Virus record (IMG/VR): IMGVR_UViG_3300022924_000206
Source of the DNA: an uncultured virus (IMG/VR IMGVR_UViG_3300022924_000206)
Taxonomy: Duplodnaviria > Heunggongvirae > Uroviricota > Caudoviricetes
Reading direction: 5' to 3' (one strand)
DNA length: 64,000 bases
Part shown: one piece after another, positions 1 through 64,000 of the stretch
How the letters are laid out: each line of letters begins with the position of its first letter
How positions within the stretch are numbered: position 1 is the stretch's first letter
Program-made: the position numbers and the translations under genes
Notes under the pieces: model-generated
The model's input: only the letters and a program-made list of their open reading frames with translations
What the model was told of the DNA's origin: nothing
Databases searched by the model: none

Positions 1-327
1 GAGACAACCTCCGAAAACCTCATTGCTCTTCAGACTCGCGATTCCATCGAAGGCAGAACAGCTGGGATCTTCGCTTCAACCGGCTACGTCGAGGGCGTCC
101 GCGTTATCTCCTACGTCACTAAGGACTCCGATGGTGGAATTCGTACCGGTTATGTTCCCGCCAAGGATTCGGTGATCTACGAGGGTGATTCAACACCGAC
201 TCTTGAAACTCATCACTGGAAGCGTGAAAACGGGTGGATTGCCCCTTGGGCAGCTTCAAGGGCTGAAACCTACACGATTAACGTTCCCGAGGGAAGTGTC
301 GTGGAGTCGTTCGAGGTTGCTCCGTAA
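1..327 (+). CDS. 3' part of a hypothetical phage protein (paralog of the split gene at 15894-16405)
   Basis: Frame 1 open from base 1 to TAA 325-327 (ETTSENLIALQ...YTINVPEGSVVESFEVAP); followed by a terminator. Confidence 0.75.
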   Translation, partial: ETTSENLIALQTRDSIEGRTAGIFASTGYVEGVRVISYVTKDSDGGIRTGYVPAKDSVIYEGDSTPTLETHHWKRENGWIAPWAASRAETYTINVPEGSVVESFEVAP

Positions 328-331
328 AACA

Positions 332-378
332 AAACTAAGAAAGCCTGGGATGTAAGTTGTCCCAGGCTTTCTTAGTTT
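332..378. terminator. Bidirectional intrinsic terminator
   Basis: AAACTAAGAAAGCCTGGGA / TCCCAGGCTTTCTTAGTTT inverted repeat between convergent genes. Confidence 0.85.
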
Positions 379-856
379 AATCCTCTTTCAGGAAGTCCTC
401 TAGCTTTTTCCAGGTTTCAAGCATGGTTCCTTCACCGAGTACATCCTCAGCTTTGACATTACCGTGGAGTATCTCCGGCCCGCGAGATAAAAAGGCTTGC
501 ACCCAGATTGCGAAAAACTCAGAGGCTTGAAGAACCTTGCCGTCGATCTCTGGTTTCAGGCTAGCCCGTAAGGTACCGGTCACAAAACGGGAGGCTAGCA
601 TATTGATTGCTTTAGGATTTAGTTTCCTTTTCGCCACGAATATCTCGGCCACCTCGAGTTGCATGGAATCACAGATGTTACAGCGATGGTACTTCAAGCT
701 ATGGAGTAGTTCTCTTCCTAAAACCGACTGAACAAATGAAATGCCTTTTTGAATCAGTAAAACCTGATCCTCCGGAGACCGATCGAAACGATAGGGCTCA
801 CCCTCTAAATATAGCTCCGTGAGGTCGTTCACGTCCATCCCGAAGATCTTTTCCAT
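377..856 (-). CDS. Hypothetical protein (leaderless)
   Basis: 159-aa ORF; TGGTACCAT-N6-ATG upstream. Confidence 0.75.
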   Translation of the reverse strand: MEKIFGMDVNDLTELYLEGEPYRFDRSPEDQVLLIQKGISFVQSVLGRELLHSLKYHRCNICDSMQLEVAEIFVAKRKLNPKAINMLASRFVTGTLRASLKPEIDGKVLQASEFFAIWVQAFLSRGPEILHGNVKAEDVLGEGTMLETWKKLEDFLKED

Positions 857-1053
857 GAACCTATGGTACCAAAACTCATGGAGACAAGGCTAGCTTCTCT
901 TTGTTTTATTGTGAGGAAACTCTTGTTCTTAAATTTTTAAAAGGGTTTCTTAACCCCTCCCCTTACCTTCACAAGTATTATGATCTATGCCAAGTACGGA
1001 TCTCCTTCTATGCCAAGTATAAATTGGTCATTTTCAGCCACACCCGTAAAAGA

Positions 1054-1091
1054 CGAGAGGCCCGCAACCAAATCTGGTTGCGGGCCTCTCG
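1054..1091. terminator. Hairpin terminator
   Basis: CGAGAGGCCCGCAACCA-AATC-TGGTTGCGGGCCTCTCG perfect stem just past the stop of the 1101 gene. Confidence 0.75.
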
Positions 1092-1100
1092 CAAGGACTT

Positions 1101-1733
1101 TTAGCGGGTTGTCTTACTATAGAGCAGATTGTATTTGGCTAAGAACTGGTAGTGCTTCATAACACTAGGCATCTCATTCACATGCTCCCGAATGAGGTCA
1201 TCGGCGAGCACTAGGCGGGAGAACCATTCAACATTGTCAGAGAACTTCGAATAGTATTCGTGCTCTTTTTCACGTTTAGTCGGCTTGAAAATCCTATGAT
1301 CCTGAAACGCTGAAATGGCGTTCTTGGGGTTATAGATGTAACTAGCAACATCCACGAACCATGCGGAGCGGCGATCTTTCTCGGTGGTCAAATCGTAAAG
1401 GAATTGGGAGAATTCCTTATCCTCTGCCACGAAGGTATACACGTTGGAGAAATCAACTAGGAATTGGGAGCGCTGTAGGAGCTTCCTCAAGAGAGCCGGC
1501 TTACCTTCAGTATCGAGGATACCTTTCATCTTCCAAAGGATTTCGTCCCAGTAGTAGGCGTTTGGCCCCTCGAAAGCGTAGCGCTCATATTTCTTACGGA
1601 GGTCTTCATCCGGGATAGTCTCGCTACGTTTTAGCTCTACCGGACTAAGAGCTTGAGGAAGAATAGTTTCACGAAGAGCTTTAGTTATTCCTTCATCGTA
1701 ATCAAAATCCTCAGAAGTTACTTCATCACTCAT
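1101..1733 (-). CDS. Hypothetical protein
   Basis: Long ORF; start moved to MSDEVT behind GGAGGAGG. Confidence 0.75.
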   Translation of the reverse strand: MSDEVTSEDFDYDEGITKALRETILPQALSPVELKRSETIPDEDLRKKYERYAFEGPNAYYWDEILWKMKGILDTEGKPALLRKLLQRSQFLVDFSNVYTFVAEDKEFSQFLYDLTTEKDRRSAWFVDVASYIYNPKNAISAFQDHRIFKPTKREKEHEYYSKFSDNVEWFSRLVLADDLIREHVNEMPSVMKHYQFLAKYNLLYSKTTR

Positions 1734-2007
1734 AATTTTCTTCCTCCTCCGGCTGTTCAATAATTGGTCGAGGCCTAACAGTATGTCCGCTGACCCAATC
1801 CTCTATAACTTGGAATGCTTCCGGTTCCGCCTCTTTATTAACGGTAACCTTTGAATTGTTCGGATCTCCACTTGATAAGTGAAGAACATAATTTATAGAA
1901 GGGCCGAAAACTGTCTCGTATTCGAGTAAAGAGAACTTCACAACATACTCAAGGTTAACTGAATCCTGCTTAGTTCGCACTAAAGAACGCACTCGAAACC
2001 TTTCCAT
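1726..2007 (-). CDS. Hypothetical protein
   Basis: 93-aa ORF coupled to the downstream gene. Confidence 0.65.
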   Translation of the reverse strand: MERFRVRSLVRTKQDSVNLEYVVKFSLLEYETVFGPSINYVLHLSSGDPNNSKVTVNKEAEPEAFQVIEDWVSGHTVRPRPIIEQPEEEENYE

Positions 2008-2106
2008 AAAATAATTCAGGGAATCATAACTAAAAGACTAGGAAAAGGTTGCACATGCTGAAATAGAGCCACACTAACTAAAGTGCGACTCTATTTCGAA
2101 GTTGGT

Positions 2107-2613
2107 TTAGTACTCGTCGCCGTAGTCCGGCTCAGGCCACTCGACAACGGTCTCGTTGTACTGCTCCTGGGCCAGCTTGTAAACGGCGGTCACCTCGGGG
2201 AAGACCACGAGCCCCGCGTCATCCAGGTCCTGGACGATAACCGCGAAGTTGGCGTCATTGAAGAAGGTGCCCTGGTAGGGGATCACCGAGGTGTCCGAGG
2301 CGTAGCGGTGGCTCTCGCGACCCTGCTCATCCTTGTAGAAGATCACCGGCGCGGTCTTCGTTGCCCACTCCTCCTGGCTGAGGTTCGTGAGGCTGGAGTG
2401 CAGCGAGTTGAATGAAGCCTCCTCCACCTTGACGATCTCAGCGTAATAGCCCTGAGCGTAGATCTTGTGGTCTCGGAAATCGGCATCCGAGTTGAGATTG
2501 GGTACGTGGCCGAAGATGACCTTAGTCCCGGGGGTGAGGCGTGAGATGTCCTTCACGTGGAAGGGCTGAAGCTCATCGAGGAAACGGACGGAAGAGGTTT
2601 CAAGATTTGTCAT
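2107..2613 (-). CDS. Hypothetical protein (leaderless, high GC3)
   Basis: TGTCATAAT-N6-ATG gives start MTNLETS; strong codon bias. Confidence 0.75.
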   Translation of the reverse strand: MTNLETSSVRFLDELQPFHVKDISRLTPGTKVIFGHVPNLNSDADFRDHKIYAQGYYAEIVKVEEASFNSLHSSLTNLSQEEWATKTAPVIFYKDEQGRESHRYASDTSVIPYQGTFFNDANFAVIVQDLDDAGLVVFPEVTAVYKLAQEQYNETVVEWPEPDYGDEY

Positions 2614-2713
2614 AGTTAAATTATGACACGAGTTAATAGCCAGCGCAACCAAAACTAAAAATTGGTACGATATTTATGTAGACTTCACTAAGTAATGGCC
2701 CAGGAGCATTTCC

Positions 2714-3160
2714 ATGAACAAAATTACTAAAACCACCGCAGCTGCCGTGGTACTCATTGTGGGATTATCTTTAGCCGGCTGTTCAACAACTTCTGAAGAG
2801 CCCAAAAAGAGCCCAGCTCCCACGAGCGAAACAACTGAAGCTCCGGCTACCGAAACTCCTTCCGATGTGGGGGAAAGCACCGGATTCGCTCCCATCGAAC
2901 TCGTACCAGCTGACATTGAAGATGGCTCCACAATCGACCTAAAAAGAGGCGACTGGATTTATCTCGTCGTGGAAGGTGATCCGAGTCTTTGGAAGGGAAG
3001 CTCAAGTAACACAGTTGTTGCCGAATTTGTTTCGGGTGGTCTCGTAGATGAGGTTATCTACAATCCGGGTATCAGTGCACTAACTGCGGGAGAAGCAACA
3101 ATCTCCCTAACGGATCCTGACGGAAACACTAAGGAATTCACTCTTAGCATCACAGAGTAA
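2714..3160 (+). CDS. Lipoprotein
   Basis: Signal peptide with LAGC lipobox, Thr/Pro linker, beta-rich C-terminal domain; AGGAG RBS. Confidence 0.8.
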   Translation: MNKITKTTAAAVVLIVGLSLAGCSTTSEEPKKSPAPTSETTEAPATETPSDVGESTGFAPIELVPADIEDGSTIDLKRGDWIYLVVEGDPSLWKGSSSNTVVAEFVSGGLVDEVIYNPGISALTAGEATISLTDPDGNTKEFTLSITE

Positions 3161-3173
3161 AGCTCCTACCACG

Positions 3174-3212
3174 CGAAATAGCCTGCGAAATTTTCATTCG
3201 CAGGCTATTTCG
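3174..3212. terminator. Bidirectional terminator
   Basis: CGAAATAGCCTGCGAA / TTCGCAGGCTATTTCG. Confidence 0.8.
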
Positions 3213-3225
3213 TTTAAGCTGTGAG

Positions 3226-3792
3226 TTAGTTAGCTCGCAGTATTTCTTCAGCCTGCTGAAGCAGGTAAAGTCGGAATTCCTTCTCCTGAGCAATCCCATC
3301 CGTATCTCCGCCTTTTACGGGATACACTCGAAGTTCTCCCGGTTGAGCCGGAGGTCGCCGAGCATCAATTTCAGCATGCCAAGCAGCCTGTTCCTCTAGG
3401 AAAGCTTCCGTGTGTTGCACGGCCATTTGCTGGTAAACCACCGGAGTTCCGACTAGTTCATGGTCCGGACGGTAGATGTGCTGATTGATTTCTTTCTCGT
3501 CACCGATGGTCTCAGTCACTAGAAGTTCAACCTGCTCGTGGGTGCTCATGTTATGAAGCGAGTGAACGTAGACCACATGGAAAGCCGTCTGAATGTCAGG
3601 GAGTTCCCAGGATGCTTGGTAGCTGTTCACCTGAGGCCCGGGAGTAATCTCCTTAGTAAACCAGTTGAACGTGCTGAGCTCAATCGGCTTTTGCTGCCCG
3701 TAGGTGAGGGCTAAAACTTTCAGCAGAGCATAGGTTTCTTCATCGAGCTCCTGAATTCCGTTGTGGTAATAAGGGATATCTTCGTGGGTCAT
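3226..3792 (-). CDS. Hypothetical protein
   Basis: 188-aa ORF, ATGA overlap with the upstream gene. Confidence 0.7.
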   Translation of the reverse strand: MTHEDIPYYHNGIQELDEETYALLKVLALTYGQQKPIELSTFNWFTKEITPGPQVNSYQASWELPDIQTAFHVVYVHSLHNMSTHEQVELLVTETIGDEKEINQHIYRPDHELVGTPVVYQQMAVQHTEAFLEEQAAWHAEIDARRPPAQPGELRVYPVKGGDTDGIAQEKEFRLYLLQQAEEILRAN

Positions 3793-4370
3793 GCCGATTC
3801 ACCTGCTTCTTCTATGGGGAGTTCTAGATACTGGAATTTCATGGTTGCGAGATACGCTTTAGTACTATCCGGAGTTACCAGAATTCCGAGCTCTCTCGTG
3901 AGGGCTTGATGCCAGAAAAGTCGGTCGGGCTCTAGCTCATAGCTGTAATCACATTCACGAATTATCTGCTGAGCGATGGTGGAAGCCATCGCAGAGTGCT
4001 CAGTCGCCTCGATTAGCTCCGTAACCGTTCCCATGAGAACCTCTGCTCCGTAGAGCGGTGCATGTTTACGCCAGGCAGCTACTGCTCTTGCGATGTTCAC
4101 ACTATCCGGAACACTGGGATCTCCCGTGTGGTTGTAATCGTGATAGAGCCCCGCTATAAGGAGACTCGGAGCCATGTTACTGTGCTTGAAGATTTTCGTT
4201 GCGAGTCTATGGGCATGGAGACCCACAACCGCTAAATGTTGCTGCCCATGATAAGGGTTTTTGGCTCCGCTATTTTCACTAAGCCAAGCGTTGTAGAGCT
4301 CCCGAAGCCCATAATTACGCAGCTGAGTTTCTACTCGTAAAAGTCTGCCGCGGTCAACTTCCGAAACCAT
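3789..4370 (-). CDS. HD-superfamily phosphohydrolase (cyclic-nucleotide phosphodiesterase-like)
   Basis: NPYHxxxH ... LLIAGLYHDYNHTG ... IIRECDYS motifs. Confidence 0.75.
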   Translation of the reverse strand: MVSEVDRGRLLRVETQLRNYGLRELYNAWLSENSGAKNPYHGQQHLAVVGLHAHRLATKIFKHSNMAPSLLIAGLYHDYNHTGDPSVPDSVNIARAVAAWRKHAPLYGAEVLMGTVTELIEATEHSAMASTIAQQIIRECDYSYELEPDRLFWHQALTRELGILVTPDSTKAYLATMKFQYLELPIEEAGESA

Positions 4371-4665
4371 GGGTCACCCCCAGTTCAGCACGAAGGCGGA
4401 AAATCTCGTCCACGAGTGCTCTACAAACGTCATTGAGTGACCAGCCGGTACCCAACATTTCCACGACACCATCAAGCTCTAGGCCTTCCTCTTGATTGCT
4501 GAGGAATTCGAGAAATTTGCTCACGGTAAACCCGCCGCCTTCCACGTAGGGATTTCCATCGTCATCAATGGAAAGACTTGAGTTCAAAGATTCCCGTAGG
4601 ATACTCAAAGTCACATCATCGAGAGGAAATATCTCCGAGTTTTGGGCTGGCTCGTCTGTGGTCAT
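4354..4665 (-). CDS. Hypothetical protein
   Basis: Start moved to MTTDEPAQ to avoid overlap with the 4676 gene. Confidence 0.65.
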   Translation of the reverse strand: MTTDEPAQNSEIFPLDDVTLSILRESLNSSLSIDDDGNPYVEGGGFTVSKFLEFLSNQEEGLELDGVVEMLGTGWSLNDVCRALVDEIFRLRAELGVTHGFGS

Positions 4666-4675
4666 GTGGTGCCTA

Positions 4676-4942
4676 TCAGCTGAAGTGACCCTGGAAACTG
4701 GTCTCAGTGAAGTAGGTGTAAATCCCGACGGTGGCGCGATCCACCGAAGCGATGTCAATCTTATTGAAACCATCTTTACGGAGTTCGGCCTCCGTCTCGC
4801 CGGCGAGTTCTTCCACCTGAGTAACTAGCTTGCCAGGACGCTCAGGATGCGGAACAGCGATTACCGAAGCTCCTCGCCAGGGCTCATCTGCGTTCGGGCG
4901 GAGTAATACAAGGGTACCAGTGCGCTTTGTTTCAGTCGTCAT
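4676..4942 (-). CDS. Hypothetical protein (leaderless)
   Basis: TAGAAT-N6-ATG upstream. Confidence 0.7.
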   Translation of the reverse strand: MTTETKRTGTLVLLRPNADEPWRGASVIAVPHPERPGKLVTQVEELAGETEAELRKDGFNKIDIASVDRATVGIYTYFTETSFQGHFS

Positions 4943-5031
4943 GGAGTCATTCTACACGAAATATTCAAGAAATTCAATAGGCCCATAAGAGGCATCGGCT
5001 ATAGTTCAATCCGAATGGAGAAGAATAGCTC

Positions 5032-5457
5032 TTAACTCTCGAGATTAAAACCGAAGATTGCCCTAAGCTCACTAAGGATCAGTTCTTCATGAGCTGGCTC
5101 TAAAGCAGTTCGTGGGCGTGGATCATCCCAAGGACTTTTAGTCGGAAGCGGCTCGTTTTGCGGCTTCCGTGGAATCAAATGTGCGTGGACATGAGATTCA
5201 GTGTTGCCTAGAATAGCAACATTGACCCGCGGTGCTCCCGTATACTCTTTCAAACGCCAAACAGTTTGCTGAATGTCATCCATAAATAGAGACGAGAGCT
5301 CCACAGGAATTTCATCCAGCTGATCGAAGTGTTGGTCGAGCCGAAGAATGGTTCTTCCTGGGAAACGACTATCCGAATAGAGGCCCAGAGTACTCACGCT
5401 GAGAGCCCCGTAAGGATTCCAAAGTGCAAATCCACATGAAGAGCATGGAGTAGTCAT
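5032..5457 (-). CDS. HIT-family nucleotide hydrolase
   Basis: N-terminal CxxC, FPGR, NVAILGN..SHVHAHLIPR histidine triad. Confidence 0.9.
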   Translation of the reverse strand: MTTPCSSCGFALWNPYGALSVSTLGLYSDSRFPGRTILRLDQHFDQLDEIPVELSSLFMDDIQQTVWRLKEYTGAPRVNVAILGNTESHVHAHLIPRKPQNEPLPTKSPWDDPRPRTALEPAHEELILSELRAIFGFNLES

Positions 5458-5493
5458 ACGGAATAATATCAATTTTCCAATGACTACATCGCT

Positions 5494-5841
5494 TTAGCTA
5501 CGGATAAGTGTTTCTCCGGTCGAAGCGGAAATAGCGTCAAGAATCAGCTCAGGGATCAGCTCGAGGCTCAGACGGTTGTACTCCGTGGAGGAGTAGTAAT
5601 CCTGACCGAAAGCGCTGCGGCACTGGCCTTCGGTGCTCAGCGATGCAAGCTTGATTCGCTGATGAATCGTAGTTCCCTTTTCGCTAATGATCTCAGTCAC
5701 CTCGAGACCCCAGTAGGCGATGAGCTGCGGCTCAACGGCCGGCTCAATGGAGAAGCTTCGAACGTCGGTGAACTCACCGCTGTAATTGCGGGTGGTACGC
5801 TGAAGAGTGATTGCTGTGCTCAAAGGTGTTGTCGTATCCAT
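5494..5841 (-). CDS. Hypothetical protein
   Basis: ORF; likely start MDTTTP behind TGATAGTGT -10. Confidence 0.65.
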   Translation of the reverse strand: MDTTTPLSTAITLQRTTRNYSGEFTDVRSFSIEPAVEPQLIAYWGLEVTEIISEKGTTIHQRIKLASLSTEGQCRSAFGQDYYSSTEYNRLSLELIPELILDAISASTGETLIRS

Positions 5842-6024
5842 AGAGCTCACACTATCATAGAGCTTCATCGAAATCAATTATAAGCCCATGTATTCCATAA
5901 GCTTCGGTAGAATACAAATAGGTATCTTAGTAAAAGCTACCAGTTTAGCGAATCAGCGAGAGTTTGTCGACTCTTCCGCGATAGAACAGCTAACCAACCT
6001 CTCACGCTCTATAAGGAGTAAACC

Positions 6025-6792
6025 ATGACAAATCCAGATTACACAGCCGTTGTGCTCGTGGTGGACCGTTCCGGGTCCATGAACAGAATTGCCTCAACCG
6101 TACAAGATGCTCTAGAAGAATTCGTAAATGCACAGCTTCAGGAGCCTGGTAAACTAACCATTGATACCGTTTTCTTCGATGACCAGGTGGAGAACAGAGC
6201 GGTTTTCGTCAACCCAGCAGAGGTCAAGCTTGACCTTACTCTGAATCCTCGCGGTATGACTGCACTAAGCGATGCCGTCGGAACTAAAATTGAGACTTTT
6301 GGTCAGGCCCTCTCAAGTCTTTCGGAGGATGAACGTCCTCACAAAGTTATCTTCGTCATCGCAACAGACGGAATAGAGAACGCATCTAAAGAGTTCACTA
6401 AAGCTGACGTTGCTGAGAAAATTCAGCACCAGCGTGACACTTACGGATGGGATTTCACTTTCATCGGTGCCAACCAGGACGCAATCCTTGCCGCTCAGGA
6501 CTTCAATATCCCCATGGGCTCAGCAATCACTTTCAACGCAAATGATGGTGGAACTGAATCCGTATTGCGTTCCATGAGCACCTATGTTTCCGCATCCCGT
6601 CAAGGTTTCGCAGCTGGCTACTCAGCAGAGGACCGTATCGCCGCCGTAGCTCCGAATGCTGCTCCTTCTCAGGCTAGAGTGAAGCGTAACGTGGCGCCCA
6701 AGACCGCTGTCGTAGCTAAGGCTCCCACCGCTCCAAAAGCGTCAGCTAAGCCACGCACTCCGAGAAAGAAAGCCGATGGCGAAAAAGCCTAA
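6025..6792 (+). CDS. vWA domain protein with Ala/Lys/Pro-rich tail
   Basis: DRSGSM MIDAS, RGMTALSDA, TDGIENAS, FIGANQDA; AAGGAG RBS. Confidence 0.9.
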   Translation: MTNPDYTAVVLVVDRSGSMNRIASTVQDALEEFVNAQLQEPGKLTIDTVFFDDQVENRAVFVNPAEVKLDLTLNPRGMTALSDAVGTKIETFGQALSSLSEDERPHKVIFVIATDGIENASKEFTKADVAEKIQHQRDTYGWDFTFIGANQDAILAAQDFNIPMGSAITFNANDGGTESVLRSMSTYVSASRQGFAAGYSAEDRIAAVAPNAAPSQARVKRNVAPKTAVVAKAPTAPKASAKPRTPRKKADGEKA

Positions 6793-6928
6793 GAAAGCTA
6801 TTGTAAGGAATTCAACCTCCCCTCATATGCTCATCACAGGAGTCGGCGGTGGAGGAAAGATCGTGTCTTTGAATTCCAGTAAAGCTTCAAAAATACTCGA
6901 TCCGTTGAAATTACATAGAACAAAGTAA
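6776..6928 (+). CDS. 50-aa Walker-A-like micro-protein
   Basis: Hand-translated MAKKPKKAIVRNSTSPHMLITGVGGGGKIVSLNSSKASKILDPLKLHRTK; overlaps the vWA stop and is followed by a hairpin. Confidence 0.55.
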   Translation: MAKKPKKAIVRNSTSPHMLITGVGGGGKIVSLNSSKASKILDPLKLHRTK

Positions 6929-6934
6929 AAATGC

Positions 6935-6966
6935 TGTGGGGAATCCTAATCACGGGATTCCCCACA
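6935..6966. terminator. Hairpin
   Basis: TGTGGGGAATCC / GGATTCCCCACA. Confidence 0.7.
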
Positions 6967-7002
6967 ATGGTATAAAGAACGTACATCTGAAAGGTAGATT
7001 CC

Positions 7003-7152
7003 ATGAGCTCTAAACGTAAACTTCCTAAACAGAAAAGTCAAATTTTTATCACCGGTAAACCGGGTGTGGGAAAAAATTTTGGAGCTATAGCTGCCGCTAT
7101 TAGAGCTCAGCAAACCGGCGAGAAGTTCATTTGGCTTGATCCAAAGAGATGA
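7003..7152 (+). CDS. 49-aa Walker-A micro-protein
   Basis: Hand-translated MSSKRKLPKQKSQIFITGKPGVGKNFGAIAAAIRAQQTGEKFIWLDPKR; GAAAGG RBS. Confidence 0.65.
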   Translation: MSSKRKLPKQKSQIFITGKPGVGKNFGAIAAAIRAQQTGEKFIWLDPKR

Positions 7153-7183
7153 TTAGAAAGTCTTCTGAATTAAGAGGAGAATC

Positions 7184-7780
7184 ATGGCTGTTTATCATGT
7201 GAACAACAATGGCGAGCCGGGCGTCTGTGTTGCCGCTCAAGGCAATTGCCGTTTCGGTAGTGAAAGCGAACATTTCGCCAGCGCTGAAGATGCTCGTGGC
7301 TCCTACGAGGCCAAAATGGCTAATCTCACTTTCAAACTCTCCCCCGCTAAGATCAAAAGAGCCGCGGCGAAAGTCACCGCCATCCGTGCAGAGGTTAGTG
7401 AACTTTATGAGAGAGTGAAATATCCTAGTCCTGCGAATCCTGAACTTGTGGAAATATTGACAAGACTTAGAGCAGCCGATGAAGAGCTCTTACGTGCGGA
7501 ATACCCGATTCCGAAGGACTGGACTCCGAGGGAGAACTACTTCGGTGGCACCGTGTTCTTAGCCAAAGGTGCGAAGATGGGGCCAAATGGAAGTCCGCTA
7601 CAGATCACCGGCCGTAAACCCTCCTATGGGGATAAGAATGGACCCGAACGAGGACTTTATGTTCAGACCTCTGCCGGCGTCAATGTTGGCAACGGACCTT
7701 ACGCTACAGTGGAAGAGGCAGCTAACGCTGTTGTGAATTATTCAGGAAGAAATAGTCCCGGTCCAATTGGATGGGATTGA
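7184..7780 (+). CDS. Protein with the shared YH..G..C.A..C..H N-terminal module
   Basis: MAVYHVNNNGEPGVCVAAQGNCRFG..HF; GAGGAG RBS. Confidence 0.8.
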   Translation: MAVYHVNNNGEPGVCVAAQGNCRFGSESEHFASAEDARGSYEAKMANLTFKLSPAKIKRAAAKVTAIRAEVSELYERVKYPSPANPELVEILTRLRAADEELLRAEYPIPKDWTPRENYFGGTVFLAKGAKMGPNGSPLQITGRKPSYGDKNGPERGLYVQTSAGVNVGNGPYATVEEAANAVVNYSGRNSPGPIGWD

Positions 7781-7796
7781 TTCTGCCTTCACTACA

Positions 7797-7805
7797 TGTT
7801 AGGAT
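7797..7805 (+). promoter_or_regulatory. Extended -10 promoter for the ncRNA
   Basis: TGTTAGGAT, 6 nt before the G at 7812; same geometry as the leaderless promoters in this window. Confidence 0.6.
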
Positions 7806-7811
7806 AGTCTC

Positions 7812-8062
7812 GATCCGCTAGAGAGGAATCTCTACCGGACGGAAGCAGAGTGAGAGAACCCCACCTGTGGAAGCATACAACTTCAGAGCTCGATAGGGAG
7901 CGCACTCGCAAAAGATTTACCCAGCGAACTGCAGCCGATTCAAGGTAATCGAAACTGCCATCAGAGTGACGTGAATTGTCGGATGCCGTTAGGCCCTGAG
8001 TGTATCGCCGTTGAATGTTCGCACGAAAAGAAAGGGGAGGAAACTAAGTTTCCTCCCCTTTC
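7812..8062 (+). ncRNA. Structured ~250-nt RNA, Ms1/6S-like candidate
   Basis: No credible ORF; 5' hairpin, long-range pairings forming an irregular rod, perfect 15-bp terminal hairpin. Confidence 0.7.
8030..8062. terminator. Terminator of the ncRNA
   Basis: GAAAGGGGAGGAAAC-TAA-GTTTCCTCCCCTTTC. Confidence 0.85.
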
Positions 8063-8115
8063 GGGTAGAGATTGGTACCATATACTCGTAACCCCTTGGA
8101 CTCTAGGAGAAAATC

Positions 8116-8268
8116 ATGGCTACTTGTCATTGCGATGGCCCCGCTCATTCATATGATCCAAGCTGGTGCGGAGCCGGTCGGGGAGATAACGGTAAACCAA
8201 TCGCCGGTGCGGGAGCGCCCGGTACCACGGTCACCGTGACAACCACCGTTACAGTCACCACTCGGTAA
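8116..8268 (+). CDS. 50-aa Cys/His peptide with alternating Thr/Val tail
   Basis: MATCHCDGPAHSYDPSWCGAGRGDNGKPIAGAGAPGTTVTVTTTVTVTTR; AGGAG RBS and TGGTACCAT -10 upstream. Confidence 0.7.
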   Translation: MATCHCDGPAHSYDPSWCGAGRGDNGKPIAGAGAPGTTVTVTTTVTVTTR

Positions 8269-8269
8269 A

Positions 8270-8779
8270 ATGACTTATCTCTCTTCGAGGCTTGAGTCCA
8301 TTAGGGTGGAGGTCGCGAGTGAGTTTGCTTTTCTTCAAAAAATTCATCGAGACCCCATTGAACCTTTCGCCCCGGTAACCATTGACGATGCCGTTAGAAT
8401 AAGCAATTGGTATGAGGACATCCGTAAATCTTTTATAGACGGCAATCCTCCTGAGACTGGGTTAGAAGATGCCAATGAAAAATTTGCTGAGGATCTTGAA
8501 ACGCTAAAAGAGGTAGCGGCAGAGCTCACCGTTGAGCGAGTATTATTCGAGAAATTTTCTCAGGCCATTGCTCCCTGTAGAGCTCGTCACGGTTACGATT
8601 CCAATTGGGATTACGCCCTTCTCTCCATCGAAGGCATGCCGTTTAGTGAAGTTTTCTCCCGCGCTAAGAAAAGCTACGAGGCCGTAGAAAGCGCATCTAA
8701 AGATGATTTCCCGCCCATGAATGAGGCTGGGCGGTTGATCGCAGAGCTCGAGGTTATAGATCTCCTTTGGCACGATTGA
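8270..8779 (+). CDS. Hypothetical protein
   Basis: 169-aa ORF directly after the previous stop. Confidence 0.7.
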   Translation: MTYLSSRLESIRVEVASEFAFLQKIHRDPIEPFAPVTIDDAVRISNWYEDIRKSFIDGNPPETGLEDANEKFAEDLETLKEVAAELTVERVLFEKFSQAIAPCRARHGYDSNWDYALLSIEGMPFSEVFSRAKKSYEAVESASKDDFPPMNEAGRLIAELEVIDLLWHD

Positions 8780-8845
8780 TCTAATCTCTCTAGTCGAGAA
8801 TGATATCCTTCTTACGTGTTTATGAAGAATGATTGAAGTCCTCCC

Positions 8846-9085
8846 ATGAGTGTAGTACGGTCGCCTGAAAGTGGCAACATTGTTTGGCACAGCGGTTTGA
8901 TTTTAGAGCTCGAACTCCAGGGAGAAAAACTTATTGGTCGTCGAGTTAGTCAAGCAGGTTCTAAAGATTTAGTACTAGATGATTTCTCCGAGACTGTAAT
9001 TTTAGCGCCAACTCTCAAAATATTCCGTGAGACTCTCATGGCTAAAGGTCACATGCTCGGTCTTTTGCTCGATAAAGAGGCCTAA
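8846..9085 (+). CDS. Hypothetical protein
   Basis: 79-aa ORF. Confidence 0.55.
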   Translation: MSVVRSPESGNIVWHSGLILELELQGEKLIGRRVSQAGSKDLVLDDFSETVILAPTLKIFRETLMAKGHMLGLLLDKEA

Positions 9086-9198
9086 GCTACGTTACAAAGC
9101 CTAACTGTTGGGCGTCTCTCTAGCACAAGAGCTATTGCTTCTCAACCCAAAATAAGTTATAATTAAGGTAACTGTATATAGGGATTTAGGGAGTACTC

Positions 9199-9519
9199 AT
9201 GACGTTCACAACGGAGCAAGTTTCAGAGGCAATTTCGGAGCAGGGGCTCCAGGAGTTCGTTGAGGAGCTCACTGATACTTGGAGTAACCCCTCCCCCACC
9301 GTGGAGCTCGAAGGCCTAGGCATCGCAGCCTATGTGGATGGAAAGCTCGGTCGTGAAGGTGGCGGCGAGGACATTTGGTTCGTTTTCAGCCTCGATGGAA
9401 AGTTCTACCGCCTCACCGGTTGGTATTCCTCCTACGATGGCTCCAACTGGGAGGACGCTCGTGTTGAGCTCGTGGTTCCCGAAGAGAAGATCATCACCAT
9501 CTACGTGGCTGGAGAGTAA
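9199..9519 (+). CDS. Hypothetical acidic phage protein (paralog of next gene)
   Basis: YRLTGWYSSYDG..W motif; GGGGAG RBS. Confidence 0.8.
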   Translation: MTFTTEQVSEAISEQGLQEFVEELTDTWSNPSPTVELEGLGIAAYVDGKLGREGGGEDIWFVFSLDGKFYRLTGWYSSYDGSNWEDARVELVVPEEKIITIYVAGE

Positions 9520-9522
9520 ATC

Positions 9523-9876
9523 ATGGCTCTATCAGAAAAAGAAGTTCAGCACGCAATCGAGGAGCGAAGAGATCGTCTCGATGACCTTGAGCTCGATTAT
9601 GAGGATGAAAGCTACGAGGAGTCTGAGTTCGCAGAGGCTCTCCAGGAAGTTGAAAAGGGCGAAGGTGTAACCCTCAAGGACATCGGAACCGCCTACTATG
9701 TGGATTACATTCACATCAACGAGGACCTTTCACTAATTTTCAAAATCGGTGAGCAGCTCTTCCGCATTAGAGGTTATTACAACTCTTATGACAACGATGA
9801 GTGGGAAACCGATGTTGAAGAGGTCATTCCTGAAGAGCAGGTAGTCATCGTCTACACTCGAGTAACTCGTGGGTAG
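9523..9876 (+). CDS. Hypothetical acidic phage protein (tandem paralog)
   Basis: FRIRGYYNSYDN..W motif. Confidence 0.8.
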   Translation: MALSEKEVQHAIEERRDRLDDLELDYEDESYEESEFAEALQEVEKGEGVTLKDIGTAYYVDYIHINEDLSLIFKIGEQLFRIRGYYNSYDNDEWETDVEEVIPEEQVVIVYTRVTRG

Positions 9877-10111
9877 TCAGCGACGGCTTCTTGCCGAACT
9901 TGAGGATCAAGGTATCGTTGGTGATGCCGCCTGGACAACATTGGAAGCCGTAGAGACTCTTCGTAGTGCCGGGGATGATTTTAGCGATGCTCTCTACCAC
10001 TTTTTGGAAGAGGGCGACCGCGAGAAGGCGCTCGAAACCCTCCAGTCGGTGCTAGCTAGCGTAACCTCAGCTGTAGAAAAAGCTTCAGAGACAATTTCCG
10101 CAAAGAACTAG
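9869..10111 (+). CDS. Hypothetical protein
   Basis: 80-aa helical ORF within the operon. Confidence 0.65.
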   Translation: MGSQRRLLAELEDQGIVGDAAWTTLEAVETLRSAGDDFSDALYHFLEEGDREKALETLQSVLASVTSAVEKASETISAKN

Positions 10112-10126
10112 TTTTAGGATTCCACA

Positions 10127-10882
10127 ATGAAGGTATTGACAGGTTCCACCGCTCTAAAACACTATATTCCTGAGCTCCGTGAACCGAAGGATGTGGATTA
10201 CCTCTCCGATGAGCCGGTGGAGGCGGGGGAGGACACTTTCTCTCACCCGACCATCGGAACCTATCCATGGTCTGGTCCCATCGCTTCACTCGATGAGCTC
10301 TATACCATCAAGGTTTCTCATTCATTTTGGGTTTTGAAAAACGGCTCCTGGGAAAAGCACATTTACGACATCGTTCAGATGAAGAAACTCGGTGCTCAGG
10401 TTATTCCTGAACTGTACACTCTTCTCTACGGGATCTGGGAGGAGCGCTACGGCAAGAAGAAGATCACTCTTGAGCTTGCTCCGGATGAGTTCTTCAACCC
10501 TCATGTGAACCGTAAGTACGAGCACGATAGCATTCATGCCTCGGTAGCTTATTACGATGAGCCTCTGTTCAACCGTATCCTTCGGGATGGTCACGAGGTG
10601 GCGGTTGACCGTAGCAAGTTTGAAGCACTCTCGTTGGAAGACAAGTTCAAGCTTGTCCGAGAGGAGGTCTACGCCACGGCTTTGGAGCGTAGAGTTATCC
10701 CTGCGGATTACAACACTAATCGTCAAGGCGCCTACGCCTATGCTTTGAAGAAGACCCTAACGGACTTCACAAAGGGCTGGTTTCCGCTGTTTATCATTGA
10801 GCACTACGATGAGCTTCGTAAGCCTGACCTCAATTATGTCGAGGTTCACAAGGCCAACGCCGATAAGCTAATCCTGCTCTAA
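10127..10882 (+). CDS. Phage protein with nucleotidyltransferase-like N-terminus
   Basis: TGSTAL...REPKDVD (GS..DxD) and later HDSIH motif. Confidence 0.65.
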   Translation: MKVLTGSTALKHYIPELREPKDVDYLSDEPVEAGEDTFSHPTIGTYPWSGPIASLDELYTIKVSHSFWVLKNGSWEKHIYDIVQMKKLGAQVIPELYTLLYGIWEERYGKKKITLELAPDEFFNPHVNRKYEHDSIHASVAYYDEPLFNRILRDGHEVAVDRSKFEALSLEDKFKLVREEVYATALERRVIPADYNTNRQGAYAYALKKTLTDFTKGWFPLFIIEHYDELRKPDLNYVEVHKANADKLILL

Positions 10883-11100
10883 CGGATGAGCGTTACTTCT
10901 TCCGGAAACTTCAGGTAGGTTTTTCCTTCTTTATAAATGTCGGTTCCATAGACCTCAGGATCACGAATCAGGCGGATTTTCTTATCCGTGAAACCGACTA
11001 CCACGAGAGCGATGAGAGGAGAGTAGCCGTTAAGTGTGGCGGCTACTCGATCACCGACAACAAGAGATCTTCCTTGAAAATCCTGCTCGGCGGTGTTCAC
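10879..11100 (-). CDS. Small SH3/KOW-like hypothetical protein
   Basis: DFQGRSLVVGDRV...VVGFTDKKIR pattern. Confidence 0.65.
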   Translation of the reverse strand: MNTAEQDFQGRSLVVGDRVAATLNGYSPLIALVVVGFTDKKIRLIRDPEVYGTDIYKEGKTYLKFPEEVTLIR

Positions 11101-11369
11101 AGGGTCTCCCGAAGTGCGACGAGGAAGCGCTGGAAAGGCTCAGCGGAGATGCTCCAGTCGGGAACGCCCCCGTGAATGTTGAGCCCACCCTTGACCTCCA
11201 GGATGGTGCTCAGGTAGTAGCTACCGCCGGTGAACTGACCCAGGGGAGTGTGGGGATAGCGGGTGTCGTAGAACTTGACAGTGGACTTCTCCGAATTAGC
11301 CTCGATCTTGACCTCGGCGTTGAACGTGATGCCGGAACGGGAGTCGGTAATGCTGAAAATCTTTTCCAC
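11097..11369 (-). CDS. Hypothetical protein
   Basis: AGGAG RBS; FYDTRYPHTPLGQF. Confidence 0.7.
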   Translation of the reverse strand: MEKIFSITDSRSGITFNAEVKIEANSEKSTVKFYDTRYPHTPLGQFTGGSYYLSTILEVKGGLNIHGGVPDWSISAEPFQRFLVALRETL

Positions 11370-11470
11370 GAGTTTACTCCTAGGTTAGTTTTTCGTACAA
11401 AACAACAGTAACATACTTTAGACGATACGTTAACCGTTTAGAAAAACATTATGAGATTTACGGAGCCAAA

Positions 11471-11656
11471 ATGAAATTCTTCCTCGATGACAGCGAAACA
11501 ATTTACGGACCCTTCACCAGTGTAGATGAAGCGAGTACTTTTGTTCTCACTTTGCCGGTGACAAGACACAGTAAGGCTGGATTATTTCGAGAAACCGAAG
11601 ATGGAATTCTTGATCTCTTAGCTCACATAGCTCTTCCCACTCCCGCGCAGCTCTGA
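11471..11656 (+). CDS. Hypothetical protein
   Basis: 61-aa ORF with GGAG RBS. Confidence 0.6.
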   Translation: MKFFLDDSETIYGPFTSVDEASTFVLTLPVTRHSKAGLFRETEDGILDLLAHIALPTPAQL

Positions 11657-11670
11657 ACCAAAGGAAACCC

Positions 11671-12732
11671 ATGAGATACCACCTGAAAGAAGACGGCACC
11701 GCCGGTCCATGCAAAGCGGCTCCGGGCAATTGTCCTAAGGGTGCAGCTATCCATGGGGATTCGGTTCAAGAGGTCTATTCACAGCTCGAAAGCGTTATGA
11801 AATCTCAATTATTCCCTGAACCGGAATATCCAGCGCCGAAAGAACGTCCTTCAGCTAGAGAGATCGGTAGCGCGGGTCAGATGATGACCTATAATGAGCC
11901 TGAGATAATCAAGCTCCAGTTAGAGGCATTCGCTAAACTCGGGATCATTAGCGATGCTATTCCGATCCTCGAGAAGCACAGTCCAGTTATTGGTAAGGCT
12001 TGGGAGGTTGGTACCCAAGGCGCACTTGAGTATGCTAACTTCAAAGTGAAGCAGCAGGAATACATCTATGAGGGCTCCAATGACGAGCGTTTCATCGGTC
12101 AAACCCCCACCTGGGTGGCTAACTCTCACTATGAGCTCCAAACAGCTGCTCTGAACTCACTCATGGATAAACTTGAGACCGGAACCCTCGAAGGCGTAGA
12201 TTTAGACGCCTATCAGGTGGCCCTTGGGGATACTCATGTGCTCAATGAGTACGGGAAACCTCAGGTAAACGCTTTCTTAGCTTTCAACTACAATCCTCAC
12301 CGCCAGGACGACAATTTCTTCAACAATGTAAAAACTCGATTCCTAAAAGAAGGCTTCGGTAAGACTCAACTCTCCGAGAACAAGAGCCGTTTCAAGGTTC
12401 CGGCATTCTACTGGAATGGACTAGATGAAACACGCAAAGAACGTGTGGTTGCTCAGCTTCTTTCGGATAACTACGATGGTCGTGGCGGAAAAAGAGAGTT
12501 CAAGGATAAGGCACTTGGAAGAGATTTCGGAAAACTCCTCAGCACCACGTTTGCTTACAACTCTCAACTAAACGTGCGCGGTATTGAAGAGGGAACTCCA
12601 GCTTCGTTCTCATTGGATTGGGACGGAAGCAAAGTCGAAGGAACCTACAAGTTCACCGATGATGGTTTCGAGTGGACTGAAACTAGCCGTACCTATGTGA
12701 CACCCAAACCGGATCCAAGGTTAGCCTACTAA
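11671..12732 (+). CDS. Protein with the shared N-terminal Cys/His module
   Basis: MRYHLKEDGTAGPCKAAPGNCPKG..IHG followed by an unrelated ~300-aa domain. Confidence 0.8.
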   Translation: MRYHLKEDGTAGPCKAAPGNCPKGAAIHGDSVQEVYSQLESVMKSQLFPEPEYPAPKERPSAREIGSAGQMMTYNEPEIIKLQLEAFAKLGIISDAIPILEKHSPVIGKAWEVGTQGALEYANFKVKQQEYIYEGSNDERFIGQTPTWVANSHYELQTAALNSLMDKLETGTLEGVDLDAYQVALGDTHVLNEYGKPQVNAFLAFNYNPHRQDDNFFNNVKTRFLKEGFGKTQLSENKSRFKVPAFYWNGLDETRKERVVAQLLSDNYDGRGGKREFKDKALGRDFGKLLSTTFAYNSQLNVRGIEEGTPASFSLDWDGSKVEGTYKFTDDGFEWTETSRTYVTPKPDPRLAY

Positions 12733-12742
12733 AATCTATTCT

Positions 12743-12786
12743 AGATAGCCCGTAACTTTTCTATTATGAAGCGTTACGGGCTATCT
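12743..12786 (+). terminator. Terminator
   Basis: AGATAGCCCGTAAC / GTTACGGGCTATCT then TTTG. Confidence 0.75.
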
Positions 12787-12822
12787 TTTGTTAGAATAAA
12801 CTAAATAACACTGGAGGTCACT

Positions 12823-13468
12823 ATGACTGGAATCATGCCCAAGGAGTATCTTCACTTTAGTTAGAGGCACTCGTCTTATAACTGGTGAAGAGGCGCTAGA
12901 GCGCCGCTCGACACTAAACTCACTCATCGAAATGAGTGTAACAGCTGGCTTCCAGGAGGTGATACTTCCCTCGCTTCAGCCAGCGGCATTGTTTGCGGAT
13001 AAAGGTGGTCCTGAGCTTCTATCCCAGATGTACGTCTTTCCAGATAAAAAGGGACGAGAGCTAAGTCTTCAGCCGGAGGGTACCGCCGTATGTCAGCTTC
13101 TCGCTCGCACCGAATGGAAAGCTCTAAAGGATGTGAAAATATTCTACGAGACCCGCTGTTGGCGCTATGAGAGACCGCAGGCTGGACGCTATCGTGAGTT
13201 TACACAATTTGGGGTAGAGGTCCTGAACCCTACTAGAGATTATTCGGATGAACTCATTGCTCTAGGTGAAAAAATGGTGAGCACTTTCACTAGCAACTAC
13301 GAGGTGGCTCCGGCGGTGAAGAGAGGCTTAGCCTATTACGTGGAGGACGGGTTTGAAATAGCTTGTCCAAGCTTAGGTGCTCAAAAACAAGTGCTCGGAG
13401 GAGGCGCATACGCCGAAGGGATAGGCTTTGCTTTGGGTGTTGATCGACTAATCTTAGCTAAAGATTAA
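12823..13468 (+). CDS. hisS: Minimal histidyl-tRNA synthetase catalytic domain, predicted +1 frameshift at 12850-12855
   Basis: VRGTR, PEGT, motif 2 WRYERPQAGRYREFTQFGVE, RGLAYY, GGGAY, motif 3 GIGFALGVDRL; the only SD-led ATG (12823) is out of frame with the synthetase. Confidence 0.8.
12841..12855 (+). promoter_or_regulatory. RF2-type +1 frameshift cassette with a His codon
   Basis: AAG GAG TAT CTT CAC compared with E. coli prfB AGG GGG TAT CTT TGA. Confidence 0.7.
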
Positions 13469-13472
13469 ACAG

Positions 13473-13505
13473 AAGTGGCGCCAAGCAATAAACTTGGCGC
13501 CACTT
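13473..13505. terminator. Bidirectional terminator
   Basis: AAGTGGCGCCAAG / CTTGGCGCCACTT. Confidence 0.8.
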
Positions 13506-13516
13506 TAGTGTTTAGT

Positions 13517-14065
13517 TTAGAGTCCCTGGCCGTGCTGAGCTAGCCAAGCCTCGGCCTCCACAATATTTTCGTCGCTAAGCCCCTGTGCTCCATCCGTGTA
13601 GAGGAAACCGAAACCAGGACGGTTGAATAACCCCGTGCGGTCAGTGAATGGAGGATTGTCGTCAATCCAGAGCATCGGCCTTCCTGGAAACTGTGACTCA
13701 AGCTGAGCGGCTTTCCATTCGGGAGAGCGCCCCTTGAGGATTGTTCGCTCCGTGTCCACCGCCACCGGAAGTGTGAAACCAAGGGCCTCACCGAAGTAAG
13801 TGTTAGCCCAGTGCTGCCAGGTGGTCGCCCACTGGACCTCGACGCCACGCTCTAGAAGAAACTGAATCCACTCAACCGCAGGGCGAGAGAAATAGATGTT
13901 TCTTCTACTCTTACCTTTCTTGCTCCAGTTCGGTTGACCATGGAACATGGAGGGATATTCCTCTTTCGAGAACAGGCATTCCACTCTGATGTCATCAGGT
14001 TTAGGATCCCGAAGCGGACGAATCACTCCATCGCAATCGAGAGCAATTATTGGTTTTAGCGTCAA
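13517..14065 (-). CDS. HAD-superfamily phosphatase
   Basis: ALDCDGVI, WATTW, K, WIDD motifs. Confidence 0.85.
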   Translation of the reverse strand: MTLKPIIALDCDGVIRPLRDPKPDDIRVECLFSKEEYPSMFHGQPNWSKKGKSRRNIYFSRPAVEWIQFLLERGVEVQWATTWQHWANTYFGEALGFTLPVAVDTERTILKGRSPEWKAAQLESQFPGRPMLWIDDNPPFTDRTGLFNRPGFGFLYTDGAQGLSDENIVEAEAWLAQHGQGL

Positions 14066-14100
14066 GAGGTTTCACCCACTTTCAAAATGGTTTTAGTGAT

Positions 14101-14346
14101 TCAGTTAGTGGAGGAGACTGCCCACTCCACGAGGTCACCGCGAATGTCAAGGAAGTCGGAGGCCTGCTCGAGGAATGCCTCCGTGGAAGGACGGCTCTGA
14201 TCAGCCGCCTGGAGAGTGGCGAGAACCGTTTGTGGCTCAGTGAGTGCCTGAATCGCCATGGAGGCCATAACCTCCGCCACTAGACGAGTAGCTGCCTCGT
14301 GTTGTGCCTTGGGAAGCTTACGCATGGATGCGAATTGTCCTGCCAT
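14101..14346 (-). CDS. Hypothetical protein
   Basis: GGAGGAG RBS; TAATG coupling. Confidence 0.7.
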   Translation of the reverse strand: MAGQFASMRKLPKAQHEAATRLVAEVMASMAIQALTEPQTVLATLQAADQSRPSTEAFLEQASDFLDIRGDLVEWAVSSTN

Positions 14347-14504
14347 TAGTTCTCCTCCTGAGTATCTTCAGCAGCGCGCTGCTCTTCGATGAGCTGATCG
14401 GCAATTTTCTTTTCGACTCGGCGGGACTGCCCGCTAGTCATTTCACCACGGCTACGCCAGTTGGTACGAGCGAGCGCTCCACGGGTCTTTCCGGTATCGG
14501 TCAT
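14346..14504 (-). CDS. 52-aa hypothetical protein (leaderless)
   Basis: Hand-translated MTDTGKTRGALARTNWRSRGEM...; TAGGAT-N6-ATG. Confidence 0.65.
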   Translation of the reverse strand: MTDTGKTRGALARTNWRSRGEMTSGQSRRVEKKIADQLIEEQRAAEDTQEEN

Positions 14505-14543
14505 GGAACCATCCTACACTATAAAACGTTTTAGCGCAATAGT

Positions 14544-14957
14544 TTATTGAGCGATGGGTGCCCAAGTGAGCTTCACATGAGCCCATTTTGTCTCTAGATA
14601 TGCTCGGATTCGACCTTCATCCTCCGGCTTAGGATCAATGATCTTAGCGAAAAGAAAGTTTCCCTTACGTTGAAGAATATAGCAGAAGCGAAGTTCGCCG
14701 GGGCGGGCCGGCTCGTAGTCGTCTTCATCGTAATCTTCAGAGTTTACGTCTACTGTTTCACCCTCGTAGGCGGGGAAGAAATCCCAACGGTAGAGGAAGT
14801 TGTAATCTTCGTCCGCGTCATCCATTTCCGCTAAGAAGTCATCCCAGGTTTCATACTCAAGGTAGAAACCCTCCATCTGGAAACGATTAGCAAAATAGTT
14901 GCCATCGGGGGCGTGATAGGGGTGATCTAGCTCCCAGAAAGGCTTTACATCACTCAT
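14544..14957 (-). CDS. Hypothetical acidic phage protein
   Basis: MSDVKPFWELDHPY...DEDYNFLYRWD..QRKG. Confidence 0.75.
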   Translation of the reverse strand: MSDVKPFWELDHPYHAPDGNYFANRFQMEGFYLEYETWDDFLAEMDDADEDYNFLYRWDFFPAYEGETVDVNSEDYDEDDYEPARPGELRFCYILQRKGNFLFAKIIDPKPEDEGRIRAYLETKWAHVKLTWAPIAQ

Positions 14958-15165
14958 CCTCAGCACCAGCAATCTGATACTCGGAGTTGCTGGATGGCCA
15001 GGTGACGAAGATTTGAGCACTGTTCACAAGGTCATGGATCTCTTGCTGAACCTCTTCGGATTCTTCGGCTAACTCATCGTCTTCATAGATCATGGAGTAT
15101 TCCACATCCTGGACGTGGAGCCCTAAAATTCTAGCCGCGTGATCGCGTTTCTCTTCTTCAGTCAT
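14950..15165 (-). CDS. Hypothetical protein
   Basis: 71 aa, GGGAG RBS. Confidence 0.7.
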   Translation of the reverse strand: MTEEEKRDHAARILGLHVQDVEYSMIYEDDELAEESEEVQQEIHDLVNSAQIFVTWPSSNSEYQIAGAEDE

Positions 15166-15222
15166 CTACTTACTCCCTAACAATTTACGTTGGAGTATTA
15201 TAACTAAAACCAATAGAAGCCT

Positions 15223-15263
15223 AAGAAAAGGGCCGCAGCTAAAATAGCTGCGGCCCTTTTCTT
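15223..15263. terminator. Terminator
   Basis: AAGAAAAGGGCCGCAGCTA / TAGCTGCGGCCCTTTTCTT. Confidence 0.8.
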
Positions 15264-15274
15264 TCGTGTCGAGT

Positions 15275-15616
15275 TTAGCCTTGGCCTTCTGAAATAGCCT
15301 GGACAAGACCGCCGACAAAAGCGAAGCCTAGGAGGATCATCGAAACCTGAAGACCTTCCCATCCGAACAGCAGAAAAAGAATCAGAGAACCTAGGAGGAA
15401 AACAGCTACCGCGATAGCGAAAACGAGGTTGGCGACACGGTGCGGGTTTTCCAACGAAGCTTCAACATCAGAGGGAATATAGCTCTTGTAGTCAAAATGT
15501 TCGTAGCTCTTTAGCTCGTAAGAATCATAGAACGGCTCTTTACTGTAATCCTCGAGCTTATTGTAGGAGTTGTAATGCTGCTCCTGAACTTTTACACGCT
15601 TCATGTCATTGTCCAT
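15275..15616 (-). CDS. Membrane protein with Tyr-rich N-terminus
   Basis: Two C-terminal hydrophobic segments. Confidence 0.7.
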   Translation of the reverse strand: MDNDMKRVKVQEQHYNSYNKLEDYSKEPFYDSYELKSYEHFDYKSYIPSDVEASLENPHRVANLVFAIAVAVFLLGSLILFLLFGWEGLQVSMILLGFAFVGGLVQAISEGQG

Positions 15617-15654
15617 GATTTCACCATAACATTTCTGAGTAAAACTGTCAATGA

Positions 15655-15780
15655 TTACTTGACAGGTGGCTCCATTTGAGCGCCGCCGATGATAAGCACT
15701 TTGAGCAAAGCACTTACCTCCTCTGCAGTGAGCTGCGGTCGCATGCTCCCCGAAGAGTCTTCGATATAGAGGTCAACCAT
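15655..15780 (-). CDS. Small hypothetical protein
   Basis: MVDLYIEDSSG..., coupled to the upstream ORF. Confidence 0.5.
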   Translation of the reverse strand: MVDLYIEDSSGSMRPQLTAEEVSALLKVLIIGGAQMEPPVK

Positions 15781-15889
15781 TGTCGGAGCCTTTAGGGTTG
15801 AAGAATTCCCAGAGAATTTTACGAGGCTCTGGAAGCATAAGTACTCCGACACAGCCGATGATTAATGCGATGTGCAAAACTAGTGGCAT
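15773..15889 (-). CDS. 38-aa membrane peptide
   Basis: MPLVLHIALIIGCVGVLMLP...; AAGGAG RBS. Confidence 0.55.
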   Translation of the reverse strand: MPLVLHIALIIGCVGVLMLPEPRKILWEFFNPKGSDNG

Positions 15890-15893
15890 TTTA

Positions 15894-16405
15894 TTACTCC
15901 TTAGCTGAAAACTTATCGAAAACTGAACCTTCGGGAACGTAAAAGTCGTAGGTGTTCGCGGTGCCCACGGAGTCGCTCCAGGGGAATGCCCAGCTGGACT
16001 TCTTCCACACCCAATCGTAACGAATGAAGTACGGCTCACCTTGAACATTCTGATTTACACGAGCTTCAGAACCTTTCACCTGCCCGGGACTTCCCAAATA
16101 TTAACACCGTCGGTTTGGGTGGTCACAAAGTTAATAACGAGTTCTCCATTGAGCTCATCGTAAACAACATAGTAATCCCGAGCCGCCGTCTCATTCAAGG
16201 AGCTCAGCGGCTTCAACTGGTAATTATTCTGAGCAACTAACTCAGCATTCGCCGAAGCCGCGTTGTGAACAGTCGAAAGGCCGATGAAGCCGATTATGGC
16301 GAGGAGTACGGTGCTAACCACCCCTACCCATATGCGCTTTCCGATGAAATGACCCACCACGCAACCGATTACCACGGCTACGAAGATCATAAGGAACAGA
16401 CCCAC
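15894..16405 (-). pseudogene. Frameshifted membrane-anchored protein (paralog of 1-327)
   Basis: ORFs 16076-16405 and 15894-16097 align end to end with the intact protein at 1-327; frame change near 16080-16100. Confidence 0.6.
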
Positions 16406-16476
16406 GGTACTCCCTTTACTAATTGATTCAATCGTATCGGGCTACTGCCTAAAAGTCAATGTTTTACCGTAGAAGT

Positions 16477-17043
16477 TTAGTCATCCAAGCCGTTGTAAAC
16501 AGTTTCAGCCTCGAAAGAATCCAACACCTCCGGTTGCCAATTACGGTGGATCTCGGTGAGGATATAGATCCCAACCTCTCTCCAAGCTTCAAAAATTTCG
16601 TCTTGTGAAATTTCTTTGAGCTCAGCAAGAGTGAATAAGCGAATGTCGGTGGATTCACCATCTTCTGGACTCAACTCGGGCTCTTCGGAAGCGGTGAGCG
16701 CGTACATTATGTCCGTGTGAAAGTGGACCGGCTCAACGGGGTACTGTCCGGTGGAATGGAGAACCGGCTGAGGATGAACCGCCGCATCCGTCAAAGACTT
16801 GATTCGAAGCGGAGGTTGTAGAATGCGAAGTTGGGAGTGGAGATATCCGGTCTCTTCGGTGATCTCGTGAAGGGCAGCCTGCCAGGGAGTCTCATTGAGT
16901 TCAACATGGCCTCCGAACATGGAGAGGCGACCGGTCTTACGGTGAGTGTGGAGGATAAGCTTTGGCTCATCGAAATCTTCTCGAACGATGAAAAAGCTTA
17001 CTGTTGAGTCGTGGTGACCGTTAGCGGTGTGGATATGTGGCAT
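16477..17043 (-). CDS. NUDIX hydrolase
   Basis: GGHVELNETPWQAALHEITEETGY Nudix box. Confidence 0.9.
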   Translation of the reverse strand: MPHIHTANGHHDSTVSFFIVREDFDEPKLILHTHRKTGRLSMFGGHVELNETPWQAALHEITEETGYLHSQLRILQPPLRIKSLTDAAVHPQPVLHSTGQYPVEPVHFHTDIMYALTASEEPELSPEDGESTDIRLFTLAELKEISQDEIFEAWREVGIYILTEIHRNWQPEVLDSFEAETVYNGLDD

Positions 17044-17109
17044 AGTTAGCTCACTTACATAAATAGAAGTTACGTGAGTATACTACCGAAGGCTACCGTC
17101 GTTGGAAGA

Positions 17110-17352
17110 TCATTTACGAGTTTTTGTTTTATCTCGCCAGTTCAGGATTTCACTGGCAACGGTGCGATTTACAACGCTCACTGTCCCCGCCAAAGTCTGG
17201 ATTACACCGAGGTTACCACGAGGATCCTCTTCGTCTTTGAAAATAGCTTTCTCGATGTCAGCAAGCTCTGTGGTGAGCTGCCGAGCGGTTAGCTGAGCCT
17301 TCTCGTAGAGCTTAGAAATATCCTCTGCCGTGGCGCTTGTGCTTTTAGTCAT
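17110..17352 (-). CDS. Hypothetical protein
   Basis: Start MTKSTS behind GAGGAGAAGG. Confidence 0.65.
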   Translation of the reverse strand: MTKSTSATAEDISKLYEKAQLTARQLTTELADIEKAIFKDEEDPRGNLGVIQTLAGTVSVVNRTVASEILNWRDKTKTRK

Positions 17353-17374
17353 TACCTTCTCCTCGAATTGTGAA

Positions 17375-17737
17375 TCAGCTATAGGAAAGAGCAACGATGT
17401 GCTCTAGTATGGGATTATCGAGATCGAAGAACTTCTTGGCCACCTCTAGCAGAAGTGCCACCTCTTCAGGAGTGGGAAGCTCATGGAATGTCCAGGCTAC
17501 ACCGGAGCTCTCTTTAGGATACTCGTATTCATACAGCCGAGAGAGCCCGACGATAAAAACATCTGGTTCCCGTGCACCAGTCATGGAGAATGATCCACTA
17601 GTGTCGTAGGTGAGAGCATTGCCATGCTCTGCAGAAAAAGTATCGAGCTCTTCCGTTAGCTCCCAGTAGCTGTCTGAGACCGAGGTAAGCGGAACGCTGA
17701 AACCGTAATTTTTGCTTAGGGAGATATCAATGCCCAT
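17375..17737 (-). CDS. Hypothetical protein
   Basis: 120-aa ORF in operon. Confidence 0.7.
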   Translation of the reverse strand: MGIDISLSKNYGFSVPLTSVSDSYWELTEELDTFSAEHGNALTYDTSGSFSMTGAREPDVFIVGLSRLYEYEYPKESSGVAWTFHELPTPEEVALLLEVAKKFFDLDNPILEHIVALSYS

Positions 17738-17746
17738 GGGTAATCC

Positions 17747-18277
17747 TTAGTGAGTAAATGACTCTGCGTTGACTGAGAAGAACGAGTTATACTCAGCTAG
17801 CAGATGAAGGGCGATGGTGCGAGCGTCCGGAGGAATCTGCCCCTCAGGAATTGCTCGAATTTCGTCGGCGGTGAGCCAATAGAGCTCCTGAGATTCATCT
17901 TCCCCGGGAACTCCGTTCGGCTCTTCGCTTGTGACAAAACCGAAAGCCATGTCCGTGTGGAAATGAATAGGATTCTCGCCGGGGAAATCGTGAGTGCGTA
18001 GGGCTACTGGTACGGGATGAACTTCCTCAACCAACCCGGGGATCGGAGCACGAGCCTGGAGCACATCCAATTGAGAGAGCTCGTAGCCAGTCTCCTCTTC
18101 AAGCTCGTGAGTCATGGTTTCCCACGGGTGCTCATTGAGCTCCACGTGGCCGCCGGGCTGAATGAGAATACCAAGCTTCTTGTGGCGGTGGAGTAAGATT
18201 GCCTCTTTGTTCAGATGCACGATGAAAGCGCTCACCGTGAAATCGTGTTGGTTATGTTCCGTATGAATATGTGCCAT
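17747..18277 (-). CDS. NUDIX hydrolase (paralog of 16477)
   Basis: PGGHVELNEHPWETMTHELEEETGY; shared HIHT..HD and HFHTD. Confidence 0.9.
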   Translation of the reverse strand: MAHIHTEHNQHDFTVSAFIVHLNKEAILLHRHKKLGILIQPGGHVELNEHPWETMTHELEEETGYELSQLDVLQARAPIPGLVEEVHPVPVALRTHDFPGENPIHFHTDMAFGFVTSEEPNGVPGEDESQELYWLTADEIRAIPEGQIPPDARTIALHLLAEYNSFFSVNAESFTH

Positions 18278-18281
18278 TGGC

Positions 18282-18707
18282 TCAATCCTTCTTTAGGTAA
18301 ATTGATGAGTCATAGAGCTCAGTGTGTATTGGATCAATACGATCCAAGGAAGCCTTCGCTAGGTTATACCAGGCTTCATTCTGCGTATAGAGAGATTCCA
18401 CATCATCCATGAAGATTGAGAAGTGTTCTTCAATCTCGCCGTCCGCGTCAAGGATATAGAAAAACTTTCCATAAAACGGCCCGCCGAAATCCGAGCCATA
18501 GGATTTTGCCCAATTGGGATCGTTCACAGCGCGGTCTGCCTCATCTTCTAACCGCTCCTCTTCAGCATCTGGGTCAGGATCATAATCCCAAATTACCCGT
18601 CCAGCGAACTCTGACTTTTCGATCTCTTCGAGAATGATGTCTAGCGCAGCTTTGGAGTGTGCGTAGTTTGCAGGGTTTTCGATGCCAAAATAGTTGATGC
18701 TAAACAT
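18282..18707 (-). CDS. Hypothetical acidic protein
   Basis: 141-aa ORF in operon. Confidence 0.7.
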   Translation of the reverse strand: MFSINYFGIENPANYAHSKAALDIILEEIEKSEFAGRVIWDYDPDPDAEEERLEDEADRAVNDPNWAKSYGSDFGGPFYGKFFYILDADGEIEEHFSIFMDDVESLYTQNEAWYNLAKASLDRIDPIHTELYDSSIYLKKD

Positions 18708-18717
18708 GAATTAATCC

Positions 18718-18993
18718 TTAGTTTTCAGTGTTCTTTAAACGCGCAGCAAGAGCAAGAAGTAGCTCTTGAACATCTCCGGGAAGGATGTCATCCTCAGCCC
18801 AAGCTTTAGCCTCTTCGATGAGCTCGTCATCGGAAACCGGAGTTTCCTCGGAGTTTGTTTCTCTTTTCTCGATGAGTTCAACCATTGCGTCCACGATGGG
18901 ATAGTGGGAAAGATCACCGATCTCACGGCGGGTGAGCTCTAAGGCTTCACCGATCTCTCTTCGGAGTAACTGGCGCTCAACGAATTCCATCAT
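18718..18993 (-). CDS. Hypothetical protein
   Basis: 91-aa ORF in operon. Confidence 0.7.
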   Translation of the reverse strand: MMEFVERQLLRREIGEALELTRREIGDLSHYPIVDAMVELIEKRETNSEETPVSDDELIEEAKAWAEDDILPGDVQELLLALAARLKNTEN

Positions 18994-19334
18994 TTTCCTT
19001 TAGCGGTTTTCTCATTGTGAGTGGCCTCTCGAACTTTACGTTCAATACCTGCGGCCTCTTCACAAACCGGACATGATGTTATACCCCAATGGGAGCGATT
19101 CCAACGCTGAATATGGCGCTCATGTTCCCAACAGCAAGCATTCTGTGGATGATTAGCTTTACAAGCAGCCGCATTCACTAAAATTTTGTACTGCTGATCG
19201 TAAGCTGCTTGACGCCAGCCTTGAACGGAATAATCTCCAAAAGGATTATTGCGTATTCCCGCGGCAAAATCCTCACGAGCTTTCTCAGCGCCCTCTTTAT
19301 TCTCTAAGGCAGCTTGAATGTGAGCGTAGCTCAT
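18990..19334 (-). CDS. Cys/His-rich hypothetical protein
   Basis: C...H..CC..H..H...CPVC. Confidence 0.65.
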   Translation of the reverse strand: MSYAHIQAALENKEGAEKAREDFAAGIRNNPFGDYSVQGWRQAAYDQQYKILVNAAACKANHPQNACCWEHERHIQRWNRSHWGITSCPVCEEAAGIERKVREATHNEKTAKGK

Positions 19335-19345
19335 GAGAGGATTCC

Positions 19346-19606
19346 CTAATTTGTCTTAACTGTAAAGTTAATAGCCGGAGGAGCGGGCTTCGGCTGCTCG
19401 GGCGGCTGGCCAAAACGGCCGGGAAGAATGTTGAGTGAAGTCGCGTCTTCGGGAGACTCCACGAGAAGGCCAGCCTCACGAAGGGCATTGGTCACTATGA
19501 TGGTACGGGAAGCGCCAACGATACCTTTAGCCTGAGCCTCTGCCCACTCGCGCTCGGCGTTATAGACCACATGCTCGGCTTTACGCCAAGAGAAAGGGCT
19601 TTCCAT
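19346..19606 (-). CDS. Hypothetical protein
   Basis: Start MESPF behind AAGGAG. Confidence 0.65.
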   Translation of the reverse strand: MESPFSWRKAEHVVYNAEREWAEAQAKGIVGASRTIIVTNALREAGLLVESPEDATSLNILPGRFGQPPEQPKPAPPAINFTVKTN

Positions 19607-19682
19607 TGTTGCTCTCCTTTTCATCAAAATCTAATTTTAGATGTAATCATTCTACACGATTTCATCGTTTTACACAATAGGA

Positions 19683-19749
19683 AAGGACTTGTTCAATAAT
19701 TTTCGAAGTTCAATCTAAATGAACATACCTAATTATTGAACAAGTCCTT
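19683..19749. repeat. 19-bp perfect inverted repeat with 29-bp spacer
   Basis: AAGGACTTGTTCAATAATT ... AATTATTGAACAAGTCCTT. Confidence 0.85.
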
Positions 19750-19758
19750 AGATTAGCT

Positions 19759-20832
19759 TTACTCTAATCCAGCCCAATGACCAGCACTATGGCGATAAAC
19801 AGGCTTTCCTATGAGGGTGATTACCCAGCCATCTTTACGGAACTCGTAGGTAGAGCTTTCAGAATGGAATCCAGCTAAATCATTTCCTGTTAGGGCAATT
19901 GATGTATTAGTCCAATCGTCCTTTTCATCGTCGTCATCATCCTTCTTAAGTGAGTACACTTGGAATTCTTGACGAGTAAGAAATAACGGATTTCCGTGCC
20001 AGTGATCCTGACCTTCTCTTTCGTTACCCTCTGGGTCCACTATGACTACCTTGTAGTACTGACGGTTATCCACCGGGGTAATGTTGAGAAGTTTCACGGC
20101 CTCAGCAGGAGTCTCGTCGTAACGGTTCATTTCATCTACCAGTGAGTTCAGCATGTCAAAGTTGAACTGATCGAAGAATGAAGCCAAACGGACAACGGCC
20201 TCGATGTGTTCTTTTGCCTTTAGACGATCTTTACAGAACTCGCGAATGAAATCGGATTCTAAACCGTGAAAGTCGATGCTGTAGTAAAGTCTTCCGGGAC
20301 GATTCTTCAAGTGCTGATCTAGCCTAGATGAATCATTCACCGTGAGCACAAAAAGATGCTTAGTTGCTGCGGTGCCATCGAGCAGGCTTAGGATAGTCTC
20401 CTGGGTTGAAGGGTTATCGTAAACCTTCTCAAACTCATCCATAAAAATGAGCGCAGGTTCAGTGAGCTTAGCTAACAGCGGGCCCAGCTCTGTACCGGAC
20501 CAGGATTTATCGACAATGATAGTCGGCATGCCTGCGGTCGCGGCGTCTCTTGAGAGCACCTTACCGAGAAGACTCTTTCCAGAGCCTTTTTCGCCGGAGA
20601 GTAGAACTCCGGTGTTGCCGGAACGCTCGTTGAAAGTACGAATAATTCGTGCAGCCCATTTCTCATGGTCACCGTAGACTCGACCTAGTTTTTGAAACTT
20701 ACGGCTTCGTTTGAAGTACATACCATCGGGGCTGCTTTCCACGGTGTAATTTCCCTGAGGAAGGCCGTCGAGTAGGCTCTCTTTAGAGGGCGCTGGGAAG
20801 AACGCATCCCCTGTTTGAAGAAAGTAAGCCAT
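19759..20832 (-). CDS. AAA+ ATPase
   Basis: GEKGSGKS Walker A, IFMDEFEK Walker B, LLDG, NRPGR. Confidence 0.9.
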   Translation of the reverse strand: MAYFLQTGDAFFPAPSKESLLDGLPQGNYTVESSPDGMYFKRSRKFQKLGRVYGDHEKWAARIIRTFNERSGNTGVLLSGEKGSGKSLLGKVLSRDAATAGMPTIIVDKSWSGTELGPLLAKLTEPALIFMDEFEKVYDNPSTQETILSLLDGTAATKHLFVLTVNDSSRLDQHLKNRPGRLYYSIDFHGLESDFIREFCKDRLKAKEHIEAVVRLASFFDQFNFDMLNSLVDEMNRYDETPAEAVKLLNITPVDNRQYYKVVIVDPEGNEREGQDHWHGNPLFLTRQEFQVYSLKKDDDDDEKDDWTNTSIALTGNDLAGFHSESSTYEFRKDGWVITLIGKPVYRHSAGHWAGLE

Positions 20833-20926
20833 GGTATCTCGTTTCATTTTTATGATTCGAGCTATTGTTCCAAAACAATTGATAAGCTTTTCGTTCTGGT
20901 GAAGCTATTTTTGGTTTAAACCTAAA

Positions 20927-20957
20927 AGCCCTCGAACTTTACTTATGTTCGAGGGCT
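20927..20957. terminator. Terminator
   Basis: AGCCCTCGAAC / GTTCGAGGGCT. Confidence 0.7.
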
Positions 20958-20971
20958 CTTAGATTAAGAGA

Positions 20972-21250
20972 TTAGCGTTGGTTGAACTTACGCAGCTTCT
21001 GGATCCTCCAGATTCGGAAGCCCGTAACCATGTAGGAACCGAGAAGCGTTCCTAGGCACGAACCGGCGAAGAGGGAGAAAGGGCTAGGTGTTTCGATGGC
21101 AAGAACCAGAAACACCACCATCCCGCTCAGAAGAATCACTGTGGGGAGGATAGCGTCCTGAAGCTGTTCCTTGGTGAGGAAATCAGCGACGGAATCCAGC
21201 TCCTCTTGAGTGAGCTTCTTGGGAGCGATTTCAGCTACGATGTTTGTCAT
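20972..21250 (-). CDS. Small membrane protein (leaderless)
   Basis: Two TM segments; TACAAT-N6-ATG. Confidence 0.7.
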   Translation of the reverse strand: MTNIVAEIAPKKLTQEELDSVADFLTKEQLQDAILPTVILLSGMVVFLVLAIETPSPFSLFAGSCLGTLLGSYMVTGFRIWRIQKLRKFNQR

Positions 21251-21291
21251 AGTTCTATTGTATTCAGGTGATTAGCGACTTGTCAATTACT

Positions 21292-21522
21292 TTATGCCTG
21301 AAGAGTACGGCCGGTCGGACGAATCGAGAGTGTCGAGCGGACATCGCTCGTGGCACGGAAGTCAATGCACTCCGTCTGACTTCCGATGAACTCCACTCGA
21401 GCATGGCCGGTCTCGTGCTGCCAGGTTCCGAGAACCCAAACCTCGAACTCATCCTGAGGCTTCACGAAGTTCGGGAGCAGATTAGCGATGGAGGACTTAC
21501 TACGTCGGCGCGTGTTTTTCAT
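21292..21522 (-). CDS. Hypothetical protein (leaderless)
   Basis: TATGAT-N6-ATG. Confidence 0.6.
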   Translation of the reverse strand: MKNTRRRSKSSIANLLPNFVKPQDEFEVWVLGTWQHETGHARVEFIGSQTECIDFRATSDVRSTLSIRPTGRTLQA

Positions 21523-21598
21523 AAGTTAATCATATAACGGCTTATCTTGGAAACGCAACCTTTGGTACAATATTTCAATTCATCGAGCGGAGAGCACA

Positions 21599-21883
21599 AT
21601 GACTGCAACGACTACAGCCCCTTTAACGGCTGAAGCTAAACTTGAAATCATCTCTGAAAAATTCCATCCCACCGGCTGGCGTCAGGTAGGGTCAAAGACC
21701 CACGGCGGACCTCCGGAGTACGGCTACGTTTGTGAGCGCCACGGCTATTGTCAAGAGTGGTCCTATTTGAATCCAGCCCTTACCCGTTACATTCTGGATA
21801 ATCAAACTTGGGAGCCTCGCGAGCTGCGGGCAAAACTTCTAGAAGAATTCGCTTCCACCGGAGTAGCCCCAAAAGGGGATTGA
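21599..21883 (+). CDS. Hypothetical protein
   Basis: GGAGAG RBS; 94 aa. Confidence 0.7.
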   Translation: MTATTTAPLTAEAKLEIISEKFHPTGWRQVGSKTHGGPPEYGYVCERHGYCQEWSYLNPALTRYILDNQTWEPRELRAKLLEEFASTGVAPKGD

Positions 21884-21914
21884 CTCGCCTCACAAAAGGA
21901 GATACAATACAACC

Positions 21915-22049
21915 ATGACAAACTCAAACGCAGCCTCCGCAAAGCCCGTCCCCACTCCTCCGGCAAAGCCGAAGCCGGTAGCCTCCCGTGAGGAGCTTCT
22001 TGAGCTTCTCTCAGCCGGGCATGGAAACTTCACGGTGACCGTCAAGTAA
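21915..22049 (+). CDS. 44-aa hypothetical protein (leaderless)
   Basis: MTNSNAASAKPVPTPPAKPKPVASREELLELLSAGHGNFTVTVK; TACAAT-N6-ATG. Confidence 0.65.
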   Translation: MTNSNAASAKPVPTPPAKPKPVASREELLELLSAGHGNFTVTVK

Positions 22050-22071
22050 CAACGGTTACTACACGCCCCTG

Positions 22072-22172
22072 AGCGGCGCTGGATCGCGGTCTAAGCGAGC
22101 TAATCAGTCAATATGCATCGTTGTGTGCATAGACTGATGAACCCGTTAGACCGTCATCCAGCGCCGCTTTTT
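22072..22172. repeat. Long imperfect hairpin made of two inverted copies of the dispersed repeat
   Basis: AGCGGCGCTGGAT..GGTCTAA..ATCAGTC..TATGCA / TGCATA GACTGAT..TTAGACC..ATCCAGCGCCGCT then TTTT. Confidence 0.8.
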
Positions 22173-22254
22173 AGTTTAAAAATATGTTCGTTTTTAGTTT
22201 GAACTAGCGGTGAATAGATAAAATAGCTTCATATATTTTTAGAAGGAGAGCTCT

Positions 22255-22878
22255 ATGACACCGGGTAGTTTTATTGTAAAAGGAGGCGGTATTTTCCGCT
22301 CCATAGAGTGTGCTTCAGACGGCTTCATTGAAGATTTTTACCAGCCAATCTTGAATCAACTAAGCTCACTTCTTAATGAATATTCGGTTGAAGAATTAGT
22401 TCAGTTGATCGCTGTCTCTAAGCAACTTGATACCGTAAACTTTGAAAAGAAAATGTTCCTTACTCAGGATGACGTGGATAAGCTGAAAGAGCTAGAGCCT
22501 TCTCCTCGTACTGAGGATGATGAGTTTTGGGCAATTTTAGAGACTCTTCCCGCAAATATTGAAGAGTGGTCGGAAAACGACTGCGAAGATCTTCACATAG
22601 AAATGTGCGGATCACCCAGTAGTCTCTCGTTTAATTTGAAAGCGCAAATGCTCTCCGGATTATTTCTTCAATTTGGTTCACCTTTCGATGACGAAATTCC
22701 CTCTGAAGCCGAGCTAGCTGAGATTTTTGGCGACGAAGAGCTAGGGTCTATTATTGATTTCGATGAGCAAACCTTTACCTACCGAGAATGGGATGTAGCA
22801 GTCGTACTAACATTTGATGAGATCCGGGAATCCCCGGCGGATATTCAGGCCCTCTATGAAGAGCTTGAAGAGGGATAA
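22255..22878 (+). CDS. Hypothetical protein (tandem paralog A)
   Basis: RSIEC.SDG ... SLSFNLKAQMLSGLFLQ shared with the next gene. Confidence 0.75.
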   Translation: MTPGSFIVKGGGIFRSIECASDGFIEDFYQPILNQLSSLLNEYSVEELVQLIAVSKQLDTVNFEKKMFLTQDDVDKLKELEPSPRTEDDEFWAILETLPANIEEWSENDCEDLHIEMCGSPSSLSFNLKAQMLSGLFLQFGSPFDDEIPSEAELAEIFGDEELGSIIDFDEQTFTYREWDVAVVLTFDEIRESPADIQALYEELEEG

Positions 22879-22934
22879 GACCTCGTTCCCGCGGCGATAG
22901 CTAATAAGTGGCCGTGAGGCAGTTAGGAGCAACC

Positions 22935-23501
22935 GTGAGCATCGGTTTAGTTATCTTGAAAAGTGGCGATTCACTGAGAGCTATTGAATCGGAAACAGAC
23001 GGAACTTTAGAGCTCTTCTACCGTCAACATATTCGCTCATTTAAACTCCTCTTGAAAGCTCATTCTAAAGATAAGCTGAGTGAACTTCTTTTAGCCGCTG
23101 AACAGTTTACCATTTACCCTTCGAGTGAATTACCCATAAATCAGTCGGCTCTAGAGAGCATCAAAGTTCTTCGCCCGAATAATGTATCTCCGGATAGTTT
23201 TTGGAAAATCCTTGACGCGGTTTCACCTAGAGTCATTGAATGGAATTCGGATGAGCTAGCTCAAGTGGCTGGGGCTTTAGTTGGGGACCGAAATAGTTTA
23301 GCCTTTGACTTGAAAACACAGCTACTCAGTGGTGTTTTCGTACAATCCCCGCGAGTGAAGCCTGCCGCTCAATTATCTCCCATGGTTATTGATTTTGACA
23401 CCGCTTTCTTGACCGTGCGCTCGGAGAAATTCGGGCTGGGGCTCACATTCAAAGAGGTTGAAGATAACGCACCTTTTAATCTAGCTAAGTTTGCTAACTG
23501 A
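22935..23501 (+). CDS. Hypothetical protein (tandem paralog B)
   Basis: RAIES.TDG ... SLAFDLKTQLLSGVFVQ; GTG start behind AGGAG. Confidence 0.75.
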   Translation: MSIGLVILKSGDSLRAIESETDGTLELFYRQHIRSFKLLLKAHSKDKLSELLLAAEQFTIYPSSELPINQSALESIKVLRPNNVSPDSFWKILDAVSPRVIEWNSDELAQVAGALVGDRNSLAFDLKTQLLSGVFVQSPRVKPAAQLSPMVIDFDTAFLTVRSEKFGLGLTFKEVEDNAPFNLAKFAN

Positions 23502-23569
23502 CCGTAAGTATCGCGTTTTTATTGAAGTTTTTGTTGACTCTGTAAGGTATTCTGTGTTAGAATAACCTC

Positions 23570-23791
23570 GTGCGAATCTCACTGTATCTTACCCTTATCT
23601 GGCTTCCGTCAGCCCTGGTAGCTTTCGTGATCGTGAAAGTTCTCAAAATAGGTCCCACGGTGTTCACTATTTCCCGTGAATATGGTCTTGGCGTTCACTC
23701 CGGTGACCTCTACGCACTGATTCCCATGGGGATCGCTCTTATTGTTTCATATGTCCTCCTAACAAAGCACTCAAAGGTGGTTACTCGATGA
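23570..23791 (+). CDS. Small membrane protein (leaderless)
   Basis: Two TM segments, GVHSGDL; TGTTAGAAT-N6-GTG. Confidence 0.7.
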   Translation: MRISLYLTLIWLPSALVAFVIVKVLKIGPTVFTISREYGLGVHSGDLYALIPMGIALIVSYVLLTKHSKVVTR

Positions 23792-24369
23792 AGAAGAACA
23801 AGCTAATTTCCCCGGACGGTCTCACGGAAGTCAAGGAAATTGTCCATGGCGGCATCACGTTTCATCTTCCTCCGTGGATTCCTGAGGACGAGTTCCGAGC
23901 CGGGTTAGATTCCACCGAAGATGGAGAGGCTCTTTCCTCCGTAGTGAACATCAAGCTCAAGGGCTGGACCAACGAGTACGACTACGAGATTGACGACAAT
24001 CGGGATTTCCCAATTTTCAAGGTGACCGCAAAGGTTCCGTTCAACTCAGCTCGCGAGCTAGTGGTCAACCGTTTCACTCCTCACCACTTCAATGACTACA
24101 CCATCACCATTCAAGATGACGGCGTGGTTGTGAAGTTCCTGGTCACCGATTACCGAGATTTCAACGATGTCCAAGTGTTTGTTCTTCCGATGAACTTCCG
24201 TGAGCACCCCTTCCCCGGCAACGATGAGTGGGTGGAGGAGACATTCGATGAGCTGAGCGCTAATTTCGAAGAGCCCCTCCGTAAGAAGCTCTACTGGGAT
24301 GGCCCTTTCCAGGAGTTCACTCACAACGGGGAAGAGTATTTCCTACAATTTCACATCCACGAAGATTAA
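23788..24369 (+). CDS. Hypothetical protein
   Basis: 193-aa ORF in operon. Confidence 0.75.
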   Translation: MKKNKLISPDGLTEVKEIVHGGITFHLPPWIPEDEFRAGLDSTEDGEALSSVVNIKLKGWTNEYDYEIDDNRDFPIFKVTAKVPFNSARELVVNRFTPHHFNDYTITIQDDGVVVKFLVTDYRDFNDVQVFVLPMNFREHPFPGNDEWVEETFDELSANFEEPLRKKLYWDGPFQEFTHNGEEYFLQFHIHED

Positions 24370-24377
24370 GGATAACC

Positions 24378-24746
24378 ATGGCTGAAAATAAAAATCACCC
24401 CGTGAGCAATGAAGACCTTAGTGGGATGATGGATTTTGTTCCCAATGATGATCTCCATCGGAACATCGCCGAAGCTCTCGCAATCATCTTCTCATTCGGA
24501 CAGATTGACGGCGCCCATCACAAGGCCTGGGTTCTTGATCAAGTTGTGAGAAAGCTCACAGAAGACCATTATGAAGACTTCGTGAATAGCCACAACTTCG
24601 GGGATCTGGATATCTCCAACCCTGAGCTACTTGCTCAGTATCGGAAAATTGGTGAAGGTGACTACTACGAGGGTGATTTCACCGAAGATGAAATCTCATT
24701 GGTCGAAAACAATTACTACGAATGGGACGAAGGAATCGCTCCCTGA
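24378..24746 (+). CDS. Phage hypothetical protein
   Basis: GQIDGAHHKAWVLDQVVR ... YEWDEGIAP motif. Confidence 0.8.
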   Translation: MAENKNHPVSNEDLSGMMDFVPNDDLHRNIAEALAIIFSFGQIDGAHHKAWVLDQVVRKLTEDHYEDFVNSHNFGDLDISNPELLAQYRKIGEGDYYEGDFTEDEISLVENNYYEWDEGIAP

Positions 24747-24794
24747 GCTTCACAGTTCAATAAACAGACATACGAAACTAACTAAGGATAACTA

Positions 24795-25283
24795 ATGAGT
24801 GAACTACAGGTAAGAGAAACAACCGCCGTTTTCGGTGACTGGTCCGATGACGGTCATGGTAAGACCGATTCAGTTCGACTTCGCATCACCGGAGTAGACG
24901 TGAGCAATGAGGCTCTCTCCGCAGCAAGAGCTAAAGCTGAAGCTCTAGTCGGTTTCTCGGTGGAGACCATTTGCGAAGATTACGAAGATTCCTCCATTGA
25001 CGAGGATAATTTCATCACCATGCTCCAGCACGGTTTGCCCATCCTTACCGCCGAAGGTGAAGAGCAGTCTCCAGTTCTTTGTTACATTGACGAAGATACT
25101 ATTTCTGCTGCTGCGGCTGCTGGATTCACGGTGCTCTATTCGGATATTGATGCGGTGAAAGTCACCATGGCTTTCCTCGGCTACGGCATCGAAGGTTTCT
25201 CCTACGAGATCATTCCGGACGATGTAATCATTGGAACCTGGGGCGCTCCCATCAGTGGGTTTGGTTACGGACTGTACTACTGA
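24795..25283 (+). CDS. Hypothetical phage protein
   Basis: GDWSDDGHGK ... GFGYGLY. Confidence 0.75.
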   Translation: MSELQVRETTAVFGDWSDDGHGKTDSVRLRITGVDVSNEALSAARAKAEALVGFSVETICEDYEDSSIDEDNFITMLQHGLPILTAEGEEQSPVLCYIDEDTISAAAAAGFTVLYSDIDAVKVTMAFLGYGIEGFSYEIIPDDVIIGTWGAPISGFGYGLYY

Positions 25284-25316
25284 TACAAATTTTTATCTAA
25301 CGGAAGATGTAACACC

Positions 25317-26192
25317 ATGGCTAAGATCGGTTTCCTTGGAGATTTGCACGGCAACATTGCCGCTGCACGCTTCATGGTGTGGTCTATGAGCCAGCTTGGT
25401 GTCAAAACCGCTATTCAGGTCGGAGATTTCGGTCTCTACTCCATGACCGACAGTGTGAAATTTGCCAATAAAGTTAATGAGCTCTGTGAGCGTTTCGGTA
25501 TCACTCTTATTGTGGTTCCTGGTAACCACGAGAACTGGCACCTAGTAAATGAATTGACCGGCAGTGATCGTACTATTCTAGCGGAGTATCGCTCCAGTAT
25601 TTTCATCGCTCCCCGTGGTTACCGCGTCGTTTTCGATGGGATGAGCTTCGTTATGCTCGGCGGTGCTCCGAGTGTTGATCGCAATTGGAGAGCCGCGGCT
25701 GATCGAGATTTTAAGGCTAAGGGTAAAACTCGAGCTAATCAATATTGGTATTGGGAAGAGCAGATTACCGGAGCCGATGTAGATTATGTGGTGGCAGACG
25801 GCTACGCCGATGTGATGGTGTGCCACGATGCTCCCAGAGGGGTTCCCGGTGTAGAGAGCCAGATCAAGGGAAATCCTCATGGTTTCCACGTGGCAGATAT
25901 ACTTTATGCTGAAGAGGGAAGAATTCTGCTAACCGAGGCTTTTGATGCGGTGGCGCCTAAGTTTTTCTTCCATGGGCACTACCATTTTCCGGTGAATGAA
26001 CTAATCAAAACTCCGGGCCACGATAGTTTCACTCAGGTTATTGGACTGGATCGTGAGTTCAATAATTACAGCATGGGAATTTTAGACACGGAGACCCAAA
26101 TCGCCTCCAACATCGACCACAAGGCACTTCTTCGCCAGTTTAGAACAGAAAAGTTCTCCAATTCAACTCTGAGGGATATTGACAATGACTGA
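25317..26192 (+). CDS. Calcineurin-like metallophosphoesterase
   Basis: GDLHG, GDFG, GNHE, HDAP, GHYH. Confidence 0.9.
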   Translation: MAKIGFLGDLHGNIAAARFMVWSMSQLGVKTAIQVGDFGLYSMTDSVKFANKVNELCERFGITLIVVPGNHENWHLVNELTGSDRTILAEYRSSIFIAPRGYRVVFDGMSFVMLGGAPSVDRNWRAAADRDFKAKGKTRANQYWYWEEQITGADVDYVVADGYADVMVCHDAPRGVPGVESQIKGNPHGFHVADILYAEEGRILLTEAFDAVAPKFFFHGHYHFPVNELIKTPGHDSFTQVIGLDREFNNYSMGILDTETQIASNIDHKALLRQFRTEKFSNSTLRDIDND

Positions 26193-26787
26193 AGCCCCTA
26201 ATAACGAATCACTCGAGGAAGCTCTCGAACAGATTTTAGAGAATAACGCTGCTCACGATTTCAAAAACTATCCTAAAGATAGAGCTGAACTCGCGGTTGA
26301 GGCCGGTTTCAACGGAACACTAGCTGAGTTCCTAGATTGGCTAGAGGAATCGCTCGTATATGGCGGAATAATTCGCAAGCCCATTGTGGATAATTACGGC
26401 CGTGAGAAAATTCAGGTGGATCTCATCACCGGAGGTTATTCCTCTGACGAGCGCCTCTTAGGGAGAGTTTTCAAAAGTCCTTATATGAGTACAGCATGGC
26501 GTTCATCTCATGCTGGAGGACTCTATGTGTATGAGTTTCATAAAGAGTGGTTTAACTGGGCTCCGACTCAGTGGTTAGCTCCTAATGCAGATCATCCTTT
26601 TGAAATAATCTCGGCTGTTCGCAAGGTCCGCATTATTGACTCCAATGATCAGCTCATCGAATTTGACGGCGGATTTGAGACCGGTGTGGAGCTTGTGTTT
26701 GAAGAGGGCACCGAAGATGGGCGAAGAGATTTCAGTAATCTTTCCGGTATTCTCACCGTGCGCCCGTGGTCTGGCAAAATCGACTAA
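26185..26787 (+). CDS. Hypothetical phage protein
   Basis: TGGYSSDE...GGLYVYEF. Confidence 0.7.
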   Translation: MTEAPNNESLEEALEQILENNAAHDFKNYPKDRAELAVEAGFNGTLAEFLDWLEESLVYGGIIRKPIVDNYGREKIQVDLITGGYSSDERLLGRVFKSPYMSTAWRSSHAGGLYVYEFHKEWFNWAPTQWLAPNADHPFEIISAVRKVRIIDSNDQLIEFDGGFETGVELVFEEGTEDGRRDFSNLSGILTVRPWSGKID

Positions 26788-26830
26788 TAAAATGGTTGTG
26801 TTGGAATAGTTTTTAGGATACCATGGAACT

Positions 26831-27199
26831 ATGACCACTTCAAACGCAAACATAATTCCTGCTGACTTCGTTGACATCGACCGGGCCGTGCGTCGTGCCT
26901 GGGGTGCCGACACCACCGCAGCGAGTGAGTGGAGTGCGGAGCTTCCCGAGCGTGGGCAGTGCGCCGTGGTGGCTCTTCTTCTTCAGGATGCTTACGGCGG
27001 AATTCTCAAACGAGCCCTCGTGAACGGTGAGTCCCACTACTGGAACGAGATCAATGGTGAAGTTGTTGACCTGACTCGCGCCCAGTTCACCGGTGAGCTC
27101 GTCATCGAGGACGAGGTTGTCCGTGAGCGCGACTACGTGCTCAGCTTTCCTGTCACGGCCGCTCGTTACAAGCTACTCAAGGATCGTGTGCGGATCTAA
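26831..27199 (+). CDS. YunG-like protein (leaderless)
   Basis: AW..DT...RGQCAV.ALL.QD..GG...SHYWN..DLTRAQF; TACCAT-N6-ATG. Confidence 0.8.
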   Translation: MTTSNANIIPADFVDIDRAVRRAWGADTTAASEWSAELPERGQCAVVALLLQDAYGGILKRALVNGESHYWNEINGEVVDLTRAQFTGELVIEDEVVRERDYVLSFPVTAARYKLLKDRVRI

Positions 27200-27224
27200 T
27201 TCCACACCGTTTTAATAGCGAAGC

Positions 27225-27911
27225 TTAGAAAAGCTTTCCCTGTTCAGTTAGCTCAATAGTTTTTAGGGCGTTGGCAACTAACTCGGAAAGATTCACCGGT
27301 CTTACTCCGGTCTTTTCGTTTTCCCATTTCTTATTGGCGAAAGCGTCATCATCACAGTGGCCGCTATGATGTTTAGCCTTATTGCAGAAGGCATCGGCAC
27401 ACTTCTCCTCTATCCAAGTATAGGATTCATAGCCTCCCTTGATGGGACCTTGAGTTTTGTCAATGAGTGGGACAACGGCTTCCAGAACCTTTAGGGCTCC
27501 GTAGGCCCCGAGCTCCCGGTCAGAGTACTTACTGACTTTCGTGTGAGTCAAAGCTTCGGTGAGCTTTTCAAAAAGGTTCGGTTCCGGGGTCTTTTTCATT
27601 ATTTTCTCAACGAATGAAGGCTCCGCAAAGTGATCTAAATACTCAACGCTTCTACGATAGATGGTGGTGCCGTCGGAGAGTAGAAGACTGTCTCTATCAA
27701 TGTTCTCGGTGACTTCAAGAGTCACCTTCTCTTTTTTACCGTTGCCATAGCGGACGAACGCCACTAAATCCCCGGGCTTTGCCTCGCGGAAGATCTTAGC
27801 ACTACAGTGATCAGAGCACGGGCTCAATTGAGAGCAGCACAGATTACAGTGGATTCCTCCGTTGAGTGAACCGGAACGGTCCGAACAAGAATTACATTGG
27901 TAATCAGGCAT
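27225..27911 (-). CDS. Cys-rich hypothetical protein
   Basis: N-terminal CxxC clusters and C-terminal C..C..H.GH. Confidence 0.7.
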   Translation of the reverse strand: MPDYQCNSCSDRSGSLNGGIHCNLCCSQLSPCSDHCSAKIFREAKPGDLVAFVRYGNGKKEKVTLEVTENIDRDSLLLSDGTTIYRRSVEYLDHFAEPSFVEKIMKKTPEPNLFEKLTEALTHTKVSKYSDRELGAYGALKVLEAVVPLIDKTQGPIKGGYESYTWIEEKCADAFCNKAKHHSGHCDDDAFANKKWENEKTGVRPVNLSELVANALKTIELTEQGKLF

Positions 27912-28119
27912 AAATAACCCCTCACTCTCACAGTTGTTATACCACTGTTTCCATGGCGGATGATGGGGAGAAAATCAAACTCTGAGACTATGGCCGCTAC
28001 AACGACCTTTAACGCATCTAATGGTTGCTGTAGCGGCCATAGTCTTTTTATGTGGAGCTATTGCGAAATAGAAGAGTGCGGTGTACCATATAAATGTAGG
28101 AACAAACAAAGGAATGAAA

Positions 28120-28626
28120 ATGGCTCGCACCGACAACGTTCTCCCCATCTTCGAGAACAAGCAGCTTCGCTTCGAATTCCGTAGCTCGCGTAAGGCCCAC
28201 GAGTGGGATGAGGGTGTTCAGAAGATCTTCGCTTACCTTCTCCTCCTTCCGGTGGTCATCGTGCTCGCACTGGTTGTTAGCTTTTTCACCAACCTGATCC
28301 CCGGTGCCAACGACTTCCTCAACGAGCAGAAGTGGGCAAGCATGCTTATTCTCATTCCGCTGCTCATCGTGGCTGGGGTCATCATCTCCCCCATCGCCAA
28401 GCGCATCGAGGAGCGCAAGAGCGACTCAGTTTGGGAGGCTCGCCAGGCGGACTCTAAGCGCCTCGTGGCTGTGATCCGTGAGCACGGTTTCAGCGTCCCC
28501 AACGGCACCCTTGCGAAGGACATCTCCTACGCAACCTATACGGATCTCGAGACCGGTATCGCCTACCGTTCCGCGGCCGGTTCCGCAACCCGCGATGGTT
28601 ACTCCATGGTGCTCGTCACCGACTAA
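28120..28626 (+). CDS. Membrane protein
   Basis: Two TM helices; high GC3; AAAGGA RBS. Confidence 0.75.
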   Translation: MARTDNVLPIFENKQLRFEFRSSRKAHEWDEGVQKIFAYLLLLPVVIVLALVVSFFTNLIPGANDFLNEQKWASMLILIPLLIVAGVIISPIAKRIEERKSDSVWEARQADSKRLVAVIREHGFSVPNGTLAKDISYATYTDLETGIAYRSAAGSATRDGYSMVLVTD

Positions 28627-28686
28627 ACCCACCCATGTCGTAGGTTTGATGTATAATGGACTCACGACGATTCGGAGGCAATTCAT

Positions 28687-29124
28687 ATGGATAAGAGAGA
28701 TTTTTATCCCTCTTCCCCGGTGAAGGCGGACGAATTCCTTTATGATGACGAGCTTCCGTTCACGGCCTTCGGTCAATTCGGTGAGGGCTCCATGGATGCT
28801 CGAGTTTTCGAGCAGGATGTGTGGTGGATTGACATCCACGGTCAGGAACATCTTCTCAATGAGATGTCCACCGAATATCTCAACAATGTGCTGAAGCATC
28901 TTTTTAGCAATCTACAGTATTTCCATTTTCACAGCGGACTACGCTACACCATCGAGAATGCTTTATCTCATGCACAGTTCCTTCCGCTTCCTGAAAATCC
29001 TGACGGATTCAAGGAGTACGTGGAGAACAAAGCTAATCCCTTGACCCTGGCTGAAGCAACCTGGTTGAACGGAACCCCACTAGTGAAGCGAATCTACGCT
29101 ATTCTGGATACTCGATCCGACTGA
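28687..29124 (+). CDS. Hypothetical protein
   Basis: GGAGG RBS; VFEQDVWWID..G...EMSTEY..N. Confidence 0.75.
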   Translation: MDKRDFYPSSPVKADEFLYDDELPFTAFGQFGEGSMDARVFEQDVWWIDIHGQEHLLNEMSTEYLNNVLKHLFSNLQYFHFHSGLRYTIENALSHAQFLPLPENPDGFKEYVENKANPLTLAEATWLNGTPLVKRIYAILDTRSD

Positions 29125-29126
29125 TT

Positions 29127-29176
29127 TTCTCTACTAAAAAGCCGCCCAAATAATCGGGCGGCTTTTTAGTAGAGAA
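29127..29176. terminator. Bidirectional terminator
   Basis: TTCTCTACTAAAAAGCCGCCC / GGGCGGCTTTTTAGTAGAGAA. Confidence 0.85.
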
Positions 29177-29178
29177 GT

Positions 29179-29562
29179 TTAGCGAGCTTCTCCAGGAACG
29201 CAGGCGATGGCTCCGCTTTTACCACCGAGTGCGTAATCGAGGCAAACAAAACCGGCATCCTTTGAATCGGTCACATAGACCACATCAAAGCTTTCGGAAG
29301 CAGCCGTGAACTTCTTCGGAGTTGCTGTGATGAGCTCACAGGTGAAAGAACCTCGCTTGCCGCCGAGCCCGTACTCGAAGCACTCTACGAAACGTTTATC
29401 CGGGAGCTGGTAATAGGTTTCCTCAAGACCGTAATCCTCAACAGAAATGGGCTCGTTCACCGAATCACCAGAGGTATCCGTGGCGTAATCTCCGGCGGCA
29501 CAACCGGTCAATCCGATACCTAGGAGAGCTGCGAAAACAGCTCCTACGACAATTTTCTTCAT
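29179..29562 (-). CDS. Lipoprotein (paralog family)
   Basis: LTGC lipobox; YQLPDKRFVECF. Confidence 0.8.
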   Translation of the reverse strand: MKKIVVGAVFAALLGIGLTGCAAGDYATDTSGDSVNEPISVEDYGLEETYYQLPDKRFVECFEYGLGGKRGSFTCELITATPKKFTAASESFDVVYVTDSKDAGFVCLDYALGGKSGAIACVPGEAR

Positions 29563-29571
29563 TTTATTTCC

Positions 29572-29940
29572 TTATCTGGCTTCTGCTGGTACGCAAGAGA
29601 TCACGGAGTATTTAGTCTCGAAATAGTCCTCAAGACAAACGTAAGCCTCATTCCGTGCGGAGGTGAGGTAACGCACATTGAAAGTCTCGGTGGCCTGGGT
29701 GTACTCACCGAGTGGGGTTGTTACAAGTTCGCAGCTCATCGTGGCATACTGTGTTTCAAGATATGAAGTGAAGCACTCTACAAAGCGCTTATCCGGAAGC
29801 TGGTAGTTTACGGTCTCGAGACCGTACTCCTCCATGGAAATCGCCTCCTGAGGAGTGCTAGCAACCGTTGAGGCAGAACAACCACTCAGAGCCATGAGCC
29901 CCGCGGAAATGATTACTGCCGTTGCGAGAAATTTTTTCAT
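29572..29940 (-). CDS. Lipoprotein (tandem paralog)
   Basis: LSGC lipobox; YQLPDKRFVECF. Confidence 0.8.
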   Translation of the reverse strand: MKKFLATAVIISAGLMALSGCSASTVASTPQEAISMEEYGLETVNYQLPDKRFVECFTSYLETQYATMSCELVTTPLGEYTQATETFNVRYLTSARNEAYVCLEDYFETKYSVISCVPAEAR

Positions 29941-29943
29941 GGT

Positions 29944-30249
29944 TTAGGCCACCAAATCCTCGAGAGCGATGGACTTGAGCTCAACCTCACCGAGGTTGAA
30001 GAGCACGGCAACACAGCCACGGCACCAGTGCCAGGACTCGTGCTGACGAGACCAGGAATCTGTCACGAGCTCACGAGTAACCTCCCGCACGCTCGAGGCC
30101 GGAAGACAGTTGTCGTAACCACAGATGGCCACGCGACCCTCGACCCCGTGCTCCGCGGTGGAGATGAAGTGGAAAGCTGAGCCGTAGAAGGAACGCGCCT
30201 CGATGAGAGCCGGGGTTACTGTCTTCTTTCGACCAATTCCGAAAACCAT
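29944..30249 (-). CDS. Putative Zn-binding protein
   Basis: H...AICG...WCRGC; AAGGAG RBS. Confidence 0.7.
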   Translation of the reverse strand: MVFGIGRKKTVTPALIEARSFYGSAFHFISTAEHGVEGRVAICGYDNCLPASSVREVTRELVTDSWSRQHESWHWCRGCVAVLFNLGEVELKSIALEDLVA

Positions 30250-30314
30250 TAGTACTCCTTATAGGTGGAAACATTCAATGCTAACACGGAAACACCCGCT
30301 AAGGCAATAGGACC

Positions 30315-30869
30315 CTAGGCTCGCTTAGTTAGCTCTTCGATCTTCAACTGGAGCAAACGAACTACTTCATTGTGACCATCCTGAAAGGCCCAGGCCTCAA
30401 CATCGTCCGTATCAATGGTGCTGTCATCTACCAAGCTTGCGATGAACTCCTCGAGTTCTCCGAGGAGCGGGCGTTCGACATTTTCAAAAGAATCTTTAAG
30501 CTGAGCAAGCTCTTTTTTCAAGCTAAGTCTTTCAGCTTCAGCATATTTGGCGTCCCTATGGAGATGGAGAGTTTCCTCTTCGAACTCACGACGGAGTCTC
30601 TCTGTCACTTTTTCTTCGAGAGCCATTTCAGCTTTATGGCGTATTCTTTCTGCCTCTTCGGCGGCTAGCTCTTCAGCGGATTTTTGCTTCGGAGCCGGCT
30701 TATAAGAATAATCATCTAGCTCATGTCTGTAAGGCTCATATTTGTCATCGTAAGGGGAATTGTAGCCCTTATACGGGGAATCGTAACGCTCGAACTTATC
30801 GTTTCTATCTCTGTAACGATCCTTAGGATAGTAATCCTTATCGTAATTGTCCGAATAGCGCTTGTCCAT
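30315..30869 (-). CDS. Coiled-coil protein, AWAFQDG family
   Basis: Tyr/Asp-rich N-terminus; DTDDVEAWAFQDGHNEV C-terminus. Confidence 0.75.
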   Translation of the reverse strand: MDKRYSDNYDKDYYPKDRYRDRNDKFERYDSPYKGYNSPYDDKYEPYRHELDDYSYKPAPKQKSAEELAAEEAERIRHKAEMALEEKVTERLRREFEEETLHLHRDAKYAEAERLSLKKELAQLKDSFENVERPLLGELEEFIASLVDDSTIDTDDVEAWAFQDGHNEVVRLLQLKIEELTKRA

Positions 30870-31315
30870 TATTTGCCCTTAGCCTCTGCGGCGAGCTCCT
30901 CTAGTTTCAACATGATAAGACGAATGACCTCATTGTGGCCATCTTGGAACGCCCATGCCTCCACGTCATCCGTATCCACGCCGCTCGTGTCTAGAATTTC
31001 ACCAAGGAAGTATGAGAGGTTAGCGATGAAAGGAGCCACGTTGGTTTCGAAGCCCTCTTCAAGTTTCTCTTGAAGCTCTTCGATCTTACTCTCTAGACGA
31101 TCAATTTCTCTCTTGTTCTCGTCGTCTTCGTCGTTCCAGGCCTCCTCGCGACCAGCATCTTTCGCATCTTGGACCATGTTGTCTAGATAAATATCCAGGT
31201 CCTCTTGAGCTCCCTCGACGAGAACACTCTTGGAGTGTGCGGAGTTAGCTAATTCAAACAGGTAGCCGTTGGTGTATCTCTCGTAGAGATCGTACTCGGT
31301 GAAAGGGCCCATCAC
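30869..31315 (-). CDS. Coiled-coil protein, AWAFQDG family
   Basis: Same C-terminal motif. Confidence 0.75.
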   Translation of the reverse strand: MMGPFTEYDLYERYTNGYLFELANSAHSKSVLVEGAQEDLDIYLDNMVQDAKDAGREEAWNDEDDENKREIDRLESKIEELQEKLEEGFETNVAPFIANLSYFLGEILDTSGVDTDDVEAWAFQDGHNEVIRLIMLKLEELAAEAKGK

Positions 31316-32394
31316 TCTTCATCCCATCTATGCTTACGCACCTGAAGGATGGTCTCGGTTAGAGCATTGAGCTCTCGAGAGGCGTCATCGTTACCGAACT
31401 GCTCTCCGTTATATGAAGGCTGAATCGGACGATTTAGGCTCGTCATAACGTTGACGAGCTTAGCGATCTCCAGGTACTCATCACTTTTACCGTAAGGCTT
31501 CAGGTGAAGTATCATATTCGGGTCATAAAAGACCCCCTGTGAGAAACTACGGAGATGTTCAAGCCCCTCGTGGATAGAACCGGGAGGCTTCGGTTTACCG
31601 TCGAACATCTCTGAGAGGACCTTCTTCTGTTCAGCTAGTCCGGAGAGTGTCCACTCATCCGAGTTGAGGGAATCGTTCAAGCCCTTGTAAATTTCTTCGA
31701 GGAAAAACATTCCGCTCAGGCTGGAGAGGATCTTCACCGGACCCCAGAACTCCTCCGCATAGCCGGGGAGAGTGTCAGTTAGCTTGGCGAAGGAGGTGAG
31801 CAGGTTCTCAAAACCGGCAGAGACCACCTCATTCTTCAGGAGGACCTTTCCGTCTGAAATACGGTCGATGGACCAGTAGGAGAGACGGGCATTGAGGTTG
31901 TTATCCTTATTCGCATCCTGACGCTGCACTCGGAAATCACGGTAGACGTAGGCTTCCAGGTAGCCGTCGAGGGGCTCCGCGGTGCTGAAGCCGAGGGCGA
32001 GGAAAGTGTCTGAATTAGGGGCGCCCCACCTGTCGATCTTTTCGAGAGTTTCGGCCTCCATGTAGAGCGGGCAAATCTCTCCATAGTTGCCGTAGAGGCC
32101 TCGACCGTCTGCTGCAGCGTTCACCACGGCGAGGGCAGGCTTCAAGAAAATTGCTTCGATGACCTCGGTGGTGGCGGAGGGCTCGAGCTTGTCAAGACGG
32201 CCGTAGTCGTCATAGGTGCCGTAAACCGGCGGAAGAAATGGGGTGAAGAAATCGGTGGCGTAGATCTGCATTTTTCGCGGCGCCGCGGGGTTTGAACGGT
32301 ATCCCTTAGTCGGGGTCAGAAGAACAAAACCGGCACGATCACCCTCGTGGATACTGAGATTACTGATCCCACATCCTACGTTAAAACTGCCCAT
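31312..32394 (-). CDS. Hypothetical phage protein
   Basis: MGSFNVGCGISNLSIHEGD...PVYGTYDDYGR; 360 aa. Confidence 0.8.
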   Translation of the reverse strand: MGSFNVGCGISNLSIHEGDRAGFVLLTPTKGYRSNPAAPRKMQIYATDFFTPFLPPVYGTYDDYGRLDKLEPSATTEVIEAIFLKPALAVVNAAADGRGLYGNYGEICPLYMEAETLEKIDRWGAPNSDTFLALGFSTAEPLDGYLEAYVYRDFRVQRQDANKDNNLNARLSYWSIDRISDGKVLLKNEVVSAGFENLLTSFAKLTDTLPGYAEEFWGPVKILSSLSGMFFLEEIYKGLNDSLNSDEWTLSGLAEQKKVLSEMFDGKPKPPGSIHEGLEHLRSFSQGVFYDPNMILHLKPYGKSDEYLEIAKLVNVMTSLNRPIQPSYNGEQFGNDDASRELNALTETILQVRKHRWDEE

Positions 32395-32510
32395 GATTCC
32401 TCTTTCTTGACCTAGCTAAAAGTATTATTTCCATACTACACGTTTTTTAGGATAAACACAATAGTTCAAACGATAGTTATATGATCCAACCCTTCAGGAA
32501 AGCCCAGCGG

Positions 32511-32879
32511 ATGAAAATCATCAATGAGCAAAACACTCGCTTGAGTGATTCCATCGACGTGCCTATTCGCTTAGTTGAGGGTTACCATAGCGGGGAGCTC
32601 TCCGGTGGTGGGCAAGTCATCGTGATTGTGGGGGATAAACTTCATGTCTACGATGATTCCTCTTCACTTAAACCTGTGGAGACCAAAAGGTCAGTAACCA
32701 TAAGAAGCTTCTCGGGAGTTAAAGAACTCTCCACCGAAAGAATTGTTCTAGGTAAGAGAGGAATCACCTGGTACAAGCGTTTGCAAATAAATCGCAGTGT
32801 GAAAGCAGCATTGGTTCTGCTCGGGGCTGCTCCTAAACGCATCAAAGGACGCGCTAAACCAAAGAGCTGGCTGATTTAA
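32511..32879 (+). CDS. Hypothetical protein
   Basis: ORF with AGGA RBS. Confidence 0.6.
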   Translation: MKIINEQNTRLSDSIDVPIRLVEGYHSGELSGGGQVIVIVGDKLHVYDDSSSLKPVETKRSVTIRSFSGVKELSTERIVLGKRGITWYKRLQINRSVKAALVLLGAAPKRIKGRAKPKSWLI

Positions 32880-33289
32880 AAGAATAGCCAGAGAAGACGT
32901 TCGCTTCTCATTAGCTTCTGAAAGCCTTCATCGTGGTAAAGCGGCCCGGGTTCTCGGGTTCCGTCTTCACGGACAGTGTTCCCCCAGCAGTCGTAGGTGA
33001 AATCACTGGAAAATGTTGTCGGAATCATGGGATTAGAGATCCCACAATATTCCCGAAGTTCCTCCACCGTAATTCGGGTAGCCTCCGCCTGGTAGTGATG
33101 AGCGGAACAGAGCTGTGCCCCGTTGGAGAGATAGTATCCTCCAGCTTCATCATCGGTGAATAGGCGGCGGTTGAGAATATGGTGAGCATCAACCGCCGCC
33201 AAACCACAAGCGGGAACTGCACAGAGACCTTTATTTCGAGCTAATGTGTTCTCTCGAAATTGGGTCCTTGTCAGCAGTTTCTCGCCCAT
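32876..33289 (-). CDS. HNH endonuclease
   Basis: C..C..DAHHI..R....GGY..SNG..LC..HH. Confidence 0.85.
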   Translation of the reverse strand: MGEKLLTRTQFRENTLARNKGLCAVPACGLAAVDAHHILNRRLFTDDEAGGYYLSNGAQLCSAHHYQAEATRITVEELREYCGISNPMIPTTFSSDFTYDCWGNTVREDGTREPGPLYHDEGFQKLMRSERLLWLFF

Positions 33290-33295
33290 GAGTTA

Positions 33296-33781
33296 TCAGG
33301 CCTCTTCGGCGATTTCGATGGAGTAGCCCTCGTACTCGTAATCCTCTCGAAGCTGCAGTAGCCCAATTGCCAGATAGTCGGTGCGGCCGCGAGGACTGGT
33401 CACCTGTACTGAGGCAGGATCATCTGCCGCTAACAGGATAGAAATTCCCTCTGCGAACTCCTTCTCGAGGGCATACTCGCGCTTTACTCGACCAATGATT
33501 CGAGCGTAGCTCTCGCGAGATGAAATAACGCTCTCTCGAAGAGCCTCCGGAAGCTCGGCGATCTGCTCATCCGTGAGCTCCAGAAAAGCTCGATCAATGG
33601 TCTTAGAGCGGCTTTCAATAGCCTGAGCTTCTTCGGCCTCGATGTCTGCTAGAGTAGAGAACCAGCCTTCCTCAGCACGCTCCTTAAGAAGCTTCGCAGC
33701 AACTCGAGCATGAGCGGCACGATCTTCAATAACAAAGTAACGGCGACCGTGCTTCTCCTTCGCAATAAGGATGTCAGTCAT
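33296..33781 (-). CDS. Hypothetical protein
   Basis: EKHG...R.DYEYEG; AGGAG RBS. Confidence 0.75.
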   Translation of the reverse strand: MTDILIAKEKHGRRYFVIEDRAAHARVAAKLLKERAEEGWFSTLADIEAEEAQAIESRSKTIDRAFLELTDEQIAELPEALRESVISSRESYARIIGRVKREYALEKEFAEGISILLAADDPASVQVTSPRGRTDYLAIGLLQLREDYEYEGYSIEIAEEA

Positions 33782-33887
33782 TTCTCTCCTTTTGAAAGTT
33801 TTATTACGACTATTCTATTGAGAAATTGCAAAAAAGTCAATAGATATAGTCATTGACTTTAGTTTGTTTTAGTGTTAGCGTTTATCT

Positions 33888-34292
33888 ATGACGAACTTCG
33901 AATATGACAACCTGCCCGAGACTGACCTGGCCGTACTTCCGGACTCCATGCAGCCGGCGGCAGTTAACTTCGTTCTGCGTAAGCTCAGTGAGCTCACCCC
34001 GATTGCTCTACAGGTGAGCGGTGCCCATGTGTATGATCGCAAGGGCTATCTCTCCACGGATCCCCTCGGCGGACCTCGGAACAAGTCCTACGGGAGTGAC
34101 AACGATGACGTGGTCCTTTCCGTCACGCTTCGCATCAGCGCTAAGGATGCCGAGAACATGATTAAGACCACTCGGCGCCATTACGAAGAGAAGGTACAGG
34201 CTGAAAAGAAGGCTGAGGCCGAGGCGCTGGATGCCACCATCGCTGAGCTCACCTTGAAGCGCGAGGGTATTCGGAGCGAGTTCGATGTCTAA
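33888..34292 (+). CDS. Hypothetical protein (leaderless)
   Basis: TTGACT-N17-TAGCGT-N6-ATG. Confidence 0.75.
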   Translation: MTNFEYDNLPETDLAVLPDSMQPAAVNFVLRKLSELTPIALQVSGAHVYDRKGYLSTDPLGGPRNKSYGSDNDDVVLSVTLRISAKDAENMIKTTRRHYEEKVQAEKKAEAEALDATIAELTLKREGIRSEFDV

Positions 34293-34602
34293 GGGAATCT
34301 TCAATCCTTATCCTGACGTACTCACCGCTCTCGATGTGGCTCTCGCCCTAGAGGCCGGACGCACTCTTCGCTGGAAGGCTGAGGATGAGCGGGAGGCTAT
34401 CCTCGAGTACATCGCCACCAATCGCTACTGGGTAGAGAAGTTTCTTTCACCTTCCTGGGTAGAGCTCAATTCGCTCTACGAGCCCGCGGTGGTGTGGAAC
34501 CGCGAGGTGGCAGACCAGTCCCGTAAGCTTCTCGCGGCTTTTGATCTGAAAGCCACGGTTATGCTCCAGGTGATCTGGGTCAAGATCCTAACTAAGAGCT
34601 AA
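34285..34602 (+). CDS. Hypothetical protein
   Basis: 105-aa coupled ORF. Confidence 0.7.
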   Translation: MSKGIFNPYPDVLTALDVALALEAGRTLRWKAEDEREAILEYIATNRYWVEKFLSPSWVELNSLYEPAVVWNREVADQSRKLLAAFDLKATVMLQVIWVKILTKS

Positions 34603-34607
34603 AGAAC

Positions 34608-34652
34608 AAGCTAAAAAGGGACGAACCTAATCGGTTCGTCCCTTTTTAGCTT
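34608..34652. terminator. Bidirectional terminator
   Basis: AAGCTAAAAAGGGACGAACC / GGTTCGTCCCTTTTTAGCTT. Confidence 0.85.
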
Positions 34653-35204
34653 TCAAACAAAGTTAGGATCAGCTAATTTTTTAGCACAGGCTGCACATGA
34701 ATCTCTAGACTCACTAAGAGCTTGGCTTGGCGAAGTCGGATTCTGATGCCCACCTACGATCATGGATGAGCTGCCGCCGCCTTTACCGGCTTTACCGCAG
34801 ATGGAACGGTTATAGATGATGAGCTTTCCTGGGCCCATGCTCTGACGCCAACGTGGATTGTCTCTCATCACATGAGTTACATAGCCTTGACGCGGGCGAG
34901 CTGCGACGAAACCTTCTTTACCGGTTGCCTCATCTTTGATGACAGCTTTTACCGGCGCCGGAACCCAGTCTTTATAGCTTGGGTAGGTGCTGGCTACAAA
35001 ACCATTTTCGTCAATGTCTCCGGTGACGGCTACACCGTAGGACTGAGGTGCCGAAAAAACGGGAGTCTCTTGTGAAGCTTCGTAACCTTCTCGAGCTGCA
35101 TCCTCCGAATCGTAATGAGTTGCTGTTTCACCGTAGCGACATTGCTTGATAGCAGTACAGACTCCGGGATTCCCCGTTTCCGGATTAATGTGGTATTTTG
35201 GCAT
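34653..35204 (-). CDS. Protein with the shared N-terminal module and a C-terminal Zn motif
   Basis: MPKYHINPETGNPGVCTAIKQCRYG..HY; H..ICG...CAAC. Confidence 0.8.
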   Translation of the reverse strand: MPKYHINPETGNPGVCTAIKQCRYGETATHYDSEDAAREGYEASQETPVFSAPQSYGVAVTGDIDENGFVASTYPSYKDWVPAPVKAVIKDEATGKEGFVAARPRQGYVTHVMRDNPRWRQSMGPGKLIIYNRSICGKAGKGGGSSSMIVGGHQNPTSPSQALSESRDSCAACAKKLADPNFV

Positions 35205-35287
35205 GAGATTCCTTTGTTTAGCTTGTTATTCTTTTCTAAAACGCCATTTTTGTCAGTCCCGATATTTCATTCGGTCGCAGGAGACCC

Positions 35288-35926
35288 ATGGATACCTTTG
35301 AAATACGAAAATCAAACGAAAATGATTTTGATTCAATCAAAAATTTAAATGACAATGCTTTTCCCGCCGGATCTCTAATATTTGAGGCCGGCGCCGTGAG
35401 TGAGCTTCAAGCAGGAATCCAAACGGGAAGAACTTTTGTTCTTGAAAGTTCAGGGTCTATTTTTGGTTTCTACCAGTACGATGTCTTTGGTGACTCTCAT
35501 ATAGAATTCGTATCAATCATTGTCCATGAGAGTTTTCGCTCCGACGAAACTCATAAGGGTAAAGGCTATGGACAAGCATTACTCTCTCATTTCCTACTTG
35601 AAGCCGAAAAAGAAAAAGAAAAACTTAATGGCTCTCTCACTATTTCGGTGGTAACCAGCATGGACAATGTACGAATGTTATCCTTGCTTATCAAAAATAA
35701 CTTCTCACCTTTGAGAGTGATCCCTAATTACTTTGGTCCAGGTAAGGATAGAGTTTATTGCGAATATGGGATTAGTGCGGAAACTGTCCTAATAGAAAAA
35801 GATCTCTTTGTCCCGGTGACAGCAAAAGAATACATCGCTTCTCTTCTAAACGGAGAACGATATATTTCAAAAGTCATTAATGGCGCTCAAGGAGCGTTTT
35901 TCGAGATCAAAAGATTTGAACCATGA
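35288..35926 (+). CDS. GNAT acetyltransferase
   Basis: IIVHESFR...KGKGYGQALL, N..ML.LL..F...PNYFGPG.DR. Confidence 0.8.
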   Translation: MDTFEIRKSNENDFDSIKNLNDNAFPAGSLIFEAGAVSELQAGIQTGRTFVLESSGSIFGFYQYDVFGDSHIEFVSIIVHESFRSDETHKGKGYGQALLSHFLLEAEKEKEKLNGSLTISVVTSMDNVRMLSLLIKNNFSPLRVIPNYFGPGKDRVYCEYGISAETVLIEKDLFVPVTAKEYIASLLNGERYISKVINGAQGAFFEIKRFEP

Positions 35927-35995
35927 AGTAAAAGCAATTCCTATTAACCGGGACTCGATATAATGAGTGGCACTGTTTACCAGAAATGAGCTCTT

Positions 35996-36937
35996 TTGTC
36001 CGACGAACTACCACAGAAACCCGTCCTCTCGTTTGAGGCGAAGGTTGACAAGGATCTAAGCACTTTTAGAGTGTTTTTCTCCATCGCAACTTTCCTTCTC
36101 ACCGTGGTAGCTTTCGTGATCGGTTTTCCGGCACTCGAGGATGCCGGGAAGAAAATAGGGCTCGGTTCATTAGCCGTAGGTTTACCATTCGCAATTGATC
36201 TAGGTATGGTTACTCTACTTCTCTGGTCCATGTGGAATAGGGGGACCATGCACCGTTCATGGCCTCCGATGATTCCTGCCGTTGTTCTACTCCTACTATC
36301 CTCATGGCTTCAGTACATCCACGCCATTGAGCTAGTGGCCTCTATTGAATCTGAGATAGCTCGCACTGGACTCATAATTCTAGCTTGTTCACTTCCTCTT
36401 CTTCTCGCACTTTCAGCAGGAGTTTTTGAATCGGTGACATTTGCTCCACTCATCGACAGAGCTCGACGCAGAACCCAAATGCTCCTCGCTCAACAGAAAA
36501 TGGACGATGAGCTTTGGACTATCCAGATGGAAGAGAATCGTCGCCGTATGGAGCTCGAAGCTACATTGAAGCGTAATCGCATGGAGCTTGAGTCCAAGAC
36601 TGAGCTGAAGATCCTTGAAGCTGAAGCCGAGGCGGCTGCTCGGGCGTTGAAGAGTGGTAAAGTTATGAAACCGATAGCGGCCCCTTCCCCTCAATCTCCG
36701 CAAGTTTCCTCCCCCATGCCTGCGTTGGCATCGGCGCCGGTTATTCCTACGGCTCCTCGCCCGGTAGCGGATGATGGTGCCCTTGCGGTCGCGGTCAAAG
36801 CTGTTCTAGCTGGGGAACTCTCTCAACGGTCTGCCGCTGAAACCTACGGAGTAACACGCTCGACTCTACGTAGACGGCTTGAGGCGATTGAAAACGCAAA
36901 AGCCAACGAGGAAACGGCCGCAGCTGACACTGAGTGA
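35996..36937 (+). CDS. DUF2637-like membrane protein with coiled coil and C-terminal HTH
   Basis: Four TM segments with LPFAID; SQRSAAETYGVTRSTLRRRL. Confidence 0.75.
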   Translation: MSDELPQKPVLSFEAKVDKDLSTFRVFFSIATFLLTVVAFVIGFPALEDAGKKIGLGSLAVGLPFAIDLGMVTLLLWSMWNRGTMHRSWPPMIPAVVLLLLSSWLQYIHAIELVASIESEIARTGLIILACSLPLLLALSAGVFESVTFAPLIDRARRRTQMLLAQQKMDDELWTIQMEENRRRMELEATLKRNRMELESKTELKILEAEAEAAARALKSGKVMKPIAAPSPQSPQVSSPMPALASAPVIPTAPRPVADDGALAVAVKAVLAGELSQRSAAETYGVTRSTLRRRLEAIENAKANEETAAADTE

Positions 36938-37008
36938 CGTTCTGGACGAGCTTCTAGACCTTTGCGAACACGTCCAAGGCATGGCAAAACTAAAGCTTAG
37001 ACTCGATC

Positions 37009-37269
37009 CTAGTGTGAATCTCTGTAATTAGAGAGCACCCAATCGGCGTGAGCCAGAAGCGCAGTAATGGCTCCTGAATGGAACCCGACCTCAGCCATGT
37101 TGTCGTCGGAGAATGTCTCCATGAGAGCATCCATGTGCTTCTCTACCTCAGCATAGAGCTGATCGAATTCAGGCTGAATCGGCTCCGGGACTTTTGACGC
37201 TCTCAGGTGCTGGAAATCCCCTATGATTTGGGAAAGGCCATCGAAGTCTTCAAACCACTGGTCATCCAT
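37009..37269 (-). CDS. Hypothetical protein
   Basis: 86-aa ORF. Confidence 0.7.
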   Translation of the reverse strand: MDDQWFEDFDGLSQIIGDFQHLRASKVPEPIQPEFDQLYAEVEKHMDALMETFSDDNMAEVGFHSGAITALLAHADWVLSNYRDSH

Positions 37270-37271
37270 GG

Positions 37272-37457
37272 TTATCTCCGATTGCTGCTACTAGGCTCAC
37301 CGGTCACGGCGTCCCAGGTGTTATAGCAGCGCTCTTCGCTACAGTTGAGCTCGTCAGCGACCTCATAAGTGAGGTAAGCAGGACCCTCCGTGCGAAGTGT
37401 CACGTAAAGCCGCGCATCACAGCAAGGTGAACGTAGCGCGGTGAATCCCGAGGCCAT
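37272..37457 (-). CDS. Small Zn-ribbon-like protein
   Basis: SPCC...C....C.N.W; GGGAG RBS. Confidence 0.7.
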   Translation of the reverse strand: MASGFTALRSPCCDARLYVTLRTEGPAYLTYEVADELNCSEERCYNTWDAVTGEPSSSNRR

Positions 37458-37535
37458 GATGCTCCCTAAAGTTGAGTAGATTTTATACTACATGAAAATT
37501 ACGGCTAATTCAACTATTTTTGGTAGCATGTCTCC

Positions 37536-37790
37536 ATGACAAGTGTATTTTTAGGCTGCACGGTGATCGGAATGATCCCGAAGGGCGTATCCGGGGTTAC
37601 TCGTATGACTCCCGGCAATGAGCTTTATCTGTTGGAAAAGATCGCTCGTGTTCAACCACTAGTAAAAGGCGATGCTAAATCAGCCGCCGTACTCACTTTC
37701 GTGACGGATTCCAACATGCCGGAGGCTCGTCTAGTGCTTCAAGAAACCTACGGTGAGATAACCGATAAACTGAAACCAGTCGTTCTTTAG
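37536..37790 (+). CDS. Hypothetical protein (leaderless)
   Basis: TGGTAGCAT-N6-ATG. Confidence 0.7.
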   Translation: MTSVFLGCTVIGMIPKGVSGVTRMTPGNELYLLEKIARVQPLVKGDAKSAAVLTFVTDSNMPEARLVLQETYGEITDKLKPVVL

Positions 37791-37791
37791 C

Positions 37792-38457
37792 ATGTTTAAT
37801 CGGAACTGCGGTAGCGGAAAATGGCAAATTGTTAGCTACACTCCCCGGGAGAGTTTTTCTGAGCTATTGAAAAATAAATCTGAAATCATAAGAACTTTGG
37901 GTAAAGGCGAATACACCGAGTTTCAAAAACGGGCTTACTCAATTTTCGATCAATCCACCTCCGTTGTTCTCCTAGGACAAATGTGTGGTTTCGGAAAAGC
38001 TACTCCTGGGTTTGATGAAGCAAATGTAGATTATGTTCTAAACATGGCTTTTTGGCTAAAAGATTTACATGATTATGGAAAAGCTAATCCTCTCGCATGT
38101 TTTCACAAAACGGATTTTGATCTCATCGAATCGCTTTTGGGTGAAGCTAACTCCATTATAGAGGACTTCAGTTACAACGGGATAGCTATTCAAAGAACCG
38201 TTGAGAAAATCAACGGTTTAATAGCTCGGCATTATGGCTCCAGAGCGCCGGGTCTAAAATTAGACTATTCTTCGTTATTTCGTTTGGGTCTGCTCAGTCT
38301 AGAAGAGATTACGAATATTTTAGAGGTGGATTTAGCTAAAATAACTTATAAAATAAGAGCAACCGATACCGAAAACTCTATTGAAGATTACTATGGCGTT
38401 CCAAATGTTCGTAAATCGTTGGATGATTTAGTGGTACTCTCTATTTTTACGAATTAA
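37792..38457 (+). CDS. Hypothetical protein
   Basis: 221-aa AT-richer ORF. Confidence 0.7.
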   Translation: MFNRNCGSGKWQIVSYTPRESFSELLKNKSEIIRTLGKGEYTEFQKRAYSIFDQSTSVVLLGQMCGFGKATPGFDEANVDYVLNMAFWLKDLHDYGKANPLACFHKTDFDLIESLLGEANSIIEDFSYNGIAIQRTVEKINGLIARHYGSRAPGLKLDYSSLFRLGLLSLEEITNILEVDLAKITYKIRATDTENSIEDYYGVPNVRKSLDDLVVLSIFTN

Positions 38458-38483
38458 AACTGTTTAGCTTGATATGATGCTTT

Positions 38484-38816
38484 ATGGCATCCATATTCTC
38501 ATTCATCAGAAACCCGCAATTAGCTGGGGACCTCGCAAGCTCCGTAGTAAAAGACGAGCTAGGCACCTTAGCAACAAAAGGTAAGCGTTATCTCCCCGGG
38601 ATAGGGTTCTTTATCGGAGGCTTAGTTGTCGCTTTGGGGGCAGCCGTATTAGTCGTCCTAGGACTTCTCGAGGTGCTCTCCTATGTGCTACCGTTCTGGG
38701 TAGCAGCACTTCTGCTAGGTATTTCCCTCGGCTTAGTGGCCTTTGGTTTGATTTACCAGGCTCGAGCTAGCTTCGTAGCAGCGGCCGCCGAGGATGTCGA
38801 AGAAATTCAAGGCTGA
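38484..38816 (+). CDS. Actinobacterial holin-like two-TM protein
   Basis: VVKDELG...two TM segments, LP.W.AALL. Confidence 0.6.
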   Translation: MASIFSFIRNPQLAGDLASSVVKDELGTLATKGKRYLPGIGFFIGGLVVALGAAVLVVLGLLEVLSYVLPFWVAALLLGISLGLVAFGLIYQARASFVAAAAEDVEEIQG

Positions 38817-38880
38817 TACTGCCAAACAGCTAGGATAATCCTAGCCGCTGAATTCTAATTCTCTGTAAAGAGAATAGGTA

Positions 38881-39747
38881 TTAGATTCCTCTTAGGATTT
38901 CAGCTAATGTCTTACGTGGCTTGCTAGCCTTTACGGCTCTAACGATTGTCTCTTTCTCGCCTCGAGGACGGCTTCTTGCCGCACGAAGCCACTGCTTACT
39001 AGCGATTTTGTAGCCTTTATCCTCCACGGCAGCGAAGATTTTCTCGGTGAGGAGAATATAATTATCTCGCTCCTGGAAATCCTTAAACCGCGGAGCGTGC
39101 TCAAGCATGTAGACCCATTTCGGATCATTGCTGTTCTTGCGTCGATTGTAGTACTGACTAGCCTTCTCTTCGTCACTCATGAAGAGCTCACCGAGCTGAC
39201 GCTCGTAAACTGTTTTCCAATGCTCTTCAAAGCCCTCTGGAATATTCAAACGGCTGAAAAGAAGAGGATCATAGATGGTGCGCCAACGGAAATTAGCTAG
39301 TTCACTTAGGTAGTTCTCTTGAGCAAACTTATGGTCCTTATTGAAGCTTTTTGTGAGTACCGCGGCGGTAGCGTACTCTTTAGGATACTTCTTTTTGAAA
39401 GGCTTCATATATGTGGAAAGCCAGCGAGCGTACTCTTTGAGGGTAGGGAACCTGCTCGGTAAACCGAGGCTAAGTCGTTCCGCGTAGTACTCAAGAGGAT
39501 GTTTATCTCCCCGAGCTTTATTGCATGAGGAGCAGGCAACCACGAGGTTACCGATCACGGTGATTCCAGCCGTGGCGATGGGGAATAGATGGTCAGTCGG
39601 CTCGCCGTGCTCGTCGATACCGCAGATGTGACACGCGGTGCCGAATTCCTCTAAATAATCCCTGTAGGATTGTGGACCCGTGAAAAATGAGTCAGCATAA
39701 AGCCTCTGCCAATCGAGAGTCTTACGAGGCGTGTAAGCGCGTGCCAT
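38881..39747 (-). CDS. HNH endonuclease
   Basis: CHICG...DHLFP..AG....NLVVACSSCNKARG. Confidence 0.85.
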   Translation of the reverse strand: MARAYTPRKTLDWQRLYADSFFTGPQSYRDYLEEFGTACHICGIDEHGEPTDHLFPIATAGITVIGNLVVACSSCNKARGDKHPLEYYAERLSLGLPSRFPTLKEYARWLSTYMKPFKKKYPKEYATAAVLTKSFNKDHKFAQENYLSELANFRWRTIYDPLLFSRLNIPEGFEEHWKTVYERQLGELFMSDEEKASQYYNRRKNSNDPKWVYMLEHAPRFKDFQERDNYILLTEKIFAAVEDKGYKIASKQWLRAARSRPRGEKETIVRAVKASKPRKTLAEILRGI

Positions 39748-39814
39748 TGGTACCTTTTCTCTAATCTTTCAATGCCATCATATCTTATTTACAGATTTTT
39801 CGATAATAGTATCC

Positions 39815-40330
39815 ATGGAAAAGTTGAGAACAGATGAAGTAGTGAAGAGCGGTTCACCGATTATTAGCGACTTTGACAAGCTAATTTTAGCGGGGATAGC
39901 TCAAGCCGAGAGTGAAAAAGTCTCAACGGAAACCACCCGCGAGGAAAAACTTGGGATCCTGTTTTTGCTTATCCTCGGTGGGCTATTGTATTTTGTAGGT
40001 TTCTTTATTACTCCTTGGCCAATTGAAAGCTATAGCTTCGCTTTTATCCCCGTTTTTGGTGCTCTTCTCTGGGGAAGCATGTTCATAGTCTCGGCTAGAC
40101 TCCGCTGGGAAACGCTTAGCGCTCAAGCAGTTGTTTTAGCATGGGTCTATGTGCCGATGATCGTATTTCTCTCATACTTAGCTAGTACTTTTCTAGCGGA
40201 TGCTCCGAAAAGCGCTTGGAACGATCTTTTTGAAAATCTCACGGTGATCTGGGGCGGGGCAAGCCTGCTATTAGCAGTGCTCATAAGCATTGCGGCCGTG
40301 AAAGAGCTAGTGCTTAGTAAAAGAGCTTAG
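39815..40330 (+). CDS. Four-TM membrane protein
   Basis: Four hydrophobic segments. Confidence 0.75.
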   Translation: MEKLRTDEVVKSGSPIISDFDKLILAGIAQAESEKVSTETTREEKLGILFLLILGGLLYFVGFFITPWPIESYSFAFIPVFGALLWGSMFIVSARLRWETLSAQAVVLAWVYVPMIVFLSYLASTFLADAPKSAWNDLFENLTVIWGGASLLLAVLISIAAVKELVLSKRA

Positions 40331-40707
40331 TTCAATCTCTCGAATGTAGCTGAAGGAGCTTTGCTCCAGTGATTTTTGCACCAGGCGCAAAGCAACCTAG
40401 TAGCGGGAGCTATTTCCCCGAGCTCAGAGTCACCGGTGAAGAATCCGATCCATTTCGGCGCCATGAAACAGCCTTTTGGTTCGGTCATGGCTACCCCGAT
40501 GTAGGGCTCTGACGTTTGAGAAATACTTTCATTGAATTTCGGCGTAAACCCATCGCGCTCTGCGATAGAAGGTAACTGAAGGTAGTGATGAATTCCATCG
40601 GTAAGTTCCTCGTGCCCACAATCACAGCCCCTATTAGTATAACCCTCAAGTTTAGGTAAAACTTTTTCTCGAGGCGCGGCGTGTTCCACTAAAGTGCTCA
40701 TGCCCAT
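40327..40707 (-). CDS. Cys/His-rich protein (paralog of 56519)
   Basis: CDCGH..HH.L...C....W....CxxC..W. Confidence 0.7.
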   Translation of the reverse strand: MGMSTLVEHAAPREKVLPKLEGYTNRGCDCGHEELTDGIHHYLQLPSIAERDGFTPKFNESISQTSEPYIGVAMTEPKGCFMAPKWIGFFTGDSELGEIAPATRLLCAWCKNHWSKAPSATFERLN

Positions 40708-40755
40708 ATGGTACCATAGAAAAACTATTGACCAAAACCTATAAGGAGCGATTCC

Positions 40756-41184
40756 ATGACAAACGCCATGCTAAGAAATGCGACTCCTGCGGACCAAGAT
40801 TCGGTCCTAAGCGTCTTCCTAGATGCTTGGACTAAACTTTGTCTTGAGCTAGGAATTGACATCGACATGGGAAATCTTCCCAGATTTAGAATTGATGCTA
40901 CGAAGGTAGCTCTAGTCGATGACGAGCTGGTAGGATTCTTCCGGCTCAACGAATCCCGAGAGCTTCTCGAGCGGATCTACGTGAATCCCGTGTATCAGCA
41001 CTCCGGAGTGGGTGGCCTTCTCCTAAAAAACGCCGAGGAGCTTGGGGCAAAAGAGCTCTGGGTGGACGAGGGTAATGTGAATGCTCAGAGGTTCTATGAG
41101 TCCCACGGATGGGCTGATAGTGGGTTGCGTGCCCCAGGTTATCTTGTCCCAGAAAGCGTCATGCTTCGCTACGAGCGCAAGTGA
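40756..41184 (+). CDS. GNAT acetyltransferase
   Basis: IYVNPVYQHSGVGGLLL, N..AQRFYESHGW. Confidence 0.9.
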   Translation: MTNAMLRNATPADQDSVLSVFLDAWTKLCLELGIDIDMGNLPRFRIDATKVALVDDELVGFFRLNESRELLERIYVNPVYQHSGVGGLLLKNAEELGAKELWVDEGNVNAQRFYESHGWADSGLRAPGYLVPESVMLRYERK

Positions 41185-41193
41185 GTGCTTCGC

Positions 41194-41361
41194 ATGATTG
41201 ATTTCACTCTCGTAATCGTAGTTTTTCTCCTAATCTTCGGAGGACTTCTATTACGCTCGGTGGTCAAGGTCAAGCGGATCCAAGAGGCCGAAGCTCAACG
41301 AGCGAGAGATTTTCAAGCTCAAATGCTCTCGGAGCTAGACAATCCTTCCGAAGAGCTTTAG
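41194..41361 (+). CDS. 55-aa membrane peptide
   Basis: Hand-translated MIDFTLVIVVFLLIFGGLLLRSVV... Confidence 0.6.
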   Translation: MIDFTLVIVVFLLIFGGLLLRSVVKVKRIQEAEAQRARDFQAQMLSELDNPSEEL

Positions 41362-41486
41362 CCGATATAAGTTCTGTTGTATCCGCAATAATGTGGCGGA
41401 GCTGTCTAAATTAGCGGTTATTCGTCCAGGCGAGTAGTTACCTTGTGAATTGAGGTACAATATTCAAAAGATATGGAGTCCTCCGC

Positions 41487-42014
41487 GTGAATAGAACACT
41501 AAAGCTCTCACTCATTAGCCTGACAGCTATAGCCCTCATGGTATTCGTGGTGGTAGCCACTCTTCTTGGTGGGCGTTCAAGCGGCACAACCGATGTGGCT
41601 CCAACCCCGGTGCCTGGAATCACAGCAAATCCCGCTGACGGTGGAGAAAGTGAAAGCTTCTTAGAATCCACTGAAGAGATGCAGCTAGTAATCGGTGCTC
41701 TCGTGGGAGCCTCCGGTGTGAGCACGTGGGTTCCTGAAGAACCGATCGCTACCCAAGAGGAATCACCTTATTGCGATGCTCCTAAGAACACCGTTTGGTA
41801 TCTCACATGGAGTGGGTCCGGTGAAGGCTCTTATGATGTTTTGGCAGACAACCTAATCAACACTTTCGCTAGCAACAGCGATTACACGGTTGAAGAGGTT
41901 TCCCCAGGAGTCGTGGATGTGACCGGTATTAGTGGTTTCCGCGGTGTCGTCACTTGGGATGCAGTTGCCCAGACCGTGAACCTAGAGCTCGTCTCATCCT
42001 GCTACGAAAACTGA
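41487..42014 (+). CDS. Membrane-anchored exported protein
   Basis: N-terminal TM helix; Cys pair. Confidence 0.75.
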   Translation: MNRTLKLSLISLTAIALMVFVVVATLLGGRSSGTTDVAPTPVPGITANPADGGESESFLESTEEMQLVIGALVGASGVSTWVPEEPIATQEESPYCDAPKNTVWYLTWSGSGEGSYDVLADNLINTFASNSDYTVEEVSPGVVDVTGISGFRGVVTWDAVAQTVNLELVSSCYEN

Positions 42015-42058
42015 ATTAGTTTTTGACAAAAGAACCCCTCTAATGTAGGATTGGTTCC

Positions 42059-42439
42059 ATGAAAAAGTCTCTCGCTCTCCTGGTGGTAATCACCGCAACT
42101 TTGGCGCTCGCAGGATGCTCTTCGGAGCCCGACGGTCCCACCGGAGATACCGTGCGTGATCCAATTCCTCTGAGCCAATTTTTCGATGAGACTCTTCGGG
42201 TGGAGTTCGATGGAGGAGTTGATCTTCTTTGCTACGGCACCCAGGCGGATTCCGATTCAGCCGCCTACGTTTGCGATTGGGATTCTCTTGAAACACCTCA
42301 GAAACTCGCTCTTGTGGAGGGCTCAGAGTACGATTTTGCCTACGTCTCTATTAGTAACGAAATCGTTCCTTGCCTATTCTACAGACTTGGGGAAACCGAC
42401 GGTTGGAGCTCTTGCGGTTTCGGTGAAGTGAAACTCTAA
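42059..42439 (+). CDS. Lipoprotein (distant paralog of 29179/29572)
   Basis: LAGC lipobox; same four-Cys spacing. Confidence 0.75.
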   Translation: MKKSLALLVVITATLALAGCSSEPDGPTGDTVRDPIPLSQFFDETLRVEFDGGVDLLCYGTQADSDSAAYVCDWDSLETPQKLALVEGSEYDFAYVSISNEIVPCLFYRLGETDGWSSCGFGEVKL

Positions 42440-42837
42440 TGCGTGACTACAACTACGAACTGTTAGTTGAAGATTACGCGGATTTTCAAAAGCATTTAGG
42501 TTTTTGCTTCGATGTGATCGGTGGTCAGCTCACCGGGATGGCCCTTGGCTATAGCCACGATGTCATCATCAAATTTCGAGTTCAAGGCACCGATGACAAA
42601 AGTCTTCCTCTCCTCACCGGCGAGCTCTATAGGCTCCTAAAACGTTCCATCGAGGCTAGGGGGAAAAGAGCCACGGCGCGTTGGTGGAATGAGGCTCTCG
42701 TGGATACTCTAGGTGTTCGACCTCACATGGCCTTTTATCATGGTGCCCACGAGCAGCTTAACGAAGCTGTAGATAGAGCACTAAAAGAAAACACTTGGAA
42801 GCTGTTTTTCAAAGATTTAGTTAGGAGAGTGGCATGA
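42439..42837 (+). CDS. Hypothetical protein
   Basis: Coupled ORF. Confidence 0.7.
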   Translation: MRDYNYELLVEDYADFQKHLGFCFDVIGGQLTGMALGYSHDVIIKFRVQGTDDKSLPLLTGELYRLLKRSIEARGKRATARWWNEALVDTLGVRPHMAFYHGAHEQLNEAVDRALKENTWKLFFKDLVRRVA

Positions 42838-43286
42838 GTAGGAAGCATCCAAATCAAGAGCCACCTAAGGTGAAAACGAACCTTGAGAAGCTGAAAGAGA
42901 CGGTGGAAGAGATTCGCGTTCGGGAGGACCTTATCGAGCTCTCACTCCACGCTAAAGGGGTACAGACTTTCATGTCCGTAGAACTCATGGGACTTCCAAA
43001 AGGTGGCGGTCGAAAGCCTATCCGAGTAGCAAGTGAACTAAAAGAGCTTACTAAAATCGTGCGCTTGGAGACCGCCGATCACATTGGTCGCCCCTGGTAT
43101 TCAATGACGATTACTAGCGGTCACGGTCACTACTACAAATTCCAACAGACCAATGTGCTAATGGATCGAGTTTGTGAGCCAAGGCCTCACGGCGCCATGA
43201 TCCCACCGGAGGATCTATTCTTAGATTATGTGGAGTTCCCACGGTTCGCCGCTGAGATGCCGCCTTGGGTTGTAGCTCGCCTGTAA
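42834..43286 (+). CDS. Immunity-protein-like (YezG/DUF600-type) protein
   Basis: R..G.PWYSMTI...EP......ED...D..EFPR...MPPWV. Confidence 0.55.
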   Translation: MSRKHPNQEPPKVKTNLEKLKETVEEIRVREDLIELSLHAKGVQTFMSVELMGLPKGGGRKPIRVASELKELTKIVRLETADHIGRPWYSMTITSGHGHYYKFQQTNVLMDRVCEPRPHGAMIPPEDLFLDYVEFPRFAAEMPPWVVARL

Positions 43287-43380
43287 TAAAGATCTCATAG
43301 TTTTCTTCGAATCTTCATAAGACTCTAAAATGTGTTGGTACTATGCGAAGTATTTTACTTTAGGCACAGGAGTTACCCCA

Positions 43381-43728
43381 ATGAAGTTTACCACAGCGCA
43401 AGAAGAGGCTATCCTTAGCGAGCTCGAATACGGGTTTAGAACTCTAGAGGCTGACCGACTTTGGGTAGAGCAACTGCGTCCGTTTTTCTTGGAGTGTGAC
43501 GAATCCGAAAATGGGGATCTAATCTTCGGCTCCTCTCCGGAGGAGCTAGCCTATCGCTACCGCTCTCTTGCGGTATCTTACATCCTACGCTCAGTTCAGA
43601 AGAGCATGCCTAACTCATACAACGAGAACTATGTACTTCAAACAATGCCGAAAGATTTAGTCGCTCATCTAGCTCTTGCCATGAGCGATGCGGTTTATGT
43701 TTCTTTACTCACCGCTAGAAGCGTCTGA
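43381..43728 (+). CDS. Hypothetical protein
   Basis: Start MKFTT behind AGGAG. Confidence 0.7.
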   Translation: MKFTTAQEEAILSELEYGFRTLEADRLWVEQLRPFFLECDESENGDLIFGSSPEELAYRYRSLAVSYILRSVQKSMPNSYNENYVLQTMPKDLVAHLALAMSDAVYVSLLTARSV

Positions 43729-44169
43729 TTCCATTTCGATCCGGGGAGGATCCGAAATAACCACTTGGATTTTCTCTTTGAGAAGAGCGATGGCGGCGTT
43801 CCATCCATCCTGATAGGCCCAAGCCTCGGCGTCTGGGAAATCACTACTTTTATCCGTTATCAAGCTCAGATAAGGAAGAAGTTCGGAGAGAGCTAAAGCA
43901 CGAGCCTGTTTCAACTCCGTGGTTAGGTGTTCAGTGTCCCGCAGAAGTTCAGTGTTTATTTCACCGGCAATTCGCATTTCTTCCTCACGGACATCTTCAC
44001 GAAGATATGTGGAAATATTTTCTAGATGAGTTTCAAAGTCATCTTCAGCTCCGGCGTCAAGAGCTCTTTTGCTGTAGCCGGAATCTTTCTCTTCTTCGTA
44101 GTAGCCGGTCAAGTAAAGCTCGCGGAGTCGCTCAACGGCTTTGTCATAGCGCATCTCAATATAACTCAC
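43705..44169 (-). CDS. Coiled-coil protein, AWAFQDG family
   Basis: DAEAWAYQDGWNAAI. Confidence 0.7.
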   Translation of the reverse strand: MSYIEMRYDKAVERLRELYLTGYYEEEKDSGYSKRALDAGAEDDFETHLENISTYLREDVREEEMRIAGEINTELLRDTEHLTTELKQARALALSELLPYLSLITDKSSDFPDAEAWAYQDGWNAAIALLKEKIQVVISDPPRIEMESDASSGE

Positions 44170-44263
44170 GAGCCTCTTCTTCCACTAAGTAAAATTTGAA
44201 TTCATAGTAACGAAATTTCGGACGATATGACTATGAGAAAATAACTAGAGTTCGGAGATTTGA

Positions 44264-44443
44264 GTGGACACCATCTTTTTAGCCGTCGGTATCGGTTTCG
44301 TAGTATTCATTGTCATAGGAATCCTCGGAAGCATATTTAGATTTGCCGCGGGCCTCATAAAAACCATGTTCTCCATCGCAGTATTTGCCGCCATTGTTCT
44401 TGTAATTATCTACTTTATGAACGGGCAGCAACTTCCGTTCTAA
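44264..44443 (+). CDS. 59-aa two-TM protein
   Basis: Hand-translated MDTIFLAVGIGFVVFIVIGILGSIFRFAAG...; GGAG RBS. Confidence 0.65.
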   Translation: MDTIFLAVGIGFVVFIVIGILGSIFRFAAGLIKTMFSIAVFAAIVLVIIYFMNGQQLPF

Positions 44444-44451
44444 TCGTATCC

Positions 44452-44499
44452 AGCGGCGCCAGATTCAAGCCTAAGCGAGTTTATTGAATAGCTTGCACG
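44452..44499 (+). repeat. Dispersed ~48-bp repeat copy
   Basis: AGCGGCGCCAGATTCAAGCCTAAGCGAGTTTATTGAATAGCTTGCACG. Confidence 0.7.
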
Positions 44500-44585
44500 C
44501 ATCCATGGTTTCCTTACACAAACTCATAGAAACGCACTGGTAAATGGTATATTTAGTAATAAGTTTCTGATCAAAAGGAGTTCTC

Positions 44586-44897
44586 ATGACCGATCCTCTC
44601 ATCCAGGCTCAGGCCGTTCAAGCGGTGCAGCAGCAACAAGCGGCAGTGCAGCAAACTCAGCAGGCTACTCAAGGAGTTCCGATGGATGTGGTCGGTGGGG
44701 GTTTAGATATTGCCTCAAACGTGGCAAGCGTGGCTATAGAGGTTTCCACCGCAAACGAAGCTAATACAACCATATTCGAGATTCTTGGTGATGTGGCCGG
44801 AAACATCGGTGAGGTTGCTGGCAATGTGGGAGAGGTCGCGGGAGATCTCGCCGGCGGCGCAGTAGAAATTATAGGCGGGATCCTCGGAGGACTCTAA
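44586..44897 (+). CDS. Low-complexity Gln / Gly-Val repeat protein
   Basis: Q-rich N-terminus; GDVAGNIGEVAGNVGEVAGDLAG heptads; AAGGAG RBS. Confidence 0.75.
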   Translation: MTDPLIQAQAVQAVQQQQAAVQQTQQATQGVPMDVVGGGLDIASNVASVAIEVSTANEANTTIFEILGDVAGNIGEVAGNVGEVAGDLAGGAVEIIGGILGGL

Positions 44898-45358
44898 ACC
44901 GTAAGTTCTTCAGCCCAGAGCTCCACTAGGGCCTCTTCGTCACTCGATGAAGAGGCCCTAGCTGTTTCCCAACGAGCGCACATGGGACCAGTCGAAACGA
45001 GCCCATTTCTCACTTCGTTAAAGAATTGGCTCATTCGCTCTTTCGGTTCCCCGCCGAAACAATAATACGGATGAGTTCCCTCGTAGATGAGACCGAGTTC
45101 GCTAATGTCGCAGAGTCTAGTTGCAAACCATTCGGATAGAACTTTAGTGGCCTCTAGATTTCCGGTGATGCTTAGAGGTTTGTCATTCCCCTCTTGAAAG
45201 TTAGCGAAATCCTGAATCATCTCATCGAGATCAGAATCTCGATATGAGTAGCTCATGAGTAGCATTTGAAAGCTGGCTAGCTGATCAAGCTCTAGAGCGG
45301 TGAGCTCTAGAGACTCCATGGTTTTTCGAACCGCCAGGGGAAGCGGGCCTACCGTCAC
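44894..45358 (-). CDS. Hypothetical protein
   Basis: 154-aa ORF. Confidence 0.7.
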   Translation of the reverse strand: MTVGPLPLAVRKTMESLELTALELDQLASFQMLLMSYSYRDSDLDEMIQDFANFQEGNDKPLSITGNLEATKVLSEWFATRLCDISELGLIYEGTHPYYCFGGEPKERMSQFFNEVRNGLVSTGPMCARWETARASSSSDEEALVELWAEELTV

Positions 45359-45966
45359 AGGAAAGCCTTTTCAAACGGCCGACTACGCTTGAGTAGCGTA
45401 ACATCGTGCTCGAGGAACTTCTCATGAGAGCTGTAACCGAAAACCGGGGTGGCTTTGAGCTGCTCTTCGGTGAAATCAAGATCAAGAACAAGTTTACCAG
45501 CTTTACGAGCTACCTTGTCCTTGGAGGCTTCGATGAATGTAACCGTGCTCACAAGCTCGCGGCCCATCCATGAGCGTACTAGAGTGCGGTAGGAGGCACT
45601 CGCCCCGCGGCCGCTCCGTAGCACTAGGATTTCCACGCGCTCACCGAAAGGTGAAACACGATCAATGGATGAGAGCATCTCTCGGCGCTCCTGACGGGTT
45701 AGACGACTTAGGTCAACCACACCGTCGAGCTCCCGCTCGTTACGCTTAGCTCGGCGAAGAAGGTTCTTCTTCCAGTGAGCGATAACGCTAACAACTCCGG
45801 ACTTTTCGTTTTGAATCAGCTGCCCGTCCCAGAAAAGCTCAAGGTCCTGGCCGATCTTTTCGATGGGCTTGTCAAAGACGTGCTCCTTAGAAACCCAGGT
45901 GGCACCGATAAGGTCGAACCCAAACATAATCGGTTCTCCACGGCGGAGAACAATAAATTCTTTCAT
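45355..45966 (-). CDS. Hypothetical protein
   Basis: 203-aa ORF. Confidence 0.7.
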   Translation of the reverse strand: MKEFIVLRRGEPIMFGFDLIGATWVSKEHVFDKPIEKIGQDLELFWDGQLIQNEKSGVVSVIAHWKKNLLRRAKRNERELDGVVDLSRLTRQERREMLSSIDRVSPFGERVEILVLRSGRGASASYRTLVRSWMGRELVSTVTFIEASKDKVARKAGKLVLDLDFTEEQLKATPVFGYSSHEKFLEHDVTLLKRSRPFEKAFL

Positions 45967-46037
45967 CTTTGTGTCCTAGTTTTCGGTAAATCTTACAAAC
46001 GTCTAGCGTGAATTGGTGCCTTTACGGTGAGGAAAGG

Positions 46038-46217
46038 TTACGGGCGGGTGAGCTTAGCGAAGTCGGAATCGACGCGCTTCTGCAGCTCACCATCGACCGT
46101 GGTGGAGATACGGCGGGAAACCTGGGCGCTCACGCGAGCAGGCTTACCCACGAGGGCTCTGAAGAGCTGGCTGAGCTTAGAATGCTCGGGCTGGGATGCC
46201 ATGAGGGTGATCTTCAT
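46038..46217 (-). CDS. Small basic protein
   Basis: Start MKITLM behind GAAGGAAAG. Confidence 0.55.
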   Translation of the reverse strand: MKITLMASQPEHSKLSQLFRALVGKPARVSAQVSRRISTTVDGELQKRVDSDFAKLTRP

Positions 46218-46230
46218 TTTTCTTTCCTTC

Positions 46231-46743
46231 TCAATCGTGGGCCCGAACGGGGCCAAACTTCGTGTCTTCGAACCACACCAGGTAGATGCGGGTTTCCTTT
46301 ACGGCGTTGCGGTGCTTGCAAGAGTTAGAGGCGCAGTAGCGCTCCGAGAACTTGCTCAACTTACGGTGAGCCGTGTATTCAGCTCCGCAGTTGGGGCAAA
46401 CAGTTTTGTATTTATAGGTTTTTGCTTGGAGCTCTTCAACGGCCGGTGAAGCTGTATAAGTACGACTTCCGTTGCCGCCTAGCTCGATAAACTTTCGGCG
46501 CCATACATTGTCATGTGCGTGGCGCGGTCCAACTAAAGCGTGAGCGATTTCGTGAAGGATTGTCATGGTGACTTCCTCCGCAGTGCGAGCTTCGGTGAGA
46601 GGTTTTGAAAGTGAAATGTGCTTACGCGAGGTGTAACAAATGCCTGCTCTACCGATAGCCCTGTTGAAGCCAAACGTCCACTCTTCGAGCCCATGGTCAT
46701 CCATAAGGGTTCGGGCTGTGGCCTCAGCATCGTCAATTAGCAT
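46231..46743 (-). CDS. SprT-like zinc metalloprotease (leaderless)
   Basis: AGIC...TILHEIAHAL...HD..W...CPNC. Confidence 0.9.
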   Translation of the reverse strand: MLIDDAEATARTLMDDHGLEEWTFGFNRAIGRAGICYTSRKHISLSKPLTEARTAEEVTMTILHEIAHALVGPRHAHDNVWRRKFIELGGNGSRTYTASPAVEELQAKTYKYKTVCPNCGAEYTAHRKLSKFSERYCASNSCKHRNAVKETRIYLVWFEDTKFGPVRAHD

Positions 46744-46824
46744 AGTGCTATTGTATCGTCAAATCGGCTCTACTGTCAATGGTTTTCAACAAATTTCTAA
46801 TAAAAATTACGGTAGAATGACCCT

Positions 46825-47259
46825 ATGGAAATCACAGAAGACCAGAAAAGCTATGTGCTTTTTCAATTGAGCAGCTTCCCCGAATCGAGTCGGATTACTA
46901 TGGAGCGCATGTTCTCTAATCATCTATTACCGTTTATCCAGCGCCACGAGCTCGATCAATTACAAGAAATTGTAGAGCAATATGACGAAGGAAATGAGGA
47001 TGAGCTTCGCCAATTCGCGGTTGATTTTCTTCTAGCAGATTCCGTTGCTAGATTCCCAGAGCACCCGGAAATTGATTTGCTCTCTCGTATCCGTCCGGAG
47101 CATGTTGACGTGGGAAGTAAGTTCGCTGGGATTCTTTTAGCCTGGGTCACCCAGGCTTTAGTAACCGATCAACTCACCAGTGAAATCGCTAAAAATAAAG
47201 CGGCCGATCTGGACTCAGAGCTCGAACAATTCTTCGAGGAGGAGAGTAAAGGTGAATAA
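46825..47259 (+). CDS. Hypothetical protein (leaderless)
   Basis: TAGAAT-N6-ATG. Confidence 0.75.
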   Translation: MEITEDQKSYVLFQLSSFPESSRITMERMFSNHLLPFIQRHELDQLQEIVEQYDEGNEDELRQFAVDFLLADSVARFPEHPEIDLLSRIRPEHVDVGSKFAGILLAWVTQALVTDQLTSEIAKNKAADLDSELEQFFEEESKGE

Positions 47260-47566
47260 GTTACAGGGAGCTTTAGCGCGTTTGTCGCGAGACGCCGATA
47301 CTGGTATAGTTTCAATCGTGGATACGGACGATCTTCTTCGGGTTATTAAAGTAGCTTCCGCGGTTGCCGGAGGCTACGGTATTTACTCTGGGGCAACTTT
47401 ACCTCAGGGGCAATCGCCAACGGCTGAGGACGCGAAAAAGGCCATTGACGCCGTGAGAAATTGTGCGTTTAGCTCCGTCCATGAAGATCCGGACGGGAAA
47501 GCCTACTACGTGGTGGCTCCGGCGGAGGCCGTCTCTGTTATTCTGAAATATGTGGAGAGCTCATGA
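47252..47566 (+). CDS. Hypothetical protein
   Basis: GTG start behind GAGGAG. Confidence 0.7.
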   Translation: MNKLQGALARLSRDADTGIVSIVDTDDLLRVIKVASAVAGGYGIYSGATLPQGQSPTAEDAKKAIDAVRNCAFSSVHEDPDGKAYYVVAPAEAVSVILKYVESS

Positions 47567-48195
47567 GTAATGATTTTCCTCCCACGTTCCTCCCAGACGA
47601 GTCATTGGGATTTTATGAAACTGTCAAATCAGCCATCCTATTCCTCACGGATAACTTCTGGAAAGGTATGGGAGATAGTGAAATCAGCGCACTCATCGGA
47701 CCCAAGAGCTCCATTGATGATAATTTCCATTTAGCTCTAATCAATGCTCTCTCCGGCACTAAAAATGTCATAGCAGATAAGCCTCAAAATGAAGAGTTGC
47801 CTAAACTAATCCCTATTTTCGAGCACACTATTCCGGCCGTGGGGATCATTGAGAATAGTCTCATTTCCATTATCCATGGTCAGGAGATCTCTACACTTCA
47901 GCGTAGACTAGGTGATGAGCAATCCACCAATTTCCGTGAGAACCTAATTCACATGCTGGATGCTCATTTGGAAACTCACAGCGAACTGCTAGTCGCTGAG
48001 CTAGTGGTCAGTATCGAGCGTTACCTAGCCTATATTCGTGGCCTCGCTCTAGCCTATGAGAAAAAGACATCTCCTCAATCCGAAACAAAGGATTTGAGAA
48101 ACGTTCAAAGCTACGAAGCGCTGATCAATCGACTCGAAGAGAAAATCGAAGGGCTCTGGCTTCTCGGTGTCATGGAAAATGCGGAGTGGGCATAA
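47563..48195 (+). CDS. Hypothetical protein
   Basis: 210-aa coupled ORF. Confidence 0.7.
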   Translation: MSNDFPPTFLPDESLGFYETVKSAILFLTDNFWKGMGDSEISALIGPKSSIDDNFHLALINALSGTKNVIADKPQNEELPKLIPIFEHTIPAVGIIENSLISIIHGQEISTLQRRLGDEQSTNFRENLIHMLDAHLETHSELLVAELVVSIERYLAYIRGLALAYEKKTSPQSETKDLRNVQSYEALINRLEEKIEGLWLLGVMENAEWA

Positions 48196-48235
48196 ACCCA
48201 TTGTGTTTAACTCCCGCAGATGATACGATGATCCC

Positions 48236-48667
48236 GTGGAAACTAGACGAGCTATCAGCGGTGGAATAAAAACTCCGCAAGAGTCGGCTCTCGCGGTTAT
48301 CGCAAGCTACCTAAAAGGATCGCTTAGATCCAGCTGGAGCGCTAACATCTCGGTAGAGGCCGTGGGAGACACATTCCACGTAAGTTTTACCCGCTCCACA
48401 AACTCAGGAACCGCCTCTATTCCGGTCTCAGATGAACTTATGAGAGCACTCAAGCTATACCGTGAAGAGAGTTCAGAGCTCTGGTTTATTCTAGAGGCGC
48501 GAATCTCTAAGAGCAACAAAGAAGTTCAGGTTCGCCCGAGGGCGAAAGATCGTCCGAAAAATGCGGATTTCACCAAAGCTGATCTCTGGCTTGAGATGGC
48601 TTTCCGCGATTGGGCTCTAGACGAATATCCGATTTGGTTTCAAGAGGCGATGATCGCCGATGAGTGA
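48236..48667 (+). CDS. Divergent immunity-protein-like paralog (leaderless)
   Basis: W....S.EAVG...L...R....WF.LEA.I....YPIWF. Confidence 0.5.
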   Translation: METRRAISGGIKTPQESALAVIASYLKGSLRSSWSANISVEAVGDTFHVSFTRSTNSGTASIPVSDELMRALKLYREESSELWFILEARISKSNKEVQVRPRAKDRPKNADFTKADLWLEMAFRDWALDEYPIWFQEAMIADE

Positions 48668-49163
48668 TTCAACCGTTGCCAAGCTCGTTAGTCCTCTTAT
48701 TGAGGAGCTACAGAACTATGAGGTTAAATGGAGCCGGACCTCACTCATAGCTCAAGGGGTAGCAACCGAATTTGAGGTTTTCGTCGCTCAAAGACGCTTC
48801 AATAAAATCAATACTTTTACGCTCGGAACCCATGAGAAGCTCTATGAGCTAGCCTTGGAGCTCCGCAAGCTTTACACAACCATGGAAAGTGAATGGATCC
48901 TCTCGGGGAACCCTGCCGGCTTCCACAATTTCAGATTCCCCTGGTATTCACTCAAAGTCGAAACACCCCACGGGAAAAAGAAACCACTTGAGAAACTGGT
49001 GGATTTCGACTTCAAACGGGAACCTTTTCCTTTCGGAAAACGTATCTCCTACGAAGCGGCTTTCATCGAAGTTTTGGACAATGAAGTTCCTCTAGAACTT
49101 CTTCCAAAATGGTTGCTAAAACGGTTGGAATTGTCGCCAATCCATGATACTATTGAACTATAG
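48660..49163 (+). CDS. Immunity-protein-like paralog
   Basis: ELRKLY...PWYSLKV...DFDFKREP...LPKWL. Confidence 0.55.
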
Positions 49164-49171
49164 GAAAAGAG

Positions 49172-50695
49172 ATGGTACTTATGGCTAATAAGATTACATT
49201 CGAAGAGGGAAAGCTTGTAGTTCCCAACGATCCGATCATTCCTTTTGTGGAGGGTGACGGCATCGGTAAGGACATCACCCCGGCAGTCCAGCGGGTAGTT
49301 GATTCCGCCGTTGCGCGAGCCTACGGTGGCGAAAAGCGCATCGAGTGGCTTGAGGTCTTGGCCGGAGAAAAGGCATTCACCGAGACCGGTGAGTGGCTGC
49401 CCCAGGTCACCGTGGATGCTTTCCGCGATTACCTCGTGAGTATCAAAGGCCCGCTCGGGACTCCCACTGGTAATGGTCACCGTTCAATCAACGTGACTCT
49501 TCGCCAGGAGCTCGACCTTTACGCCTGTGTGCGACCCATCCGTTACTTCGCAGGAGTTCCCGCTCCTGTGAAGCATCCTGAACTTCTCGATGTGACCATC
49601 TTCCGCGAGAACACCGAAGACATCTACGCGGGAATCGAATGGGAGGCCGGCACCAACGAGGCAAAGGTTCTCATCGACATTCTGCAGAACCAGTTCGGTG
49701 TCACCAACATTCGATTCCCCGAGACCTCCAGCATCGGTATCAAGCCGATTTCTCAGGAAGGCTCGGAGCGTCTCATACGGGCTGCTATTCTCCACGCGCT
49801 CACCACCGAGAAGAACACGGTGACCATCGTTCACAAGGGAAACATCCAGAAGTTCACGGAAGGTCGTTTCCTCTCCTGGGGTGAGGAACTCGCCGAGCGT
49901 GAGTTCGGAGCTGAGCTCAAGAGTGGTAAGCTCATCATCAACTCCATGATCGCTGACAACTTCCTACAGCAGGCACTTCTTAACCCTGCTCGTTTCGATG
50001 TTGTGGCTCTCACGAACCTCAACGGTGACTATGCCTCGGACGCTCTCGCGGCTCAGGTGGGTGGTATCGGAATCGCTCCGGGAGCCAACATCAACTACAG
50101 CACCGGCCACGCTCTTTTCGAGGCTACCCACGGCACCGCGCCGGACATCGCTGGCCTCGGCGTGGCAAACCCCTGCTCGCTCCTCCTAAGTGCCGTTATG
50201 CTCCTCGAGTACATCGGTTGGGATGAAGCAGCTAAGCTAATCATCGCAGGGGTAGAGAGCGCAATCGCCAGCGGAAAGGTGACCGGAGATTTCGCTCACC
50301 TGCTGGAAGATGTGAAGGCCGTCAGCACCGAGGAGTTCGCTGACTTCGTTCTCGCTGGATTAGCCGCTGGTGAGCCGATTCGACACATTCTCGATTTCGA
50401 TGCCTACCAGGTTGGTGACAGACTTCTTGATGGTGTGATTTTCAAGGTCGCCATTGACGAGTACGGTCCCAATGATTTCCGAGTAATCTCCATGGAGGCG
50501 GCCGAAGATGCCAAGGCTTATCTCGAGAACAGCCGTATTCGATTGGAGGACTGGTTCCCCTCTGTCAAGGATTACCTGGATGAGATCATCGGTGGTTTTG
50601 CCGATGCAGATGAAGAGCACTCCCTGAAGCTCGAGGTGGAATCCTACGCTGAAGAGTCCGGCGAACCCGGAATTTCGGTGCTTCTAGAGTTCTGA
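49172..50695 (+). CDS. icd: Isocitrate dehydrogenase (homodimeric type) with ~110-aa acidic C-terminal extension
   Basis: [61 protein letters not shown]; alternative start 49181. Confidence 0.95.
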
Positions 50696-50713
50696 TTCTG
50701 CGATTAATCGCTC

Positions 50714-50747
50714 GTTCTACCCCGTGCCTCACCGTGCGGGGTAGAAC
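50714..50747 (+). terminator. Hairpin after icd
   Basis: GTTCTACCCCG / CGGGGTAGAAC. Confidence 0.7.
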
Positions 50748-50792
50748 AGTATAAGACACCCCTAAAGCGACCTCCTAAACCGTATCGAATTG

Positions 50793-50839
50793 AATACTCA
50801 AGTGATACCTAAGTGATCCTTCATTATCACTTGAGTATT
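50793..50839. repeat. 15-bp perfect inverted repeat with 17-bp spacer
   Basis: AATACTCAAGTGATA ... TATCACTTGAGTATT; spacer holds a third AAGTGAT. Confidence 0.85.
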
Positions 50840-50994
50840 ACTTACGAAACATTGACCGATTAAAACGCGCTATTACCGTTGTTTTCTGCATGACAAAAAC
50901 GTTGTCTGATAGGTTTTCAAAGAAAATAAAAAACTTTTGTTGAAAATTTTTATTCAGCCCATTAGAGTGTGAATGACCACATAAGGAGAAAATC

Positions 50995-51168
50995 ATGGCT
51001 GTGTTGCTCAAGCGCTCGACCAAAAGCTCCCACATTCCTCAGGAGTGCACCTACGGATGCTGCACCACCATCTACGGCAAGAACGTTTCGAAGGTTCGCC
51101 GCAGCATCAAGCGAGCCTCTAACGCCGATTGGAAGCGTGAGGCAAAGCTCTCACGAGACGAGAGCTAA
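50995..51168 (+). CDS. 57-aa basic Cys-containing protein
   Basis: MAVLLKRSTKSSHIPQECTYGCCTTIYGKNVSKVRRSIKR...; AAGGAG RBS. Confidence 0.7.
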   Translation: MAVLLKRSTKSSHIPQECTYGCCTTIYGKNVSKVRRSIKRASNADWKREAKLSRDES

Positions 51169-51493
51169 AACGCCCCTTAGCTAGGAGTTCTAAAGCCAGA
51201 ACTCTTTTAGAGCGGAGCCAACTGTTTGAATGGTCTTTTATAAGAAGCCCATTTTTACGGTGATACTTTTTAGGGCTCTTAGCGTGAGCTACTTCCCGCT
51301 CCACGGCCGCTCTAATTTCATAATCGGGTCGATTACGAAGCACCGAGCTGATGAATATAGTTTTACTCTCAGGAGCACAGGAAGATACTGCTCTGTAGCT
51401 AGGCTCGTTGTCTTCAATGACAGCTTTCCATTCGGTGAGCTCAGCTTCAACTAATATAGCATTTACGAATGCTTGAAATTCTTTTAAGGTCAT
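51119..51493 (-). CDS. SprT-like protein with degenerate metal motif
   Basis: TIFIS...AVEREVAHA...H...W (REVAH instead of HExxH). Confidence 0.6.
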   Translation of the reverse strand: MTLKEFQAFVNAILVEAELTEWKAVIEDNEPSYRAVSSCAPESKTIFISSVLRNRPDYEIRAAVEREVAHAKSPKKYHRKNGLLIKDHSNSWLRSKRVLALELLAKGRFSSRLVRALPHASNRR

Positions 51494-51521
51494 GCGGCAT
51501 TCTATCGCCGATAATCCTCCC

Positions 51522-52187
51522 ATGACAAAGCTAATAGGAATTTCTGGTAAACCCGGTAGTAATAAGCTTCCCTACGCTTTTAGAATCATTCGTGAACTTC
51601 GGGTTAGAGGTCAAAGAACTAATCAAGTTTTTCTTGCTCAGCCACTTTACGATGAGCTCAACGGCATAGCAAAAGCTTTAGTCACCGGTGAGCCTGCTGC
51701 AAAACTCATAGAGGATTTCAATCTCGGAGAAAAAGGGAAAGAGCTTCTTACCCTCCTCGGTGGTGACATCGGAGAATTCCATCCGGACTACGGGCTCTCT
51801 AGACGCAATGAGAACGTGCGTAAATCGCTCAGCCTTCTTGGTTTAGGTATCCGTAGAGAGCAGGAACCGGACTACTTCGTGAATCGTTTAGGCCCTCAAT
51901 TAGAGGGCTTGGACTTCGGGGTTATCGCTGATCTAAGATTCCCAAACGAGGCGGATCATATTCGCTGGGGTGGCGGGAAAACTCTTCGTGTGGAGATCAA
52001 TAACCCGGAGGATAACTCCGGTGGCTACAAGTATGAAAAAGGCCTCGAAGACCCCACTGAAACGGCTTTAGATGATTATCCGTTTTTCAACTGGCTCTTT
52101 TATAGAAACAACTTCGACGGTATCGCTTTCGGAAGAGAGCTTGAGCAGGCTTTTGAGCTTCCAGCTCTCAAAGAAATTGTGAGGTAA
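51522..52187 (+). CDS. Deoxynucleoside monophosphate kinase-like protein (degenerate P-loop)
   Basis: LIGISGKPGSNK, R..L..LG..RR...DYFV, DLRFPNE, ETALDDY. Confidence 0.75.
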   Translation: MTKLIGISGKPGSNKLPYAFRIIRELRVRGQRTNQVFLAQPLYDELNGIAKALVTGEPAAKLIEDFNLGEKGKELLTLLGGDIGEFHPDYGLSRRNENVRKSLSLLGLGIRREQEPDYFVNRLGPQLEGLDFGVIADLRFPNEADHIRWGGGKTLRVEINNPEDNSGGYKYEKGLEDPTETALDDYPFFNWLFYRNNFDGIAFGRELEQAFELPALKEIVR

Positions 52188-52193
52188 ACACTA

Positions 52194-52727
52194 ATGGCTA
52201 AATTCCACATCTCAAATGATGGCAATGTGCGAGCATGTAGAGCGGCGAGCGAAGCATCCTGCACCGCTAAAGGTCTCGGTGGGCGTCACTTCGATTCCGC
52301 TGAAGAGGGCCGCGAAGCCGTGGAGAAAATCCTCGGCGGGGCAGCCCCTAAAACTGTCAAAAAAGAGACTAAGCTCGACAAGCTCAAGAAGGCTAAAACC
52401 GCCGCGAACACAGCCCTAAAAGAGGTTGACAAGATCCACAAGCAAAAGCTTAAGGAATTTGAAACAGTTGAGACCGCTATCCGTGATAATGCCCTCGGTG
52501 GAAAAGTGAATCCCAACGCACTCATCGCCGATCATACTCGTCTCCAGACTGAAATCGGTATTCTCGCTAAAGAGCGAAAAACTCGTACCGAAGCTCTTCG
52601 TACCGCCGAGAGAGCCGAAGTGGCTGAAGATCGTCGAGTAAACCCCCCGGCTAAAGTTGCTCCGGTCCACTACGCGCCCGCTTACGAATCATACGGAGGC
52701 TGTGGAGGAAGAAGCGGAGGCTGCTGA
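52194..52727 (+). CDS. Protein with the shared N-terminal module, coiled coil and GGC tail
   Basis: MAKFHISNDGNVRACRA...C...HFDS; ends YGGCGGRSGGC. Confidence 0.8.
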   Translation: MAKFHISNDGNVRACRAASEASCTAKGLGGRHFDSAEEGREAVEKILGGAAPKTVKKETKLDKLKKAKTAANTALKEVDKIHKQKLKEFETVETAIRDNALGGKVNPNALIADHTRLQTEIGILAKERKTRTEALRTAERAEVAEDRRVNPPAKVAPVHYAPAYESYGGCGGRSGGC

Positions 52728-53548
52728 TGCGTAACGATGATAAAGCCATTGTTCAAACTTATGCCGCCGACACTTTTATCCCACTAACGCTTCCTTCGGC
52801 AGGATTCAAAAGTCCTCGTCTCAATGAGGATCAGAGAGTTTTCGCTTACGAGCGCTATGCGGAAGAGATTCATCCACCCATCGCCATTGAACTTCCCATC
52901 CCGCTTGGGCTGCAGGAGCTTCCACGCTGTCTCGACATGCCTATACGCCTCAAGGATGAAGAGGAATACAGACTTCCCGAAGATTGGGCTCCACTAAAAG
53001 AAACTCTTGAGCACATCATAGCGGTTGAGCATGAGCATAACCCCTCTTGGCGTGATTACTTCTGTTACATCACGGTGGACTCAAAGCCGGTGAAAGTCGG
53101 TGAACAGCAACGCCATGGTGGGCTCCACGTGGATGGTTTCCAAGGTGAACGTATCGCTTACAAAACTAAAGTAACTCGTAACTACGTGGCAACCACCAAC
53201 GGAGGAACACAGTTCTGGGAGCAGCGTTTCGTGGTGGCTGACCCCAAGCGGTTCAACGCTTTCCTTGGATTTGATCTACAGATTGACGGGGAACCACTCG
53301 TGGCTGAACCAAATAAGTTCTATTTCATGGATGCTTATACTGTTCACGAATCCGGTTTCGCGGCCTTCGATGGGTTGAGAAGTTTCCTACGAGTTACTTT
53401 CGATCTAAAACGTTTTGATCGCCTGGGAAACACTCATAATCCTAATCTCGATTACGATTGGGAGATGGTGCACCGTACGGCTCAGGATGAAGTGGCTGCT
53501 CCTCGTCTTTCTGATGTCATGGCCTCACCGTATTTTCCAACGGCCTAA
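52727..53548 (+). CDS. 2OG-Fe(II) oxygenase-like protein
   Basis: RHGGLHVDG (HxD), GGTQF, distal HES, RSFLR. Confidence 0.7.
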   Translation: MRNDDKAIVQTYAADTFIPLTLPSAGFKSPRLNEDQRVFAYERYAEEIHPPIAIELPIPLGLQELPRCLDMPIRLKDEEEYRLPEDWAPLKETLEHIIAVEHEHNPSWRDYFCYITVDSKPVKVGEQQRHGGLHVDGFQGERIAYKTKVTRNYVATTNGGTQFWEQRFVVADPKRFNAFLGFDLQIDGEPLVAEPNKFYFMDAYTVHESGFAAFDGLRSFLRVTFDLKRFDRLGNTHNPNLDYDWEMVHRTAQDEVAAPRLSDVMASPYFPTA

Positions 53549-53627
53549 TATTTCATAAACGTGCCTAAAGTTGAGGATATTGTTAGAATTCATGGAATCT
53601 AATAAACTCCCCTCCTAAAGGATACTC

Positions 53628-54347
53628 ATGACCGATCCCGCGCAAGCGAATAAAGGTAATAACCTTTTGTTGATCCCGATAATCGGTGCCCTGGTCACGG
53701 TCATCCTAATACTGATCGTTGTCCTATCCCTGGGTGGTAATAGCAGTTTCGGGATAACCGAGAGCTCCTCCGCTAAGCAGGAGTTGGAGCAAAGGGTTGA
53801 GAGAAGCTTCACTCAAGGATTCTCAGTCCCCGAAAGTCAAGTAACCGTTTCACTCGGTGATGAAGAGCCGCTCGAGCAATATAAGAGTTTGAGAGCTAAG
53901 TCAGTTCTAGTGATTGTTCAACTCAACGGCGAGGAATCTAAGAGTCTCCTCTCGAGTCTAACCGGGCTTCAGAAGGAGTGGCTCTCAACTGGTGGAGATG
54001 TAGTGAAATTAGGAGCATCTTTCGATGTGCCTCTTCTCGGGAAAACCGGGGTCGGTGCCAATCAGGTGGTCTCTGCTCAAGAGGGTAAACTTGTGCTCAC
54101 TCCTGACGCCTTTTATCTTAGCGGATTGAAAGCATCTCTCCAGGATATTCTAAAAATTCCGGTTCTCGGGGATTGGATCAAAGATTTCTCCACCGCCCAA
54201 ACCTATTGTGTTGCTGATAGAGCCCCAGCTGGCTTTACTCTACAAAACGCGAAATTGTCCGGCGAAAAGATAACTTTTACTTTCCAGGCTAAAGAGCAGA
54301 GCCTCGCCGTAGAGGATTTGCAAAGCTTTGGTACCTGCGAGAGCTAA
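53628..54347 (+). CDS. LmeA/DUF2993-like membrane-anchored protein
   Basis: N-terminal TM; VTVSLG..PL.Q; YCVAD..P.G.TL; terminal GTC. Confidence 0.55.
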   Translation: MTDPAQANKGNNLLLIPIIGALVTVILILIVVLSLGGNSSFGITESSSAKQELEQRVERSFTQGFSVPESQVTVSLGDEEPLEQYKSLRAKSVLVIVQLNGEESKSLLSSLTGLQKEWLSTGGDVVKLGASFDVPLLGKTGVGANQVVSAQEGKLVLTPDAFYLSGLKASLQDILKIPVLGDWIKDFSTAQTYCVADRAPAGFTLQNAKLSGEKITFTFQAKEQSLAVEDLQSFGTCES

Positions 54348-54361
54348 ACGATAGATAACAC

Positions 54362-54844
54362 ATGACAGCCGTGACTCCCGTAACTCCTCAAAAGAATCGC
54401 TTTTGGGTATGGTTCCTATGGGCTTTAGGTGTTCGCACACCAAGCTCCGACTCCGAGTACGGTGAAAAACTGGCAGCGTACAGGCGCTGGTCCTCCATCC
54501 CAGTTATGGTCATGTCCTTGGCTGTTTTTGTTCTCATCGGTGTGAAGATTTTCATTGTGATGAGTGCTTTTATTGGAGCTTTCAACGCTTTAGATCCCGA
54601 AGTCGTAGTCACCCAGTATAATCTAAATACACCGGTAGAGCAAATAGTTCTTAATTCCATGGGCGGAATTATCCAGGAAGTGCTTCATGCGGTGCCGCTA
54701 GGACTTCATATTCCTCTGATTATCCTGTGGCTTTTAGCTTTCGTGATTGATTTTGTGATAGCTGCCACTTTAGCAGAAAATAAGAAGCTCTGGTGGAAAC
54801 GCCACTGGGGTGGCATTGTGACCGCACTTGTAACTATTCCTTAA
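54362..54844 (+). CDS. Membrane protein resembling the S1-S3 part of ion-channel voltage sensors
   Basis: W.LAFVIDFV....AENKKLWWKRHW...IP. Confidence 0.5.
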   Translation: MTAVTPVTPQKNRFWVWFLWALGVRTPSSDSEYGEKLAAYRRWSSIPVMVMSLAVFVLIGVKIFIVMSAFIGAFNALDPEVVVTQYNLNTPVEQIVLNSMGGIIQEVLHAVPLGLHIPLIILWLLAFVIDFVIAATLAENKKLWWKRHWGGIVTALVTIP

Positions 54845-54856
54845 GAAAGGAAAACC

Positions 54857-55351
54857 TTGGAACTCGAAAAAGCCTATATTGAATTAGAGGCGGCGGAGGC
54901 CGGTGAAACCGGAGCGAAAGAGCAGTCGGAGACCTACGCAATTTTCGCAGGGATCTCTCTTCTACTCATCGTGGGAGTATATTTCGTTGCTAAGACACCG
55001 ATCAGCTGGTTTGTTTTCGGAGTTTTGCTCTTTGCTCTAATTATGATGGTGAGCCTCTTCTACGGGAAGCGCCATCGAAGTGAAAAGCTCCGCATTGCCA
55101 AAGCTTCACTAGCTAAGGAGCTCGCGATTGAGGAGTTCATCGCTGAGAACAATGTGATCTTGACTCAGGCTGAAAAAGCTAACCTCATGTTTCCAAGAAC
55201 TGGACTTCCGAAGACAGACGGGACCGTGGGTCAGGCTCTAGTCACGAGAGATAAAGAGATTTTCAACGCTACCCTAAGCTTCAAAGAGGGAAAGTTTTCA
55301 CTTTCGCTACGGAAGCCTCGAGCAAAGTCTGCGGTTTCTCCCAAAAAGTAA
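54857..55351 (+). CDS. Two-TM membrane protein
   Basis: AAGGA RBS with TTG start. Confidence 0.7.
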   Translation: MELEKAYIELEAAEAGETGAKEQSETYAIFAGISLLLIVGVYFVAKTPISWFVFGVLLFALIMMVSLFYGKRHRSEKLRIAKASLAKELAIEEFIAENNVILTQAEKANLMFPRTGLPKTDGTVGQALVTRDKEIFNATLSFKEGKFSLSLRKPRAKSAVSPKK

Positions 55352-55376
55352 CCGTTGAACAAAACTCGGGTGTATT

Positions 55377-55829
55377 TTATTCCGAGGGCTCTATGTTTTT
55401 TGCGTAGCCTATTTCGACTAGCGCCGCTAAATGGTCACCTTGGGATTCTTCGAGAAGTCGAGACCAGCCCTGACGGGCAGCACGCGGAGCTATCGCGGGT
55501 TCTGGTCCCGAGAGTAAATCCAATAGAGTTCTTACAGTTGGATACATAGGTTGTTCTTCTGAGCTTACGAGATAGTTCACTACTATTTTCGTCTCATCCA
55601 GAGTAAGCCAATAACGCTCAAACCATGAGACCGCATGGAAATCAGGTTCATTGAGATATGTTTGAAATTTCTCTAGAGATTTACGGACACCGTCATTGCT
55701 AGCTGTCCAACTGGAACGAACTTGAGAGAGCCGTTCACGGTAAGTTTCAAATCGTTGAAGCTCATTAGCTGGAATCTCTTTACGAGTGAGCAAAGCTATG
55801 GCTTCTTGTGGCACGAATACGTCGAGCAT
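55377..55829 (-). CDS. Hypothetical protein
   Basis: 150-aa ORF. Confidence 0.7.
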   Translation of the reverse strand: MLDVFVPQEAIALLTRKEIPANELQRFETYRERLSQVRSSWTASNDGVRKSLEKFQTYLNEPDFHAVSWFERYWLTLDETKIVVNYLVSSEEQPMYPTVRTLLDLLSGPEPAIAPRAARQGWSRLLEESQGDHLAALVEIGYAKNIEPSE

Positions 55830-55891
55830 GGGATAAATTATCGGTACCGGCGATAGTAAATGTAATTCTTCCGTACAGTTAGGCTCTCACA

Positions 55892-56419
55892 ATGAATGAT
55901 CTTGAAACCATAGCGGTCATAGTAGGTAAAGCTCTCTATTCGACAAAGAAAACCTCTTTAGAGCTAGATGAGCTAATCATTTTTTCGTTGGAAACCGCTA
56001 AAGAGCTAATTGCGGCCGGCTACGGAGAATTCTATGGGAGTTCCTACGATTTCACTAAAAAAGAGAAGGATATTCTGGTAGAGAAACTGCGCCTAAAAAT
56101 CCTTGAGCAGCCACAGCCGACTCTGCTCCCGGTGGATGATTTCTTAGATTTTTATTCAGACGATGAGTACTACGTGCTAGAGGGACTAATCGAAGAGAAC
56201 AATTCTTCTGAAGAGCCGGTTCCCGAAGAGCAGCCTCCCCTCTATTCCGATGCAGAATTGGAATTAGCTCTAGAGACCACTCGGCCACACCCTGATGTTG
56301 AGCTCAGTGATCCTGAAGAGCCGGTAATCAATATCCCGACGGTCACGGTGAAGCCTTTAGTGAAAGATCGCGGACCAGCACCGTCTTGGGCTACGAGAAC
56401 TGTAGAGAACAACGAATAA
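55892..56419 (+). CDS. Acidic hypothetical protein
   Basis: 175-aa ORF. Confidence 0.7.
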   Translation: MNDLETIAVIVGKALYSTKKTSLELDELIIFSLETAKELIAAGYGEFYGSSYDFTKKEKDILVEKLRLKILEQPQPTLLPVDDFLDFYSDDEYYVLEGLIEENNSSEEPVPEEQPPLYSDAELELALETTRPHPDVELSDPEEPVINIPTVTVKPLVKDRGPAPSWATRTVENNE

Positions 56420-56471
56420 AGTTGCTCTTGTGGCTTGAATCCTAAGCCGAGGCGCTAGTTTCGTGAATCGT

Positions 56472-56519
56472 CGTGCGAAGCCATGAGTAAACTCGCTTAG
56501 GCTGCGAGCCAGCGCCTCT
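56472..56519 (-). repeat. Dispersed ~48-bp repeat copy
   Basis: Reverse strand AGAGGCGCTGGCTCGCAGCCTAAGCGAGTTTACTCATGGCTTCGCACG. Confidence 0.7.
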
Positions 56520-56854
56520 CACAGGCGTTCGAGTACGTAGTCGAAGACTCCGTTGGAGCTCCAAAAACCTTTGCATTTTTCACAAATGTAATGGGGCTTA
56601 GGCGGGACATAGCCTCCTTTGACTTCACCACGAAGTGAGATAATCCACACGGCCGCTCTAGCGCAAGGTTTCTGAGGTCTATAGGAATCCAAGAAACCGT
56701 TATCTAGCTGTTCGGTAGTGGCTAAAGGAAGATGATGGCCTTTACACTGTCTAGAGCATTTCTCATGGTCGCAGTCGCAGGGGACAGAGATTTTCTCTTT
56801 AAAAAGAAGCTCGAGGTCCTGATCGAGCTCTACCTCTGGAGAAATCATAGTCAT
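56519..56854 (-). CDS. Cys/His-rich protein (paralog of 40327)
   Basis: CDCDH..C...HH.P...C...A.W...CEKC..FW. Confidence 0.7.
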   Translation of the reverse strand: MTMISPEVELDQDLELLFKEKISVPCDCDHEKCSRQCKGHHLPLATTEQLDNGFLDSYRPQKPCARAAVWIISLRGEVKGGYVPPKPHYICEKCKGFWSSNGVFDYVLERL

Positions 56855-56877
56855 GGAACAACTATCGAAAGCTCCTT

Positions 56878-57312
56878 TTAGCTAATGATCGACTCGATGT
56901 AAGCTGTTCGAAGCTTAGCAATGGTTTCATCGTAAGCCAGTCCGGCGAGCTCACCGTAGCTCTGAAGAAACTGCTTAGTGACCCCGGTGATGATGAAGAG
57001 AGCCGGGTTAATCTGATCCTTATTGATGAGTGGGATCTGAGGTACCCCGGCTGTGGCCCGCTGAGCGACATCGGAGGCGAACTGGCCTCCCCAGTGGGGA
57101 TCTACATCTCCGGGGATGTCGATTGAAAGGTTCAAGGTTTTGGAGCCGTTGAATTCCAACGTAGCTTTTGAAAACCATTCGGCGCTCACAAGAAGTGTGG
57201 TCCAGGCGGAGGCAAGAGCCTCGTTCACCGCGAAACCTTCGTAAAGCGTAAAGTCGCCGGAGGCAACCACCGCGATTGCCACTCCGCTAATGGGAGTTTG
57301 ATTTTCTGCCAT
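56878..57312 (-). CDS. Hypothetical protein
   Basis: 144-aa ORF, AAGGGG RBS. Confidence 0.7.
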   Translation of the reverse strand: MAENQTPISGVAIAVVASGDFTLYEGFAVNEALASAWTTLLVSAEWFSKATLEFNGSKTLNLSIDIPGDVDPHWGGQFASDVAQRATAGVPQIPLINKDQINPALFIITGVTKQFLQSYGELAGLAYDETIAKLRTAYIESIIS

Positions 57313-57392
57313 GATATGTACCCCTTAGTCACCGCCCTTAGGCGGAAGCTTATAGAGGACTATCATACACCGGACTCACCGGAACCGCAATT

Positions 57393-58442
57393 TTACCAGT
57401 TGCGACTAGTTGAGTAACTCGCTAAGAACGGAATAGGGTCATCGGCTGTCACGAGGTAGATGTTATAGCTTCCCGGGATATAGATGTCATCGGTGGAATC
57501 GAGAGCAGAAATCCACATCTTCATTCGAAGATCTTTCGTCTCTTTCAAACTTTCGTCAACCTGTATGGTCAAGGTTGAGTCTTGTTCAGTTCTCTCCACA
57601 CTGTAGTTGAGTTTCTGAACTTTCAAATAGGTCATACTAGTGGATTTGAACAGTGCGCTGAAAGTAGGCCACATGCGCGGAGGAATAGCTAGAGCAGCAT
57701 CAATATCCGCGGCGTTAGCGATTGTGGTCGAAATGGTTACTAATCCTCCAGCATCCGAAAGAGTGAGATTTACGACCTCACCGTTTAGATCACTGCTCTT
57801 AGAGACTCCGTCAACTAACTCATTCCAAATATTTTTAGCTACCTCATTATTGGTGTCTTGAAAACTCACCGCCGAGGTCACATGGATGTCAACAACACGG
57901 CCGCCACTCGGGGTGGGGGCGGAGGTGAAGTCAATATTGCGAACACTTGAACCATAGGCTTCGGTGAATTGTCTAGTAGCCTCAGCGTAGGCACCGGTTT
58001 CGGAGTAATCACTCAAGCTCGATGCGTAGAATTTCAAAGTGTACTCGGCGGGGCCGGTTGTAGCCGTAGAGTTTCCGTTGCTCGCAAAAACATTCACATT
58101 GACCAGTGAATCGAGTTGTCCATCTAGAGCAGCCAATGGGAACAGGATAGCGTTACCGGGGGTGCTCGAGGTCTCCGATTTTGAACTCACATCTCTGTAG
58201 GAAAGGGTGCTCGAAGGCAACCCATCCAATTGGTTCTCTTCATCAACTATGCCAACCTCGGCGATGGAGTAGTTTGGAGCAAGCTTTTTCGCGTTGGCTT
58301 CAGCTCCCGAGGAGGCTAACTGAGGTTCGAAAATCGTGTACCAGAGTGTAGCTCCACAGATAGCAAAGCCGACAAGACAAAGAGCTATGAGCAAAAGCGC
58401 CGCACGACCGTTTGCTGAGTTGGTTACAGCTTTCATTCCCAT
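57393..58442 (-). CDS. Membrane-anchored Ser/Thr-rich exported protein
   Basis: N-terminal TM; TAATG coupling to the RCC1 gene. Confidence 0.75.
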   Translation of the reverse strand: MGMKAVTNSANGRAALLLIALCLVGFAICGATLWYTIFEPQLASSGAEANAKKLAPNYSIAEVGIVDEENQLDGLPSSTLSYRDVSSKSETSSTPGNAILFPLAALDGQLDSLVNVNVFASNGNSTATTGPAEYTLKFYASSLSDYSETGAYAEATRQFTEAYGSSVRNIDFTSAPTPSGGRVVDIHVTSAVSFQDTNNEVAKNIWNELVDGVSKSSDLNGEVVNLTLSDAGGLVTISTTIANAADIDAALAIPPRMWPTFSALFKSTSMTYLKVQKLNYSVERTEQDSTLTIQVDESLKETKDLRMKMWISALDSTDDIYIPGSYNIYLVTADDPIPFLASYSTSRNW

Positions 58443-61171
58443 TACTTTACCTCAACTCTTAGTGTGAGCTGGACCGGGAGAGTGGTTGTGCTCGCCGCGA
58501 TTTTTGCCATGTATTTCGATGCTCCCCAGCCGTAAATGGCTCCACTCTTCGTGATAGCCACCGTATGAGTATCGGAGATACCCACCAAATTCCAAGAGCT
58601 TACTGGAGCTTCAAAAAGCTCCGTGGGCTCCATTAGAATGGGGGATTCCTCTGGGATTAGTCGTCCACTGTGATTATCTCCCCAGCCGTAGAGTTTCCCG
58701 TCAACTACGGCGATGCTGGATTCTCCTCCGGCTGAAATCGTTGTCGCTGGGCCTGGAAGATCAACTTTGAAAATAGTTCTCGGGGTCATTCCTGCGTTCA
58801 TGGCGATGGTGTAGTTAGCAGCGAGCTCCCAAACGGCGCCCTCTTCATCCCGTAGGAGGAAGTGCTTTTCTCCGGCCACGACCTCCACAATCTTTCCCAG
58901 GGTGGAGCCCTCGTTGGGCTTGGCCTCCATGAGTTGGAAGTTATCCGCGTTGCTACCCCACCAGAGCACTCTATTGCTCTCGGTAACAACTACCACGTTG
59001 GTTTGAGCCGAGGCAATTTTTACAACCTTCTCGTCCAACGGAACCCTAACTGGGCTATCGAGAGTAGTTAGCTTTTCACTGATCGCTCCCATCCAGGAAA
59101 GACCCCAGGTCCACACGAAACCATTGGTATCCACCACGTGGGTGGAAAGTCGGCCGGCCGCGATGTCTGAGAACTTCACAAGAGCCTGACGCTCGGGAGC
59201 AAGAATAGCTGCGGAAGGAACTTTACCGGAGCCGCTCAGGATACTAGGAGCACCCCAGAAGTACAGGTAACCCCCACCGGAGGACAAACCCAAAGCCACG
59301 GTGGAGTTAAAACTAATCGCTTTATAGCTTCCCGGAATTTCAGTCAGTCCGGTTGTGGCGCCTTCTCCGCCTTGCCCAGCGATACCTGCGGCATTGCCAC
59401 CCCAGGTGAAAGTTTTACCGTCAGAGCGTAAGCCAGCGCCTGTGGAGGTACCTCCATTGACCGAGGCGAATGATTCATCGCTTATCTTTGTGGGTGATTG
59501 CAGCTTCTTCTCGCCGGATTGAAGTCGGTTAGCGTCATCGTTTTTACCCCAGGTGAAAAGTCCACTAACTGACCCACTAGCAGTCGCCCAGGTGGGACCT
59601 GCGTAGACCCCGCTATAGGTGTCTGTTCCGATTCTTACTAGAGCGTGAGTGTGCGTTTTTTCGTCTAAGCCGAGGCCAGTTTGGCCATTCGTATCGTTAC
59701 CCCAACCATAAAGAGCTCCGGAGGAATCTACCGCAAAAGCGTTTTCACTTCCAACGGAGGCGGTGATAAACTTAAGTCCCTTGCCGATGGCGACCGGAGT
59801 AAGTGACTCGGGGCCAATGGTGGGCTCCTTGATTACTTCCGCCACGATTCCACTAGTATCAGTGAATTTGAACGTAGCATCAATAGCATCCGTGATGGTT
59901 TTGAGCTCAGCCGTTGTCAAATTTTCTACGGTGAGAGGCTCCGGGTTAGCCGTTAACCAAGTATCTCTTTTGTCCTGCCAAACCTTGTGAGCAGCATCGT
60001 ATTGCTCTTGCGCCGTGGGTGGCGGAGGAGTAGGGGTCGGCGTTGGAGTAGGCGTGGTCGGCGGCACGGTGGGAGGAACCACAACCGGAGGTACCGGCTC
60101 AGTGAAATCGCTACGCTTTGGCTCAGGATTGGCGGTGAGCCAAGTTGTATTTTTCTCTGCCCAGACCAGATGAAGCTCAATGAGCTTTTTAGCAACATCC
60201 ACGTCGATTAGTCCCTGACGCCGAAGATCATCCTCAGCTTTGATTGCCGCCTTCTCGTCGGCTACTCTCTTATCTTCGGCGGCCTGTTCTCCACGCCAAT
60301 CTCGGTTATTCCCTAGAAGTGCATTGTCATTTGAGCCCCAGGAGAAGAGCTCACCATCGCTGTTGATCGCTAACACAGTGTCCGAATAAAGCGATGCATA
60401 CACAGAGCGCCAGGAGCCGCCGACCACCACGGAAGGAGTTTGAGAGGAGCTCTTGTTCCCATTACCGAACTGTCCGGAATCATTGGAGCCCCAGCCCCAG
60501 AGTTGCCCGTTACGGTCAATGGCTAGAGCGAAATCGTTGCCGGAGGCAACCGATGAAAATTTCGTGTCCTGAACTATCCAAGTTGGTAAGGGATTCTCCG
60601 TGGAATCACCGGTACCGAGCTGACCGGTTCCGTTGGCGCCCCAGGAGTAAAGTGCTCCGGAAGTGTCCACAGCTAAAGCGAAATCTGTTCCGACTGCAAG
60701 TTTGTCAAAGGAATAAGAAACCGTGAGCTTGTTCGGACGAAGTTTCGATACTTCACTACCGTCACCGAGGGCTGAAGATTGTGGTGAACCCCACATCCAA
60801 ATATCCCCGGCAGCATCGAGAGCTATCACATGTTCTCCGTAAGAGGAGATTTTCTTGATCAGAGGGGGAGTTTCCCCTTCGGCCACCGGAAAAGTCACAG
60901 TCACCCAATCCTGTGAATTGACTATGGTGCCATCCCCGAGCTGACCGAAATTATTGATTCCTTGACTGTAAACCTCACCCTCCGCGGTGAGCACGTAGGA
61001 GGCATCGGCGACCGAGATAATTTGAACCGCGTTGAGTGGTTTCACATCCGTACGGCTAATGGTGGAACCGGCTGAGGAGGAAACAAAGATAAAGGCGGTT
61101 AGGCTAACAACCGCGAGCGCACTAATGGTGGTGTGCCACCAGCGCCAATTTGGTCGATCAATTGTTGACAT
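58442..61171 (-). CDS. RCC1-repeat beta-propeller surface protein with Pro-rich insert
   Basis: Many G.LY.WG.N..GQLG repeats; N-terminal TM; PTPTPTPTPPPP insertion. Confidence 0.9.
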   Translation of the reverse strand: MSTIDRPNWRWWHTTISALAVVSLTAFIFVSSSAGSTISRTDVKPLNAVQIISVADASYVLTAEGEVYSQGINNFGQLGDGTIVNSQDWVTVTFPVAEGETPPLIKKISSYGEHVIALDAAGDIWMWGSPQSSALGDGSEVSKLRPNKLTVSYSFDKLAVGTDFALAVDTSGALYSWGANGTGQLGTGDSTENPLPTWIVQDTKFSSVASGNDFALAIDRNGQLWGWGSNDSGQFGNGNKSSSQTPSVVVGGSWRSVYASLYSDTVLAINSDGELFSWGSNDNALLGNNRDWRGEQAAEDKRVADEKAAIKAEDDLRRQGLIDVDVAKKLIELHLVWAEKNTTWLTANPEPKRSDFTEPVPPVVVPPTVPPTTPTPTPTPTPPPPTAQEQYDAAHKVWQDKRDTWLTANPEPLTVENLTTAELKTITDAIDATFKFTDTSGIVAEVIKEPTIGPESLTPVAIGKGLKFITASVGSENAFAVDSSGALYGWGNDTNGQTGLGLDEKTHTHALVRIGTDTYSGVYAGPTWATASGSVSGLFTWGKNDDANRLQSGEKKLQSPTKISDESFASVNGGTSTGAGLRSDGKTFTWGGNAAGIAGQGGEGATTGLTEIPGSYKAISFNSTVALGLSSGGGYLYFWGAPSILSGSGKVPSAAILAPERQALVKFSDIAAGRLSTHVVDTNGFVWTWGLSWMGAISEKLTTLDSPVRVPLDEKVVKIASAQTNVVVVTESNRVLWWGSNADNFQLMEAKPNEGSTLGKIVEVVAGEKHFLLRDEEGAVWELAANYTIAMNAGMTPRTIFKVDLPGPATTISAGGESSIAVVDGKLYGWGDNHSGRLIPEESPILMEPTELFEAPVSSWNLVGISDTHTVAITKSGAIYGWGASKYMAKIAASTTTLPVQLTLRVEVK

Positions 61172-61904
61172 GAGTTTTTTCTTCCTGCTCAACTGCGGCC
61201 GGAGGTGCGGAATCTATTATTTTCATCAATGACTGAGCCTGAGTTGGGATTTCTTTCTTCATGCGATGCCACCAGCGCTTTTTACTGTAAGTCGGAGGAA
61301 GCGGATAACCTTTTTCCTCGAAAAGATCAGAGAGCACCGTAATCTGGTTCTCTTTGCTGAACGGCTCAAGTTTCTTGAACCATGGATCAGTATCTTTGTC
61401 GTTGGATTTGAAACCATAGATACGAAGAGCCACCACCATGGCTAAGAATAGGAGACTCAAAAAACCTATGAGAAGAGTAGGAAACGGGGAATCGGAAATC
61501 TTATTGAGCGGATCCCCGAGAAAAGGAACAGAGAGAAGATGCTTGTGGGTGATACCACTAAGTTCGTAATTCCACTCATCCGGAGTCTCGAAAGCAGGGG
61601 CCTTTAGTGTCACGATTGCTGAGCCATTGTCGGCCTTATCCACGTGGATTATCTGGCCCAAGGTGGAACCACCGGCATCGTGAGATCCTACGAGAATAAC
61701 ATCTCCCTCCTTTATGGAGGAGGTCGGAACTTGCTGTGCGATTTCTAGAGAACCCTTAAAGGCTAACGGGGCTGCGGAACCGTCCGAAATAACCGCGAAT
61801 CTAACGTAACCAAGAGCAGAGGCTAAAGCTAAAACTCCGAAGAGGATTGAGGAGACAGCGACGATCCAAAAGATCACAGCTGGAAGCTTATTCCGCAATT
61901 TCAT
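61158..61904 (-). CDS. SipW/S26-like signal peptidase homolog (divergent)
   Basis: TM, AVISDGSAAP..KGSL, IKEGDVI, TLK...PD.W.Y, SVPFLG, TM. Confidence 0.6.
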   Translation of the reverse strand: MKLRNKLPAVIFWIVAVSSILFGVLALASALGYVRFAVISDGSAAPLAFKGSLEIAQQVPTSSIKEGDVILVGSHDAGGSTLGQIIHVDKADNGSAIVTLKAPAFETPDEWNYELSGITHKHLLSVPFLGDPLNKISDSPFPTLLIGFLSLLFLAMVVALRIYGFKSNDKDTDPWFKKLEPFSKENQITVLSDLFEEKGYPLPPTYSKKRWWHRMKKEIPTQAQSLMKIIDSAPPAAVEQEEKTHVNN

Positions 61905-62026
61905 GGAATCCCTATCCTGATCTTAGTAAGTTAAAAGTACGCTTTAGTTCCGCGTAATCGAGAGCATATTATCAAGTTTAGTGAGGAAATACCCGATTAC
62001 TAAATGAATATGCAATGATTCTTAAC

Positions 62027-62536
62027 TCAATAGTGGACCAGAACTACCCCGAGCGGAGCTGTCAAGAGTTCCGGAATGACTTCAGAGAGCGCTACTCTTG
62101 CCAATTCAGCCATCTTTAGAGTAGGTTCATCCAAAATGATTGGATCCCCACTACCTCCGTGCGGCTCTTTCCAATCAATCCAGGTCGGGAAATAACGTGA
62201 GATTAGGGAAATACCGTAGGTAACCGGTCCGTCTTCATCACTCAGTGCCTCGATGCTGAAAGGAGACAATTGCACGGAACCAGAAAACTCTGAGCTATTC
62301 ACTGTTACATAGCCGCTCTGATCTACGGTGGCGTTAGGGTCTAAATGAGTCTTCACCAGGTCAAGATGAATCGAGATAAGCTTTGATCCTACCGAATCAT
62401 CCACATGCTCTATAGCTTCGTAGGCAAGGAAATCCTCTAGATCATCCCCGTCCAGGCCGTCTAGCGTCCCGGGAATAAGATATTTAATCAGTAGCTCTCG
62501 ATCCAAGATCAATGCTAGTTCAGTTCCGTAAGCCAT
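62027..62536 (-). CDS. Hypothetical protein
   Basis: 169-aa ORF. Confidence 0.7.
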   Translation of the reverse strand: MAYGTELALILDRELLIKYLIPGTLDGLDGDDLEDFLAYEAIEHVDDSVGSKLISIHLDLVKTHLDPNATVDQSGYVTVNSSEFSGSVQLSPFSIEALSDEDGPVTYGISLISRYFPTWIDWKEPHGGSGDPIILDEPTLKMAELARVALSEVIPELLTAPLGVVLVHY

Positions 62537-62537
62537 T

Positions 62538-63107
62538 TTAAAAATCCTCTGGGTCTTGTAGTTTCACTTTAACAATAAAAGTTACTTTAGGGAATCGCTC
62601 GAAAAGTATTTCCCTAAGTCGCTCTTCACAGGCTTCAGCGATGGTTTCATCCGAAGAGTCGAGATATAGCTCCCAGTGACCGGAGCCTCCGCTTGCTCCA
62701 CTGCTAGTAAGCCAATGGGAGTCATCGAGCCGCCAAGATCTAACGGTGTCAAAGAACTGATCTTCCTGGGCACTCGTGAGCGGCAGCCCCTCCGCAATTT
62801 CAAGAAAAGCGATTAGGCTGGAACCGTACTCTACTTCCTGGTCACTTTTTAGGAGGGTGGGGAGAGAAACAATCCCTTTTCGTAATGCGAGTGCTACCCT
62901 ATGAGTGCCATCGAGGACAAACTGCTCAGGCTCATCATCATAATCCGAAAGAAGGACCGGCTCCCTTATTCCTTCGGTCTGAATAGCCTCGTAGAGGCTC
63001 TCCATGTGAGAGGGCTCAGTTTCGTAAAGGTAGTTCACAGTGTCCTGCCAGGTTCCACCCTCTGGATAGACTGGCCTATAGAGCGCTACTATTTCACTTA
63101 CGAGCAT
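62538..63107 (-). CDS. ParB/Srx-like N-terminal domain protein
   Basis: L.EAIQTEGIREPVLL...VLDGTHRVALA. Confidence 0.8.
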   Translation of the reverse strand: MLVSEIVALYRPVYPEGGTWQDTVNYLYETEPSHMESLYEAIQTEGIREPVLLSDYDDEPEQFVLDGTHRVALALRKGIVSLPTLLKSDQEVEYGSSLIAFLEIAEGLPLTSAQEDQFFDTVRSWRLDDSHWLTSSGASGGSGHWELYLDSSDETIAEACEERLREILFERFPKVTFIVKVKLQDPEDF

Positions 63108-63109
63108 GG

Positions 63110-63754
63110 TTACTCTGCGATGAGAGGATCGTTTACGCGAATCTTCTCGAGGTAAACGTGACGCTGCCAGAAGTCAATTGCTTCGGCCCAGGTCTTGTTG
63201 TCATATTCACGATAGGTGCCACCGGCCTGGTGCAGAGCGTTACGAGCCATGGTGTTCGGGTGCATGGGAACCGACTCGGCGGGCTGAGCCAGCACGGCAA
63301 CGATCTCCCATTCGGCATCGCTGGAACGTCCGCTGTCACGAGCCAGAGTGTCGGCGCGGTAGATCACGATCTTCACAACGGAGGCGGGGATCAGGGTCTC
63401 ATCCTCGATGACCAGCTTGGAAACCGGAGCTTCCCCCTCAACTCGAGCCTCCCACTTCAGGCGAATCGAAGCGGCATTGTCATCGGTGATCGGAACAATG
63501 TTCGTGAAGAAGTTCTCGGTGGGAACACGAACCAGTCGCACATCATCCTCGACGGAGCCGGTGCCGGCCTCGAAATTGTCCAGGTTAGCCTCCACCAGAG
63601 CGGTGAGGTCCTTGAGGGTACCGGAGTAGCGACGGTTCTCATCCGACTTAGCCATTACCTCCTGCAGAAAGTTGCTCACCGCAACCGCTCCAACTCGCAC
63701 GAATTCGCCGTGGGAGAGTGTCAGTTCGGTTTCTGCGGTGTAAAAGTCGGTCAT
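63110..63754 (-). CDS. DUF3228-like protein (leaderless, high GC3)
   Basis: I..DN....W.AR...E.PV, EWEIVAV.AQ...PMHPNTMARNAL...GG; TGATACCAT-N6-ATG. Confidence 0.7.
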   Translation of the reverse strand: MTDFYTAETELTLSHGEFVRVGAVAVSNFLQEVMAKSDENRRYSGTLKDLTALVEANLDNFEAGTGSVEDDVRLVRVPTENFFTNIVPITDDNAASIRLKWEARVEGEAPVSKLVIEDETLIPASVVKIVIYRADTLARDSGRSSDAEWEIVAVLAQPAESVPMHPNTMARNALHQAGGTYREYDNKTWAEAIDFWQRHVYLEKIRVNDPLIAE

Positions 63755-63918
63755 AACACCATGGTATCACGAGTTTTTCTATGCCACAACCGAAAATAGT
63801 TGTAAAGTTTTGAATATTTGCGATTTAAACACGAGAGATGACGTGATATATAACGAAAGTGGATATAATCCATATAAGCCAAGCTATCCAAAATCAGAAA
63901 AAGAGGAAATCAAGCCAA

Positions 63919-64000
63919 ATGAGCACTTACCACATCAATCCCGAATCAGGCCGCCCCAACGTGTGTCGTGCCGGCGCGGACTGTAAAATCGCCACTAAAA
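63919..64000 (+). CDS. 5' part of a protein with the shared N-terminal module
   Basis: MSTYHINPESGRPNVCRAGADCKIATK runs off the window end. Confidence 0.7.
   Translation, partial: MSTYHINPESGRPNVCRAGADCKIATK

What the first reader, a model, noticed from the sequence alone, without database searches (positions are those of the whole stretch)
12813..12870. RF2-style +1 frameshift cassette rewired to a histidine codon controls a phage HisRS
Seen: a GGAGGT Shine-Dalgarno (12813-12818) precedes ATG 12823, but that frame reads MTGIMPKEYLHFS and stops at TAG 12862-12864. The HisRS-like N-terminus (TLVRGTRLITGEEALERR...) lies in the +1 frame. That frame is closed upstream by TGA 12824 and has no ATG, GTG or TTG until 12932, after the conserved RGT-R segment. 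The junction reads AAG GAG TAT CTT CAC. Known: the E. coli prfB (RF2) +1 site is AGG GGG TAT CTT TGA, with an internal SD, a 3-nt spacer, a CUU slippery P-site codon and a slowly decoded A-site codon. Here the geometry is the same but the A-site codon is CAC (His). Inference: when charged tRNA-His is scarce the ribosome pauses at CAC, tRNA-Leu slips from CUU to UUC, and a ~214-aa synthetase is made. That would be a feedback loop producing HisRS only when His-tRNA is limiting, for example after host tRNA or synthetase sabotage. I know of no described aminoacyl-tRNA synthetase regulated this way.
Basis: partly seen in the sequence, partly recalled or inferred. Interest (0 to 1): 0.95.

Follow-up and report, generated by a model that had tools for sequence, protein, structure and literature searches.

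The report
Histidine-sensing frameshift in mini-HisRS gene
A small histidyl-tRNA-synthetase-like gene of a large phage can only be made if the ribosome slips forward one base at a histidine codon; the same arrangement is kept in dozens of relatives and looks like a built-in gauge of charged histidine tRNA.

Summary
ATG 12823 opens a 13-codon frame that stops at TAG 12862. The HisRS-like body (204 codons, to 13468) lies in the +1 frame and has no start before 12932. The junction reads AAGGAG-TAT-CTT-CAC.

This is not an assembly error. Of 247 related loci examined, 60 (53 unique genes) need the same +1 shift. They come from jumbo phages, metagenomes, sequenced Pseudomonas, Paraburkholderia and Thalassospira genomes, and a megaplasmid. 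All 53 carry [C/G]TT-CAY in the permitted overlap, and 48 have a Shine-Dalgarno-like run 3-4 nt upstream. The cassette sits at six different codon positions. Background for in-frame NTT-CAY is 5 in 15,763 codon pairs.

The frameshifted genes are almost free of histidine: 2 His in 9,466 codons, and 50 of 52 bodies have none. The sensor codon is therefore usually the only His codon in the message. tRNA-His is the commonest neighbouring tRNA gene.

The protein is a HisRS catalytic core. It lacks the insertion and anticodon-binding domains.

Best reading: an RF2-style programmed +1 frameshift, with a hungry His codon as sensor, produces an emergency mini-HisRS. The response to charged tRNA-His is inferred, not shown. 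My literature searches found no description of this. It is a new variant of a known kind, of high interest.

The parts
12813..12818 (+). Shine-Dalgarno GGAGGT for initiation of the 0 frame
   Evidence: Read from the sequence. It ends 4 nt before ATG 12823.
12823..12864 (+). 0-frame leader ORF, MTGIMPKEYLHFS, ending at stop TAG 12862-12864. Only its first 10 codons (12823-12852) would enter the full product.
12841..12846 (+). Internal Shine-Dalgarno-like stimulator AAGGAG, 3 nt (TAT, the E-site codon 12847-12849) upstream of the slip codon
   Evidence: An SD-like run with a 3-nt spacer is present in 36 of 53 unique frameshifted homologues and with a 4-nt spacer in 12. It is absent at the homologous place in 0 of 12 unshifted homologues of the same clade.
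12850..12855 (+). Shift site CTT CAC. CTT (Leu) is the proposed P-site codon that re-pairs on TTC. CAC (His) is the proposed slow A-site sensor codon.
   Evidence: TTCA is invariant in 44 of 44 unique 36-mers. [C/G]TT-CAY is present in 53 of 53 unique genes.
12854..13468 (+). +1-frame body: 204 codons (TLVRGTR...LILAKD) plus stop 13466-13468. It is a HisRS catalytic core without a single His codon.
   Evidence: P0001. Pfam PF13393 63.6 bits. PDB profile search gives bacterial HisRS at E 1e-39. AlphaFold2 pLDDT 89. Foldseek finds E. coli and T. thermophilus HisRS at TMq 0.82-0.85. His count.
13472..13506 (.). Terminator-like hairpin (14 pairs), found on both strands, closing the gene

Best explanation
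The gene encodes a 214-residue mini histidyl-tRNA synthetase, a class II HisRS catalytic core without the insertion and anticodon-binding domains. Its synthesis requires a programmed +1 ribosomal frameshift ten codons after the start.

Proposed mechanism:
1. The ribosome initiates at ATG 12823.
2. When CUU (12850) is in the P site, the internal AAGGAG pairs with the anti-Shine-Dalgarno of 16S rRNA only 3 nt upstream, as at the RF2 (prfB) site.
3. The A site holds the histidine codon CAC.
4. If His-tRNA(His) arrives quickly, the ribosome stays in frame and terminates three codons later at TAG, releasing a 13-residue peptide.
5. If charged tRNA(His) is scarce, the pause lets peptidyl-tRNA(Leu) re-pair from CUU to UUC. 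Decoding then continues in the +1 frame at ACU and the enzyme is made.

The enzyme would recharge tRNA(His), so the circuit is a negative feedback like that of RF2, with an aminoacyl-tRNA as the sensed species instead of a release factor. The body of the message contains no His codon, so it can be translated to the end under the very shortage that switches it on.

Shown here:
- the ORF architecture;
- conservation of the cassette at six positions;
- His-specificity of the A-site codon;
- His-free bodies;
- the HisRS fold and motifs;
- tRNA-His neighbours.

Inferred:
- that the shift happens on NUU/CAY rather than one codon earlier or later;
- that its rate depends on His-tRNA(His);
- that the product aminoacylates tRNA(His).
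For: 1. A shift is required and is not an artefact. Of 247 related loci, 60 (53 unique genes) have the conserved N-terminal segment (M-L-R-G-T-R...) in one frame and the catalytic body in the +1 frame. They come from IMG/VR, metagenomes, GenBank phage Phosso, 12 prokaryotic genome records including sequenced Pseudomonas, Paraburkholderia and Thalassospira strains, and a Paraburkholderia megaplasmid.

A +1 shift restores exactly the register of unshifted homologues. The distance from the motif to the conserved Pro is 35 residues in shifted genes and in 21 of 32 unique unshifted genes measured, and 32 in the other 11. In L020 the two frames overlap by only 5 nt, which confines the shift to GTA/GTT-CAC-TGA.

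2. The cassette. In 53 of 53 unique genes the overlap holds one in-frame [C/G]TT-CAY: CTT 36, GTT 17; CAT 42, CAC 11. An SD-like run lies 3 nt upstream in 36 and 4 nt upstream in 12. Background is 5 of 15,763 codon pairs, and 471 candidate pairs were available in 29 unique shifted genes.

The site sits at six codon positions: 38 (the window), 19, 18, 14, 10 and 5 residues before the conserved Pro. On the tree, shift versus no shift needs at least 9 changes and the position classes at least 13. Unshifted homologues of the same clade have no SD-like run at the homologous place (0 of 12), and at the homologous Arg position 1 of 12 has CGG and none has AGG (CGT 4, CGC 2, CGA 1, AGA 1; the other three are not Arg).

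3. His logic. The post-shift bodies hold 2 His in 9,466 codons, and 50 of 52 complete bodies have none. For comparison:
- unshifted homologues: 68 of 15,999;
- 51 full-length HisRS: 234 of 22,238;
- other ORFs of the window: 353 of 16,977.

4. The product is HisRS-derived.
- PDB profile search: bacterial HisRS E 1e-39 against HisZ 6e-16, with motif 2, RGL-YY, GGG-Y and motif 3 aligned.
- AlphaFold2 pLDDT 89 and Foldseek TMq 0.82-0.85 to E. coli and T. thermophilus HisRS.
- 32 invariant columns over 21 sequences fall in these motifs.

5. tRNA-His(GUG) is the commonest tRNA within 1.5 kb: 38 of 282 predicted tRNAs, the next most frequent having 14. It is present in 28 of 108 sequences, and 29 of 32 unique genes encode G at -1.

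6. The prfB site is CUU_U with UGA in the A site and a GG_GGG or GG_AGG stimulator. Slow A-site decoding is the general trigger of +1 shifts (passages of PMC5009743).
Against: - No experiment, RNA or peptide data exist. No RNA run was listed.
- The window's own site position (38) is unique among the 53 genes, so for this gene the argument rests on the cassette's identity with those of relatives at other positions.
- 76 unique homologues have a continuous ORF, so the switch is dispensable.
- 4 of 53 lack a recognisable SD-like run, and 12 have a 4-nt spacer.
- GUU (17 of 53) re-pairs on UUC with a first-position mismatch.
- The C of CAY is needed for re-pairing whatever the amino acid, so only the A-Y part speaks for histidine.
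- ORF structure alone also allows a shift one codon earlier (incoming Phe-tRNA on UUC) or one codon later (after His). Only the first still involves a pause unrelated to His.
- More synthetase does not help if free histidine itself is missing, so the physiological trigger (loss of host HisRS activity or of host tRNA-His, or demand from phage tRNA-His) is unknown.
- Unshifted relatives are also His-poor, so His avoidance is partly a family trait.
- Aminoacylation by a core without an anticodon-binding domain is not shown.
Confidence: 0.72

Rival explanations
1. A programmed +1 frameshift occurs but is constitutive. The His codon would be just a conveniently slow or context-favourable A-site codon, setting a fixed low yield of the enzyme with no feedback from His-tRNA supply.
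For: The C at the first A-site position is required for re-pairing on UUC irrespective of the amino acid. tRNA-His could be generally slow to arrive. Many relatives do without the cassette (76 unique continuous genes). No data here show regulation.
Against: Among C-starting codons, only CAY is seen in 53 of 53 genes at six positions. The gene is a HisRS homologue. The bodies are purged of His, 2 in 9,466 codons. Fixed-ratio expression would not select for that.
Confidence: 0.17
2. The +1 shift happens by another route at the same hexamer. One option is out-of-frame binding of Phe-tRNA to UUC before NUU is read. Another is four-base reading of CAYN (or NUUC) by a special, possibly phage-encoded, tRNA.
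For: The narrowest overlap (L020, 5 nt) allows three shift points. All three give the same protein length. These phages carry large tRNA sets.
Against: The SD-like run is 3 nt from NUU, which is the prfB geometry for NUU in the P site. The 38 tRNA-His genes found beside the gene were called as ordinary GUG-anticodon tRNAs, and no four-base anticodon was reported among 282 tRNAs. Chromosomal copies in Pseudomonas and Paraburkholderia have no tRNA genes nearby. Invariance of A-Y is unexplained if Phe-tRNA binding drives the shift.
Confidence: 0.06
3. There is no frameshift in this window. The protein starts in the +1 frame at a non-canonical codon (CTG 12827, 8 nt after the GGAGGT) or at ATG 12932, and the cassette is a coincidence.
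For: CTG 12827 is well spaced from the Shine-Dalgarno. ATG 12932 opens a 178-residue ORF that gene callers would pick. The window's site position is not shared by any relative.
Against: ATG 12823 shares the same Shine-Dalgarno. A start at 12932 removes the conserved RGTR segment and first helix that the HisRS profiles align from position 1. An SD-NNN-CTT-CAC cassette falling by chance inside a 35-nt overlap of this particular gene family is very improbable, given 5 of 15,763 for NTT-CAY alone. The nearest relatives (L004, L029, L030, L031) all need the shift.
Confidence: 0.03
4. The frame break is an assembly error or marks a decaying pseudogene, or the gene is split into two separately made polypeptides.
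For: Only one run, possibly the source, covers the junction, and it is held as contigs rather than raw reads. One relative, L027, is broken in a different way and looks like a pseudogene.
Against: 60 loci from independent assemblies and sequenced bacterial strains have the break. The bodies keep 32 invariant catalytic-motif columns. The break always coincides with the same hexamer. No start codon lies near the junction in the +1 frame. In L010, L017, L019 and L020 the first one is 28 or more codons downstream.
Confidence: 0.02

Closest known systems
Autoregulatory +1 frameshift of bacterial release factor 2 (prfB)
   Same: A short 0-frame leader, with the functional protein in the +1 frame. 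A Shine-Dalgarno-like stimulator (GG_GGG or GG_AGG) 3 nt before a CUU P-site codon. A slowly decoded A-site codon. The product would relieve the pause, giving negative feedback. In the largest group of relatives the site is at codon 27-28, against codon 26 in E. coli prfB. The prfB features come from passages of PMC5009743 and PMC3711429.
   Different: The A-site codon is a sense codon (CAY, His), not UGA. Re-pairing is on UUC, not UUU. GUU can replace CUU. The sensed species would be an aminoacyl-tRNA, not a release factor. The site has moved among six positions in the gene.
Hungry-codon +1 frameshifting: Ty1, ABP140 (CUU_AGG_C) and EST3 (CUU_AGU_U) in yeast, and starvation-induced shifts in E. 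coli
   Same: A CUU P-site codon followed by a slowly decoded sense codon. The rate is set by supply of the cognate aminoacyl-tRNA (passages of PMC5009743).
   Different: The yeast cases have no rRNA-mRNA stimulator, the limiting tRNA is a constitutively rare one, and the product does not act on it. The E. coli cases are errors, not programmed gene expression.
Sensing of charged tRNA(His) by ribosomes on the his operon leader peptide, and T-box control of synthetase genes (recalled, not checked in any call)
   Same: Expression of histidine-related or synthetase genes is tied to the charging level of the cognate tRNA.
   Different: Those act on transcription termination through RNA structures. 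This one would act within the coding sequence by changing reading frame.
Canonical HisRS (hisS) and its paralogue HisZ
   Same: The class II catalytic fold and HisRS motifs: LxPEGT, motif 2 RYExPQxGRYREFxQFG, RGLxYY, GGGxY and motif 3 GxGFAxGxxR.
   Different: About 210 residues against about 420. No insertion domain and no anticodon-binding domain. Below the cut-offs of both the hisS and hisZ equivalog models. RefSeq labels one copy as HisZ, which the profile scores do not favour.

Membership tests
prfB-type programmed +1 frameshift cassette | ORF architecture: a short 0-frame ORF ending in a stop, with the functional body in the +1 frame and no start of its own | tested here: met
   for the window. 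60 of 247 related loci share it.
prfB-type programmed +1 frameshift cassette | Shine-Dalgarno-like stimulator 3 nt upstream of the P-site codon | tested here: met
   AAGGAG-TAT-CTT in the window. 3-nt spacer in 36 of 53 unique genes and 4-nt in 12.
prfB-type programmed +1 frameshift cassette | CUU in the P site, able to re-pair in the +1 frame | tested here: met
   CTT at 12850 with the next base C. CTT in 36 and GTT in 17 of 53.
prfB-type programmed +1 frameshift cassette | UGA stop codon in the A site, sensed by RF2 | tested here: not met
   The A-site codon is CAC in the window and CAY in 53 of 53. It works like prfB but is not a member of that family.
prfB-type programmed +1 frameshift cassette | Measured frameshifting that responds to the level of the product | not testable with these tools
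   No reporter, proteomic or ribosome-profiling data. No RNA run was listed.
Histidyl-tRNA synthetase catalytic domain (Pfam PF13393, tRNA-synt_His) | Score above the curated cut-off | tested here: met
   63.6 bits against a cut-off of 25, E 2.4e-17.
hisS equivalog (TIGR00442), a complete HisRS | Full-length match, including the anticodon-binding domain, above the cut-off | tested here: not met
   144 bits against a cut-off of 286.75. The PDB alignment covers HisRS residues 6-156 and 232-318 only.
HisZ (TIGR00443), regulatory subunit of ATP phosphoribosyltransferase | Score above the cut-off, and closer to HisZ than to HisRS | tested here: not met
   63.4 bits against a cut-off of 271.65. HisZ structures score E 6e-16 against HisRS at 1e-39.
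Active class II aminoacyl-tRNA synthetase | Histidine activation and charging of tRNA(His) | not testable with these tools
   Only conservation of motifs and the fold could be checked.

The most novel reading that the evidence does not exclude
This would be a natural, widespread riboregulator-free sensor of one aminoacyl-tRNA. A ~16-nt SD-NNN-NUU-CAY cassette converts shortage of His-tRNA(His) into a +1 frameshift that switches on a histidine-free emergency mini-HisRS. In jumbo phages the gene is paired with the phage's own G-1 tRNA-His genes and sits near RNA-repair genes, so it would serve as a rescue module against host or competitor attack on tRNA-His or HisRS. In Pseudomonas and Paraburkholderia it would be a stand-by synthetase. 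It would be the first synthetase shown to be autoregulated by recoding, and the first sense-codon counterpart of the RF2 circuit.
Probability: 0.6. Interest if true: 0.93.

Novelty: new variant of a known kind. Interest (0 to 1): 0.9.

Why it matters
If frameshifting here responds to His-tRNA(His), the RF2 principle (the ribosome measures how fast its A site is filled and changes frame accordingly) is used in nature for a sense codon and for an aminoacyl-tRNA synthetase.

- It adds a new way of regulating synthetases, beside T-boxes, attenuators and translational operators.
- It gives a compact, portable sensor of tRNA charging for one amino acid.
- It explains why dozens of genes in public records are annotated as N-terminally truncated HisRS or as HisZ.
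- It bears on how jumbo phages keep translation going. The gene lies among phage tRNA arrays.
- It occurs in sequenced, culturable strains and in an isolated Sinorhizobium phage, so it can be tested directly.

Tried and rejected
- **Whole genome.** None is held for this window, so the phage's own tRNA set could not be read. The window itself has no tRNA gene.
- **DNA-level search of GenBank phages.** No match.
- **Sequencing runs.** No RNA holder was listed. Only one run, possibly the source and held as contigs, spans the junction. Runs X2-X4 do not cover 12759-12911. Raw reads could therefore not be examined for an indel.
- **PHROGs.** No family for the protein.
- **Four-letter translation CTTC=L.** It gives the expected MTGIMPKEYLTLVRGTR... 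but shifts again at a second in-frame CTTC (residue 48), so it cannot print the whole product.
- **Other class II synthetase-like genes in five jumbo phage genomes (four at 100% and one at 90% estimated completeness).** In the longest ORFs my script picked in 7 of 12 loci I saw normal His content (6-23) and no cassette. For three of them (L191, L193, L198) the longest-ORF pick may not be the synthetase gene. I found no sign that the device is general to phage synthetases, but the sample is small.
- **Promoter scan.** No sigma-70-like site.
- **Earlier findings of this scan.** Nothing relevant.
- **L027.** A frame break of another kind with about 40 residues missing. I set it aside as a probable pseudogene and left it out of all counts.
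- **First classification regex.** It missed IRGTRF-type N-termini. Seven loci were rescued by hand. Three loci (L100, L132, L179) stay unclassified.
- **Rejected ideas.**
  - Transcriptional slippage: no homopolymer at the site.
  - Termination-reinitiation: no start codon near the junction.
  - Frequent TGA after CAY as a second sensor: it follows from the +1 frame encoding Ile/Thr-Glu/Asp, and 25 of 53 genes have a sense codon there.
Full report
**The observation.**
- GGAGGT lies at 12813-12818.
- ATG 12823 opens MTGIMPKEYLHFS, which stops at TAG 12862-12864.
- The +1 frame is closed by TGA 12824-12826, then open from 12827 to the stop at 13466-13468. It has no ATG, GTG or TTG before 12932.
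- The junction reads AAG GAG TAT CTT CAC (12841-12855).
- The two frames overlap by 35 nt.
- A 14-pair terminator-like hairpin, found on both strands, follows the gene at 13472-13506.

**What the gene encodes.** The +1 frame (P0001) matches Pfam tRNA-synt_His at 63.6 bits, E 2.4e-17.

A profile of 21 family members (A1) was searched against solved structures.
- Bacterial HisRS came first: 1qe0 at E 1.1e-39, then 5e3i, 1adj and 1kmm.
- The match has two stretches, covering HisRS residues 6-156 and 232-318.
- The insertion domain and the C-terminal anticodon-binding domain are therefore missing.
- HisZ structures score far lower (3od1, 6.4e-16).

The protein falls below NCBIfam's cut-offs for both hisS (144 against 286.75 bits) and hisZ (63.4 against 271.65).

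AlphaFold2 gives a confident model, pLDDT 89.0 and pTM 0.85. Foldseek superposes it on E. coli and Thermus HisRS catalytic domains at TMq 0.82-0.85.

The 32 invariant columns of A1 lie in LxPEGT, motif 2 (RYExPQxGRYREFxQFGVE), RGLxYY, GGGxY and motif 3 (GxGFAxGxxR). That these correspond to the histidine- and ATP-binding residues of E. coli HisRS is recalled from the literature and was not checked in a call.

The window is phage-like. Many ORFs hit PHROG families, most have no Pfam family, and the nearest relatives of the gene lie on 400-580-kb IMG/VR contigs.

**The frame break is shared.** tblastn against GenBank phages found Sinorhizobium phage Phosso.
- Its annotated 'histidyl-tRNA synthetase' CDS begins at an internal ATG.
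- Upstream, a good Shine-Dalgarno and an ATG open MLRGTRVISGNEARAYTNAIDTLRGCLHRS*, which lies in the frame one base behind the body.
- Its junction is cGAGGT-TGT-CTT-CAT. This is the window's cassette at a different place in the protein.

I then collected relatives from five sources:
- IMG/VR;
- metagenome contigs (497 relatives, best 80 kept);
- one genome per prokaryotic species (592 relatives, best 80 kept, most of them ordinary archaeal HisRS);
- plasmids;
- GenBank phages.

The 247 sequences with a tblastn hit were classified as follows (seven added by hand).

| Class | Loci | Unique genes |
|---|---|---|
| Need the +1 shift | 60 | 53 |
| Continuous short genes | 91 (plus L252 by eye) | 76 |
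| Full-length HisRS | 71 | – |
| Cut by a contig end | 21 | – |
| Unclassified | 3 | – |

L027, which is broken differently, was left out.

The 60 shifted loci come from these sources:

| Source | Loci |
|---|---|
| Metagenome contigs | 27 |
| IMG/VR | 18 |
| Prokaryotic genome records | 12 |
| Phosso | 1 |
| Paraburkholderia sprentiae megaplasmid | 1 |
| The window | 1 |

The 12 genome records are:
- Thalassospira xianhensis;
- Pseudomonas fragi, P. cerasi and Pseudomonas sp. Au-Pse12;
- four Paraburkholderia species;
- one Burkholderiales MAG and three myxobacterial MAGs.

Assembly error and decay are therefore excluded.

**The cassette.** In each of the 53 unique genes, the stretch where a +1 shift is permitted contains one in-frame [C/G]TT-CAY.

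| Feature | Counts among 53 unique genes |
|---|---|
| P-site codon | CTT 36, GTT 17 |
| A-site codon | CAT 42, CAC 11 |
| Next codon | stop 28, sense 25 |
| SD-like run (GGAGG, AGGGGG, GGAG and the like) upstream | 3 nt in 36, 4 nt in 12, 6 nt in 1, absent in 4 |

Over 44 unique 36-mers, the four bases TTCA are invariant and positions -9 to -4 read [C/A]GG[A/G]G[G/C].

Background rates are far lower.
- In-frame NTT-CAY occurs in 5 of 15,763 codon pairs of 81 unique gene bodies.
- It occurs in 1 of 2,302 pairs in the N-terminal regions of 37 unique continuous homologues, and [C/G]TT-CAY never occurs there.
- The first 29 unique shifted genes offered only 471 candidate pairs.

In L020 a TAG in the +1 frame and the TGA of the 0 frame leave 5 nt of overlap. 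The shift must therefore happen on GTA/GTT-CAC-TGA.

The 12 continuous homologues inside the main shifted clade have no SD-like run at the homologous place. At the homologous Arg position only one has CGG and none has AGG (CGT 4, CGC 2, CGA 1, AGA 1; three are not Arg), whereas shifted genes mostly carry CGG or AGG there. The stimulator therefore goes with the shift, not with the protein sequence.

**The site moves.** I measured the site from the first post-shift codon to the conserved Pro of the 'LP' motif.

| Position | Unique genes |
|---|---|
| 38 | the window only |
| 19 | 2 |
| 18 | 3 |
| 14 | 1 |
| 10 | 45 |
| 5 | L030 |

A +1 shift restores the register of continuous genes exactly.

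A quick maximum-likelihood tree was built from 68 short genes with three long HisRS as outgroup.
- All 19 AT-rich continuous genes fall on one side.
- A mixed clade of 49 falls on the other, 33 shifted and 16 continuous.
- Shift versus no shift needs at least 9 changes, and the position classes at least 13.
- The window's nearest relatives (L004 at 70% identity, then L029, L030, L031, L006) are all shifted, at four other positions.

Many branches have low support, so the number of independent origins is not fixed. Even so, one hexamer recurring at six places is hard to explain without selection for the hexamer itself.

**Why histidine.** Re-pairing of a G34 tRNA from NUU to UUC needs a C after the P-site codon, so the first base of the A-site codon is fixed by mechanism. 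The next two bases are not, yet they are always A and a pyrimidine.

His content supports the same reading:

| Gene set | His codons / all codons | Note |
|---|---|---|
| Post-shift bodies of shifted genes | 2 / 9,466 | 50 of 52 complete bodies have none; the window's has none |
| Continuous relatives | 68 / 15,999 | 45 of 76 have none |
| Full-length HisRS from the same scans (51) | 234 / 22,238 | never fewer than one His |
| Other ORFs of the window | 353 / 16,977 | |
| ORFs flanking the shifted genes | 523 / 16,437 | |

In most shifted genes the sensor is thus the only His codon of the message. That is what one expects of a protein that must be completed while His-tRNA is short.

tRNA-His(GUG) is also the most frequent neighbour of the gene.
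- It accounts for 38 of 282 tRNAs predicted within 1.5 kb; the next most frequent has 14.
- It is present beside the gene in 28 of 108 sequences.
- 29 of 32 unique tRNA-His genes encode G at -1.
- Most have C73; four have A73.

**Mechanism proposed.** The geometry is that of prfB, whose features I took from passages of PMC5009743 and PMC3711429:
- a CUU_U shift site;
- UGA in the A site;
- a GG_GGG or GG_AGG stimulator;
- a short leader, with the stop at codon 26 in E. coli;
- slow A-site decoding as the trigger.

Here the A-site codon is His. I propose the following.
1. The rate of arrival of His-tRNA(His) competes with slippage of peptidyl-tRNA(Leu/Val) onto UUC.
2. Abundant His-tRNA leads to termination a few codons later.
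3. Scarce His-tRNA leads to the +1 frame and to synthesis of the enzyme, which restores charging.

I recall from the older literature, without checking here, that a prfB cassette with sense codons in the A site frameshifts in competition with aminoacyl-tRNA selection in E. coli (Curran and Yarus). I also recall that a HisRS catalytic fragment retains some specific activity (Augustine and Francklyn).

The steps shown and inferred are separated in the Best explanation section. The main open points are these:
- which codon is in the P site at the moment of the shift;
- whether the product charges tRNA;
- what makes His-tRNA scarce.

Candidates for the last point are loss of host HisRS, attack on host tRNA-His, and demand from phage tRNA-His. 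The window also holds RNA-repair-type genes, which I note only as context:
- an HAD_SAK_2 protein next door;
- an RNA-ligase-like ORF;
- a metallophosphoesterase;
- two NUDIX proteins.

**Novelty.** The literature searches gave the following.

| Search terms | Result |
|---|---|
| histidyl-tRNA synthetase + programmed frameshift + phage | 0 papers |
| frameshift + histidyl-tRNA synthetase + jumbo phage | 0 papers |
| Phosso + Sinorhizobium | 0 papers |
| HisRS + frameshifting + Shine-Dalgarno | 3 papers, unrelated by title and abstract |

Passages found by term search in three papers also gave nothing.
- **2016 recoding review (PMC5009743).** The first 300,000 characters are held. 'Synthetase' occurs nine times. 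The places shown concern the MS2/Qβ replicase, and none shown concerns an aminoacyl-tRNA synthetase.
- **GeneTack survey (PMC3711429).** It lists one 'tRNA synthetase' cluster, classed as phase variation, and nothing on histidine.
- **Huge-phage paper (PMC7162821).** It mentions phage synthetases and tRNAs but has no occurrence of 'frameshift' or 'histid'.

Subscription journals and supplements were not searched. Public annotation misses the shift. Phosso's CDS starts internally, and RefSeq calls the P. sprentiae copy an 'ATP phosphoribosyltransferase regulatory subunit' starting in the +1 frame.

**Verdict.** I rate it a new variant of a known kind: RF2-type autoregulatory +1 frameshifting, with a sense codon and a synthetase. 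Interest is 0.9.

| Claim | Confidence |
|---|---|
| A programmed +1 shift is required | above 0.9 |
| It senses His-tRNA(His) and feeds back through the product | about 0.7 |

Noticed in passing
window 13520-14065 (-), 32879-33289 (-), 25317-26189 (+), 16480-17043 (-), 17750-18277 (-): RNA-repair-type genes lie around the mini-HisRS gene. An HAD_SAK_2 protein ('Swiss Army Knife RNA repair' HAD domain) is the immediate downstream neighbour. There are also an RNA-ligase-like ORF (phrog_24030), a metallophosphoesterase and two NUDIX hydrolases. This may point to a tRNA damage-and-rescue context.
   Followed up: no
window 39815-40327 (+), 41487-42011 (+), 53628-54344 (+): Three further ORFs of 171-239 residues contain no histidine at all, against 2.08% His in the window's other ORFs. 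None has a Pfam or PHROG family. They could be other proteins built to be made under His-tRNA shortage, or chance.
   Followed up: no
L189 2444-3055 (Paraburkholderia sprentiae pl1WSM5005); L001 1471-2061 (phage Phosso): Public annotation misses the frameshift. RefSeq names the P. sprentiae copy 'ATP phosphoribosyltransferase regulatory subunit', with a start in the +1 frame. GenBank starts Phosso's 'histidyl-tRNA synthetase' at an internal ATG. Both lose the conserved MLRGTR N-terminus.
   Followed up: partly
L114-L118, L120, L141 (Pseudomonas and Paraburkholderia genome contigs): The frameshifted mini-HisRS also occurs outside phages. In the two loci scanned (L114, L118) it is a lone gene beside GNAT, F420-type oxidoreductase and pirin genes. 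No tRNA genes lie nearby in any of the seven loci. These are culturable carriers for experiments.
   Followed up: partly
L027 1414-1830: An AT-rich homologue (22% G+C locus) has a frame break without the CAY cassette and lacks about 40 residues between the 'MMF' region and motif 2. It is probably a pseudogene or a misassembly.
   Followed up: no
L066 58-146, L068 401-491, L072 1290-1379: Three phage tRNA-His(GUG) genes are 89-91 nt long, with an extra stretch after the anticodon arm. This could be a long variable arm or an intron-like insert. Four other tRNA-His genes (L049, L057, L058, L063) have A rather than C at the discriminator position.
   Followed up: no
window 12747-12782: A 10-bp inverted repeat (AGCCCGTAAC ... 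GTTACGGGCT, 16-nt loop) followed by ATCTTTT lies between the upstream gene (ends 12732) and the mini-HisRS start. It was read.
   Followed up: no
window 49172-50692 (+), 58445-61192 (-): There are two unusual cargo genes for a phage: a 507-residue isocitrate/isopropylmalate dehydrogenase-family protein (Pfam E 3.5e-90) and a 916-residue RCC1-repeat protein.
   Followed up: no
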